A stretch of 64,000 bases of DNA from Gracilinanus agilis (Eukaryota): positions 64,065,387 to 64,129,386 of the forward strand of contig NC_058134.1 of the NCBI RefSeq assembly GCF_016433145.1, given 5' to 3'. Numbering within the stretch: the stretch's first letter is position 1; the number at the start of each line of letters is the position of its first letter. The notes below the pieces were generated by a model that did not search any database, was not told the origin of the DNA, and was given only the letters and a program-made list of their open reading frames with translations. A program made the position numbers and the translations under genes. Below, piece after piece: positions 1 through 64,000 of this stretch.

Positions 1-72
<72 letters not shown>
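1..72. repeat. (GA)n microsatellite
   Basis: Near-pure GA dinucleotide run at the window start. Confidence 0.97.
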
Positions 73-76
<4 letters not shown>

Positions 77-1599
77 ATTCTTGTCTAAACACACAGAACC
101 AGCTGGCCATAGGTCAGTAGAGGTTATAGCAATCATCAGGAGATCAATCCAATGGAAACACACAGCTCAGTGAGAGCAGTATAGGGATCTCAATAGAATC
201 TGGTAGTCCTGTAGTATATAAGGAAATTGTATACCCATATAGAGTTGCAATACAATATGTATCCTTCCAACATGGGTCCTTCATCCATGATCCCTATGCA
301 TGCTCACTCTTCCCCATGATAGTGTATATATTTGTAGAAAGGTGTTGTCAAGGTTTATGGGGAAATGTTCTATTTCATGCCTTGTTACCTAGAGATTTCA
401 TTAAATGCCTTTGCTTTGAATTATATCACTAGAATGCCTAGAAATAAACACATCAGTGGTGGCTCCTAAACTAACATTTTACATGGATGTGAACTCCTAG
501 AGTACCCACACAGAATCTGAGATTCATACTTGAGGCCCCACATGAGAGGGAAATCCCTGAGGTCTTGAATTCAAATTCATATGAAATAAATACAAGGCAG
601 TTTGGAGGAGAAGTTCCCTCAGTTGAAAAATTGGCAAAGAATAAGAAACAGAAACCATCAACAACCATAGGAAAAAATACTCCAAAGCCTTAAAAATTAG
701 AGAATTGCAAATTATGTAACTGGCATTCTATCTTACAAACTCATGTGACAAATCATAAGCTAAGGATACCCTAAAGATGCAATGACCCACTGTGATTCCT
801 GGAAACCAGTGATTTTTCCTCCTTAAAGAGAAAATATGGACCATGATGAAGAAAAAGACATCTTTTTGGTCATGGCCAATATGGAAATTTATTTTGCTTT
901 ACTATGTATACTTGTTACAAGGGTTTTATTTTGGTATGTTTGTTTTTTTCTAGGAGGAGAGGGAGGTGAGAAGAAAAAAAGAAATGCTTGTAAATCAGAA
1001 AAATAAAGCCAAGGCATTTGCAGCCGGAGAGATTAGTAAGGGCTTCATGGAAAAGGTAGCATTTGAACTTAATTTTGAAGGAAAGTAGGGATTCTTTGGC
1101 GTCCACTTCACAGAAGTGGGGGTTGTCAATGCAAAAAGCATCAGGACCACGTGTGAAGGTAAGCAAGATGGTAGGTTTGACTGGACTATGTTAAGGAAAA
1201 TAATAGAGAAAGCTGGAAAGACAGGCTGTCAGTGTCCTTTAAATCTTTTATTTTCTCACGTTTGTATCCTCCAGTTCTTTGAAAAGGGGCCCAGAATTTG
1301 CACTTCTGCCTTTGTATCCCTGGTGCCTAACGCAGTGCTTTGCACACATCAGTGATGCTTAGTAAAAGACTGTTGAATTTATTTTTTAAAAAAACAATTA
1401 ATTGAAATCTTTAAGCGGGGGGTGGGGGAGGCAGTTAGGTGCTTCGGTCTGCAGACGTTATGAAAATTTGAGTCAAAAGTAACCAGCCAAAAAAGTCTCT
1501 TTTCCAAGCGTGGTCTTGTGTCTGGTAGAGTGGCACAGTATATAAAGCCCTGGCTCGGACAGGGAATTGAAAGCGGCGCTCATTCTACTGCCACTGCAC

Positions 1600-2130
1600 C
1601 CCGCCCCCACCCCCTCTAAATCGAAACCATTTATCCCCCTAGCCTAGAAAGGGAGCCCAAAATTGAGGTCAGCGGCGCTTGCAGGCCTGAGAGGCTGGCG
1701 CAGGCTGACCACTGACAATACGGCCGACTTTTTTTCCTTCGAACTTGGCGGCTGGAGGCAGAGCGGTGCCAAGCCCGAGCCGCACCAACCTGGGCACCCC
1801 ACGACCCTCCGCCTAGTGGCTGGAGCACGCACCAGTCTCCGCCCTGCGCCGAAAGGGGCGGATCTGGGGAAGAGTTCCGTAGGCCGATGCGCCTCGGCCG
1901 GGGAATATGGCTCGGCTTCTCCTCCGAGGATTTTCCCGGCTAGGCTGGAGAGAGCTGCCCTCTAGGGCCCTGCACAGAGGCCCCTGTGTCTGCTTCGGTG
2001 AGGGGAGAGCCAGCCACCCGGACGTAGGTAGGACAGGGCGGGCCCTGGCTATCGCAGGCCCGCGCCCCCGGGGGATCCCAGGCAGTCAGGAGAGCAGCAA
2101 AGTTGACCCCCTAAACCCTCCACTCCCCGC
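1600..2130. promoter_or_regulatory. MSRB2: CpG-island promoter / 5' end of MSRB2
   Basis: Only clearly GC- and CpG-dense stretch of an otherwise CpG-depleted window; it overlaps the first coding exon. A TATATAAA lies upstream at 1539-1546; its use is not shown. Confidence 0.85.
1907..2027 (+). CDS. MSRB2: Methionine-R-sulfoxide reductase B2, coding exon 1 (Arg-rich mitochondrial-presequence-like N-terminus)
   Basis: ATG in strong context (aatATGg). MARLLLRGFSRLGWRELPSRALHRG... resembles the recalled mammalian MSRB2 start MARLL. Phase-1 donor TAG|GTAGGA after 2027; alternative phase-1 donor TCG|GTGAGG after 1997. Confidence 0.85.
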
Positions 2131-2669
2131 ACCGCCCTGGGGCCTCCACCTCCATCCAGCCCACGACCCCTCCCCATTTGTCCCCAACTATCCCTCCACT
2201 ACCGTCCCTCTCCAGTCGTCCCCTCCCCTGACTGTTTCCTCCTCCAACTGTCATGTCCTCAGCTGTCCCCTCCTCCAGCTGTCCCCGCCCCCCGCTGTCC
2301 TTACCCTTTCTCCCCAGGTTTCAGTTTTGCTTTTCTCTTTGCCTGGGTGTCCTAGTTGCAGCTCATCGTAGTTTAAGCACTGCTCTTTTTCTGACAAAAC
2401 TGCAAAATCGAACCCTCTTTTCCCCTTGTTTCTCTCTCGGGGTTCAGAGCGAAGCCCCTCTGTCTGCCCCTGTGACCTTGCTTCCTATCTTTCTGCCTTT
2501 GCTTCAGGCTGTGATCCTTTAACTTTTCACAGGTTTATAATTTATCTTCCTAACTAGATCATAGCCTCCACCCTACAGTTGGTTCCCATTAGGACTACGA
2601 CCAAGCATTTCACATACTACGAACAACTTGAATTCGGTCTCACCTAAAGTCCCCCTTTCTGCAATAATC

Positions 2670-2850
2670 CTTCCGTGGTCCACCTTAAAATCAATGCCTT
2701 CCTTCCGGGATTATCTCCAACTCATCCTGTATGTATTTTGTGTCCATATGGTTGTTTGCACGTTCCCTCCGGGGTTAGATTGTAAGCCCTTTGTTCATGG
2801 ACCGTCTTTTGCCTGGCACATAGTAGGGGCTTAATAAATGTTTATTGACT
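2670..2850 (+). mobile_element. L2 LINE 3' end
   Basis: L2-type terminus ...gcctggcacatagtaggggcttaataaatgtttattgactga. Confidence 0.75.
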
Positions 2851-2929
2851 GATAGACACAACATATTTGTTCATCTGACTACTCTGTTCCACCAAAGACT
2901 GATCTGGAATAAATATCAGAGCATCACTC

Positions 2930-3900
2930 TCAAAAGGATAATTGGCTGTTCATTTTTCAAGCAGGTAGTCAATAAACACTTATTAACTACCGGAACTTTC
3001 TATCTGGGGATTCCGAGACAAAAATGGCACAACCTTTGCCCTCGAGGAAGTTACATAGGGATGGGGAAACAAGGTATAAGTATCTCTATTTCTATATCAA
3101 TAGATATCAATATATACAAAATGCTTATAGGGGCATTTCAGGACAGGCTTCGTGGGGATTACAAAATGGCATCCCAGCTTGATCTAGAAGGAAATTAGGA
3201 ATCTCAAAAGCCTGAGGTGATGAGTTTAGTGCATTTTAGGCCTGGAAGACAGCCAGAGCAAAGAAGGCGGAGCTTCATGTGTGCAGAACTGGACCATAGT
3301 GTTGGGAGAGGAATATGTAAAACCTGAAAGTGTGGGAAGGGATCAGATTGTGAAGAGCTTTAAATGTGAGATAGAAAAGCTTACATTTGGCACTAGAGGT
3401 AATGGAGAACTCCTGGAATTTATTGCAAAATCAGGATGATATGGTCAAACCAGTTCTTTAGGGACATGGATTGGAGACCAGAATACCAAACATGGAGGAT
3501 CATGGAGACCAGAATGCCAAAAAGGAGGCCACTGCAACAGTCCAGGCAAGAAATGGTGACAGCTTGGACTAGGGTGGTGGCCATGTGAGTTCAAGAAATG
3601 TCTTGGAGTGAGAAAAAAAATAAAATTTGGCAACCAACTCATCATATGGGATGAGAGTGAACAGTCGATAATGACATCAAGGTTTTGATTGTTGGTTATT
3701 ATGAGGAAGAATGGTGGTGGCCTTAGTAATGACAGAGAAGTACAGAAAAGGGGTGGGTTTTCTGGAAAACATAATGAATTCTGCTTTGAACATGTGTTTG
3801 AAGTGCCAAGGGAACATTCAGGTCAAAATGTAAAATAGACAGTTTGCTCTGTGGAGTTGGAGGACCAGAGAGAAACTAAGACTGGCCACCTAGAACTAGA
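2930..3900 (-). mobile_element. L2 LINE fragment (antisense)
   Basis: gtagtcaataaacacttatta start and ggaggccactgcaacagtccagg-type L2 body; degraded. Confidence 0.7.
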
Positions 3901-4439
3901 AGTCTGCATAGAGATAATGGGATTCTGCAGATGAGATTTATGCTTCAAGGAGGGTATTGGACTAGATGACCCTTGTGAGATCCCTTCTAGCTCTTAAGAA
4001 TCATTAGTGATTTGGGCTAATTTTAGCATATTAAATAACGATTTGATAAGAAAAAGTCAAGTTGATTGTTGATGGTTTTATTTTTTAATTTTTCTTTAAC
4101 AGTTCAAGGGTTGTGATTGTGTTCTCATATCCTGTTTAATAACCTTTCATTTGTGAAGCTGTTCATAAATACTTTGAGGTCTTAGGAAGCTCATAAGTGG
4201 TCAAAAGAAGGAAGATTTTGTTGAATTTTGAGCTACCTTGTAAATGTGAATGAGCAGTGGTGCTTTCAACTATTCAATCAGCTCCAACATTCAAAAATGT
4301 GCCAGTCCCATTACTGCAAACCTGAGGAGTTGGGAGATCAATATCCATACTCTCCCATTTATGTAGTGGAGGATCTTTTTAAAAAACTAGACTTGTGATT
4401 TTGTTGGTACAGAGATGGACCAATGCAATTTAACAACTG

Positions 4440-4790
4440 CTTTATATTTATTTTTTAATATTTAAATTTTTTTCCATAGTTACATGATTCATGTTGTCTT
4501 CCTCCCTCTCTTCCCTCCCCACTCCCAGAGTTGATAAGCAATTCCACTAGGTTTTACATATATCATTGTTCAAAACCTAGTTCCATATTATTTATTTTTG
4601 TAATGGAGTAATATTTTAACACCAAAACCCCAAATCATATACCCTAATAAACAAGTGATAATCCATATGTTTTCTTCTGCCTTTCTACTTCAGCAGTTCT
4701 TTCTTTAGCTGTGGACAGCATTCTTGCTTATTAATCTCTCAGAATTGTCCTGTATCAATATATTACTATTAGTCTGCTTTATACTTAGTA
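4440..4790 (-). mobile_element. L1 (L1_Mdo-type) 3' end, antisense
   Basis: T-rich tail then catagttacatgattcatgttgtc..., the reverse complement of the L1 3' end seen in + orientation at 39850-40030. Confidence 0.85.
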
Positions 4791-4820
4791 CCTGCTCTGT
4801 CTCTTAGAGTCCCTCCCCAT

Positions 4821-5020
4821 CTTTTTTTTTTAAACTCTACCTTCTTAGTATCAATTCTAAAGCAGAAGAGCAGCAAGGGCTAGGCAATAGAAGTTAAGTG
4901 ACTTTCCCAGGGTCACATAGTTGGAAAGTTTCTGAGGTCAGATTTGAACCCAGGTCCTCTTGACTCCAGGCCTAGAACTCAATTCAGAGTGGCTCTATCC
5001 ACTGTGCTACCTGGCTACAC
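4821..5020 (-). mobile_element. Marsupial CORE-SINE (SINE1_Mdo-type), antisense
   Basis: aagtgactttcccagggtcac...gatttgaacccaggtcctc, the reverse complement of the SINE at 21391. Confidence 0.85.
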
Positions 5021-5987
5021 CTATTACTAAGATTCTTAAAAAGACAAGTGACTTAGTGTCAGAGACAGGTCTATTACACATACACTATCAGGCAGTATTT
5101 TGTACTATAAAAAGCTTTTTAGGAAATTCCATCTGAAGGTTCCCTTAAATAGGGCCCTCCGCAACATCACAGAAAAATAGAGTTCCATTTTCAATCATTG
5201 GACCAACTTAGCTGGACCTAGCTTTACTTTGAGTAAGATACCCCTGGCACTTAATTACCATCTGGATAAATGAAAGAGAACATATTCGACGTAGAACCAT
5301 AGATCATCCAAAATTAAGAAGTGTATTTGACTTGAGAATACATATGTGTTAGCAAACTTGCCCTCCAAATTGTTGTACTTTGGTTGAGAAACATTCTCAG
5401 GGAGAAGGGTTCAAATTCTGCCTTACATATGACCCTGAGCAAGTCACTTAACCATTCAGTGGCCCTCCCAACCCAGGCAATTTTCATCTTTGGAGAAAAG
5501 GTAGATGGATACCAAGGATGGTGTATTATTATTTCCACCTCTAGATCTATGGTTCTGAGTCAGTATCAGTTGATAGAAAGATCAGAGCAGAGTGCCCCAA
5601 ATATATGGCACCAGGAGGAAGCTATTATGGAGGCCCCCCCAAATTGCTACGACATAGTACACATATTAATAATTGAGAGCTGACTGGATTTATTAACTTT
5701 GCTACCTACTTGCCTATACTACCTACCCTGATGACCAATGGTCCAACACGTAGATGGACAGAGAGTAGATTTCACTTGCAAACAATAGCTGTACAATAGA
5801 AATGAGTCTTCTATGGGAGATTTGGGATATGAAATTGACAATTGAACCTCAACCTCCTTCTTCTTCCCAAGGCTGCACTTCACATTTTCTCAAGGTCAGC
5901 CCTCATTTTCTCCTCCTTTGATCTAGGCTCTGAGAAAAAAAAGTAGACTTTCTCCTTGCCAAGGACAGCATTTCTTCCATCTCCTCC

Positions 5988-6303
5988 NNNNNNNNNNNNN
6001 NNNNNNNNNNNNNNNNNNNNNNNNNNNNNNNNNNNNNNNNNNNNNNNNNNNNNNNNNNNNNNNNNNNNNNNNNNNNNNNNNNNNNNNNNNNNNNNNNNNN
6101 NNNNNNNNNNNNNNNNNNNNNNNNNNNNNNNNNNNNNNNNNNNNNNNNNNNNNNNNNNNNNNNNNNNNNNNNNNNNNNNNNNNNNNNNNNNNNNNNNNNN
6201 NNNNNNNNNNNNNNNNNNNNNNNNNNNNNNNNNNNNNNNNNNNNNNNNNNNNNNNNNNNNNNNNNNNNNNNNNNNNNNNNNNNNNNNNNNNNNNNNNNNN
6301 NNN
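5988..6303. other. Assembly gap (316 N)
   Basis: Run of N. Confidence 1.
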
Positions 6304-6937
6304 CCATTTTCACTTTTCTCCCTTCTCCCTCTCCTCTCATGTCCCTCTCTCTCCATCCCCCTCCCTATATATTGCTAGCTTGATACCTCTCCCTTCTGAT
6401 GACACCTTCCCAGTTGCCCTTAGTCTTCCCTCAGGAAATGAAGCCATGGTTAATTTTGGAAGGGAGATGGGGATATATAGCAACTTTGAGTTATCTTTGT
6501 ATAGAATCCCTTGTCATAGCTCCTAGCTATACCGGTGATGGGAAATATTTCTTTAGAACCAATAAGAGAACAGAAGGGGTCAAGTGCTACCCTTAGGTGT
6601 TCAGTCAGAATTTATTCAGCTGTTTTTAGTATATAACTGCAGCAGTGATTCTCTCCACAATTCATCCACCCCCACCACCCCCAGCTGCCTCTAGCAGGGA
6701 TAGACAACTGGTCTTCTGCTTGTTATTAAATTTCTTATTAAACCAATGGCCTTCTCAAATCATTTTGTACACAGGATCCCTAGTCATTGTGGAGGGTGAG
6801 AGTCTGGGAGGAAAGGAATTGAATATCTTTTTGCTTTTCCTCTAGATGATAAATAGTATGCTATATAAGACCAATGGGGGAAAAGGAAAAATTTTAATGA
6901 ATCATGCCTTTTAAAATATTCTTTTTAAAAAATATAG

Positions 6938-7032
6938 GGCTTCTCAACAAGCATGATGAGCCAGCCACTGACTGGAAAAAGAAATTGACTCCAGAGCAGT
7001 ACTATGTCACTAGAGAAAAAGGAACAGAACCG
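6938..7032 (+). CDS. MSRB2: MSRB2 coding exon 2
   Basis: tag|GG CTT... gives (G)[31 protein letters not shown], the MsrB/SelR W-x-x-x-L-T-P-E-Q...R-E-K-G-T-E motif. Donor CCG|GTAAAC; 95 nt, phase 1 to phase 0. Confidence 0.96.
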
Positions 7033-10000
7033 GTAAACTAATCCATATGACTTGGGGTGGGGAAGAGCAGGAGCAGAGTGAGGGGTAGGGCTGGGGGTAG
7101 GGGGGAAATAGGGTGAGAGGCCCAGAAGGGAGGGAAAGGAAGGAATAGATGAAAGGCCATAGGCTAAGAGTTGAAACATACGTTAGAAATCAAGTTCAAT
7201 CCCCTCATTTGACAAATGGGGAAACAAGGTCAAAGTCCCAATTCCAGGATTCACATCCAGATCCTCTGACCCAAATCCCATTCTGTTTTCACTGTGCCAT
7301 GAAATTTTTATCAGGACAGCACCTTTGAGAGAATCTGGTTCAACCTTCTCAGTTTACAAATGAGGAAACAGACCTAGGCTTGCCTGTGACCACACAAATA
7401 AATAAAGAGAAGAAGTGGGCTCCAAACCAGAGACTTTTGATCTCAGACCCAGTCTGGAGTATGTGACACTGACACTGACTCTTCTTGTGTCAGGTTACAC
7501 CTCATCAGACCTAAGAGAACATCAGAGAGAATAAGAGAAATCCTTGTCTGATAAAGCTATCCTCCAATCAAAGCAATCAATTGTCTCCTAAGAGATTATT
7601 CCTTCTTATCACTCTGGATTTTATCTGTATTCTTATTGACAACATCATTTCATCCAGGTTAATTCTGCTGCTTTTTGGAGGGGGCAGGGAGAGTGGTATG
7701 ATGGATGGGGTTCAAGACTTCCATCTGAATCCTGGTTCAGCCGCTTTTTAGACCTGGGTTCACATACAAGTCATCTTTCCTCTGTTTCCGTTTCCACATC
7801 TGTAAAATAGGGATCAGAATACCTATAGTAAGTGCATTATAAACCTTAAAGTGGCATATAAATGTCAGTTATTCTTCTGCCCCTCTAATATAGCCAAAAC
7901 AATGTAAATATTTTCCTCGTGGGACTCTTGGGGATAGAGGCTGCCTAATTAGACTTAGGTACTGGACTTCTGAAAGGACTACATTATAAAGAAGTTTCCC
8001 CTGGAGTTATAGAAAAGCTCCAACCTGTTTATCATTTTACTTGTATTTGTCCATGCAAATTCATATGATTGTCTACATAGGAATGCTGTGTTTTACAGTG
8101 AAAGAGCCCTGGACTTGAAAGCAGGGCTAAAAGAAATAATATCTAGCACTTTAGAGTTTGCAAAAGCACTTTATGTACGTTATCTCATTTGATTCTCACA
8201 ATAGCCCTGTGAGATAAGTGCTATTATTCTCCCCATTCTACAGATAAAGAAATGGAGGCTACATGAGGTTTAGTGACTTATTCAAGATCACACTGCTAGT
8301 GAGTATCTGCAGCAGAATTTGATCTTAGGTCCTCCTGTCTCTAAGTCCTGCCTGTGCTCTACCTCCTGTATCATCCGGCTTCCAGTAGACATAGGTTCTA
8401 AGTATGTGCCTGGCATAGGCCCTAAACATAGTAGGTATGGACTAAATGCCTTCTGAATTGAGTTCTAGGCCTGACTGGTCCTTTTAAATAATGGGACCTG
8501 GGCCAAGAATCTTAATCCAACTCTTGTTTCTTCATCAATAAAATGTGATATTATCTTAGTTAACAGGTTACTGGGAGAGTTAAATGAAATGATTTTTTTA
8601 GCATCATTCTCACCCACTTTATTGTTGAAGTGGTGTCCTCTGGCCAGATTTATCCAAGATGTTCTTTTGAATGTTATGGGGAGACGAATGGTATTTCAAG
8701 AGAAAATTCTATGAAAAGTCAGGCGGGTAGTTAATAAAACCTCCATAGCTTGCCCATTACTGCCAAAGGTTTAGACAGTGCCTCCTCATGCAGGAGTCAA
8801 AAATTATAACTGTCCTCTGCATTCTGTTGAGGGCTTCCAGAGTTTATTAAGTCAGTCCCAAATCTCAGATACAGAACAAATGGGTGATTGGATGAATAAA
8901 ATATCTACTAAGCCTTTACTATGAGCAAAACACTTGGGATACTAGTAGGAAAATAAGGCAATTCTGCTCTCAAGGATCTCACACAATAATGGAGGAAGAC
9001 AAAAGCATATGGAAGGTTTCAGCTGCAAATCAGATGGAAAGGTCCCATGATCCTTATGGTGCAGAAGGAAAGCAGATGGTGATGTATCTTCTTTATTGTC
9101 GTCTCCATCGATAAATCATATCACTTTCTAATGCTGAACCATTTGACAGTGCAAAGGACTTTGGTGGCAAGAACTTTCTTTTCTGGGTCATCATTAGCTG
9201 TGACTGTAGCCCCCCGCAGAAGTAGTTGCCAGGCTATGTCTCCACAGGGGTTGACTTCCCACGAGGCTGAAGGCACTGGGCTGGAAGCACAGATATCCCC
9301 AAGGCTTTTGGGCTCAGAGTCCTGGACTGTTTCCATCAGGAGTCCAAGGGGAGACAGCAGTCAGTCGTGGTGGTGGTGGTGGGTGGTTTGATTTGCCTGG
9401 CACATGCTGCCTCCTGTCTCTCTCTTGCAGAGTTTCTTGCTATTTTAGACAGGCTGGCTTGCTTGCCCTGTATGTGGCACACAATTGGTTGCAGTTGGTG
9501 GGATTGGCTAGCCCCTTTTCCACAGGAATTGTTTCCCAGGATAATGGTTGTGAGGACTGGGCTAAAAGCAGAGCACACGGTGGCCCAAGAGGTGCTGCCC
9601 CTCCTGTGCCCATTTGCCAAATAATGTGCATAAATAATGGAGAAGAGCTGCCAGATGTTTAGTAGAATAAATTTATGGGTTTCTCAGGCAGATGGCATAG
9701 ATAACACAGCCTGTATGTTTGGCTATTTTACAAAATGAGCACATTCTGTAATCTGAACTTATGTTGCAAATCCATTTGGAATAGATCCTTTTCCATATTC
9801 GATATGTAAAAAAATGTGTGTCCAACTTGTAAGCCCTTGATAAACTTTATTAAATAAATAACCAGAAAGCTTACAATCTGAGCAGCTTATCTAGCAGTTG
9901 GTGACTTACAAAGTGCTTTCAGTACATCGTGGAATAATAATTATAATCATAGCTAACCTTTCGATAGTACTTGAAGATTTATAGAAAATGTTTTAGGGAC

Positions 10001-11370
10001 ATTCTCTCCATCTAATCTTCATAACAACCAAAGAAGTACTAGCCAGTCACTTCTCACTTTTAAGGAGCTTACACTCAATTTGAGATCAGAACCTTAAATG
10101 ACAGTATGAGATTGTGTATGATTAAGAGACAAGATTACAGTTTACAATGTTATAGGGTAGGTAGGGTTTACCTGGTACAGGACATCAGCATAGAGAGAGA
10201 TGACTGTGAATCAGAGAAAATTAAGAATTGCCGATTTTGTTATGCCCTGAAGAATGAGTATTTGAATGGGCAGATCAGAATGATGTAGTCGGCCTCCCAT
10301 TAATTGCTGGAGGATGCAGATTAGATATTTTTTTTTAAAATGCAAATAAAATGCCCTTTTGCTGAATTTCATGGGCCCAGTTGTGAGTGCCACAAATGTA
10401 AGAGACTTCCCTTCATTACAGATGCCAATCAGTACTCCTGATGGAAGTTCATGGTGGGCCTGCCCATAAAGCAAGGTGCCAGATCCTCTTGGCAGAAGAA
10501 CCAGCTCTGATTTCTACAGCTAATTTTAGGGTTTGCAGAGGGAAAAAGTCCAAATGTGCCCAGATGGTCTGCTCACTAGGTTAATTTGAAATTGTCCTTT
10601 ATGCAGAACACTACAAAATACAGTGGCAAAACTACCATAGGGAGTCTAGATGTTTGACCTCTGAGTTTTCTGACTCAGAAACACATGAGAAGCTCTGAAG
10701 CCCCACGTTTGACTTAGTTAATGCAGCTACCAAGTCAGTCAACAAATCTTATTAAACATCTCTTAGGAGCCGGGCAGGGGGATACAAAATTCCCAGGGTA
10801 TTGGGGGACATGTCCAGAATGGTCATGTTTTAAGTATGCAGTATCTTAAATGCCACACGGAGCATATTAAAGACAGAACACTCCCCCCCACTTCTTTGCT
10901 GAACTATGCTTTTATATATTTATATTCCCACTTTAATTGGGGATTTCAAAGTGCTTTGGCCAGGAGAGCAGATTCCTATTGAATTAGCACCTTTGGAATG
11001 GAGACTGAAACCTTATAGAGTCACAGAGGATGAGACTTTAGTCTCCTGCTTTTTAAAACACTTTGAAGTTCTTGGATGAAAGGTGTTATAGAAATACAAA
11101 GCATTATTAATGCCATAATTTGAATATTTGGCACAATAAAGACTAAGCTGTAAATAAGCCTGCAGGCTTCTTCTAGAGAGAGAACGATGCCACATTTTCT
11201 CGCCTGAGTTATTTGGGTTGCCTGTCAGGTGGGCCCAGGGATTCCTAGAGGCCTTTTTCTGAGTTGTGGCCTTAATTTTAAGACTTGTCTCTTGCCTTTT
11301 TAAATATGGTACTGCAGGATTTGTTCCTGCTGTGGAGCCTAGAAAGCAACCACCTATCTTTATTTTGCAG

Positions 11371-11447
11371 CCCTTCAGTGGAGTCCTTTTGAATAACACA
11401 GAGCCGGGAATGTATCACTGTGTGTGCTGTGACAGCCCATTGTTCAG
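11371..11447 (+). CDS. MSRB2: MSRB2 coding exon 3 (first zinc-binding CxxC)
   Basis: tttattttgcag|CCC TTC AGT gives [25 protein letters not shown]. Donor AG|GTAAGA; 77 nt, phase 0 to phase 2. Confidence 0.97.
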
Positions 11448-11814
11448 GTAAGAGGGGAGAAAGGAGAAGAGATCTCTCCATACCTGGAGAGTTCTGAATG
11501 CTCCAAATCCGTGGTCGGTAGACCTGAAGTCAATGCTACCTAAAGTCAATGTCCAAACACTTGAAGTCTTTTTTTTTTTTTTTTATTACCCAAATTTGAG
11601 AGTTGCTGCAAATAATAGAGGGAATTTGAGCAGAAGTTCTGTCCAAAACAGAGATCCATAACCTGGTACCCATGAACACTCAGGAGGTAGGGGGAGGGCT
11701 GGGGCCAGAAGGCAGGGAGAAGCAGTCCATGGCATGGACTTGGATGGGGAGGAAAATGGCATCTTTTTTTCCTACTAACCTCTAACTGAAATTTAGGATA
11801 TCCTTCAATTATTT

Positions 11815-12175
11815 ATTTTTTTAAATTTTATTTGTTGTTAGTTACATCAAAATTCCCTGGTATCTCCTTCCTTCCCTCCCATCCCTGCACTAGAAAAGAC
11901 ATCAGTTCATATATTCACATATATATGTACATATATATATATACATATATATACACACATTTTTGTATGTCTTTCCTGTTTCTGTTTATCAGTTCTTTCT
12001 CTAGAAAGGGACATTCACAAGTTATTGTTCAAATTTTAATATTCTTCAAACATTATTTCTGTAGCTGTATATGATCTTCTGTTGATTCTACTCATTTTGC
12101 TTTTCACGATTTCATGTCTTTCCATATTTCTTAAAAATTAATCTGCTCTCATTTCTTATGGCACAGTAGTAGTCC
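11815..12175 (-). mobile_element. Old L1 3' fragment, antisense, in MSRB2 intron 3
   Basis: T-rich tail; ttctactcattttgcttttcacgatttcatg resembles an L1 3' region reverse complement. Confidence 0.7.
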
Positions 12176-12735
12176 TTCAATTATTTAAAAAACATTATTC
12201 TGAGGAGTCTATACACTTCTCTAGAATGCCAAAGGGGTCCATGACATGTGAAAAAAAAGTTAAGAACACTTGCTGAAGGTAAAAGCTCTTACTTTTACAA
12301 TATAGTATTATAAAATGTGGAGGTCTGATTATTTTTAATCTAGCTTTGTGTTTTCCTTTCCATGTGCCCAATAATTATAAAGTACAAGTGAGAAGTATTA
12401 TTGGACACCTGAAGACAAAGCCAGGAGAATTTTTTTAAAGGGAAAAAAGTATTGGGGGGAGAAACCCATAATGCTCCATTATCATGAGATGAAAACTGTA
12501 GCCCTATTGGAGAAAATGGGTTTATAACTTAATTTAAGAAATGTAGTATTTCATGAGAATAGACTTCCCCAAAGTACTTGACAGTGGTGAATACCATGCC
12601 CTTTTCTATAGAGTTAAAAGTAAATTAAATTGTCCCTTGATTTCAAAGCCTCTTTTAAGTGAATCAGGATCTGAACTCTCACAACAAAGGCTTTTTGTTT
12701 AGACATGCAGGAAACAGCCTAAAAAAAAGTAGATT

Positions 12736-12812
12736 AGATGAACAAGAAAGGAAAACATCTTTGAAGTCCTGTTTTTTAGAACTTCAAAGATGTTTTCCTT
12801 TCTTGTGCATCT
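12736..12812. repeat. Inverted repeat / hairpin, 26-bp perfect stem
   Basis: 12742-12767 acaagaaaggaaaacatctttgaagt is the exact reverse complement of 12781-12806; 13-nt loop; five more pairs after one mismatch. Confidence 0.95.
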
Positions 12813-14279
12813 CCTCTAAATTGGTTTAGAATAAAATATAAATCAAGCCAGCTCTGTGAATCTTCCATTAGACAGTACTTCATTATGTCCCCTTGGCCTT
12901 GAACAGATTGGGTTTTCCAGCACTGCAGCTAATGTGGGCTGCATTAGGACTTGGGGAAGGCCAGACCCCTGCCATCAAAGGATGAATGGAGATTAGGATT
13001 GATTTTTTCTTCATTCTCATTGATGGGCAGGCCCCTGCCTGGATTCATTTACCCCATCAGTGACTTGTGAGAAATGATCTGAGATGGCAGTCAGCCCTAA
13101 AATGATGTGAGGTAATTGAGGCTAAATAGGTTAATTTTTACACAATTTGCAAGTCACATTTCCACAGTGCCATTGACATTGGTTATCCCAGAGACCTAAG
13201 GTCTCATAAAGAAGAAGAAACGTGTCCTGAGCACCAGAACAGGCCTAGATTAAAAAAATGCCAATGAGATGTGCATATTCCCAGGTGTTGCATTATAGCA
13301 GGAGCCTACTTATGAGAGAGGAAGGAAAATAAAGAATACGGTCAACAGATTTTTAAAAGGCTTGACTTGCTACTGTGTGTTAATGAGATGATTTTATTTT
13401 ATTTTATTTGTTTTAACAACTTCCATGGGCATGAAAAAGAAAAGTAAGTTAAGGACTCTTTCCTTGAATGGGTTATCAGTTTAACTCTGTGGGCAGAGCT
13501 AGAACTAAGTGTAGTTAAGGTTGGCAGCACAGCACATCGAGGGGGCAAAGAGGAGTAATAAGGGGAAAATTTGTAAAAGTATATGTTTTTATTGGCAGAA
13601 AACTACCTTTCCTCTCTATTTTATGGTAAATTGTGGAAGTTCAAAGTCTCTATAGTTTTCTAAATTTATTTGCCTTGGCTGGCTTTGTTTGTGTGCCTAT
13701 TTTTTTTTCTGGATGCCTCATTTCCTTTATCTGTAAAGTAGAGAACCTATTTTTTGTTTGTTACTCCTACTCAGACCATTCCCTCCAAACAAGTAGGGCT
13801 ACTCACTATCCCTTGTACCCAACCTGCCCATTCCATTTTCACTCACTGTCTTTGGATACTTGGCCACATTGTTCCCCTCTTTCCTCTCCAAATCCCCTCT
13901 CCTTTCTTCCACTCATCTAAATCATACTCATTTTTTAAACCCCAGCTCAAGTCCAACCACATTCCTGCAACTTTAGGTTACTCTGTTCCTGAACTCCAGA
14001 AACTCAGCACTTAATTGTTCTCAAGTTATTCCCTCTTGTTGTTTAATTCAACTCCAATCAGATTGTGGAGGGATTCTATATAAAGGTATGATTGCTGAAT
14101 TCAGAGTCAGAGGACCTAGATTTGGGTCTCAGTTCTGCAAGTATAACAGTGTGTCCATAGGCAAGTCATTCTTTGAACCTATTTCCTCATCTGTGAAATG
14201 AAAGATTTAGATTATATTAAAGCTCTTTAACAGCTTTAAATTTATGATTCTTAAAGTTTAAGAACTATCTATGTTTCCT

Positions 14280-14660
14280 AATTCACTGTTGATGAAGTCG
14301 CGATCTGATATTCATTTTGGAGAATAATTTGGAACTATTCTCAAAGGGCTCTTAAACAGTGTATGTCCTTTGACCCAATAATAGTGCCACTAGCTCTATA
14401 TTCCAAAGAGATTCCCCCCAAAAGAGGGGAAAGGACATATTTGTACAAAAAATATATATTGCGCCTATTTTTGTGGCAGCAAAGAATTAGAAATTGAGGG
14501 GTTGTCCATCAACTGAAGAATGGTTAAGCAAGCCTTGGTATATGATTATAATAGAATATTATTATTTTGCTATAAGAAATGATAAGCTGGATGATTTTGA
14601 AAAAAACCTAGGAGTTACATGAACTGATACAAAGTAAAGAGAGCAGAACTAGAAGAACAT
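14280..14660 (+). mobile_element. L1 ORF2 C-terminal/3' remnant
   Basis: gcaaagaattagaaattgaggggttgtccatcaactgaagaatggttaagc-type L1 block, also seen at 39510 and 51080. Confidence 0.8.
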
Positions 14661-14706
14661 TGTACATCATTCAGTTCAGGTAAGTCCTCAGACTACAATA
14701 TGTCCA

Positions 14707-14710
14707 ACTA

Positions 14711-14760
<50 letters not shown>
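14707..14760. repeat. (TG)n microsatellite
   Basis: Pure TG run. Confidence 0.95.
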
Positions 14761-14761
<1 letters not shown>

Positions 14762-14959
14762 TCCATACCTTCTGTCTTTGAATCAATGTTGTATATTGGT
14801 TCTAAGTCAGAAGAGCTGGAAGGGTAGGCAATGAGGGTTTTGACTTTCCCAGGGTCACACAGCTAGGAAGTGTCCAAGGCCAGATTCAAACCCAGCAAAT
14901 TATTCAAGAAAGTATTCCAGATGTGTTAGAAACATAGGGCAAAATATATAGACATATAC

Positions 14960-15420
14960 ATACATACATACACACACATAATACAGACTCTCCTTAGATC
15001 AAGAGAAAGAAAACTCAGAACCATCATTGTCAAGCTTCATTAATCTAATATTAAACAAACAAATAAAAAATCTTGTAAACAGTCAAGGAGTATCCTTTCA
15101 TATACCTAGAGAAAAGTCAGAATCACTGAAGGCTATTATTCCTTCTACGCAAGATAGAAAAGAAAAACATTAAAATGCAATATTTTAAAAAGCAAAGGAA
15201 ATCAGTTTTTACCCTAGAATAACATATCCTTCAAAGTTGTTCTTAACCATAAATACAAAAGCATGAAATATCAGCAAAAAGGGAAAAAAATTAAGTTTAT
15301 TCTTCTGAAGAACCCAAAGATTAGCAAGGCATTTGATATAAATGACCACATAGGCAAGAAAAAACAAACTAGTTAAGTAAATCTTCACTTGCTTCCTAGG
15401 CTATTAAGAGAATAAGGAGA
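14960..15420 (+). mobile_element. Degraded L1 ORF1 remnant
   Basis: 15213-15239 translates PRITYPSKL, matching the conserved L1 ORF1p C-terminal PRIxYPAKL motif. Confidence 0.75.
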
Positions 15421-17507
15421 TAGCATTTATAGATGAACTTCAAAAAGGTTCTGCCACAGAGGGAAAAGGAAGAATTAAATGACTACCTATTCGATCTTCA
15501 TTTGTCAGTTAAAATTCCTTTGGTTAGAACTGCACAGAAAATCCTTCAAATAATATGAAGAATGAAGAGGTATCCAGAAATATATGGTTTCCAACTTGGG
15601 CAGAAGAAGAGCCTTACAGGTCTCTCATTTTGAAAGACATCAGGGAAACTGGGAAAGAATAATGCTAGGGGGAAGAAGATATGTCAAATTCTCCAGATAG
15701 AAAGTGGAAAGCTGACAAGACTTCCAAGGTGAAATACACCAGAGACTTCACAGAAAATTCTGTCAAGAGATAGTGGGATTTGAGGGGCCTCTCTTCCCTA
15801 GAGATGCTTTGGGGGATTACATCCCACCCTCCAGAAAGGAAGACTCTAGGTGCATGGATCTTCCTGACAGAAAAGGAGGAAGAGGAGATTCACAGTGAGG
15901 ACTTAAGTCTCTCTTAAAAGTGATACTCGCCATGTCTTATGCAACTGTTTCTTTTCTTCATTATTTTGTTCCGACATAAGAGCTGGACATATTGTAGTCT
16001 GGGGACTTAGCTGAACTGGTTTATTATGAGAGATGAAAATAATGCCTCATTTTCATGAAGCTGTAGTTAAACATAAGAAAGTCACTGGGAACAGTGTAGA
16101 TGCCCCTTTGGAAAACCTCATAAGGAAAAGGTCCAGTTACATCATTGCAGTATAGAGGTATGACTCTGAATGCTTAACAGAATGACAACTGAATAAAGGC
16201 TCTGCCAAGCTGGAAGAACTCTAAGCCCAATGAAAGACTGAGGTAGATAAAGCAGGAAGAGCCAGATTCAAATCCTGCCTCAGCCATTTACTACCTATGT
16301 GATTCTGTACTAGTCCCTTAGCCTCTACATGCTGTGGTTTCTTCATCTTTTAAGATGAAAGGATTGAACATAATGGCCTCAAAGCCCTTTTCAGCTCTAA
16401 ATGTTATCCTACAATGTTTTGATTGTTACTTAAGGAGTAGTCTAGCTAAATTTGGAGATGATCTTTGCAAGGCTGACTAAAGAATGACAAATATATAATA
16501 GATATACATATATATTCATTGATATATATCAATTCATAAAAATCATCTGAGTCATAGAGGAATTGCAATCTGCATTTGTAAAGAGAGTATCAACACAAAC
16601 TAAATCATGGCTCCGTTAAGCTCTGGAACATTTATATCCTTTCTCCTTTGTATGTTCTCATAATCCTTTGATTTACTTTCCATAATCAGACACTACTACA
16701 AGATTTGAGATTTAGAACTGGGAGGGACCTGAGAGAACATCTAGTTCAACCACCTCATTTAATAAATGAGAAAACTGAGACCCAAAGAAGTTAAGATTAC
16801 TCAGGTTGTTAAGTGGAAAAGCCAAGTCTCAAAGCCAAGTATTTTGACTCCAGATCCAGAATCCTTTCCATTTAGTGGCAGCCAAGTGTCTCAGTGATTA
16901 GAGCACTGGACCTGGAGTTTAGGAAGACCTGAGTTCAAATTAGCCTCAAAACACTTACCAGCTATGTGACTCTAGGCAAGCCACTTAAACCTCTTTTTGA
17001 CTCTATTTCTTGTCTGTAACATGGGGATAGTAAAAGTTCCTACCTCCCAGAGTTGTATATAAGTGCCATATAAATGTTAGCTATTATTGTTGTTGTCTCC
17101 CTCTAACAGCTCAGTAAGTTGAAGCTTCCATGTTAGTCACTGCTTCTCCATAGAAATAGAAAGTTGTTAGAAGAGCATTTGTTCACTCTTATTCAAGCCA
17201 AGCATTCTAACTTAATAGGGGAGATGAGAGGGATGTCCTGAGTGTGACAGTTCAAGACTTGTACTCCGCTATCACTCATCAACTAAGCTTATACTGTTAG
17301 GAAGGAAGCTATGGATAAAAGTCAGGATTGGAGGTCCTGGGTTCAAATCTGGATTCAGACATTTCCTAGTTGTGTGACTTGGGCAAGTCACTTGGTCCTC
17401 ATTGCCTAGACCTTACCACTTTTCTGCCTTGGAAGCAATACATTCATTCATTTTAAGATGGAAGCTAAGAGTTTAAAAAAAGAAAAGAAGAAGAAGAGAA
17501 CTACTTC

Positions 17508-17641
17508 TGTAACTTAAAGGATCTTAAGTGGGGTGAACTACCCCACAGAACGCCAAGAGAGAGGGGTAGTTAGGGCAGTTAAGAATGTGGGTATAAAAGC
17601 AGCAACCCAGGCTTGAGTGACTTAAGGTCCTTTAAGTTACA
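17508..17641. mobile_element. 134-bp foldback / MITE-like element with 22-bp terminal inverted repeats
   Basis: tgtaacttaaaggatcttaagt (17508-17529) versus acttaaggtcctttaagttaca (17620-17641), 21/22 complementary. Inner aactacccc/ggggtagtt repeat. No clean target duplication, so the class is uncertain. Confidence 0.55.
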
Positions 17642-18066
17642 CTTAAGAAGGTAGGCATGGTTGAAGGTGGGCATATGTAGACCAAGACAATTAGATACTC
17701 CAAAGCCAAATAGCCCTTTCATAGAAATTAGCTCAATATATATGGAGACTTTCTTCACTATATCATAGATTGAACAACTTAGATGAAAGAATCGGATGCT
17801 AGCTTGTATTTTTTCCTCTTGGGGTGGAAAAAAGCAATTTGAAAGATCAATTGTTGAAAATCCAAATTTTCAGTAGTCGAAATTAATTCCACAGACTTTT
17901 TGTTAATGTATAATTTCTATTTTTATTTAAATTTAAAGTTTTTCCCTTTTGCTAAATAGGAGCTTGTTTGACAAAAATTTTTTTGAGTGTGTAGTTTTGG
18001 TGTTATTGGAAATTGGCTTTCTTTAAAGTATCTAATTTGCAAAGTCTAGGAAAAGTATTTCTCAAT

Positions 18067-18261
18067 NNNNNNNNNNNNNNNNNNNNNNNNNNNNNNNNNN
18101 NNNNNNNNNNNNNNNNNNNNNNNNNNNNNNNNNNNNNNNNNNNNNNNNNNNNNNNNNNNNNNNNNNNNNNNNNNNNNNNNNNNNNNNNNNNNNNNNNNNN
18201 NNNNNNNNNNNNNNNNNNNNNNNNNNNNNNNNNNNNNNNNNNNNNNNNNNNNNNNNNNNNN
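18067..18261. other. Assembly gap (195 N); candidate location of MSRB2 exon 4
   Basis: Only gap between MSRB2 exons 3 and 5. Confidence 0.95.
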
Positions 18262-18314
18262 ATCAAAAGAAGATGGAGAAAAATGCGTTCACCAAATTTC
18301 CATTAAACTAAACC

Positions 18315-18976
18315 TGTAAGAAAGTTGACTGCAGAGATACACACATTAAAAAGGCAAGTGAAAAAGTGGCCCCCCCCTTTTTGTTCAAGGAAAAGAGGAA
18401 GAGATGCAATTCAAAGTTTGCTTAGATTTAAGAAGCAGCCTGACACAGTCTCAGCCTTGATATCTTTTGTCTATGTTTCTCTCTCCGTCCACTCTGTAGG
18501 CAAATTTCCAGGCTGGGCTAGAATTCAACTCAAGATGTCCCACTTGCCCATGATCAACATAAAAATTGGCCTGAACCATGACAACAGGCTTTAAATAAAT
18601 GAACTGTCTATCTAACCCTAATAGTAAGAACTAATCACCCTGCCCTCTTTTCCTGATCCCATCCTGAACAAGAAGTGCTTGACATTCCAGACTCATTTGT
18701 AAGACTGCAATTATTAGCTTGAACATTGAGTGCCTTCTTTGGCAGCTCCCATTCGCCCAACTTCATGTCTGGGAATTCTTAATTTATGTGTAAGCTTAGG
18801 GGACAGTAATGAGCGGCCAAGGAGGCTCTAGAGTCTTGCTTCATAGAGTTGTGTAACGGCTTTCCCGTTCCATAAGCAACCTTTCTAGGTGCACATATGA
18901 AAATCTGTTTTGCCTTCAGTAAATGTTATGTAGAAACTCTCCTTGAATTATCTTGGGGTCATTAAATGTATTTCAC
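18315..18976 (+). mobile_element. Possible solo LTR
   Basis: TG start and ATTAAA...tttcaCA end with LTR-like composition; no target duplication or PBS found. Confidence 0.3.
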
Positions 18977-19764
18977 AATTTTAAAAAAAGGTCTCCTTAA
19001 AATAGATGTGCCTGGAAAGTGTTCCATCTCTTTGGTTTCACATCATCCTGGTCTGATATGTGGGATAGGCAAGTTAAATCAAGTATTGCTTTAAACCCTG
19101 TTGTGAATTCCATATTACTGAAAGTTTTTCTGAGATGTGAGTTTTACCATTTACCACAAGGTGTCACTCTGTATCGATTTGGGGGAGTAGGGAGTTGCCA
19201 GGATTTGAAATTTAAAATAAATAAATTAGGAATAAATCAGGGTAGGTCCAGGATACTCTTACCTCTTACTTTGTGTTAAAGTTTTCCAATCTCTTAAATG
19301 TAGGTACTGACCTTTCTAAATAGTCTTAACTTTTAAAGCCTCCTAAATCCTGTTATTTATGTTTGTTCCAGTCAGGCCTATCCCATTAGGGCATATATCC
19401 AGATTCTGTTAATTATGTCTACAAAGGACTTATTCCCATAAAACTGTTAACTTTAGAAAATTTGGCTTTTTATTGTTGTCTTGAAATTAAGAATTATTTG
19501 CAACTGTTTCTCTCTAGTTCTCAAGCCTTAATGATGAGTATGATTTATCATTTATGAAACCATAGTTTAATAAGACAGATTTTCTTAGTAAATATCAACA
19601 AACATGAGCCAATATAGAATATCTGGGAAAGAGCATGATAAAAAGGATACCTCCTGAGCCTTTTTTTAAAGACCAGAAAGGATTGGATGAATAATAATAG
19701 TTCTTGTTTTAATAATTAGTAGGCATAAAGACGAAGGGAAGGGAAGAGGGAAGGAAGTAGGGAG

Positions 19765-19830
19765 GAAAGAAAGGAAAGGAAGGAAGGAAGGAAGGAAGGA
19801 AGGAAGGAAGGAAGGAAGGAAGGAAAGAAN
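19765..19830. repeat. (GGAA)n microsatellite
   Basis: GGAA tetranucleotide run. Confidence 0.95.
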
Positions 19831-21055
19831 CAGAAAAGAAATCAGAACCTAGATCTTCCTGCTTACGAGCTTGACTTGCCATCCCTGGCCACTGGCCACT
19901 GGCCATGTCCATTGCCACCTTGAAGGATGTCATGTCGTTAGGCACCTTGAAAGTCCAAAAAGAAAATATTAAAAGTAATTGAACTGAGAAAAGGAGTACG
20001 GTCCAATTTAAAATAATATATTGAGGGTAACTAGGTGGGATGGTGGATAGAATGTCAAGCCAAGAGTTGGGAGGACCTGGATTCAAATCTGGATTTAAGA
20101 CACTTCCTAGTTCTATGTGAACCTGGGTGAGTCCCTTAACCCAGATTGCCTCGCCCTTGCTACTCTTCTGTGTTAAAATTCATACTAAGATAGACGGTAG
20201 GGTTAAATATATATATTTATATATTTATTTATTTATATGTTATGAATAATTTATATATTTATATATGTATGTTATGAATAAATATATAAATAATATGCTA
20301 TTTATATAATATATACTGAAGAACTCAGGGGGTCACAGCTGGAGAGACATTAGAGATAGGGCTCAGTTAGTGAACTTTAAGTACCTTCTATGTGCCAGCC
20401 AGGTACCGTGCTACAAAGATGGGCAGAAGACAACTCCTGCTCTCAGGAGCTCACAGTGTCATTTAGGTCATCTGGTTCAAATCCCATCTTGGACAGAAAG
20501 GGAGGCTGAGGCAGTTAGCGCCATACCTCCAGTGCCTGGCCCATAGTGAATGCTACCTGGCGTGAGACCAAAAGAAGTCACACAGGTGACCGCCGACCGG
20601 CAGGCAGAGCCAAGATTTAAATTCAGTTGCTATGACTACACATGTACCGATCTCTCTCTCTCTCCTGAGCCATTCTGTGTGAATAGGTTCCTGTGCTGTG
20701 GCCGGTTGTTGAACCTTTTTTAAGGCGCAGAGCTGCCATTTGAAACTTTTTTGGAGGGGGTTCTGGGAATTGGGAGATTGTAGTATTTAGCATGGTGGCT
20801 GGAGGGCTGAGCTTAGAATAAGAACAAGATTCAACTCTTACCTCGCTAGGTGTGTGACCCTGAACCTTCCTGCATTTTTCAAGGCTTCCGTTTCAGTCTG
20901 CACTGATGGAAAGGAGCTTCCCAAAGGGAAAGCCTGGAGGGACGATGTTTACTCTTTAGGAGCACTTTAGGTACCAAGTTGCATTGAAGAGAGAGCTAGA
21001 CTTGGAGTTAAAAGGACCTATGTATGTGCCAAGTCATCACTGTGTTCCTCTAAAT

Positions 21056-21237
21056 CAGTGATTCCCAAAGTGGGCGCCGCTGCCCCCTGGTGGGTGCTGC
21101 AGCAATCCAGCGGGGCAGTGATGACCACAGGTGCATTTATCTTTCCTATTAATTGCTATTAAAAATAATTTCCAGGGGGCTAAGTAATATTTTTTCTGGA
21201 AAGGGGGCGGTAGGCCAAAAAAGTTTGGGAAACACTG
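21056..21237 (+). mobile_element. Non-autonomous hAT (Charlie-type) element, family A
   Basis: Termini CAGTGATTCCCAAA...TTTGGGAAACACTG; perfect 8-bp target duplication CTCTAAAT (21048-21055 and 21238-21245). Confidence 0.93.
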
Positions 21238-21390
21238 CTCTAAATCCATCCTGCTTTAGGGAATTCACTTCATGTCTGTGAGCTTCATTTTATTTACTGA
21301 GGATGGTGGTGACGGTGACGATGATGGTAACGGTGTTACCTCATCCAGACACTTTGCTAAGATTTACTAAAAACTAAAATACTGGGGGTG

Positions 21391-21603
21391 GGGGACAGCT
21401 GGGTGACTCAGTGGATTGAGAGCCAAGCCTAGAAATGGGAGGTCCTGGGTTCAAATCTGGCCTCATACACTTCCTAGCTGTGTGACCCTGGGCAAGTCAC
21501 TTAACCCCCATTGCCTAGCCCTTACCACTCTTCTGCCTTAGAACCAATACACATTATTGATTCTAAGATGGAAGGTTTATAAAATAAATAAAAATAAAAA
21601 AAT
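21391..21603 (+). mobile_element. Full-length SINE1_Mdo-type SINE with A-rich tail
   Basis: ggggacagctgggtgactcagtgg...gggttcaaatctggcc (A/B-box head), CORE region and tail; flanking duplication aaaatactgggg. Confidence 0.92.
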
Positions 21604-22294
21604 AAAATACTGGGGTGGTACCAGATACTCTATAAGGTCCCTTCGAACTCTCTATCTTATAAGTTAATTTTCCCACCATTCTTCAAAAGCCAAACATTTT
21701 TCTATGACAAAAATGCACAAATATTTATAGCAATTATAATGAGCAATCTTTACCACAAAAAATATTTGCAATAATGCCGTTCCCTCCCCTCATTGCAGAG
21801 CCAGAGGGCCACGTGTGTGGAATATTGCCAAGACTGTCAGACAGAGTTGGTGTGTCAGTCACTATTGTTGAACTGCTTTTTTCCTCTTTTTTCCATCTTT
21901 GTTCCAAGGGATGACTCACTTGCTAGGAGAAATAATTCCTACAAAGAGCTGACTGTCACATTTTCAGGAAGAGCACTTACCCCTTAGAAATCAGCAAATG
22001 CTACAAATCGGGGCTTGATTTATTGTTTTGTTGAGTATCTAGACTTAAAGAAGTGATGGAGAAATTGTTCGTGATGCAGACCAGAAGGGTTTTAGTGTTC
22101 ACAGAGCCTCCTTGCTAAGCATTTACCAAGCACACTACTGTGGGGGCAAATATATTTGGAAACAAAGGTGATATAACAACAAAAGAAATCAGTAAACGTT
22201 TGCTTAGAAACCACTGATGCGGGGCAGTTCTGTGGCTCAGTGGATCGAGCTTCTGATTTGGAGTTGGGAAAAGCTGGGTTCAAATCTGGCACTC

Positions 22295-22496
22295 TTTTTT
22301 TTTTAACCCTTACCTTCCATCTTAGAATCAATACTGTGTATTGGCTCCAAGGCAGAAGAGCAGTAAGGGTAGGCAATGAGGGTCAAGTGACTTGCCCAGG
22401 GTCACACAGCTGGGAAGTGTCTGAGGCCAGATTTAAACCCAGGACCTCCTGTCTCTAGGCCTGGCTCTCAATCCACTGAGCTACCCAGCTGCCCCC
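22295..22496 (-). mobile_element. Young SINE1_Mdo-type SINE, antisense, nested in an older SINE
   Basis: Full reverse-complement copy; duplication aaatctggcactctt on both sides; host SINE halves at ~22221-22294 and ~22500-22660. Confidence 0.92.
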
Positions 22497-22760
22497 ATAA
22501 ATCTGGCACTCTTATGAAGAACTTTTCCAAAATGCTTCACACCTATTTCCCTCTTACACCATGGACACTTCCTAGCTCTTTGACTCTGGGCAAGTCACTT
22601 AAGCCCAGCTCCCTAAACTTTGCCCTGCTTAGAGTTGTTGCTAAAACAGAAGGTAAGGTTGTTGGGGGGGGGTTAATTTTAAAAAAATTGACATGTTTTT
22701 ATCCGAATGTAAACGTTAGAGCACATTTCCCATTACTAATGATGAGATTTTTCTTGGCAG

Positions 22761-22865
22761 TGTGAAGCTCACTTGGGCCATGTATTTCCAGATGGGCCTG
22801 AACCAACTGGACAGAGATTCTGCATCAACAGCGTGGCACTGACATTTAAACCAAGCTCAAAATGA
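22761..22865 (+). CDS. MSRB2: MSRB2 terminal coding exon 5 (catalytic Cys)
   Basis: tttttcttggcag|TGT GAA GCT gives [34 protein letters not shown] then TGA (22863-22865); MsrB HLGHVF and RFCINS motifs. Confidence 0.97.
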
Positions 22866-25800
22866 TCAACTCAAAATCTGAAGAGACAAAGCATGGCGTA
22901 GGGGAATTGCTGCTGTGTTTGGAGTCAGGAGAGGAGCAGGTTTGAATCTAAACCTGACACCGGCAGTGTGATGAGGGGCAAATAAATCTCTCAACTTTCC
23001 TGAGCTTCAGTCAGCTTCTTCCTCTGTAGGATGGGAGTGATAATGCCTGTACTGCCTACTTTAACAATTGGTGTGAAATTAAATGACCTATTTTTGTGTA
23101 TTTTGTGAACTTTAAAGGGCTATCTAAGTGTTAGCTATTATTACACGTTTTCTTAATAGTGAATAAATGAAAAGGCATGTATTAAGTCCTTGCTGTGTGC
23201 CAGGCACTGTATTAAGCACTAAGGCTATACATGGAAAAAGTCAGGTAATCACTGCCCTCAAGAAGCTTCATTCTACATATGTAAAGGAATGGTGTCCAGG
23301 GATGGCTTTTTGGACCAAATGAGATAACAGACATAAAGCATTTTGCAAACCTAAAAGCCCTATATAAATGCTAGCACTATTCATAAAGAGGATCACTGTG
23401 ACAGCTCCTTTTCTACCTAGTAGTTTTGTGGCTGCCTTCAGAGAAGTGAGATGGATCAATGAATGACCTACAGACTGCACAATGCTGCCGCTATATCCTG
23501 CCTAGCCCCCATCAAATTCCACCTTCTCTGGGCTTGAAAAAAAATTGTATACATATATATTTGTCCAGCTGTGTTTGTGTTCACCATTAACAACTCATTA
23601 TGATTCTGTTATAGAAAATATAACTCACTCTTAAAGTCCACAAACTGGATTTCCTGAACATCCTTTTATTCATTCAAAATCCCTTGGTGCCACTTTCATT
23701 AGACTTGGCAGTAGCAAAGATAGTGTCAATTATGGGTTCCAAGGCCCTTTTTTTCAGATTCTTTTCTAATCATCAAAAGACAAATTACTTCTTTCTTTTT
23801 ACAAAAAAAAATCCTTGCCTTCCATCTTAGAATCGATGCTAAATATCAGTTCCAAGAAATGTGGTAAGGGCTAGGCAGACGGTGCCTACAACTTGCAGAC
23901 AAGTGCCCAGGGTTTCAACCCAGCACCTCCCATTTCCAGGCCTGGCTCTCTATTTACTGAGACACGTAGCCACCCCTAAATGACTTATTTCTGAGACGTG
24001 TATTGATCATTGAAACGAGAAGCTGGCTGAATGTCGTAAAGTTTTGTTTTTTTTTTTTGGAGTGTTGTAAGTTGACTGAGATTTTCACCCAGACCGATGA
24101 AGCTAAATGGGCTTAGAACTCTTTTCCAATATTGAGGAATGATGGCACACAACAAATTCCTGCATTCCCCAAAACAGTTCAATAGACCAACAAGTCTACC
24201 ATCAAATTAGGAGAAAGCATATGACATAAAAGAAAGGGCTGCTGGGTCAGCCACCACTTCTTTCCGTGGTTGAGTTGTTTTTGTTAACTTTTAATATAAT
24301 TAAAGCCAATTGCTCCGGGCATTGGGGGCGGTATAGAGTTGAGCTAAAATATAATTTCTTCACACGAGAGCTTTATCAGCTAGTAGGGGGATATGAGCCA
24401 ATCCAAAAACATTAAATGCCTGCTCTGTACCAGGCACTGTGTGTTAAGTGTTGGCAATAACGATAATAGAGAGTTCCTGCCCTCAAGGAGTTTACACCCT
24501 AATCTAGAGAAATGGCACACAAAAGGAGTGGGAAAGGGAATATCCAACAGAGTAGAGAGGCAAACCCTTTGGTTTTGCCCTTAGCCTCTTCCATTGACTC
24601 TTCATGGCTTTATGAAGTATATTTATGTGCAAGGTAGCTTAGAGAGAAAGGAGTGAGCAACCACCGGTCACCATATAATAACTTGGACCCTGATAATCTC
24701 CCCATTCCTCAAGTACTACAAAACTTGAAATACTTTACTAGCCATCCTTATCATCAGATCATGGATTTACAACTGGAAGGGAACTAGAGCAGGTCATCTA
24801 CTTCAAGCCCTTCCATGTCCAGATATGGATATTTAAAGGAAATTGAGGGCTTTGCTCGAGATCTCAGAGATCATATGGTTCTTTCACTAGTTAGTAACCT
24901 CATTTGATTTAGTGACTTAGGTCTCCCAGGTTATATGTTTGAATTCAATCTTAGCAGGCACATGGTTTTTTTAATTACCAATATGGATTACACTAAAACC
25001 CTAATAGTTTTAAATATATCCTTCTATATTAATTTTATTTGTTACATATGGTTCTTTCACTAAGTCATTTAATCTTTCTCAGCCTCATCTTCTAATATAG
25101 AAAGAGGGGGAAGAGAGGAGAGACTAGATGATCTCTGGATACTTCTAGAACACTTTTAATACTTTCTGATTCAAAGATTCTCAAAGGAAAACCAATAGAA
25201 TAACACCTAACAAGATTTTTTAATGTGTTTTGTATTTGTTACTAGACTACTTCTTCCCACCCCAAATGGTTTGTTTGTCAGGATTTAACCTACTAGTCTA
25301 TCTGGCTAGCTGCCTTTGGGAACACACTTTTTTTAACTGATCTGTTTCCTAAACAATAGAAAACAGCTCTTAGCCTCTGTTCGCTTTGTCATTTGAGGTG
25401 AAAACTCTGTGGTCATATTATTCAGACAGACAACTTGGTACGAATGAATGGTCTAATATCTTATAGCAATGAATAACACAAACTTCCGAAATATATAGGA
25501 ATTATGTGAGTTGTCATTCCCTTCCCAGAGTTGTCTTTTACATTTGTCTGACCACCAAATGACCACTTTTTTACTGTAATCTCAGCTGTCATTGTCTGTC
25601 CTAGTGGATGTTCCATGTAACAAGGAACCTCCTCGCCAGATACCCACAATGTTAAAGTGGAACCAGGATGTGACTTCCTGAGTGTAATAGATCGGGGGAT
25701 CCACAATCTAGCAGATATGAGTTTGGAGTTATTTTTGTGAACTAGGCAGGACCTCTATTCTCCCCAATTAGGGTCCCTTAAAAGGTGACTTACATTTCAG

Positions 25801-27572
25801 GTGTAATAGCATAGGATAGAACTTAAACTATTCAGGGACTGGAAGTATTTCTTTTTTTGTTTTTATATGCCTAATTTCTAGCACAGTACATACTAGTACA
25901 TACATGTACACACAGTACATACTAGTACATACATGGAAAGCACTTAATAAATGCCAGCTGGCCAATTAACCAATTACAAAACAAATTTAAAGCTGGAAGA
26001 GTTCAGAGTAGAAAACTAAGTGCAAACTCATTAAAAAAAACACCAGGAAATTACTTATGTAAAAATGTGACTTTGGTTTTTAAATAAACATAATCGCAGA
26101 AATCACAAAAAGTTTTCTTTTTGCGATAGTCAGACTAGACAGAAACATTTAACCATGATGGGACCGTGTCTACACTGAGATACCAAAGGAATATGCTATG
26201 TCAGATTATTGTCTACTGCTCTTCAAATTGTCATGTTGCTGAAGTCCTTCAGACTTTCTAGGAAGAATTAAGTCTGCAGTGACCCTGGGCAAGTCATTTT
26301 AACCTCAGTCTGCCTTAGTTTCATCATCTTTAAAATGATAATAGTATAACATCCACTTTCCAGGTCTGTTGTGAGGTTAAAATGAGATAACATTTATAAA
26401 GCAGCCTTATATATAAAAGCCTTAAAGTGTTATATACATGCTAACCATACATATCATTATTATTAGTATTCAGAAATAAGGAGGCAGACAAGTAGATCAA
26501 GAGCCAAGCCTGAAGACAGGAAGTCCTGGGTTCAAATATGGCCTCAGACACTTTCTAGCTGTGTGACCTTGGGCAAATCACTTAACCCCAGTTGCCTACC
26601 CCTTACTACTCTTCTGACTTGGAACCGATTTTGACTTTAGAACAGAAGGCTTATATAGTCTGAGCTCTCCAAATATTATTTCATACATATAAATGTAATA
26701 TAGAAAAATAATATGTTGTAATTATAGTTGTTTTATAGTATTGTATTATAATATATGTAATAAATAAAATAAATATGTAATATTTATAAGGTTTGGAGAG
26801 CTTAGAAAATACCAAAAACCTGACTCCACCAAATTTTCAGTGATGATCATAATGCAAAGAGTCAGAGCCATAACTAAGGCAACCTGAGCTTTGCTTCAGG
26901 GCAATAAAATTTTAAGAGTACACACGTAACACTGGAGAATTTAAGAGGCTATGCAGTTTAAAATTTTGTTGCATTTTAATAGCATGTTCCACATTCCTTC
27001 AGCAGCATAAAAACTAAGTGATAAGGAGAGCTAAAATAGGAAGTTACCAGTTGGTAGTTGTCTTCTATTCTCTTCTCTCTTCCACTTACCTTCCCTCCCC
27101 TATCTTGAGCTCTGCATCCATTCAAGCTCCTCCTCAGCCTCATAGTACCCCAAATTCTGACTCCCAACTTTCAGGTGGTATCGCAAGGTCTCTCCTTCAC
27201 ATACCTCACACAGAAAGTGGTGGGAATTCAATGCTGAGTCATCTGTGGTGGATTTGAGGGAGCATCTAGTATGTTTCCCAGCTGTTGGCCAATTTCCTAT
27301 TGTCTAGCATGGGAAATCGTGTTTTTCCCTTTTTCCCAGCTTAAGGTTTTGTGCTCCTCCACCTAAACAATAATTTCTTTGAGCTACATTTAGGGTGACC
27401 AACATCTCAGAAAAGGTGTTCATTTTTGCTTTAATGGGGACGTAGGTTCATATCACATTATATGGCTGTATATACCATTATTGTGTGGCCTAAAAAATTT
27501 AGTGAATAAGTTATCAAGAACAGACCCAGGATCCATTTAAAAGGAACAACTCCACTCTCCCTAGTTGTAAGA

Positions 27573-27730
27573 CTAACGAATTGGCAGATGAGTTAATATA
27601 CCAATAGCAATAGGCATCTTGCGTAAATTGGGGCAGTTCCTTCTATATCCATCGGGACCATTGTATCCGAGGATTGGTTTGAGAGAAGAATATAGAAAGT
27701 CATGTCCTTGTGTCTCTTCCAGAGAATAAC
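27573..27730 (-). CDS. C17orf98/SPMAP1-like (DUF4542 family) protein, terminal coding exon 3
   Basis: Minus strand ctttccctgtggattgtctctag|GT TAT TCT gives (G)YSLEETQGHDFLYSSLKPILGYNGPDGYRRNCPNLRKMPIAIGILTHLPIR then TAG. Collinear with recalled human C17orf98 C-terminus [37 protein letters not shown]...THFPLF. 158 nt; phase 1 matches exon 2. Confidence 0.92.
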
Positions 27731-28088
27731 CTAGAGACAATCCACAGGGAAAGATTAGGTTCAGTCTGTTTTAAGGCCATTTATTCATTCATCTATTCTT
27801 AGTCAACATTACTACCTCCTATGGGTAAGACACTCTGCCGGATACTGAAGTAAAGAGATAAATAAGACATTAAGCCGATAACCTGGTAAGGTAGATAAGA
27901 CATATAATAATAAGAGACTGGTTTTGGAATCAGAGGACCCGAGTTCCAATGTTGGTTCTGTTACCATCTATTGTGTGACTTTGGGCAAGTCCTTTCACTT
28001 TTCCAGGCTAATTTCCTTGACTATAAAATGAGTTAGATTAGATGACCTATAAAAGATACCTTTCAACTCTAAATCTATAAACCTAGAT

Positions 28089-28295
28089 CCATGTTAATGA
28101 ACCTTTGGCACTTGTGCCAAGTGTACTAGAGAGGGCTGCTTCCTTCCCCCTCTCCACACATGCCTGAGGACATTTCTCTCATCACCTGCCTCTCTGTCCA
28201 GCCTCCCTCCCCTGTCTGGGGTAAGGCAGGGGGCTCACATGCAGTGTGAGGGTTGCAGTTTGGGCACTTGGTTTCTAAAAGGTTCACCATCACTC
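28089..28295. mobile_element. Non-autonomous hAT element, family C
   Basis: Right terminus aaggttcaccatcactc and degenerate left terminus ccatgttaatgaacct; 8-bp duplication acctagat/tcctagat (7/8). Confidence 0.7.
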
Positions 28296-28749
28296 TCCTA
28301 GATTATATATAAAAATGCTAAGAACCTATTGATGCTTAAGATAAATAGAAGGAGGGGAATAGACCAAAGGTAAGTATTACAAAGGAGGCCACTGCAACAG
28401 TTCAAGTTAGAAGCAGGGAGAATTTTGATTTATTGACAGGGCAAAAAAATAAAAGATAAAAGAGGAATCAGATTACAACTTTGTAAACAAAAACAACTTA
28501 GAAAATCTTAAAAACTATGATCAAAACAATGGCCAGTCAGAACTCCAGTAGATTGAGGATTAATCATAACTTCCAATTCTTGGCAAAATGGTGATAGAAT
28601 AGAGTTGAAATTAAATGCCCTTTCAGGCAAAGCCAATGCGTGGACAAATTTTGCTTAACTACACTTATTTGTTACAAGGGTTAGGTCAGCTTATAGGGTT
28701 AAGAGTTATGAAAGGGAAAGGAGAGAGATGAGTTATAGTGATGTCGAGG

Positions 28750-29300
28750 AATACAACAACAATGCATACATTAAGCACCTGCTATTTGCTAGACACTTTC
28801 CTAAGCACTGAGGATACAAAGAAGGGTGCAAAACAGCCCCTGATCTAGTCTAATGGGAGAGACCACATGCAAATAACTATGTACAAACAACATATATACA
28901 GGATGAGTTGGAGATAATCAACAGAAAGTACTACTAGCATTCATAGTGATCAAGAAAGACTTCTGGTAGAAGTTGAGATTTTAGCCAGGACTTGAAAGAA
29001 ATCAGAAAATCCAGGAGACACACAAGGAGGGAGAAATTCCAGGAATGTGAGACAGCCAAATGAAAATGCATAAAGTCAGGAGACCGCAAACTCAAGAACA
29101 ACATAAAAAGACCAGTGTCACTATATTTCAGGGTGAAGAGGAGAGTAAGATGCAAGAAAGGAAAGAGACAAGTTATTAAGGGCTTAAAAAACCAAACCGG
29201 ATTTTATATTTGAAACCAGAGGCAAATAGGGAGCCCCTGGAGAGGACTTGTGCTTCAGGAAGATCAATTTGATATTTGAATGGAGAATGGACTGGAGTAG
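28750..29300 (-). mobile_element. L2 LINE fragment (antisense)
   Basis: cattaagcacctgctatttgctagacact... and downstream L2-type body. Confidence 0.7.
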
Positions 29301-29399
29301 GGAAACACGAGGAAAGAAAGAAACAAAGAGAGGGGGCAGGGTGGGAAGGAGGGAGGAAGGAAGGAAGAAAGAAAGATGAATGAAATAAAACTTTAAAAT

Positions 29400-31330
29400 A
29401 CACAAAAGAGACCAGAATCAAAAGAATAGAATTTTCAGAATTTAAACTGTATTATAAAGCAAATCAAAGCCATTTCAAAATCGAAGAGTAGATTAATAAA
29501 CCAGACTAGACAAGGAAGGATCAGAAATAAGATAACTCAAAAACCCAATGTTTATTTAACCCCAAAGCTTAACTCTACCTTAAAAAGAATTCTCTATATG
29601 AGAACTTCCAGTAAAACTAGAATTCAGTCTAGCAGAAATCAGGCTTAGAGCAACATCTCACACCATATTCCACCACAAATTCGAAATGAATACATTGTCT
29701 GAATGTTAGAAATCATACCAAAAAGAGAAGGAAACCATGTATGTGCCTTTCACAGCTATGGGAAGGGGATAAAATAATCAAATATGGGATAGATGAGATT
29801 TTAAGAGATAAAATAGATTATTTATTCTGCTTACACAAAATTGAAAAACTTCTACAAGGAACAAAATTAATGTATCTTAAGATAAAAAAAAGGGAAGCAA
29901 TCAATTGGAGAAAAGTTTTATATGAAATATCTCTAAGGGTCTGATATCCCAAATATACAGGCAACAGAGAGAAATATATATGACAAAAAGTCATTCCTTA
30001 ATAGAATAAACAACAGCTGATATAAACAAACAGTTCTTAAAAGAACTGCAAACTACTAACAGTCATATGAATGCTTCAGATTCTAATGATAAGAGAAATG
30101 CAAATGAAACAACTCTTCACCTTTCAGCCATCAAAATGGCAAATATGACATATAAATAGTATAATTAGTGGCAGCAGGGCTGTGGAAAGTTTGGCAAACT
30201 AAAGCATTAACGATAGAACAGTGAATTGTTAATTATTCTGGCAAAGGATTTGAAAATTTTCAAATTAAGTGACTGGAATATTCACATCCTATGCTAGGTA
30301 TATCCTTCCCCAAGAAAGTAAAAAACCAAAAAAAAAAAAAAAGGCATGCTACACACCAAAATATTTATAGAAGTACTTTTCATGGTAGTAAAGAATTGGA
30401 AATAGGATGTCCAGTTATTGAGGAATTGCAAAACAAATTATGGTACATGAGTATAAAGGAATATTATTTTGTAAGAAATCATTAATATTATGGATATAGA
30501 GAAGCATGGAAAGAATGATTATGAACTGATGCAAAGTGAAAGTAATGAGAGTCAGAAAACTAATGTTTGAAATGACAATAACAATGTAATTGAAAAAAGC
30601 AACAATAACCAAATAATCAAAACTGAATGTTGTGAAATCATATTGACTAAGGGGCAGCTAAGTGACTCAGTGAACTGAGTGCTTGGCATGGAGTTGGTAG
30701 GACCTGGGTTCAAAGCTGACCTCAGACACTTTCTAGATGTATGACCCTGGACAAATCACCTCAATTGCCTAGCTCTTACCTCTCTTCTGGAATTAATATT
30801 TAGTATCAATTCTAAAAGAAAAGGTAAGGGTTAAAAAAATTATGTTGACCATGTCTAGCCTTAAAGAAAAGCTATGAGAAAACAACCTCCACACACTTCT
30901 TTAGAAAGCTGGGGATCCTATAGGTATGGAACACTGAATATAATGTGAGACTTTTTAATTGATTAGATTCACTGAATTATTTTCTTTTTTTATTCTTTGT
31001 TATAAAAGATTGATATTTGATCAATAATATGGAAATAGGTCCTGATCAATGACACATGTAAAACCCAGTGGAATTGTGCGTCAGCTAGAGAGGGGGGGTG
31101 TGGAGGGAGAGAAAGGAAAGAACATGAATCTTGTAACCATGGAAAAATACCCTAAATTAATTAAGTAATTAAAATTTTAAAAGATAGATATTTGAGGGGA
31201 GGAGAGGAAAAGATACAGGGGGAAAGGTAGGTGAGAGAAAAACAAAAGATATCAATAAATTATTTTTTAAATAAACACAAGAGTAAAAAAAAGTCAGAAG
31301 GGGACAGACATGAGAATCTGGGTGGTTTCA
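29400..31330 (+). mobile_element. Old L1 (ORF2 end + 3' region) with nested SINE (30651-30838) and younger L1 3' end (~31020-31190)
   Basis: A-rich ORF2-like sequence (aagagaaatgcaaatgaaacaactc...), many stops; nested copies recognised by identity to other copies in the window. Confidence 0.8.
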
Positions 31331-32034
31331 GCACTGCCGTTTCAAATACATAAATACATATAAACTTATGTATATGTATATTTTAAAAGCTGTATGTAAT
31401 AGTTCCAGATTCATTAAATCTGGATTCATTCACTATAATAATAAATGATAAAAAAAAAAAGAAAAAAGTAGTCGAGAAAAACAATCCTATTTGATGATGA
31501 TTTGGAGGTGAAAGATGACGGAGAATATAGGCAAAGTTCATGGAAATATCATTAACAAAAATGGAGGTGTCTGGTAAAGGTCCAGGTTGAGAAGAGGGCA
31601 GGAAAAGATGGTAAGCTCATTTCCAAGCTGCTCTCCCCCAGAGGCTTAGAAAAGGAACAGTCAACCACAAGCTTGAAAGTCAGCAGCAGTTAACACACCC
31701 TAGGATGGCATAAAGTTTCTGCTGTCATATTTTGCCATATTTTGCTTTCCCGTGGGCTTCTAAGAGGAAGCATTTTGATGAAAGGACAGATCATTCTCTT
31801 TAATCCATCAGTGTTTGGCTCCCAGGTAGACATTTTACTCCTTCCTGAATTCCCTAATGTCACTTCCCTACCCAGGTTTTAGAACAAAGAAGAGCAATCA
31901 TGTCTCCCTCGAGCTGAGTTACAAGACCTCAGAGAGGAGTCCTGATGGAGATGGCATTCTTGCGCATGGATATTTGAATGTCAGTTTTACTTTCTCCATT
32001 TAATGGAGTAGTAAAAAGAATACTAGTCCTACTG

Positions 32035-32290
32035 CAGGAGAGGAAACATATAAGAAAAACAACTGCTGGAACGCATGGGTTGGGGTGGACATGATTGAGG
32101 ATGTGGACTCGAAACTACCACACCAATGCAACTACCAACAATTTGGAAATAGGTCTTGATCACGGACACATGATAAAACCAGTGGAAATGTGTGTCGGCC
32201 AAGGGTGGGAGGAATGCGGGGGGTGAAGGGGAAAGTAGCATGAATCATGTAACCATGTTAAAAATGAATATTAATAAATGTTTAAAATTT
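32035..32290 (+). mobile_element. L1_Mdo-type 3' end
   Basis: aacaatttggaaataggtcttgatc...catgaatcatgtaaccatg followed by an A-rich tail. Confidence 0.88.
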
Positions 32291-32704
32291 AAAAAAATAT
32301 TTTTATAATTTTATTTCAATATAATTGGACAATATGGAAATGTTTTGTATGATAATACATATTTAACCCAGTTCTAATTGCTTGCCAGGGGAAATTTGTT
32401 ATTACATGTAATTGATTTTTTTAAATTAAATTAAATTTAAAAATGTTAAATGTTCTTTTAGGAGTTCTTAGACTTCATCACACTGTCAACAGGGTCCATG
32501 GTTAAGAACTGATGTCTTCAAAGAAGTTGCCTTTACTGGCTACATTGACTCTCTCATTTCCCAGCACTTTGCAAATCCTTGCAATTAGATTTTCAACTCA
32601 AAAGAAACTGTTCTAAGCTGTCAAATTCTAAGGTTGGAAGCAAGTAGTCTGAACCAGATTAAAATGTAATTGAGAAATATTTAGAAAAATAAATAAAAAC
32701 ACAA

Positions 32705-32705
32705 T

Positions 32706-32739
<34 letters not shown>

Positions 32740-32740
32740 A
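32705..32740. repeat. (CAA)n microsatellite
   Basis: CAA trinucleotide run. Confidence 0.93.
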
Positions 32741-35279
32741 GAATACTAGTCCTAGAATTGAGTGGGAGGGGAGGCAATTCTGGGTTCAAATATTGTCTCT
32801 GGCCCCTAATAGGTACTCCTAGAGCTAACACCCCAGGCTAACCACTTGACCTGTCTTCTGGACCTCAGTTTCCTCATCTATAATCTGTAAAATGGTGGTA
32901 GTAAAAATAGTATCCACTTCACAGGATGGTCGTGAGGGTCAAATGAGCTAGTGCCTTAGAAAGCCCTTTGTATAACATTTATACCAATCTGTGCTGCTAT
33001 TTAGCTATTCTCAATGCAGATTATATTATGAGGATGGATTGGATATGGAAAGTAAACAGCCTGGTGGAGTGGAAAGTGAATTGTCTCTGGAGCCAGAAGA
33101 CCTGGGTTCAAATCTAACTTACTTTATTGTTTAACTTACTACTTGTGTGACCTCGAGCAAATAAGAGCTTTAGTTTCCTCATCTTTAAATTGACAGCGTT
33201 GGGGCAGCAAGGTGGCTCCATGGATAGAGCTCCTGCTCCTGGGTTCAATCTGGCCTCAGACATTTCCTAGGTGAGTGACCCCTGGACAAGTCACTTAACC
33301 ACAATTGCCTACCACTTACCACAATTTGTCTTGGAACCAAAAATGTGTATTGTTTCTAAGCTAGAAGGGAAGGGTCTAAAACAAATAAATAAAGTAAAAT
33401 AAAATAAAACGACAAGGTTGCAAAATAGACCTTGAGGCCCCCTTCCAATTCTTGGTGTTATGATCCAATGATCTAAGAACCACAGAAAGAAGGTTCTATG
33501 TCATTCATAATAGCATGGTGCTAATGTTAATTGCTCCCCTCCATTCACTACATCATTTAGTGTCATAAACAAAAGAATAATTAAAGTTATATTTGGATAC
33601 TGATTAGGCACTGATGGGAGGGATAATAGAAGGGAGGGCGGAGAGAATATTTCTAAGTAATCGGTACATATGACTGATTAGGAAATCTGTTTACGGACTT
33701 ATTTCTTCCTAGCATTTGGCCCTTGAAATAATTTTCTATGTGAATGTTAAAAGCCAGATGAAAAAAATAAATAAAACGACCCTGATTACTCTTCCTTGTG
33801 TTCCAATCAGCTGCATGTCAGTTTCTGAATAAACTTTAATTCCTTTGCTTCGTCTGTAGACAAGGAAATTTGCACCACAATTTTTTAAATTCCCCGTTAG
33901 GGGTCTTAAGGACAATTAGCAATTAAAATAATCCATTTTCCTACATTTCTGCTTCACAAACACAGTTGGCAGGATTGATTTGTCAGTCACATGTGCCACC
34001 CCAGTGAGTTCCTATTAGCTTTCACATCCATCCACAGTCCCTTGATCTAATACCTCACTTTGGTGTGGTGATATTCTGGACTTCTATACTAGTAGTCCTT
34101 GGAGAAAGGCCTGCTATGTAGAAGAGGTTTAAGGGTGATCCTAGAAATGGATGAAGTCAGGAGCACATTGGCTAACTAGTTTTACTGGGAGATCATTACC
34201 AGGATGTCAAAAAAAGGCCCTAAGTCCCCCACTTTCCTTTCCACTTACACAATGATTTTGGTAGAAAAGAAGATGGTAGACAGAAAGGGGAGCAGAGAGT
34301 ATTAAGAATTCCATACCTTTAAGCTCATCTATAAATATTAGTTTAACTATAGATTCTTTAAATCAATTGATCAATCAATCAGCTAATGTGGTATCATGGA
34401 AAGAATTGGTTCCATTAATAGTGATAGTTGGCATTTATATAGCATGTGAAGGTTGGCAAAGTGCTTTATATATAGTAGTAGTATTTCATTTGATCTTCAC
34501 CATCACCCTTTAAAACTAGGTGCTACTATTATCCCCATTTTACAGATAAGGAAACTGAGAAAGGTTATATGGACTTGCCCAGGGTCACATACAGGTAGCA
34601 AGTATTTGAGGCAGAAATTGACCCCAAGCCCAGCATTCTATCTTCTTCTCCCTCATGAAACAATAGCAAAAATGTAAGATGCATCATTTCATGGGGATGC
34701 TGCACATCACTTCTTGCAATGCTCATGATAAACATAAGTAATAAAAGAAAGAGACCAGCAAGAACACTGTCACAGATTTATCAGCTTCTACTATAGAGGA
34801 GAGCAGAGGCAGAAAGATCCTATGTTGAATTCTAGGCGGCAGTGAGGTGGCTCAGTAGGTAGAAAACTAGACCTAGAGATGGGAGATCCTGGGTTTAAAT
34901 TTTGACCTCAGACATTTCCTAGCTGTGTTACCCTGGGCAAGTCACTTAACTTCCATTTGCTTACCCTTTTTACCTCTCTTTTGCCTTGGAACCAATACAC
35001 TGCATTAATTCTAAGATGGAAGGTAAAGGATAAGATCCTTTAAATCAAATCAACATCTACTTTGATACTCAGTGACTTCTTTGTAAAGGCACAGAGAAGG
35101 ATGGTAAAAACTATATATTTAAAATATGACTCAGGCTTAAGAAATAAGAGGCCAAAGGTAGAGAATTTAGAAATCTCATGCCTATGTGCAATGAATATTT
35201 TCTCCTAGAAGGGAGTTCTGGGGAGACAAATTATAGCCCAGATGAATAATCGTTAAGTTGTCCACAAGTAATAACAGCA

Positions 35280-35540
35280 ACTAGGTGCTGCAGTGGATTT
35301 TGGGGGCTAGAGTCAGGAAGACTCATTCTCCTGAGTTCAAATCTGACTTCAGACACTTACTAGATGAATGATGCTGGGCAAGTCACTTAACCCTGTTTGC
35401 CTTGGTTTCCTTATCTGTAAAGTGAGCTGGAAGAAGGAAATGGCAAAGCATTCCAGAATCTCTGCAAAGATAACCCTCAATGAGGTCATGAAGAATTGGA
35501 CACGACTGAAACAAATGATCAAGAACAATAAAAATAACAA
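35280..35540 (+). mobile_element. MAR1-type marsupial SINE
   Basis: CORE-SINE body followed by the RTE-derived tail ggaaatggcaaagcattccag...ggacacgactgaaacaa. Antisense relatives at ~50600-50780 and ~53840-54080. Confidence 0.85.
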
Positions 35541-36137
35541 TGGAGGAGGCAGCAACCACAACCACAACAATAAGTTGACCTGCAAGGGGTCTTTGTCATC
35601 ATCCCAGCAGCTCCTGTCACTTGCTCTCAGATTATCTCCCATCTACTCTCTATATGTATATATACCTATTTATTTATATATTGACTTCCCTGATGGAATA
35701 ACATTGGGAAGTACATTAGATGAGGCTTACAAGCAAAAGTACGAACTAAACCCCCTAAACCCCTTAGGAAGACCTCTAGACCTCTGAATCAAATGGAAGC
35801 TCAGAAGATCCTAGATCCTTAGATGGAAGAGACTTCAGACATGATGTAACCCCAGAACTTTCATTTTATAGATGAGGAAACTGAGGTCCAAGAAGGTTAG
35901 ATGATCCAAGTCATCCAAGTAGTTTAAGTGTCGAGAGTAGGATTTAAAACTAGATTTTCTGACATCATAGCCAGACTTCTTTCCAATTTCATGAAATGTG
36001 AAATCAAATTGAGCTTAAGAGACAGAAAACCACTAGTTTCTAGTATGGAAATCATCAGGAACTTGTTTGTATCTAGTCAAATCATCAAACAAATTTGAGT
36101 TGACATCAAAATAAAATTATTCCTAAAGGGTCTAGAT

Positions 36138-36321
36138 CAGTGATTCCCAAAGTGGGCACCACTGCCCCCTGGTGGGTGCTGCAGCGATCCAGGAGGGATA
36201 GTGGTGGCCATGGGTGCATTTATTAATTGCTATTAAAATTTTAAAAAATTAATTTCCAGGGGGCTAAGTAATATTTTTTCTGGAAAGGGGGCAGTAGGCC
36301 AAAAGAGTTTGGGAACCACTG
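36138..36321 (+). mobile_element. Non-autonomous hAT element, family A (second copy)
   Basis: Same termini and body as 21056-21237; perfect duplication GTCTAGAT (36130-36137 and 36322-36329). Confidence 0.93.
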
Positions 36322-37089
36322 GTCTAGATGATGATGTTAAAAATCATGGCCTTGACTCCATGGAAAATTCTTTGACCTTGATGGAGTATAAGCAGCACCA
36401 GAATTCATATGTGCAGGCCTGGGGAATTAGAATTTTCGGGGCAGTGGACCTAAGATTCAGCTGCCTTTTGGATAGTTTGGTTGGCAACAAAGGGGGGACA
36501 TAAAGGCAAGGGGTCTTCAGCTGGGCAAACAGAAGAAATCAATACTTTAAGCATTCAATGAAGAAGAGCCCAGCATTCATGGAATTATAAAAACAAGAGC
36601 TAACATTTGTATATAGTACTTCATGGTTTCCATAGCCCTTTACAGGTGTTACCTCATACACTACCAGCATTGTTACCCTTTTTTTGACAAGATGAGGAAA
36701 TAGAGGCTGGAGAGAGTGGGGTGGGGGTGGAGGAAGGAAACACAGTTTCCTGATGATATATATGGCTTATGAAAAGGTGGAAGCTTCTCCTGCCTCCAAA
36801 TCCAGTGCTTTTTCCAAAGCAACATCACATGATGGAAAAGAACACCATAGCTCAGTGCACTGAAACTAAAAAAACAGGACCAAGGAACCAGATGTAGCAC
36901 AGCATACATTAGTGCAAGACACAGTTACAACCCAAAGATGGAGTGCAGCACATAGGCACAGAAAGAGAATTGCACAGTAGGCTTTTTTCTGATATTTCTG
37001 ACATTCCATATAGATAGAAACAAAAAGAAAAATATTAAAATACAAGTCACATAAAGATTCCTTCTCTTCTACTCTCCAATTTCATTTCA

Positions 37090-37470
37090 TTTTAATGTCT
37101 CTTCCTTTTTTCTTTTTTTCTTATCTTCCTAAGATTTTCCTCTCATTTATCATCTTTCCCCACCTTCTTTCTCTCTTTTTTCACATTGCTCTTGTTTCTT
37201 CTTTCTCTAATCTTTTAAAATCTCTATTCTTTCTCTCATCTCTCCCCTCATTTTCATCTCTTCTCCTTTCTTCTCCTGTCTCTCATACATTTCTGCTTTA
37301 TTTTTCCTTTCTTTCTCCTTCCTCTCTTTCATCTTTTTACTCTCTCCTTCCTTCCTTCCCTGTCTCTCTTCCTCTTCTCTTTTTTCTGTCTCTTTTTCTT
37401 TCTCCTCTACTCCTCCCTCTCTCTTTCTCTCTCTCTCTCTGTCCTTCTCTCTCTCTCTCCCTCCCACCTC
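37090..37470. repeat. CT-rich low-complexity polypyrimidine tract
   Basis: About 380 nt almost entirely C and T. Confidence 0.92.
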
Positions 37471-37829
37471 TTCCCCATCACTGAACAGGTATGAGAAAAT
37501 TTTTTCTTGATTTATTTTAGTTTTTATAATTTTCAATTCCAAATTCTCTCTTTCCCTCTGCCCATCCCATATTCATTGAGAAGACAAGAAATACAATAGA
37601 AGGGAAGGATATTTTTTAGAAAAATGTGGTGGTCTGCTTCCCTACAAATTCCATCTCAAAAAATTAGGGATATAGTATATCCTGAAAATTTCAGACTAAT
37701 TGTCTGCTGTGACTTTAAACATACCTTGATCTCAACCCCAAAAATATAACAAATACACACAGGACCAGATTCAGAGTTGATCCTTGCCTTGGAAGGAGTA
37801 ACCTTGAGAAATGATAATTTTCCTCTTAC

Positions 37830-37944
37830 CTGCCCCTGCTCTGTTTCTCCTCACCAAGTATTGGGCCATAGTTCCCATTTTATCTTTCTTCTCCTCTTCC
37901 TCTTCCTGTTCCTCCTCCTGCACACCAGGTAAAGTTCCTTTCCA
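37830..37944 (-). CDS. C17orf98/SPMAP1-like protein, coding exon 2
   Basis: Strong acceptor cttgtattcctactttatctttgcag|TGG and donor GCAG|GTAAGA. Gives WKGTLPGVQEEEQEEEEEKKDKMGTMAQYLVRRNRAGA(G), whose end matches recalled family QRYLNRRNWAGTG. 115 nt, phase 0 to phase 1. Confidence 0.9.
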
Positions 37945-39469
37945 CTGCAAAGATAAAGTAGGAATACAAGAACCAGAGAGAATAGGGAAAAGCAAACCCA
38001 TAAAAATACTCAACAGAGTCATGACTCTTAGGCCTCCAGTTTGGCTGTAAGTAACTTAAGATCAGTGGGGTCTTTCCAAAGAATAGACTTGGCTGGCGCA
38101 GAGAACGTCTAATATCAATAATGGGAATGGCTTCTCCCAGTTTTAGTTCTGCGTCCCTCCTTGATCTCCTCTCCATGCTCAGTCTTCACTGTAAGTATTT
38201 TCTCTTCCACATTGCCACTTTGTTCTGATGCTTTTACAGAAATTAATTCCCTCTGCATTTTGCTTTTGTTTTTGCAAATTTTCATGAAGCACCCCCACAT
38301 CCACCAATCAAAATGCTGACACAACAGAGCATGCTATACAGGAATAGCAATATTGCATTTGACTACTTCCTCTGCCTGACAGGCAAGTTGCTTAGTCATG
38401 TTCCATTCTTCATGATCCCATTAGAGGTTTTCTTGACAAAGATACTGAAGTGGTCTGTATGTCCTTCTTCAGTTCATTTTACAGAGAGGAAACTGAGGCA
38501 TAGAGAATTAAATGACTTGACCAAGGTCACACAGCTAGTAAGTATCTGAGGCCAAATCTGAACTCAGGTCTTCTTGACTCCAGGTCCCATGCTCTATCTA
38601 TTGCATCACCTAGATTATCTCTTATATTTATGCAATATAGTTTAGCCCTACTGTACAAATCTGCCACCTTCCCCTCCAAAAAAAATTATCCTCCTTTCCT
38701 ACCTCTCTGCCCTTTTCCCCATTCTTCACTTATGGAGAGGTGAGTTTGTATTCTAGATTGGAAAAAATTAGTCCCTGTAGAACCTTGGACAACCCACTCT
38801 GGGCCTTTTTCCTTGATTATGTAGGGGGACTTGGACTGGTCATTGAAGGTGACCTCTTCTTGGCTCTGAATATATTATGCTCTCTGATCTTATTAATTCC
38901 TTTCCATTGTTTAAAGTCCAACTCAAATGAACCTTCTCCAGGAAACTTTCTCTGATTCATGTCCCTGCACCCCTTGATAATTAATTTTCCCCTCTGATCC
39001 CCCCATTCTATTTTTGAACCTATTATGTATTACTATGTTTATGGCTATGTTGGTACTTTATCTGGGAATAAACTTTGTATTTCTCCCCACAAATACCCCT
39101 ACCACCAAGAACCTAGGCACATGCTATTAGATAACGACGTTTCCTGTGTTGTAGGATCATATGAATCATAACCTGAAGCTAGAGGGAAACCTAAAGGTCA
39201 TCCAGTCCAATAACCCTCAATTAATAGATGAAGAAACTGAGGTCTAGGAGAGTTTAAGTGATTTGCCCAAGAGTCTAAGTATCAGAGATAGAATTGATAT
39301 TTACTCCATTTTCCAAAGAAGAAAACTTGATTTAAGCTAAGAGGACCCAGGTTGGGATCTTGCCTCTGACACCATCTTATGTAAGCATTTTGAGCAAAAT
39401 GGACTTAACCTCTCTATACCTCAGGGACTCACTTTTTAAAAAAAATATTTTTAAATTTTTTCCTTGAAA

Positions 39470-40060
39470 AAAACTTGTACAAAAATATGCATAGACATTT
39501 TCTTTGTGGTGACAAAAAATTGGAAAATGAGGGGGTGTCCATCTATTGAGAAATGGCTGAATGCATTGTGATATATGTTAGTGATGGAATATTATTGTGC
39601 TCAAAGGAATAATGAACTGGAGGAATTCCATGTGAACTGGAAAGAGCTCCAGAAATTGATGCAGAGTGAAAGGAGCAGAACCAGGAGAACAATGTGGTAC
39701 AATCAAATATAATGGACTTCTCTACTAGCAGCAATGCAATGACCCAGGACAATCCAGAGGAACTTAGGAGAAAGAATGCTCTTCACATCCAGAGAAAGAA
39801 CTGTGGGAGCAGAAATGCATTAAAAAAATATATGATTGACGATGTAGTGCGATAGGGATGTGATTAGGGTTTTGATGTTAAAGAATCGCTCTACTGCAAA
39901 TATGAATAACATGGAATTAGGTTTTGAATGATACATGTAAAACCCAGTGGAACTGCTTGTCAGCTTTGGAAGGGGGAAAGGGGAGGGAGTGGGGAACAGG
40001 ATCATGAATCATGTTACCATGGAAAAATACTCTAAATAAAATTTAAAAATAAAAAAATAA
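39470..40060 (+). mobile_element. L1_Mdo-type 3' end
   Basis: gaaattgatgcagagtgaaaggagcagaaccaggagaac...catgaatcatgttaccatggaaaaat plus A-rich tail. Confidence 0.9.
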
Positions 40061-40084
40061 AACACATTAGATTATTGCCAAAGA

Positions 40085-40265
40085 TAAATAAAAATTTACT
40101 GTGTTTACATGATTCATTTTCTTTCCCTCCCTTTTTCCTTGCCCTCTCCCAGAGCCAACAAGCAAGTCCACTGGGTTCTACAAATGTTTTCACTTGATAC
40201 CTATTTCCATATTATTCATTTTTACTATAGAGCAATCTTTTAAAGGCAAAATCCCAAATCACATA
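40085..40265 (-). mobile_element. L1 3' end, antisense
   Basis: gtttacatgattcattttc...ctatttccatattattc, the reverse complement of the neighbouring L1 end. Confidence 0.8.
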
Positions 40266-40973
40266 CTCAGGGGCTCACTTCATGTTGGAGTGGGCTAGAT
40301 GACCTCTGTGATCCCTCTCAGCTCTACTTCTGTGTTCCTGTGAAACTTGAGCCTCAAGGAATTCCCAGCTGGTCAAGCTCCTTCATTTTGTAGATGTTGC
40401 AGGGAAATGACTTTCCCAAGGGCACATGTTTCATTGGATATTTCTGAGAAGTACCCAAAGGGTCCAGAAAGTTGATATTAGATCACAAAGCAGATCTTAT
40501 TCAAGTTTCACTCTCTGTGGCTGGGCAACCCTGACCAAATCATTTGAACTTCTCAATGCCCTAGGCATCTAAGAGTATTTTTTTAATGTTATATTCTAGC
40601 TCAGAATCAATACTGTTTATTGGTTCCAAGGCAAAAAAGTGGTAAGGGCTAGTCAACGTGGGGTTAAGTGACTTGCCCAGGATCACACAGCTAGGAAATA
40701 TGTGAGGTCAGATTCATCTAAGAGCTTTAAATTACAAAAAAGATACCCATCAGAAGCTGTCCTGGGGAAATCACAGATCCAATTTTTTAAAAATCCCAGT
40801 TATACTCATTTCTATATACCCTTTTCAAACAAAATCAAACAATTCTAATCACTTTCAAATGTAAGCTCTTAGAAGAGTAAGATGCCTTCCTACTCTTATG
40901 TGTATACATCCAATCTAGAATAATTTATTATCTTAATATACCCAAGCCATGCTGGTCTACAATACATACATAG

Positions 40974-40975
<2 letters not shown>

Positions 40976-41013
<38 letters not shown>

Positions 41014-41022
41014 CACACACAC
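40976..41022. repeat. (CA)n microsatellite ((UG)n in the minus-strand pre-mRNA)
   Basis: CA run with one interruption, about 50 nt from the exon donor at 41070. Confidence 0.95.
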
Positions 41023-41070
41023 TCAATTTTTTGCTTATTCCTTGAATAAAAGAAAGCATAAAGAACTTAC

Positions 41071-41325
41071 TGGATCTCTTTCCTGAGGAAATCGAGGTGA
41101 AGCCTTGGTTGCAAAATAGGCAACCAAGTGGGGGTCCTTCTGAGCATTGTAAGGGGGAATGACACTCTTCAGGTTTGACAAGAAATTTGGGGACCCTTTT
41201 GATAGGCTGTCCACTGCAATACAATCCAGAATGAACCCTTTTTCCCTATACCACAAATTAGGGGCTGAACCTGGTGGTACAAACATTTTTGACAGACTAC
41301 CCCACCTCTGTTTCTTAGGCATCAT
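41071..41325 (-). CDS. C17orf98/SPMAP1-like protein, first coding exon
   Basis: MMPKKQRWG...WYREKGFILDCIAVDSLSKGSPNFLSNLKSVIPPYNAQKDPHLVAYFATKASPRFPQERDP. Contains EKGFILD and the IPPYN signature. Donor CCA|GTAAGT; 255 nt, phase 0. In-frame TAG lies four codons upstream of the first ATG. Confidence 0.92.
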
Positions 41326-44300
41326 CACTGCTTTCTATGGAACTGATCTGGAGGAAGTGGGGAATAGAATTAGAAATCAGAAAGTTGAGACCAAGACCTA
41401 TCCAGGATAACTGTGTCACTGCCTCCCTGTTGTGCTGGCCAGTCTGCATGGGTGACAACAAAAAGCATTGTTGGTAAACTAACAAGAATGTTCACCAGAG
41501 CCCAATGCTACTTGTGCTCTCTATCCATGAAAAAGGTTTATCAGAGCCCAGCAGTGAGTATGATAGATAGTATAATGGAAATCCCTCAGTGACTCCTCTT
41601 GCCCTTGTGTTCCCAACAAAAGGGACCTCATGTGACTTCAAAGCTGAGCCAATAATACTCCTATCTGATGTCACCAGGGACTTGAGAAAAGGTGGGGGCA
41701 ACCTGAAAAAAAAAAGGTACAAGGAAGTCTGATCTGATCAAAGAATCTGCTCTCCAGTACCATTCTATGAGGAGACTTTCAGAGAAGAGGAGTAGATTTT
41801 TTTCCCCTTGTACTGGACCAGATATTCCCTTTCTGGACAGACTGGCAGGGGATTTTCTGAGCCCCTCAACTCCAAACCAAGAGTGATCTTGGGAAAGTCA
41901 CTTCATGAAGTTCTGTTGTTTCTATGAAATTCAGATAACCCCTACTTTCAAGTCTTCCTCACTGGCTTATTCAAAGAGTTAATTAAATAGCACTTTGTGT
42001 CTCTAGCAAAAAAAAAAAAAAAGACTGTGGAGTCCAAAGTATTAGTAGCTGGTTGGAGCAGCAGGGTTTTTCTATTTTCTCTCTAACGGTAAAACCTAGC
42101 TACCTTCCACGGAAACCGGCTGATCTTTCAGGTGCACTCATTCAATGATACTTCCTCAGTGAGTTAAATTCTCTTTTCCTTTCTTAGCTTTCAAAAGCCT
42201 TTGTATTAATGCTCAGCTCAGCTTTGGTCACTAGAACAGGCTGTCAAGTGGTCCCTGAGTGGGGGGAGGTGGAAGCTAGACCTTACCAGCAGAGGTTTCC
42301 CCTCCATCCATGGATCATGGTGGAAAGAGTATTAGATCTGGAGAGACAACCGTCAGGAGGAGAGGACCCTTCCAAATCTCTAATTCCCTGACTCCATGCT
42401 TCTGTAGAACTTCCTGGTGAATACCAGAAATCCAGAGCAACCTAAAGCCTCAGGGCTAGAAGGGATCAGGAGATGTAATGTCCAAACATGAGAGAAAATG
42501 CCAGACTAGGAATCAGGAAAACATTAAATTGCATTCTACCTCAGCCATTTACAAGCCAGGTGATCCTGGGCCACTCTGTTAACCTGTGGGAGCCCCAGTT
42601 TCTGTATCTATAAATGAAGACTTCTAATTAGCATAGGGTTTTAGAAAGACTGGTTCAGTGACAAAAGCATGGGCTACTCTTCCATTTATCTTCTATGTAC
42701 AAAGTTGTTGGCATGTTGTCTCCTCCATTTGAATGGGAGATCTTTGAAGACTGGGAGCATTTTTGGCATGTTCCATTGCCTTTCTTTAAAACTCCAATGC
42801 TCAACATAATTAGTCTTGTCATTGTCAATGCTTATCAAATGTTTATTGACTGACTTTTGACTCTGGCTTTCAGAGGACCTGAGTTCAAATCACATTTCCA
42901 ACATTTACAAACTGTGTAAGTCTCTTAACTCTCTCTGAGCTTCAGTTTCCTCATCCACAAAATGGAGACAATTATTGGGGTTTCCTTTAAGGAGAGACTA
43001 TTAACTGGAGGGGAAAAAACCTGGCTTAGATTAAAATCTGATCACCTACACTTACCATCCATATGACCTTGGATAAGTCACTTACTTAGCTTCTATAAGC
43101 CTCTCATTAGGTAAAATGAGAAGTCATACTAGATAGCTTCTGAGGTCCCTTCCAATTCTAGACCTGCGATCTTCCATGGGGATAATAGAGCATTCTGTAT
43201 GCAAATGGAAGAATTAATTATTTTTCCAGTTGACCAGTTCTCACACAAGCCCAAAGACAAAACAATGGATATTTTTTAGCTTGATCATTACTTGAAGCCC
43301 AATTATGACATGGCGATATACACAGTTTTTACAGCAGATAGATACTGGTTTTCAGGAGCAGTTTGGTCTTTGCCCTGGAATAAATATTACCTGAGGACTC
43401 CTTAAGAAAACAGTCCAGTTCATTTTTTGTCTTCATATCCCCAGGGCCCAGCACAGTCCCTAGAACATGGTAGATGCTTAATAAATGTGTGTTGCTTGAT
43501 TGCCAAGGACTTCAGAAATTGTCAGCTGCATTTCTCACTTCCTACTTAGGAAATGGTAGCCTTTGCTATAGAGGCAGCTGAAGTCTTCATTTTTCTTTAG
43601 GGACTTGGTCTGTGTCTGAGGTTGCTAATAAATCAAAAGCTCTAATTGTCTGTCAGAGATTAGTAAGAGGGAAGGGAAGCTGGGCATTTTTCAAGGATGT
43701 GAGTAGCTTGACAGCATTTAGCCCTTTTTGACCCCTTCCATCTTTTTGCTGTTCATATTATTTGTTAGCTAGCCTCCATGCATGCTGGGGGCCTAGCTAT
43801 TCTCTTCCAGCCTGCATGGGTGATGATGCTCTAATTGGACCGTTAAAGGAATCCTGCCAGGCTCTACAGAGCAGGCACTCAGCATACAAGATGGACCCAG
43901 AAATAATCTTAATGGGTGCCAAGAACTCTTTTCATTTCAAATTTTAACTAGAATCCATTTAAATCCATTTCTTCCTTTCCTTCTAGTGAACTTGGGCATA
44001 CTGGAACCATTTTCAAACTTTGATCTAGCCACTTGAAAAAAGGAAAATTTCATCAATACCAAAATATTCACCATTATCCAAAAATATCAATATCCACATA
44101 TGAACTTGTTCAGTGTTGAAGAAGCTGTATATTCTGTTTCTGACTTTTGAACAGATTCAGAGTGGAGTGAGCAGAACCAGGAAAACAATGAAAATACAAG
44201 CACAACAACAACGTTGTAAAGACAGATAGCTTAGGAAGACTTAGAGATCCTGATCAATGCACTGACCATACTTCCAAAGGATCTATACTACAAGAAGAGG

Positions 44301-45041
44301 TCAAGATGTAACCAGAATGAGACATGTGGTTTTGCGACATGTTCAATGGGAAAATTTGGTTGTTTTGTTCCAACACTATATATTTGTTAGGAGAGTTTGT
44401 GTTTTTGTTGTTCTGTTTTGGTTTTGGTTTCTAATGAGAGGGAAGGTAGAAAGGAAAATACATGTTTTTTGTTTATAAAAAAAATACCTAATCTTCCTTG
44501 ATGTCAGTTCATTCAGCTATAAAATGAAGATGTTGGAATAGAAGGACTCCTAAGTCCCTTCCATAGCTCTCCGTCTTTAATCCTAACTTTTCATGGTAGC
44601 CAGAATATGATAATCTGCTACCAGTCTCCACAGAGATAATGATTTAATATTTCCAAATTAAAGCCAATAACAATCTGATTGCCTTCAATCTCTCTTAAAA
44701 AAATTTTTTTTTAACCATTACCTTCTGCCTTAGAATAAATACTAAGTGTCAGTTCCAAGGCAGAAGAATGGTAAGGGCTAGGCAATTAGGGTTAAGTGAC
44801 TTGACCAGGGTCTCCACAGATAATTAGTACCTGAGGTCAAATTAGAACCTAGGACCTCCTGTCTCCAGCCCTAGCTCTCTATTTACGGAGCCACCTAGCA
44901 GCCCCTATCAATCTATCTCTTTTTAAAAGAATTTATTTTTTTTGTTACATTTATATATCCAGTTGACTCTCTCTTTCCCCATCTCCATTAGAGAAGGCAT
45001 CATTTAACCTCAGGCACTTGCTAGCTGTGGAGAGGAAGTTG

Positions 45042-45309
45042 GTGGCATCTAGTACAATCAAGTACAGAGGATCTCCCTGAAGTTCAAAGGGGTCTCAAAT
45101 TGGGCACAACAAAGAAGAAGAAAAGGAAGGACAAGGACAAGAGAAAGATCCTGAACCAGATCTTAAGGAATAAAAAGAATGAGGAGAAGAAGCGGAGGGG
45201 GCTGGACATAAGAACCCAGCTCAGATAGCCTATGAGAAGATGCAGGAGAAGAGGCAAATGGAAAGAATCCTAAAGCATGCAAAACTCATTAAGGAGAGTG
45301 GAGGCTTCA
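45042..45309 (+). pseudogene. FAM32A: Processed pseudogene of FAM32A, frameshifted and 3'-decayed
   Basis: Across at least two frameshifts it reads YNQVQRISLKFKGV / LGTTKKKKRKDKDKRKIL...NKKNEEKKRRGLDIRT / PAQIAYEKMQEKRQMERILK. Collinear with recalled FAM32A (YEQVQKGPLKLKGV...KRKKKKKDKDK...KKNEEEKRRGLDKRTPAQAAFEKMQEKRQMERILKK). No introns. Confidence 0.88.
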
Positions 45310-45991
45310 GATTGGGGTAGAAGCTAGAATTGAGACTCCATCTCTGTTCCTGGGATATGAGCTACATGGCAGCAGCTGCTTCTGAATTTGCTTTTTGCTT
45401 AATATACGACCTAGGACCAGCAACTACTCAACCATTCCCTACCCTGGAAAACCACCTAAATACAGTACCCCTGCTCATTCTGCCTTAGATCATTGTCCTG
45501 GAACTAGGAAGTAAGTATCAAAGCTGCTAGCTGGTACTTCTTCTTGTAGCCTTGTACTCAGTGCCCCCTATAGATTCATAGCCCCTCCCTGGGTGCTGGA
45601 ATCCCTCCCCCCCTCTCCCAATCTGGCCAGAACCTATCCCCATGACCCTCTCAGGTCGTCTAATTCACTGTGAATTTTGAATTTCCCCATCAGAATTCAA
45701 TATGGAGCATTTTATGTAGCTGTTTGGAGGAGTTTGGGGACTTTACCATATTGATTTCTGCTGCCCTATCATCTTGGTCCCACCTCTATTTCACACAATT
45801 TCTACACAACCATTTCATTTTTCAACAAACTTCAAGCACATCGTGTTTCCTTCCTCACACATGTGATAGTATACAATAACAGGCTGACAGAACTAGTCCA
45901 CTTTGTTAACAACTTCTTAACAAAGAACAAGGACTTGTGTTTTAACTTCAGCCACCCAGAACCAGCAATGGCCATTATATTTGATCAAAGT

Positions 45992-46266
45992 NNNNNNNNN
46001 NNNNNNNNNNNNNNNNNNNNNNNNNNNNNNNNNNNNNNNNNNNNNNNNNNNNNNNNNNNNNNNNNNNNNNNNNNNNNNNNNNNNNNNNNNNNNNNNNNNN
46101 NNNNNNNNNNNNNNNNNNNNNNNNNNNNNNNNNNNNNNNNNNNNNNNNNNNNNNNNNNNNNNNNNNNNNNNNNNNNNNNNNNNNNNNNNNNNNNNNNNNN
46201 NNNNNNNNNNNNNNNNNNNNNNNNNNNNNNNNNNNNNNNNNNNNNNNNNNNNNNNNNNNNNNNNNN
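45992..46266. other. Assembly gap (275 N)
   Basis: Run of N. Confidence 1.
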
Positions 46267-46759
46267 TGGATTTTATTTGGGGGCTCTTTTTCCTCTCTTC
46301 CAATAAGATTTTTTTTAGTAATGGACACATCCAACAAGTCATAGCTACAGAGATCCAATGAACCATCTAATTGATTCTTTTGTCACATTTAACACTTAAT
46401 TTTATGATAAGAAACAACAGAGAGTAGTGATTGGAGAGCCAACCTTAGAGTTCAGATAGACCTGAGTTCAATAATGGCTTCTGATATGTATAGGCTATAT
46501 CATTTTGTACAAGGCATTTTATCTCATAGCTCCTCCAAGGTAACTAAGACTATAAGTTCCAGAAGAGCTAATGATCTGTTTGATAGGGAGAATTTCTCCC
46601 CTGGAACTTCCCCCTATCAATAAAACTTGCAAGTCTTATTGCCTAAAAATTTTTATGATGTACTATTGCATAGCCCCAAGTCCAAGAGTAGGAGCTGGTT
46701 GGTTATTGTCCTTTGCACTTAAGACAAAAATGGCATCACTGATGACATCTTTTGACTCA

Positions 46760-47245
46760 AATAAATAGGATATAAGTGAGGCAGAATTGCATGAAGTTGT
46801 CAGCCTCCCTCTCACCAGAGTCATTAAAGTTCATTGGCAAGATAAAAGTCAGGAGGACTGGTGATGACTCAGGATGCAGTGGATGACCTTGATGTCTTCC
46901 ATGTATAACCAAGCTCTAGACACCCCATAATACCTGCTTCTCTTTCCTTTATAACTGTTGAGACAAATTGTTCTCTTCTGCCTCTTCTACCAGGGAAGTC
47001 TTCATATACCTGGAGTAGACACCCTCCCTTAGCTCATGGATGGATTTGAGGATTTTTGGTTACCCTTGACCTAGTTTACCTGCCTGCTGAGACAGTTTAC
47101 CAGGGTGTAGCTGCTACACATGCTACAGCTTCTTGGAGCCACAGGTGAGAACTAGGGGATGTGTAGACCCAAAGATAGATGAACAGCCCTGAAAAGGACT
47201 CACACCAGAGGTGCTAGTCCTTCCTGAACATCCCACAAACCTCTA
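46760..47245 (-). mobile_element. RTE-clade LINE 5' region / RTE-derived SINE remnant
   Basis: Reverse strand reads ...ccctggtaaactgtctcagcag...caagggtaacc..., recalled as marsupial RTE 5' UTR-like. Confidence 0.65.
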
Positions 47246-47342
47246 AGACTAGCGGTAAGCAAGAAATGGCAGTCATCTAAGACAAAATATACAAAATGCC
47301 CAGTCAGCAAGCCTCATGCTGCCTTCAAAACACTCTAGACTG

Positions 47343-47530
47343 CAGTGATGGGCAAACTATGGCCCGTGGGCCAGTTTGGGGTGGGGGAGCACAACATTAT
47401 TCCCAATCTGATCAATACAATGAGAAGGATATAATACAATGAAACTTCAAAAGAGTTGCCTTAGAAACAGACTGACAGATGAGCATTTCCTTTCCTTTGG
47501 CCCCCTCTTTAAAAAGTTTGCTCATCGCTG
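47343..47530 (-). mobile_element. Non-autonomous hAT element, family B
   Basis: Termini CAGTGATGGGCAAACT...AGTTTGCTCATCGCTG; body is the reverse complement of 56725-56928; flanked by ctctagac(tg) and ctctagag. Confidence 0.88.
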
Positions 47531-47904
47531 CTCTAGAGTAACATCCCAGGAAGGCAAAACCAGATTAAAATATAATTGGGAAATATTTACCAAAATAAAA
47601 GCACAATAAAATATAATGTTATTTTTTCTGTTTTTCTAAGTCAATCTATGACCTCCTCTTTGAGTTTGGCACCATTGGCCCTAGGACATATATAGCAAGG
47701 GAAAGGATGCATTGAGAGATGGTTTTTCAAATGGTTTATTTTTAATTCCAGTGGAGTGAGACTCTCCCAAGATACAAATGTACTAGGCTGAGTATTCTAA
47801 GCTCAGCTGGCAATATCTCCACTTCTAAGGTTCACCCTATTTCCCATTACATGTTCCTCCAATTTCAGTCACCAATGATAAATGTGCCCCAATATCATAT
47901 AGTT

Positions 47905-48097
47905 TAGTGGTTCCCAAACTTTTTTGGCCTCCCGCCCCCTTTCCAGAAAAAGTATTACTTAGCCCCCTGGAAATTAATTTTTTAAAAATTTTAATAGTGA
48001 TTAATAAGAAAGATAAATGCACCTGTGGCCATCACCGCCCTCCTGGATTGCTGCAGCACCCACAAGGGGGCGGTGGCGCCCACTTTGAGAATCACTG
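47905..48097 (-). mobile_element. Non-autonomous hAT element, family A (third copy, opposite orientation)
   Basis: Reverse complement of 21056-21237; duplication atatagtt/atatagcc (6/8). Confidence 0.9.
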
Positions 48098-48901
48098 ATA
48101 TAGCCAGTTAATATCAATTAGCTTTTAACAAGGGAAATTTGCTAAAAAGATATATCAATAACCAAATGATAAAAACAACACCAGTTCCCACCCCCACCCA
48201 AACTGGGACATCCTCTTCCATTATACCTCAGACTCTAGGGAGAATGGACTTATCTAAAGGGACTGCTAACAGCCTTCCTCCTAAGACCAAGTTTACTTCC
48301 AGATATTACATAGCTGGACAACTTCCAGATGGACAAGTTGCTCAGTTTTTCAGGATGGGGTCTATCCTCTGGGCTGATCCACTGCCAGGCAAGTCACTTT
48401 TTGGCCCCTTCCCAAGCTTGGCCATTGGACTTCTGGCTTTTTGAGATCTCCTAAGGCTCTACTTGAAACAAAAGAAGATTCAGACAGAAGGCAGCCTTAT
48501 CCCAGAGACAGGCTCGCCTGCTCAGCCATGGGCTCCTGGGCTAGCCAGTGGGGAGAAGCCCTTCAGAGGCATTTTTATACTTTGTGGATAGTAAGAAAAA
48601 AGAAGGAAAGATCTGGTCTGTTTGTAATCTTTGTATGTACCCATAGTTCCAATTCAGCAACCAAATAAAAGGTTTTTTCTTTACTACCCTCTAAGGGGAT
48701 TTGGTAAACAGTCCCAATACCTAGGTAGACTCTGAACTGAAAGCCAAAGCCAGCTTGTAGACATACCCACAATGCCCGTGCCTGAAGGAAGATTAGGCTC
48801 TCATTGGCCAGAAATGTTTATTCTCTTTGGCACAAAATGATTTATCTTTTCAAATCACATGCACTCTTGTAAAGGCTCAGATCCTCCAAAGGCCACTAAA
48901 G

Positions 48902-48903
<2 letters not shown>

Positions 48904-48956
<53 letters not shown>
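48904..48956. repeat. (TG)n microsatellite
   Basis: Pure TG run. Confidence 0.95.
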
Positions 48957-48958
<2 letters not shown>

Positions 48959-50874
48959 GGGGTGGGCAGAGATGGGAGGAGGTGTTGGGGTAGCTTTCAA
49001 ACTTTGTCTAGGACCTCCAAATGTTTTGTCTCAGCGTGACCTACAGGCTTATTGTTCATTTTTCATCGTCCACTTTATGACCATTTACTTGTATTATATC
49101 ATGTATTTGATATATTATCATCATAAACATATTTATATGTTGGTAAGTTAGTGGATTCTCCCCAGCTAGAGCCAGATGCAAGAGAAACCACACAATTGAT
49201 GACACCTCCTAGAACCAGAGTTCAACTCAGCTGACAAACTTGTGGGGGGATAGTGATTTTGTACATGTTGCCCTGAGTCTTTGAAGGTGAAAAAGAAGGC
49301 TTTGAAGGGACACGGTGGCCCCGGAGGCCGTTTCTGTTCCTGATGATCAGGCTGTTTCCCATGGTGTTACTCTCTAGGATATTTTCCACACTTGTATTGT
49401 AGAGACAGATGAAGGCACAATGAAATAGCTCATCCTGGAGAATGAGGATTCTGAAACTGTGGAGTTGGTTAGCATCCTAATGACCTGTTTGCCCATGAAG
49501 CAGAAAACAAGTGACTCACTGAGGAATCTCTAACACTTTCCAGATTAGGAGTGAGTTGACTATATAATTATTCGTCCTCCTCCCTCTTCTTTTAGAGGAG
49601 AGAGACATCAAACACAAAGACTAAATTTCCAGATTCTCCACCTCATCTCCATGCCAGAGGAAGGGAAGAAAGGGAACGAAAGAGGAAAAGGAAAGGGAAG
49701 CCAAAAAAGAGGAGAGAAGAGAGAAGGTGTTTCTACCTTTTGGGGGGTAGAATTCATTCTTGGGGCTTCTGGAATACTCACATTTGTAAAAAGGGGGTAG
49801 GTGGTGGAGGTCAGAGATCAAATGGAATGAATAGTCCACGTTCCACATGAAAATAATGCTTCTGCTCTTACTATCTATTATCCTAATTAAACTTCTTACT
49901 GGGATAATGATGCTGGTATATGGGTATTTTGATTGACATCTTGAAGGGAAGAAAAGTAATGGCTAGTGGCTGGAGGGATAAGCTGAGTGAGCTGATTGGT
50001 AGATGCTCACACATAGTCTGAACCGAATGTCAGAACCTTAACACAGGGGAGCAGCGTCATAAGATGAGTGACAGCCAGTGAGCTTTAGGGGGCCTGACTC
50101 AGGGAACTGGCTCATGGCCACAGTGTCCCCTAGCGGCTACATTTATAAGTTACTGCTCTTGAAAACTTGCATTCATTTTTAAATACTCCAAAATTTGGGA
50201 TTTTCACTACAGTCACAAAATCATTTTGATTGATGTTAGGAGAAGTAGAAAAATATGTTGGCTGACATTAATAGAAACAAACTTTGTCTGTTATCGTCAT
50301 CTAATTGCATTTTTAATTTTTCAACTCATTCTTTCACATCCTACCCCCTATCCCAATCACCCAGCCATATAGGAAACACTGGCTACCCTTTCCTCTCTTC
50401 CCTGTCTCAGATGCCTCCATGAACGGTTTCATTCCTATACTATCTTCTATTCTCAAATCCCTTGATCCCTTGTTCTATTGCCAATCACCTTGCCAAACCA
50501 TGATCCAATAAATATTGATTGTTTACTACATACCAGGAACTATACGAAGCATTGGGGAAATGATTAATAAAAAGAAAGACAGTCACTGCCCTCAAAGAGT
50601 TTACAATTTAATTGTTCTTCAGTCATGTTCAATCCTTTGTGACCCCATTTGGGATTCTATTGGCAAAGATACTATTGTGGTTTGCCATTTCCTTCTCCAA
50701 CTCATTTTAAAGACAGACTTAAGTAACTTGCCTAGGATCACAGTTAGTAAGTGTGTGAGGTCAGATTTGAACTCAGGAGTAAGAAAGAGGATGAGAAGGA
50801 GGAGGAAGAAGAGGAGGAGAGGAAGGAGGAAGGGGAGGAGGGGGAGAAGAAGAGTTCCCAAAGAGTTATAAATT

Positions 50875-51350
50875 TTGGAACATCTAGGTTCTTTCCCTTT
50901 TTATCCTAATCTTCTTGGGAAATAGACATGGCAATATCTGGGTCTAAGGGTGTGCACAGTTTTATAACTCTTTAGTCATAATTCCAAATTGCTCTCCAAA
51001 ATGGTTGGATCAGTTTGCAATTCCACCAATACTGTATGAACCTATATGTTCTAAAATATTTATAGCAGCTCCATTATTGTTGGTGACAAATTGGAAATTG
51101 AGGGGATGCCCATCAATTGGGAAATGGCTAAACAAGTTATGGCATATGATTGTGATGGAATACTGCACTGTAAGAAATGACAAGGAGGGTCATATTTTTT
51201 AAATGGAAGGACCTACATGAAATTATGAATATTGAAACAAGCAGAATCAAGAGAATAGCATATGCAGCAACAGAAATATTGTTTGAATAATGATATGTGT
51301 ATGTCCACCTTCAGAGAAAGAACTGATCAAAACAGAAATAAGGAAGACAT
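50875..51350 (+). mobile_element. 5'-inverted (twin-primed) old L1 fragment
   Basis: Antisense ORF2-type block (~50875-51035) abuts a sense block (~51040-51350). Confidence 0.65.
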
Positions 51351-52043
51351 CTTTTGTGTGTGTGAGAGAGAGAGAGAGATGTGAGAATTTTTATGTAACA
51401 AACTAATTAATTAATTTTAAACACAAGATTGATATACAAAGTGATAAAGATCTTCCTTGGTTAATCCTGATTCTGTCTGAGGGGACTCTATTGGTGAAGC
51501 TTACTATATGCCCACATGATAAATAAAGTGGATTCTTTCCTTAGTTGAGATGAACCTCGTTACCTCTTACCTGCAACTGAGCTTCAATTAAAACCATTTT
51601 AAGCCATGGCTTCTCTCCTGGTTGGTTTCTTTTCTCTTATTCTACCTGACCTCAAAAAGCAGAACTAGGAGGAATGGATGGTCATTTGAATAAAGCAAAT
51701 TCATGTTTGATATCAGGATAAACGGCTACCAATTAAAAGTATCTGAAAGAAGAATGGCTGTCTTGGAAGGTAATGATTTCCCCTCATGATTAGGCTATGG
51801 AGCTATGGAGAGAATTCTTCTAGCTATATACAAACTGTACTAGATGGCTTCTGGGTTCCTTCCAGTGGTAACTAGGTAGGACAGTGAAGAGATCACTGGG
51901 TATAGAATCAATTAATCAACCAATAAACATTAAGTGCCCACTATATGCCAGGCATTATGCTAAAGGCTAAAGAAACTAAAAGAGAGAGGCCTGTCTCTGC
52001 CCTTAAGGAGCTTACAATCTAATAAAGGAGAAAACATCAAAAC

Positions 52044-52233
52044 NNNNNNNNNNNNNNNNNNNNNNNNNNNNNNNNNNNNNNNNNNNNNNNNNNNNNNNNN
52101 NNNNNNNNNNNNNNNNNNNNNNNNNNNNNNNNNNNNNNNNNNNNNNNNNNNNNNNNNNNNNNNNNNNNNNNNNNNNNNNNNNNNNNNNNNNNNNNNNNNN
52201 NNNNNNNNNNNNNNNNNNNNNNNNNNNNNNNNN
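52044..52233. other. Assembly gap (190 N) within an L2 remnant
   Basis: Run of N; flanks are L2-like. Confidence 0.98.
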
Positions 52234-53619
52234 GGAAATGATGGAATTAAGAGAAGTTTAGGAAGGTTTCCTAGAGAAGGTGGGAATTTATTGGGACTTA
52301 AAGGAAGTCAGGGAGGTCAATAGTCAAAGCAGAAAGAGGACAGTCAGAGGAAATGCCAGGAGCTAAGAGATGGAATGTCTTTGTTGGCACAGCCAAGAGG
52401 CTAAGGTCACTGATTCAAAGAGTACTTGTTTGGGGAGTAAGATGGAAGAAGCCTGGAGAGGTAGAAGGGGGCTAGTTTATGAAGAGATTTGAATGTTGAT
52501 GGAAGATTTTGTATTTTGCTCTTGGAGGCAATAGGAAGCTGCTAACTTTTACTGAGTGGGGTGAAAAGGGTGCTATGATTAGATATGTATTATAGGAAAA
52601 TCATTTTAGTGACTGAATGTAGAATAGATTAGAGTGGGGAGGGTCTTGAAGCCAGCAGACCCACCAGCAAGCTATTGCAGTAACCAAGGTGTGAATCAAT
52701 GAAGATCTGCTCTAGAATGGTGGCAGTCAGGGGAGAAAAGGGGGCGAATACAGATAGGTTGCAAAGGTAAAATCAGCAGACCTTGGCTAATAGCTTGAGT
52801 GAGAGATAGTGAGGAATCCAGGATGACTCATAGATTGTGAGCTCAAGAAATTGGGAGGATGATGTTGCACCCTACAGTAAAAGGGAAGGTAGAAGAGGAA
52901 GAGGGTTTTATAGGGAGAGATAATGAGTTCTGTTTTAGATATATTGAGTTTAAAATGTCTATTAGACATCAAAACTAGCTTCAGATACTTACAATCTTGA
53001 GCAAGCCAAAAATCCATAAAAACAAGATCATAATAGCACTTGTAGAGTTTACATTTGTAAGGATCAAATGATATCAAATGAAATAATATTTATAGAGCAC
53101 TTAGCACATACCTGGTACATACAAGCTACTTAATAAACACTTGTTCTCTTCCTATTCTAAAATCCTGTGATTCTTAGGCTAATGACTCATTCTGAGATTT
53201 CTGAACTCCAGGGAAATGGTCATTTCAACTCAGAACTCCTTGTCTAATCTTAGACAAGATCCAGAGTGAGAAAGTATAGAATTAGAGACTTGCAGCCAAA
53301 GGGAACCTTTGCTGCCACCCACTCATTTTACAGATAAGGAAACTAAAGTCCAATTGTATATAGTCACACAGGTGGTAAAAACCAAGCTGGGATTTGAACC
53401 TAGGTCCTCTGACTCTAAATCTTGTGCTCCTGGCTACAACAAAAGTAACAATACCGCTGTACTTTGCCCTGGTAAAATCGCACTAGAAGTATTATGTTCC
53501 TGTGTTGGAGCAACATTTTATGAGCATTCCTAGAGAAGGGTAATAGAATTGTTGAGGGAGTTAAAGACAATGGCAGATTATGATCCTTTGATCTTTTTAA
53601 AGCCCCAAGATCTGGACTA

Positions 53620-54210
53620 AAGAGACCATTTACAGGGTTCATGATAGCTGTCTTTAAGAATCTGTGGAAGAAGCAGATTACCTTATTCTGCTTGGTCCTA
53701 AAGAATGAAGACATAAGCATCTTTTCTTGGTTAGTTTCAGAGAAGTAAATTTAGGGTCGGTATAAGGAAATTCTTTATAAAAATTTGAGTCATCCTAAAG
53801 TAATATGGGCAGCCTCAGTAGGTTCCATAATACTTTTATTGTTGTTCAGTCCTGCCTGACTCTGTGACCCCATTTGAGGTTTTTCTGGCAAAGATACTAT
53901 AATGCTTTTCTATTTCCTTCTCTAGCACATTTTCTAGATGAGGAAAGTGAGACAGGCAGGGTTAAATGACTTGCCCAGGGTCACATAGCTTGTACTTATC
54001 TGAAGCCAGATTTGAACTCAAGAAGATGAGTCTTCCTGACTCCAAACCTAGCACCATATCCACTGGGCCACCTAGCTGCCCTTTCCATCATTAGAGAGGA
54101 CAATGAACAGAGGCACATTGCCAGGATGTCATAAAAGGGACTCCTATTTGGGTCTAGGTTAGACTAGATAGCTTTTGAGTTCTCTCCCAATTCTAAAATT
54201 ATTCTGTGAC
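53620..54210 (+). mobile_element. L3/CR1 3' fragment interrupted by an antisense MAR1 SINE
   Basis: CR1-type gatagctgtctttaag...aaatttagggtcggtataaggaaa, resuming after the SINE; ends ccaattctaaaattattctgtga. Confidence 0.6.
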
Positions 54211-55585
54211 TGTATATAGCAAATAGTATGGCTAAACAAGCAGTTTAAATCATTTTTATCACTTTCTAAATCAAGAAGTAATTGCTAGTTTTATTTTATA
54301 TAGTTTTTATATTTTATATAATTTTTATAGTTTTATAGTTTTATTTTATATAATTATTTTGTTTAGCGTTTTAAATGAGATACATTATTGTATACATATA
54401 TAAATATACATGTATGTTTTAATCATTTAACCACATTTGCTTTTATCAGATATATATATAGATAGATAGATTCTGAAATGAAATTCTGAAATACAAGAAG
54501 AACCCTTTTAAGTCGTTCTGTCTTAAATGTTATTCCTCTTCATGTATTCTACAGCCCAGCTAAAATAATCTTTCTATTATTTCTCATATCCTTCATCTCC
54601 CGCCTATGTGCATTTGCATTGGCCATTCCCCCATGCCTAGAATGTCCGCCCTCATCCTCTCCATCTCTTGGAGATCCTGACTTCGCTCAGTACTCTCTTA
54701 AAGCACTACCTTCTCACTATGAAGCTTTATCTGATCCACTCCCCACTAAAAGACAGGGCCTCTTCCAGTCAAATGAATGTGTGTTTGGTTGGTATATACT
54801 ATGTCTCCATGGATAGAAAGTAAGATCCCTCAGGGCAGGGATTGGTTCATTTTTTTTTTTTCATTTTTGTATATTTGGTGTCTAACGTGTTTATTAAGAG
54901 CTTAATAAATGCTTATTTGGTTATTGATTGATTATCGTTTTCTGACTGAGTATCGTCAATTTCATCATCTATTAAAATGGGGGAGGGGAGTTGGATTAGA
55001 TGATCTTGAAGGCTTTATTTCTGCTCGGAATCCTAAGATTTGATGAGCAAAGGGTACAGGTAATCGACGGTAGAGGCAAATGGCTGTAATTCTCTAATTC
55101 AACACCAGAGGGAGCCAAAGGACTTCTTTAGCGCCCTGAAAGGCAAGTGTCCCTTTGGTTATGTTAGCTTTTTATTGAATTCTCACAAAGGGAAGCCAGA
55201 TAAAGAATCAAATGTAATCGAATCACCAGAATGTAACTTCTCAAATTCTTCTCCCAACGTGTCCTATGACGCTAAGAAGGTTTAGAAATATGGGGAATGT
55301 TGTAGGAACAGATGGAGCCATTCATCCTAATATCTTGTGAAATTTATCAATTTCCTTTTACTCAGAATTCTGCTGTAGAAAAGTTAAATTGAATCACTTT
55401 GATCTCCAAGACCAAAGACTTCAAATCTGGGAAGTTCTTGTCTTACTATTTGATATCATAATTCATCTCCATTATTTTTGGGGGGCAAAGAAAACTAGAT
55501 TTTAGTTCATTAATTCATCTTCACATAGAAACATTCAGTAGATTTTGTTAAGATTCAAAAGGCAATCTTGAAAATGGTTAGGTTT

Positions 55586-55780
55586 GGGGGCAGCTGGGTG
55601 GTTCAGTGGGTGGAGAGCCAGGCCCAAAGATAGGAGGTCCTGGGTTCAAATGCGACACTTCCTAGCTGTGTGACCCTGGGCAAGTCACTTAACCTCCATT
55701 GTCTATCTCTTACCATTCTTCTCCCTTGGAACCAATACAAAGTATTGATTCCAATAGGGAAAGTAAGAGTTTTTTAAAAA
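55586..55780 (+). mobile_element. SINE1_Mdo-type SINE
   Basis: High identity to the 21391 copy. Confidence 0.9.
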
Positions 55781-56724
55781 TGAAAATGATTAGGTTTGCC
55801 TGGAATCCTGCTTCTTGTTTTTATAAAGACCTCTATGGCTTCCTCTTCCTCATTGTTTCTTTCTGAATGTCAGATTCTTAGGATATAAATGATCAGTATG
55901 TATAAAATAACAATTATAGTAATAGCTAAGTGTATGGCATTGTTGAGCTTGGCGTCAAATAGACTTAAATTCAAATTTGGCCTCAGACCCATACTAGTTT
56001 TGTGATTCCAGACAAATCACTTGACCACTACCTGCCTCAGTTTCCTCAACTGTAAAAATGGGGATAATTATAGCACCAACCTCCCAGAGCTGCTGTGAAG
56101 GTCCAATGAGATAATATTTGTAAAGCACTTTGCACAGTGCCTGGCACATAGGAGGCACTTAATAAATGCTTTCCCTCCTCTTCCTTTTACTAGTGCTTTA
56201 CTCTACAAAGTGATTTCGATTCAGCCCTTTGAGATGCTGTGAAATAAATGGAATTTCTCTCAATGGCTGAGTTCTTCCTTTATCACAAATTAGAGTAAAT
56301 TATGATTATCTTCCCAAGATAAGGTTTCTGATTCTCAAAAGGAGATCAAATGAACCTAAAATCTTCCTTTATCAGCATGTGGCTCGGCAACACCAGTTTA
56401 AAATATAAACTCACTTGCAAATGTGAGAGAGATGGTAGAATATTGTAAGTAAATACTGAAAAAAAAGCAAGAAGCAGTGAAGGGAGAATCTAGTTTAAAA
56501 AAGTATTTCAAGAGACTCAAGAGGGAAATCCCAATCTCTACCCACCATCCCTTATTACAAACACTCTCCCTGTTCATAAGCTACTCTCTTTGTAGAGAAA
56601 ATCTAAATCGCTGTTCAAAAAATCTTCTATCTTGGATTTGGTCTCACTGTGAGGCTTCCTATTAGGTGACAATGTGATGGGGGGAAAGGCCACAGGATAA
56701 ATATCACAGGGCAATCCCCTAAAC

Positions 56725-56928
56725 CAGTGATGGGCAAACTTTTTAAAGAGGGGGCCAAAGGAAAGGAAATGCTCATCTGTCAGCCTGTTTCTAAGGCAAC
56801 TCTTTCGAAGTTTCATTGTATCGTATCCTACTCATTGTATTCATCAAATTAGAAATAATGTCCGGTGACTGGATAGAACATTTCAGGGGGCTGCATCTGG
56901 CCTTCGGGCTGTAGTTTGCCCATCACTG
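56725..56928 (+). mobile_element. Non-autonomous hAT element, family B (second copy)
   Basis: Termini CAGTGATGGGCAAACT...AGTTTGCCCATCACTG; duplication ccctaaac/ccctaaat (7/8). Confidence 0.92.
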
Positions 56929-57861
56929 CCCTAAATAAAACTCCCTATTCTAATTAAGCCTAAGAGTATAAGAAAAATTCTAATCTACCATTTTCTGTCT
57001 GGTTGTAGGTCATCTTGACTCCAAGAAATAATAAGGAGGCAAGGAAAATATGAATGTGATGAGGCATTCAGACCTGCCACTTGAGTGAAAGAATCTAAAA
57101 ACCTTGTATCTACCACCCTGGAGCTGCTGCATCTTGAACCTAAGACCTTGGCATTGAATCCTAGAAGTAGAGGAAAGAGCTTTGGTTTTAGAGTCAGAAG
57201 TTTTGGGTTCAAATGTTCTGGAACTCTGTCTCTGTGACCTTGGGCAAGTCACCACCACTCTGGACTTCAATTTCCTTGTCAGTACATAAGGATGCTAGAT
57301 GAGATGCTCTCCTGTGAACTACCTCAGCCTCCAGAGGGAAAGCAAGTAGATGTCTTTTTGTTAGGTCTTTTAAGATTTTGTTGGGTACCGGGTCATTGAA
57401 AGTGAGCTCTGAATCTGTCTTACCTCTAATCTTTTTAATCCATCTTCACAACAGAGACTATCGAATCCTTATGAGACACTATGGATTTCTCTGCTTTTGG
57501 GTTTCTCTAGCTCCATCTAAGAAACATCATATTGAAAAGGGACCTAATAAAGACTAGTCTCTAGTAGCTATGGCAGAAGGGGCTAAATAGAAACAAAACA
57601 CTGAATCAGGACCAGGCAGTGACATGAGAGGCCCCTCTACACTGAGGACTCTCATCATGACTCAGGTCATGTCCACCTTTGGGACCTTTGAAGAAATTAG
57701 TCTAGCTGTTGCAGAAAAGAAACAAGATAATCATATTTCAGGTCACTCATTCAGAATTAGGTGTTGCAAGTTAAATAAGCAAATTGAAATTCCCCTGGTA
57801 AATTAGTTTAAGAGTTGGGCAAAATGCTTAAGTGTTTTGTAAGCTGAAACTTGGGCAGGTT

Positions 57862-57863
<2 letters not shown>

Positions 57864-57917
<54 letters not shown>
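57864..57917. repeat. (CA)n microsatellite
   Basis: Pure CA run. Confidence 0.95.
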
Positions 57918-57920
<3 letters not shown>

Positions 57921-57936
57921 TTAAGGAATCACTGAT

Positions 57937-58335
57937 ATTACATTCGATTTTACCATAGTGTATCAGTCTCTGTGTATAATGTTCTCCTGGTTCTGCTCCT
58001 TTTACTCTGCATCAATTCTGTACTAGCAGCAATGCAATGATCCAGGACAATTCTGAGGGATTTATGGAAAAGAAAGCTACCCACATGCAGAGGAAGAACT
58101 ACAGGAGAGGAAACACAGAAGAAAGACAACTGCTTGAACACTTGGGTTGATGTGGACACGATTAGGAGTAGCCTCTTAATGACCACCCTAGAACAATTAT
58201 CAATAATATGGAAATAGATCTTGATCGATGACACAGGAAGAAACCAGTGGAAATGTGCATTGTCTACTGGGGGTGGGGAGGTGGGGAGAGAGAGAGCAAA
58301 AACATGAATCATGTAACCATGGGAAAAAAATTTTT
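57937..58335 (+). mobile_element. Twin-primed L1_Mdo-type insertion (inverted 57937-58020, sense 58021-58335)
   Basis: The inverted piece is the L1 sequence just upstream of the sense piece, with ~10 nt lost at the junction. Outer duplication aaggaatcactgat at 57923-57936 and 58962-58975. Confidence 0.88.
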
Positions 58336-58374
58336 TTTTCAGAGTTTTCCTTGAGGAGTTTTATTTTTTATTTT

Positions 58375-58918
58375 TTTAACTTTTATTAATATTCATTTTT
58401 AACATGGTTACATGATTCATGCTCCACCTTTCCCCTTCAACCCCCCCCCCGTGCCCTCCCCCACCCATGGCCGATGCGCATTTCCACTAGTTTTGTCATG
58501 TGTCCTTGATCAAGACCAATTTCCAAAGTGTTGGTAGTTGCATTGATGTGGTAGTTTCGAGTCCACACTCTCAATCATGTCCACCCCGACCCATGCGTTC
58601 AAGCAGTTGTTTTTCTTATATGTTTCCTCTCCTGCAGTCCTTCCTCTGAATGTGGGTAGCATCTTTACCATAAATCCCTCAGAATTGTCCTGGGTCATTG
58701 TATTGCTGCTGGTGCAGAGGTCCATTACATTCGATTTTACCACAGAATGTCAGTCTCTGTGTATAGAGTTCTTCTGGCTCTGCTCCTTTCGCTCTGCATC
58801 AGTTCCCGGAGGTCTCTCCAGTTCGCCTGGAACTTCTCCAGTTTGTTATTCCGTTTAGCACAATAGTATTCCATCACCCGCATATACCACAGTTTGTTCA
58901 GCCATTCCCCAATTGAAG
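58375..58918 (-). mobile_element. L1_Mdo-type 3' end inserted antisense into the tail of the preceding L1
   Basis: Reverse complement of 58021-58320 plus further upstream L1 sequence; lies inside the outer duplication. Confidence 0.9.
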
Positions 58919-59129
58919 GAAAAATTTTTTTAAATAAAAAAATTTAATTTAATTTTTAAAAAAGGAATCACTGATGTTGACTTTCCTGTCTTCTTTTCGG
59001 AATTATCACCCTTAGAGTGACTTCTAGATTTCTCCATGCCAGAATGACCCATGATATAACTAACTTTAAAAACATTAGTTTTTATTTCCTGAATTTCCCT
59101 AATGGCCTTTTGAAAAGAGCTAGGAATTA

Positions 59130-59317
59130 GGTCTTCTAGGTGGCTCAGTGGAGTTAGGAAGCCTGGAGTCAGGAGGACCTACGTTCAAATCTGGCCTAAG
59201 ACCAGGTTTGCCATCTCTAGCAATGTGAGCCTGGGCAAGTCACATTAACACTATTTACTTAGCCCTTGTCCTTCTGACTTAGAGTTGTTGCTAGGACAGA
59301 AAGTAAGGATTTTTTTA
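59130..59317 (+). mobile_element. Marsupial CORE-SINE with 17-bp target duplication
   Basis: aaaagagctaggaatta at 59113-59129 and 59318-59334. Confidence 0.88.
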
Positions 59318-59757
59318 AAAAGAGCTAGGAATTAACTTTCTCCTATCAAGGCCCAGAGAACATGAAATCTATTTGGAGATCTCCACATATAGGAGGGCCA
59401 TAAAAAACTTGAAAAGGGTCAGGGTTAAGGTTATGTTATATACCTGAAGCCTGATTTCCATATTTGCCCTGTTACTTTCCAAGAAAAGATATGCAGCAGA
59501 AAAGAACCTTAAACTGTTTATTAGCAATCTATACAGAAGCAGAAATCAGAAAAGATGTATTTTAGTAGAAGTTGATTTCTGCACCCCCCCCATTCTAATC
59601 CCCCATTCATTCAATACTGGAAGCATTTAAATAGTAACTCATTAGGAAACAGAGATGACAAGGGGGGGCACTGGCTAAAGTATCAGTTTTAGAGGAGGGA
59701 AGAGACATAGAAATTGAAATTACAACTAACTAGTATTTGATGTTAAGGATATTCAAT

Positions 59758-59966
59758 NNNNNNNNNNNNNNNNNNNNNNNNNNNNNNNNNNNNNNNNNNN
59801 NNNNNNNNNNNNNNNNNNNNNNNNNNNNNNNNNNNNNNNNNNNNNNNNNNNNNNNNNNNNNNNNNNNNNNNNNNNNNNNNNNNNNNNNNNNNNNNNNNNN
59901 NNNNNNNNNNNNNNNNNNNNNNNNNNNNNNNNNNNNNNNNNNNNNNNNNNNNNNNNNNNNNNNNNN
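59758..59966. other. Assembly gap (209 N)
   Basis: Run of N. Confidence 1.
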
Positions 59967-61274
59967 GATTTCTTAAAAGCTTAAAAGCTGGGCATACAAA
60001 TACAATAAACAAGACAGTCTATATCCTAGAGGAATTTATACTCAAATAAAAGAAGTCAATATATATAAAAAGGAACTAGAAAGTTGAAGGTAGAGGGACA
60101 GAGTACTCTTAGGGAACGAGGCTGCTGTTGAGTAGGTGGAAAAGTCCAGAGTGAGAACCTGGCTGAGACAGAAGTGAGAATGGCTGAGAACAGTCATGGA
60201 ATGGTTTTTGTTGTTTTTGTTTAGTTGTTTTGATAATGTCTGACTCTTATAAGTCAAGAGGATAATATGGGTTGTAAATGAAATGAGTATGATGGGACCC
60301 TCACATGAAAGAGGAGGAGCAGTGTTGACAAAGCTTGTTTTGTTTGTTTCCTTCTCCCTAAGAACTCTGGAGTTTGCTTTAGCATTAATGAAAGCACATC
60401 ACTTCTGGCATGCCACACATCAGAAACTCTGAGGGAGATGCTTGCTGCCTTTGATTCTGAAAAGTAAAGAGGTATCATTTGGGCACTACTCAGACTAATC
60501 CAGTCTTTCAGTTTCTGGATAAAGTTAAGAATATCACATCATAGTAAAAAGAATTCATTTCAAAGTAACTAAACTTATCCCTTGAGAACAATATGCATCC
60601 AATAATTCATTTATTCATTAACCCTAAATGTGATTTCATTGATATGAGTATTCCCTCCAATGGTTATAACCCATCCATGCCTATCTTTCCTCTAGGGCTC
60701 TCATTAATATTTTTATAAATTCACCTGAAGGGTTCAATGAATTGGGTTCCTTCCTCAAGCTCTCTTGAGGCTATCTAGGTACCAAAGGCTCACACAGGCT
60801 GTCCACTGGTTTTCATGGCTGGTCCATCTTCGGTCCTAGTACACGTTTTTCTCATGGTATCCTTTACCCAACTTCTCTTAAGTAGTTTTCTATTTATCTG
60901 CCTTGGCTCTCTCCATGGTAGCTCAGGTAAACGTAGAGAGCTGGATAAGTATTAGTTATTGTTAGTCATGTGCAAGGCCCTGTGCTAGAGATATAAAGAA
61001 GAAAAGGCAATGATTCCTATTCCCAAAAAGCCTAAAGTGTAGGAAAGAGAGATAAAGCCCAGTACACCAGGCAGAGTATTTAAGTAACTGCCATTGATGA
61101 AATATAAATAGCATGCTATAGGGTTTAGAGCAGGGCAAGAACACAACCACTTGGGGAAATCAGGGAAGGTTTCACAACGATTACAAAAATCAGTCTGAAA
61201 ATTTAAGCAATGAAAATCACGAATACTTTCACCACACTAACAACTAAGAACTGATATCCAATAAAGCCAAAACC

Positions 61275-61612
61275 AAGGAACCTCAAATCTGATTTCAGAC
61301 ACTTCCTGGCTGTATGGCCCTGAACAAGTCACTTAACCCCCATTGACTAGCCCTTATTGCTTTTCTGCCTTGGAACCAATATACCATATTGATTCGAAGA
61401 CCTAAAGTAAGCATTTTTTTAACCCTTACCTTCCATCTTGGAGTCAATACTGTGTATTGGCTCCAAGGCAGAAGAGTGGTAAGGGTAGGCAATGGGGGGC
61501 AAGTGACTTGCCCAGGGTCACACAGCTGGAAAGTGTCTGAGGCCAGATTTGAACCTAGGACCTCCCGTCTCTAGGCCTGGCTCTCAATCCACTGAGCTAC
61601 CCAGCTGCCCCC
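61275..61612. mobile_element. Tail-to-tail pair of SINE1_Mdo-type SINEs (sense ~61275-61412, antisense ~61413-61612)
   Basis: Two CORE-SINE copies in opposite orientation with essentially no spacer. Confidence 0.88.
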
Positions 61613-62394
61613 CATTTTTTAAAAAAAAAGAGCAAACATCATGTGTACAAAGCATCAGAATAAAAGATGAAAGAATTCGTGAACCCCTATCCTGATAAAT
61701 AAGAGATTTTTGTTTTTCCTTTTTTGGTAACAGATAGTCTGAAGAAAAATAAGCTGCATGGGGTCAAGTCATGTCTTGGGACATGCACATATTCTAGAAG
61801 GACAAGTGATTCTCCTCTCATTCAAGCAATGAAAATCACAACTAGAGAGCTTGAATCAAAAATTAGTCATCCCAGAGGGGATCAGTAGACAGAAACAGAG
61901 ATTTTTTTTATTACCTGTTACCTCTGTTGACTGTTAAATAACCATCTCTGGGTAATGAGGTCAATATTTAAATTCATCATTTGGAGTTTTTCTTTCCCCT
62001 TTAAGGTATATATGCTATCCAGAAGCTCTGCTTCTTCCAGGAATGGATCCTGGAAGATCCTAGCAATTATTTTCAACTGCCACATTTTCTGTTAACATTC
62101 AGCTGAGGTAAGTTAAGGAACCCCAAAGGACACTTTTAGCATCTTTTATATTTAGAAAACACTATGCTGAGAGTTACAAGAAATTAGGTAGGAAAAGCAG
62201 AGTAAGGCATGATTTCTGCTCTCAGGAAACTTATAGCATAGCTGAAGAGACTATTACGTACACTAATAACCTTTATATAGCTCTTTAAGGTTTACAAAGC
62301 AACTTTAACATACTTTATCTCACAAGAACTCTGTGAGACAGGTAAAATTATTATCCCCTGCAGATTCTAAATGATCCCCCAAGTGAAAATACCA

Positions 62395-62530
62395 ATAATA
62401 TGGAAATAGGTCTTGATCAACAACACATGCAAAGCCCAGTGGAATTGCATGTTGGCTATGGGAGGTGGTAGGAAGAAGGGGAGGGAAAGAATATGAATCA
62501 TGGAACCATGGGAAATTTTTCATAATTAAT
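62395..62530 (+). mobile_element. Short L1_Mdo-type 3' end
   Basis: aataatatggaaataggtcttgatcaac...atgaatcatggaaccatggg. Confidence 0.85.
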
Positions 62531-62901
62531 CAACAAAAGGAAAAAAGAAAAACAGCAAACATAAAAAAGTATTATCCCCATTTTTCAGATGAAGAAACTG
62601 GGGCTAAAGAAGGACAAGACTTGCCCAGGGTCACACAGTAAGTAAACAACTAAGCTAAGATTTTACTTTAGATCTTTTAGATCCCAAATCCAGCTCAGCC
62701 CAGCCACTATACTATTGGTTAATATATGAAAAAAAAATCATGGAACAATTAGAGATAGGTTATATTTGTGTCGAGGTGTTTTTGTATTACAGACTTTAAG
62801 TGTTTGAGGGACAGTGTGTGGGGTGGAGATAGGAAGTCTTGGATGGCTGGAGCCAATATAGGTATAACAAATATGAAATCATTGGGATTCTGGGTGTAGA
62901 A

Positions 62902-63062
62902 CAGAGGTTCTTACACATAGAGTCCATGAACTTTATTTTTCATGTTTTGATTACTATTTCAATATAGTTGTTTGTTTTTAATCCTACATATTATACTTTA
63001 CACGTTTAAAAACATTTTTCCAAGAAGGGGATCTGGGACTCAAGAAAAGGTTAAGAAGCCTG
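62902..63062. mobile_element. Old hAT/Charlie-like non-autonomous remnant
   Basis: Degenerate termini cagaggttctta...aaggttaagaagcctg; no target duplication left. Confidence 0.5.
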
Positions 63063-64000
63063 AGCAGGGTGCCAGTCACAAAAATACTGACCCATTTTAT
63101 TGTGTATTGATTCTGTGACACCTTATCTCATACCAAGGAGGACATCAAGCTAAGTGCCTCAATTTCAGGGCTCTCATGCCAGCATTTCCATTCCCAATGA
63201 ACGAGTGTAGCCCCACCTAAACAACAGCATGCAGGGACAAAAGAACAGCCCCAAGAACGAGAATGGGGCCAGGTGGCCCCCAGGATAATTCTATGAGGAG
63301 CTCCTGGGAACTGCCATTTTTTAATCAACTCAGTTAAAAACCTAACTCCTTCTGGCCAGCACGGACAACTGGGGGGAAGAGGGTAAATGTGTACAAAGCC
63401 ACCAATGCCCCTACATTGTTCAGTCAATAGAGAAGAGGCACAATTGCAAATGTTGGTGAATCTCCCTTGTAAATGGAGGCAAAGCACCAGAAGAAGTCAT
63501 CACCTACCCAGCTCTCCTTTCAGTCTCCCTTTTTTGTTATAATTAATATGTTAATTTCCGGTATCTTCCATTCCCCTAGCTGAAACTAAGCCCTTCTGGA
63601 CTGCTGCCAAGAACACTTAAGAAGAGCATTCAGCAGCAACCTTTATCTCAGGCAATGAGATAAGCTGGGTTTTTTTTTCCATGGAAAGAGGTGGTGGGAC
63701 CATTCCCACTATAGAGTCAGTGTGTCCACAATAGAATGCAGTAAAGATACACCAGAATATCACAGCACTAATATCACTGGCTATGACGCAGACCTTGATA
63801 TAAGGCAGATCTGCTTTAGGTTCCCTTTAAGGGGATTTAATTACTGATATATCAAAGGAATATCAAAAAATGGGTTTTATTTTATAGGATTCCTAAAATT
63901 GTAGAATCTCAGCATTGTAAGGGACCACAGAGGCCATCTTGTCCAACCCACAACTAAGTATTTCCTCAAAAGAAACCTGACAAGTACTTAGCAAGTCTCT

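Follow-up and report, generated by a model that had tools for sequence, protein, structure and literature searches.

SPMAP1 (C17orf98; mouse 1700001P01Rik; Pfam PF15075) appears in a list of additional external sperm MAPs (PMC11779644), and C17orf98 serves as an early round-spermatid marker in humans (PMC9579339). According to the PDB entry titles, its bovine homologue is a chain in the sperm doublet microtubule structures 8OTZ (chain N) and 9FQR; within the family, binding at the doublets' outer surface is known only for this bovine protein. We found no evolutionary picture of an SPMAP1 sister gene in the searchable literature.

Here we describe a paralogue of SPMAP1 from Gracilinanus agilis, located in a 64-kb stretch of DNA (64,000 nucleotides, referred to as the window) that was analysed as a whole. 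The overall explanation developed below, to which we assign a probability of roughly 0.8, is that this gene is the orthologue of an ancient, MSRB2-linked SPMAP1 paralogue that would have originated in the 2R whole-genome duplication, had its central linker rewritten in marsupials, and acts at the axoneme surface.

Gene structure and family membership

The gene consists of three minus-strand coding exons (255 + 115 + 158 = 528 nt) that splice into an uninterrupted 175-aa ORF, with GT-AG at all exon borders, phases 0 and then 1 by exact splice mapping, and no assembly gaps inside the gene. Its parts and the neighbouring exon are given below by position in the window.

41071..41325, minus strand: coding exon 1, 255 nt, codons 1-85; ATG at 41325, donor GTAAGT
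37945..41070, minus strand: intron 1, 3,126 nt, phase 0, GT-AG
37830..37944, minus strand: coding exon 2, 115 nt; acceptor ...TTTGCAG, donor GTAAGA
27731..37829, minus strand: intron 2, 10,099 nt, phase 1, GT-AG
27573..27730, minus strand: coding exon 3, 158 nt including the stop TAG at 27575-27573; acceptor ...TCTCTAG
27430..27435, minus strand: ATTAAA, a possible polyadenylation signal 137 nt 3' of the stop, only a weak match to the consensus
22761..22865 (about), plus strand: last coding exon of MSRB2 (SelR); Pfam SelR PF01641, E 9.8e-14, profile 83-116 of 116

An in-frame stop lies three codons 5' of the ATG. Exon 1 bears the N-terminal conserved block of the family (REKGFILDC..AV and IPPYNAQKDPH) and exon 3 the C-terminal block (GH..KP..GYNG..GYRRN.P.LRK.P); exon 2 encodes an acidic, GAR-rich, marsupial-specific segment, EEEQEEEEEKKDK, followed by the conserved YLxRRNxAGAG. 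Searched alone against PF15075 (SPMAP1-like, formerly DUF4542; gathering threshold 27 bits), exon 1 scored 54.4 bits (E 2.2e-14, profile 1-49) and exon 3 scored 42.4 bits (E 1.2e-10, profile 93-131), both far past chance. Exon 2 alone had no Pfam match, and none of the ten other long ORFs in the window (0/10) matched a Pfam family. The full-length RefSeq protein carries a precomputed PF15075.12 assignment, and phmmer aligned residues 27-174 of the window protein with residues 11-153 of the bovine C17orf98 homologue (8OTZ chain N / 9FQR; E 9.3e-27). MSRB2 lies tail-to-tail with the gene, ∼4.7 kb from its stop codon, and an opposite-strand SelR gene is also annotated in GCA_016433145.1; no PTF1A/bHLH motif was found within the 64-kb window.

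RefSeq contains an identical protein, XP_044534864.1, 'C17orf98-like [Gracilinanus agilis]', and the gene's annotated extent in GCA_016433145.1 (13,753 bp) coincides with 41325-27573. The original prediction of three intact exons with GT-AG borders, phases 0/1 and a 175-aa product is reproduced here down to an identical spliced ORF, and its assignment of the gene to the C17orf98/SPMAP1 (DUF4542) family next to MSRB2 agrees with the Pfam matches of exons 1 and 3, each above the cut-off, and with the SelR exon on the plus strand. It had described the gene as hidden, which it is not, as the same protein and span already stand in RefSeq; it had also suggested that a LOC model might exist, and XP_044534864.1 is exactly such a model. 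As a gene it is unremarkable: RefSeq predicted it correctly, and its family is known.

Two SPMAP1-type genes in one assembly

Given its PF15075 membership and the three-exon structure that it has in common with SPMAP1, the window gene might be the sole marsupial SPMAP1, moved from the RPL23/CWC25 neighbourhood to MSRB2. We consider the chance of this to be close to nil, and it is ruled out by a second gene in GCA_016433145.1: a true SPMAP1 of 154 aa, ∼73% identical to eutherian SPMAP1, lies directly 3' of the Ribosomal_L14 (RPL23) gene on another chromosome/contig, a locus separate from the window gene, which has no such linkage. We refer to the RPL23-linked gene as S and to the MSRB2-linked gene as L. 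Both occur in other marsupials, with S also found in all five L-bearing marsupials of our tree as well as in further listed marsupials, and the window protein falls in a different clade from S (see below).

Viewed over 10 kb on each side of the loci, L is tail-to-tail with an MSRB/SelR gene in tortoise, horn shark, Xenopus tropicalis, wombat, sugar glider and Gracilinanus agilis, and S adjoins RPL23 in opossum, horn shark and tortoise. These two pairings are clean markers for assigning orthology. Gracilinanus L, tortoise L, frog L and tortoise S all have introns in phases 0 and 1 and end in an exon of 158 nt, and exon 2 of the window gene exceeds the 100-nt exon 2 of the latter three by 15 nt. 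Because its introns lie at the same phases as those of SPMAP1, a retrocopy origin of the window gene is ruled out. In the tortoise L model there is a further coding exon at the 5' end.

Phylogeny and age of the duplication

In maximum-likelihood (ML) trees the vertebrate PF15075 proteins split into an L clade (support 100/97 and 100/99) and an S clade (99/92), each of which includes chondrichthyans, non-teleost ray-finned fishes, coelacanth, amphibians, sauropsids and mammals. Members of the L clade come from sharks, rays, bichir, sturgeon, coelacanth, lungfish, amphibians (frogs, caecilians and salamanders), turtles, crocodile, lizards (gecko and skinks) and marsupials, and the window protein falls among them, outside the S clade of eutherian, monotreme and sauropsid SPMAP1. 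Among the 80 L-type proteins recovered from protein databases, none was eutherian, monotreme or avian.

The marsupial L proteins sit on a very long stem (∼0.9-1.0 substitutions per site in the two ML trees), and long branches can be misplaced, so that the window gene could conceivably be a recent, fast-diverged marsupial- or mammal-specific duplicate of SPMAP1 whose position in the L clade is a long-branch artefact. An AU test, however, rejects the grouping of marsupial L with mammalian S (delta lnL 43, p 0.0003), and the amniote L subclade is supported at 97/91 and 100/97 in the two trees. A line of evidence that needs no tree is the convergent MSRB/SelR neighbour, which the L genes of tortoise, frog and shark also have; under a recent duplication this adjacency would have to have arisen twice by chance. 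Trees, AU test and MSRB synteny reaching down to sharks together rule out a recent duplicate, and we hold it to be very improbable.

Because the L clade extends from shark to marsupial, with the MSRB linkage seen in shark, frog, tortoise and three marsupials, the duplication, as judged from these sequence comparisons, is older than the last common ancestor of jawed vertebrates. It probably dates to the 2R whole-genome duplication. A small-scale segmental duplication on the jawed-vertebrate stem would be equally ancient, and the immediate neighbours of the two copies do differ (MSRB2 vs RPL23), neither having a counterpart beside the other copy. Against this, both copies were present before the chondrichthyan-osteichthyan split and are younger than the divergence from invertebrate deuterostomes, an age that matches 2R, and several human gene pairs around MSRB2 and C17orf98 (BMI1/PCGF2, PIP4K2A/PIP4K2B and NEBL/LASP1) presumably represent ohnologues of a 10p12/17q12 paralogon. 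A segmental origin is in our judgement unlikely, though to be taken seriously. A literature search on an SPMAP1 paralogue and on this paralogon found nothing usable.

Most non-mammalian lineages retain both S and L, and among mammals L is seen only in marsupials. Placental mammals seem to have lost L, and we infer a loss in monotremes as well, both from absence in protein databases. The tree, in which the window protein is separate from the S orthologues (L clade 100/99), and the intron phases and 158-nt last exon held in common with true SPMAP1 uphold the original view of an old DNA-level paralogue rather than a retrocopy. Its further suggestions also fared well where mammals are concerned: the gene was proposed to have been kept in marsupials, ten species of which have annotated L orthologues, and probably lost in eutherians, which have no counterpart among the 80 L-type proteins recovered. 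The idea that it is lineage-restricted has to be abandoned, given MSRB2-linked orthologues in sharks, frogs and tortoises and a clade that is wider still.

Divergence and constraint in marsupials

The annotated marsupial orthologues (NCBI, Ensembl) include those of Monodelphis (A0A5F8GTY3), Notamacropus, Dromiciops, Trichosurus, Phascolarctos, Vombatus, Petaurus and Sarcophilus ('SPMAP1-like'). Identities are 58-90%, lengths vary between 168 and 185 aa, and all have the acidic segment in place of the middle third of the family profile, with the longest acidic run in didelphids; the C-terminal tails of the Monodelphis and Sarcophilus models are divergent or aberrant. For the same species pairs, marsupial L evolves 6-17 times faster than marsupial S.

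Such a rate would also be expected if the ORF of didelphid opossums were decaying or already without function, its intactness owing to chance or to constraint having lapsed only recently, with the RefSeq model a similarity-driven prediction that has no product. Several observations point the same way: the window protein differs from the majority residue of the family at 17/60 conserved columns, including H125Y (in the AGAGHS motif) and F166I, and some departures (Y125, S50, I166) are didelphid-only; the Monodelphis model is missing the conserved C-terminal tail; and no short, possibly transcript-derived contig with a marsupial L protein was present in the protein collection. On the other side, the window gene has an unbroken ORF and canonical splice sites, and the ORF is likewise intact in all marsupial L models, which span the didelphid-australidelphian split in 10 species. 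Long neutral drift would have broken the ORF, because 5.5% of single-base changes in the window CDS create a stop. Constraint gauged at the protein level, as column invariance, shows that family-conserved columns are preferentially kept among marsupial L proteins (32/60 invariant vs 27/94 of other columns, Fisher p 0.004). Decay strikes us as quite improbable, and the sequences suggest that marsupial L evolves fast yet under some constraint. Marsupial L with its acidic linker offers a small test case for the divergence of sperm-tail accessory proteins.

Proposed history and function

The history that we favour is as follows. An ancestral PF15075 gene duplicated before the jawed vertebrates, most probably via 2R, after which the S copy stayed just 3' of RPL23 and the L copy tail-to-tail with MSRB2. 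L would be made in spermatids and attach to the outside of flagellar doublet microtubules as an extended chain that gains order on the tubulin lattice. In the marsupial stem lineage an acidic, glutamate-rich segment took the place of the old central linker, and evolution since then has been fast but under some constraint.

The spermatid and doublet-surface role is proposed because the conserved N- and C-terminal blocks are common to the window protein and bovine SPMAP1 and because the window protein is predicted to be disordered alone. Its AlphaFold2 (AF2) prediction has a pLDDT of 42, too low for a usable model, and a pTM of 0.18; the low pLDDT is consistent with a protein that stays disordered until it binds. 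By analogy with its paralogue, the window protein is likely a sperm doublet microtubule outer-surface protein, and testis expression and axoneme binding of L are expected on the same grounds. The replaced centre may give it a binding geometry that differs from that of SPMAP1.

The broadest version of this history, to which we give slightly less than even odds, is that the ancestor of jawed vertebrates had two sperm-axoneme surface proteins of the SPMAP1 type, 2R ohnologues linked to RPL23 and MSRB2 for >400 million years, of which the MSRB2-linked one was lost in eutherians and kept in marsupials, where its linker was rebuilt into an acidic segment and the protein evolves fast. If true, the sperm doublets of marsupials and of most non-mammalian vertebrates carry a surface component without a counterpart in structural models, and the MSRB2-linked protein is missing from all model mammals and from all sperm axonemes solved so far. 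Human, mouse and cattle would have no copy of this ancient SPMAP1 sister gene, and axoneme models based on eutherians would therefore leave out what is probably a surface MAP in most other vertebrates. Many frog 'SPMAP1' annotations would then mean the second, MSRB2-linked gene; automatic names do confuse the two, with frog L genes labelled 'SPMAP1'.

Comparison with known systems

SPMAP1 and the window protein have the motifs REKGFILD, IPPYNAQ, YLxRRNxAGAG and GYNGxxGYRRNxPxLR in common, and both are small and basic (pI about 9). Their genes both have three coding exons with introns in phases 0 and 1, the last exon being 158 nt long. The window protein is only 36% identical to eutherian SPMAP1 and longer (175 aa vs 154 aa), a glutamate-rich stretch replaces its central segment, and it has ∼2x the acidic residues; its gene belongs to the other ancient clade and neighbours MSRB2, not RPL23.

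The MSRB2-linked L genes of other vertebrates, e.g. those of Chelonoidis (XP_032631586.2), Heterodontus (XP_067907741.1) and Xenopus tropicalis (XP_002933182.2), fall in the same clade as the window gene (100/99), and have the same phases and last-exon size and a convergent MSRB/SelR neighbour 3.5-7.5 kb off. Non-marsupial L proteins are 35-47% identical to the window protein and, unlike it, they keep the central block TGQxxGGTSxYGxLADRFQFxGAAA, encoded in genes with a 100-nt exon 2.

A three-exon SPMAP1-like gene beside MSRB2

The intact three-exon gene of the SPMAP1/C17orf98 family that had been predicted was reproduced in full, with its splice sites and 175-aa open reading frame.

Features of the SPMAP1-like gene and runs of N in the window
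41325-41071, minus strand: exon 1, ATG start, donor GTAAGT
37944-37830, minus strand: exon 2, preceded by a polypyrimidine tract and CAG, donor GTAAGA
27730-27573, minus strand: exon 3, acceptor TCTCTAG, TAG stop at its end
5988-6303, 18067-18261, 19830, 45992-46266, 52044-52233, 59758-59966: runs of N, assembly gaps or masked stretches

A scripted join of the three exons yields 528 nt and a protein identical to the predicted one, an exact splice mapper finds a single solution with intron phases 0 and 1, and an in-frame stop lies three codons 5' of the ATG. Searched alone against the Pfam family PF15075 ('SPMAP1-like', formerly DUF4542), exon 1 scores 54.4 bits (profile 1-49) and exon 3 scores 42.4 bits (profile 93-131), each above the gathering cut-off of 27 bits. 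None of the six N runs lies inside the gene.

The predicted adjacency to MSRB2 was also borne out, as the last exon of a SelR-domain gene ends at 22865 on the plus strand, leaving ~4.7 kb between two convergent genes. This is the only MSRB2 exon that motif and Pfam searches located within the window. For the stretch 1-22760 (plus strand), a simple motif scan in six frames did not pick up the GWPSF-type motif of the more 5' SelR exons, and two or three of the N runs fall in the part expected to hold 5' MSRB2 exons or introns. PTF1A is absent from the 64-kb window. The SelR gene is called in the database as ending at ~22842, a 23-nt mismatch to the in-frame stop read here at 22863-22865, which may stem from a different last-exon model (product given as 124 aa).

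Contrary to what had been supposed, the gene is not hidden, and the existing gene model that the original prediction allowed for is present in RefSeq. An exhaustive HMMER search with exon 1 returned a 175-aa protein with 100% identity across the exon, and its full sequence equals the spliced window ORF (XP_044534864.1, 'uncharacterized protein C17orf98-like [Gracilinanus agilis]'). The gene called in GCA_016433145.1 spans 13,753 bp, exactly 41325-27573, with a SelR gene called downstream on the opposite strand. It is thus already publicly annotated under the correct family name, as are 'C17orf98-like' or 'SPMAP1-like' orthologs in Notamacropus, Dromiciops, Trichosurus, Phascolarctos, Vombatus, Petaurus and Sarcophilus (58-69% identity to the window protein); a Monodelphis entry (A0A5F8GTY3) is 90% identical. 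A literature search found no paper on the paralog, and the small additions made here are a probable history of two ohnologs and the finding that frog genes are misnamed.

Two ancient paralogs

A eutherian SPMAP1 query retrieved marsupial proteins of 154 aa that cluster tightly and share ~73% identity with eutherian SPMAP1. One such sequence, common to Monodelphis and a second XP_0445-series accession, is encoded in GCA_016433145.1 on another contig (523 Mb), directly downstream of a 140-aa Ribosomal_L14 (RPL23) gene. Because this SPMAP1 sits elsewhere in the same assembly, marsupials own both genes, and the window gene is a paralog, as proposed, rather than a relocated SPMAP1 ortholog.

To place the two genes, three maximum-likelihood trees (IQ-TREE, LG+C20 PMSF) of 60, 65 and 83 proteins were rooted on molluscs, echinoderms and one hemichordate. 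In all three, the vertebrate proteins divide into a true SPMAP1 clade (S; support 99/92) and an SPMAP1-like clade (L; 100/97, then 100/99 in successive trees), in agreement with the predicted ancient, intron-containing paralog. The S clade holds eutherian, marsupial, monotreme and sauropsid SPMAP1, together with salamander, pipid-frog, coelacanth, sturgeon/paddlefish and chondrichthyan proteins. The L clade comprises sharks, rays, bichir, sturgeon, coelacanth, lungfish, caecilians, frogs and salamanders plus an amniote subclade (97/91, then 100/97) of turtles, a crocodile, a gecko, skinks and nine marsupial proteins. Heterodontus, Latimeria, Ambystoma, Lissotriton, Xenopus tropicalis, Hymenochirus, Chelonoidis and the marsupials each contribute a protein to either clade, and an AU test rejects a union of marsupial L with mammalian S (delta lnL 43, p 0.0003).

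Synteny provides evidence independent of the trees.

L genes tail-to-tail with a SelR gene, and the distance between them
Heterodontus shark: 3.8 kb
Xenopus tropicalis: 7.5 kb
Chelonoidis tortoise: 3.5 kb
Wombat: about 4.3 kb
Sugar glider: about 4.4 kb
Gracilinanus agilis (window): about 4.7 kb

In opossum, shark and tortoise the S gene is found immediately 3' of RPL23, and two fused eutherian gene models that join PF15075 to PF00238 are consistent with this pairing. Since the L-SelR and S-RPL23 arrangements both occur in shark and bony vertebrates, both predate the cartilaginous/bony split. When tortoise L, frog L and tortoise S were mapped exactly onto their loci, all three had intron phases 0 and 1, a middle exon of 100 nt (115 nt in Gracilinanus L) and a last exon of 158 nt; the tortoise L model has one additional 5' coding exon. 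The intron phases and last-exon size common to L and S rule out a retrocopy and support the DNA-level duplication originally proposed. The duplication would have followed the invertebrate-deuterostome divergence and preceded crown gnathostomes, timing that fits the 2R whole-genome duplication. Human 10p12 (BMI1, PIP4K2A, NEBL, MSRB2) and 17q12 (PCGF2, PIP4K2B, LASP1, C17orf98) presumably form a paralogon; a literature query on this 10p12/17q12 paralogon returned nothing.

Distribution and naming

For a census of L-type proteins, a profile built from 25 L proteins was followed by L-versus-S HMM scoring, which classed 80 proteins as L type. Judged by source names and nearest relatives, none of the 80 is eutherian, monotreme, bird or teleost. 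Set against the dozens of eutherian S clusters found, this absence among database proteins suggests that the L gene was lost in eutherians. The proposal of a gene kept in marsupials and lost in eutherians therefore stands in part: retention is seen in the annotated orthologs and the nine marsupial proteins of the amniote subclade, and eutherian L is apparently missing, but the clade extends to sharks, rays, bichir, coelacanth, frogs, turtles and lizards, so the gene is not lineage-restricted. Neither paralog was represented by a bird or teleost protein in the family search outputs, which did include crocodilians, turtles, lizards, snakes, tuatara, sturgeons and bichir; both paralogs may have been lost in birds and teleosts.

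Many frog proteins carry the NCBI label 'sperm microtubule associated protein 1'. In the tree, frog proteins P0085-P0089, P0078, P0253, P0274 and P0300 fall within the L clade; HMM scoring assigns P0086, P0087, P0254, P0255, P0259, P0264, P0265, P0267 and P0271 to the L type (of these nine, P0086 and P0087 alone were in the tree). In Xenopus tropicalis, the MSRB neighbour (locus L002) also marks the MSRB2-linked paralog, and a separate S-type gene (P0324) exists. Judging from these sequence assignments, orthology names in the family are mixed up. Hymenochirus boettgeri carries one L copy and two S-type copies that lie on different chromosomes and are very divergent (P0111, P0112, P0274). The S-type copies share a stem of ~0.9-1.1 substitutions per site and represent an extra duplication with strong acceleration.

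Divergence and constraint in marsupials

Non-marsupial L proteins share a central block, TGQxxGGTSxYGxLADRFQFxGAAA, which in all marsupial L proteins is replaced by an RDxWSK...EEEEE...KEKMGPMA segment. Acidic residues are approximately doubled (18 vs 9-11), with the protein still basic (pI 9.2). The acidic stretch is encoded in exon 2 by a purine-rich GAR run at 37860-37915 on the minus strand (gaggaggaacaggaagaggaagaggagaagaaagat). This run resembles a codon-repeat expansion and explains the 15 nt by which the exon exceeds the 100-nt exon 2 of other vertebrates.

The marsupial L stem branch measures ~0.9-1.0 substitutions per site in the ML trees, and Gracilinanus-australidelphian paths are 0.37-0.75 for L vs 0.02-0.06 for S in the same species pairs. 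Marsupial L proteins are invariant more often at conserved columns (at least 80% conserved in 74 other family members; 32 of 60) than at others (27 of 94; odds ratio 2.8, p 0.004), and every marsupial L model is intact even though a stop would arise from 5.5% of point changes in the window CDS. Conserved-column retention and intact models, taken with the fast paths, point to weakened but real purifying selection. Partial decay may be under way in some marsupial lineages: at 17 of the 60 conserved columns the window protein differs from the majority residue of the family, and two models have odd C-termini. The Monodelphis model (P0076) ends ...AFDVETETEER and the Sarcophilus model (P0084) ...ITPLETGEHGGVLILN (protein alignment A1, columns 190-216), both without the family tail ...FGI.THLPIH that Gracilinanus and other marsupials retain; a frameshift, a model artefact or local decay could account for these ends.

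Likely function

The sole relative with a solved structure is a bovine 'C17orf98 homolog', present in the structures of sperm doublet microtubules 8OTZ and 9FQR; the window protein aligns to it with an E-value of 9.3e-27 (residues 27-174 to 11-153). An AF2 model of the window protein has a pLDDT of 42, and this low value fits a protein that would become ordered only on the microtubule lattice. SPMAP1 is listed as one of the additional external MAPs on sperm doublets (PMC11779644; review PMC13406575), and C17orf98 serves as a human early round spermatid marker (PMC9579339). We infer that the L protein would be made in spermatids and run as an extended MAP along the outer surface of flagellar doublets, anchored at both ends by its conserved terminal blocks. 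In marsupials the acidic linker probably alters or abolishes the contacts of the ancestral central block.
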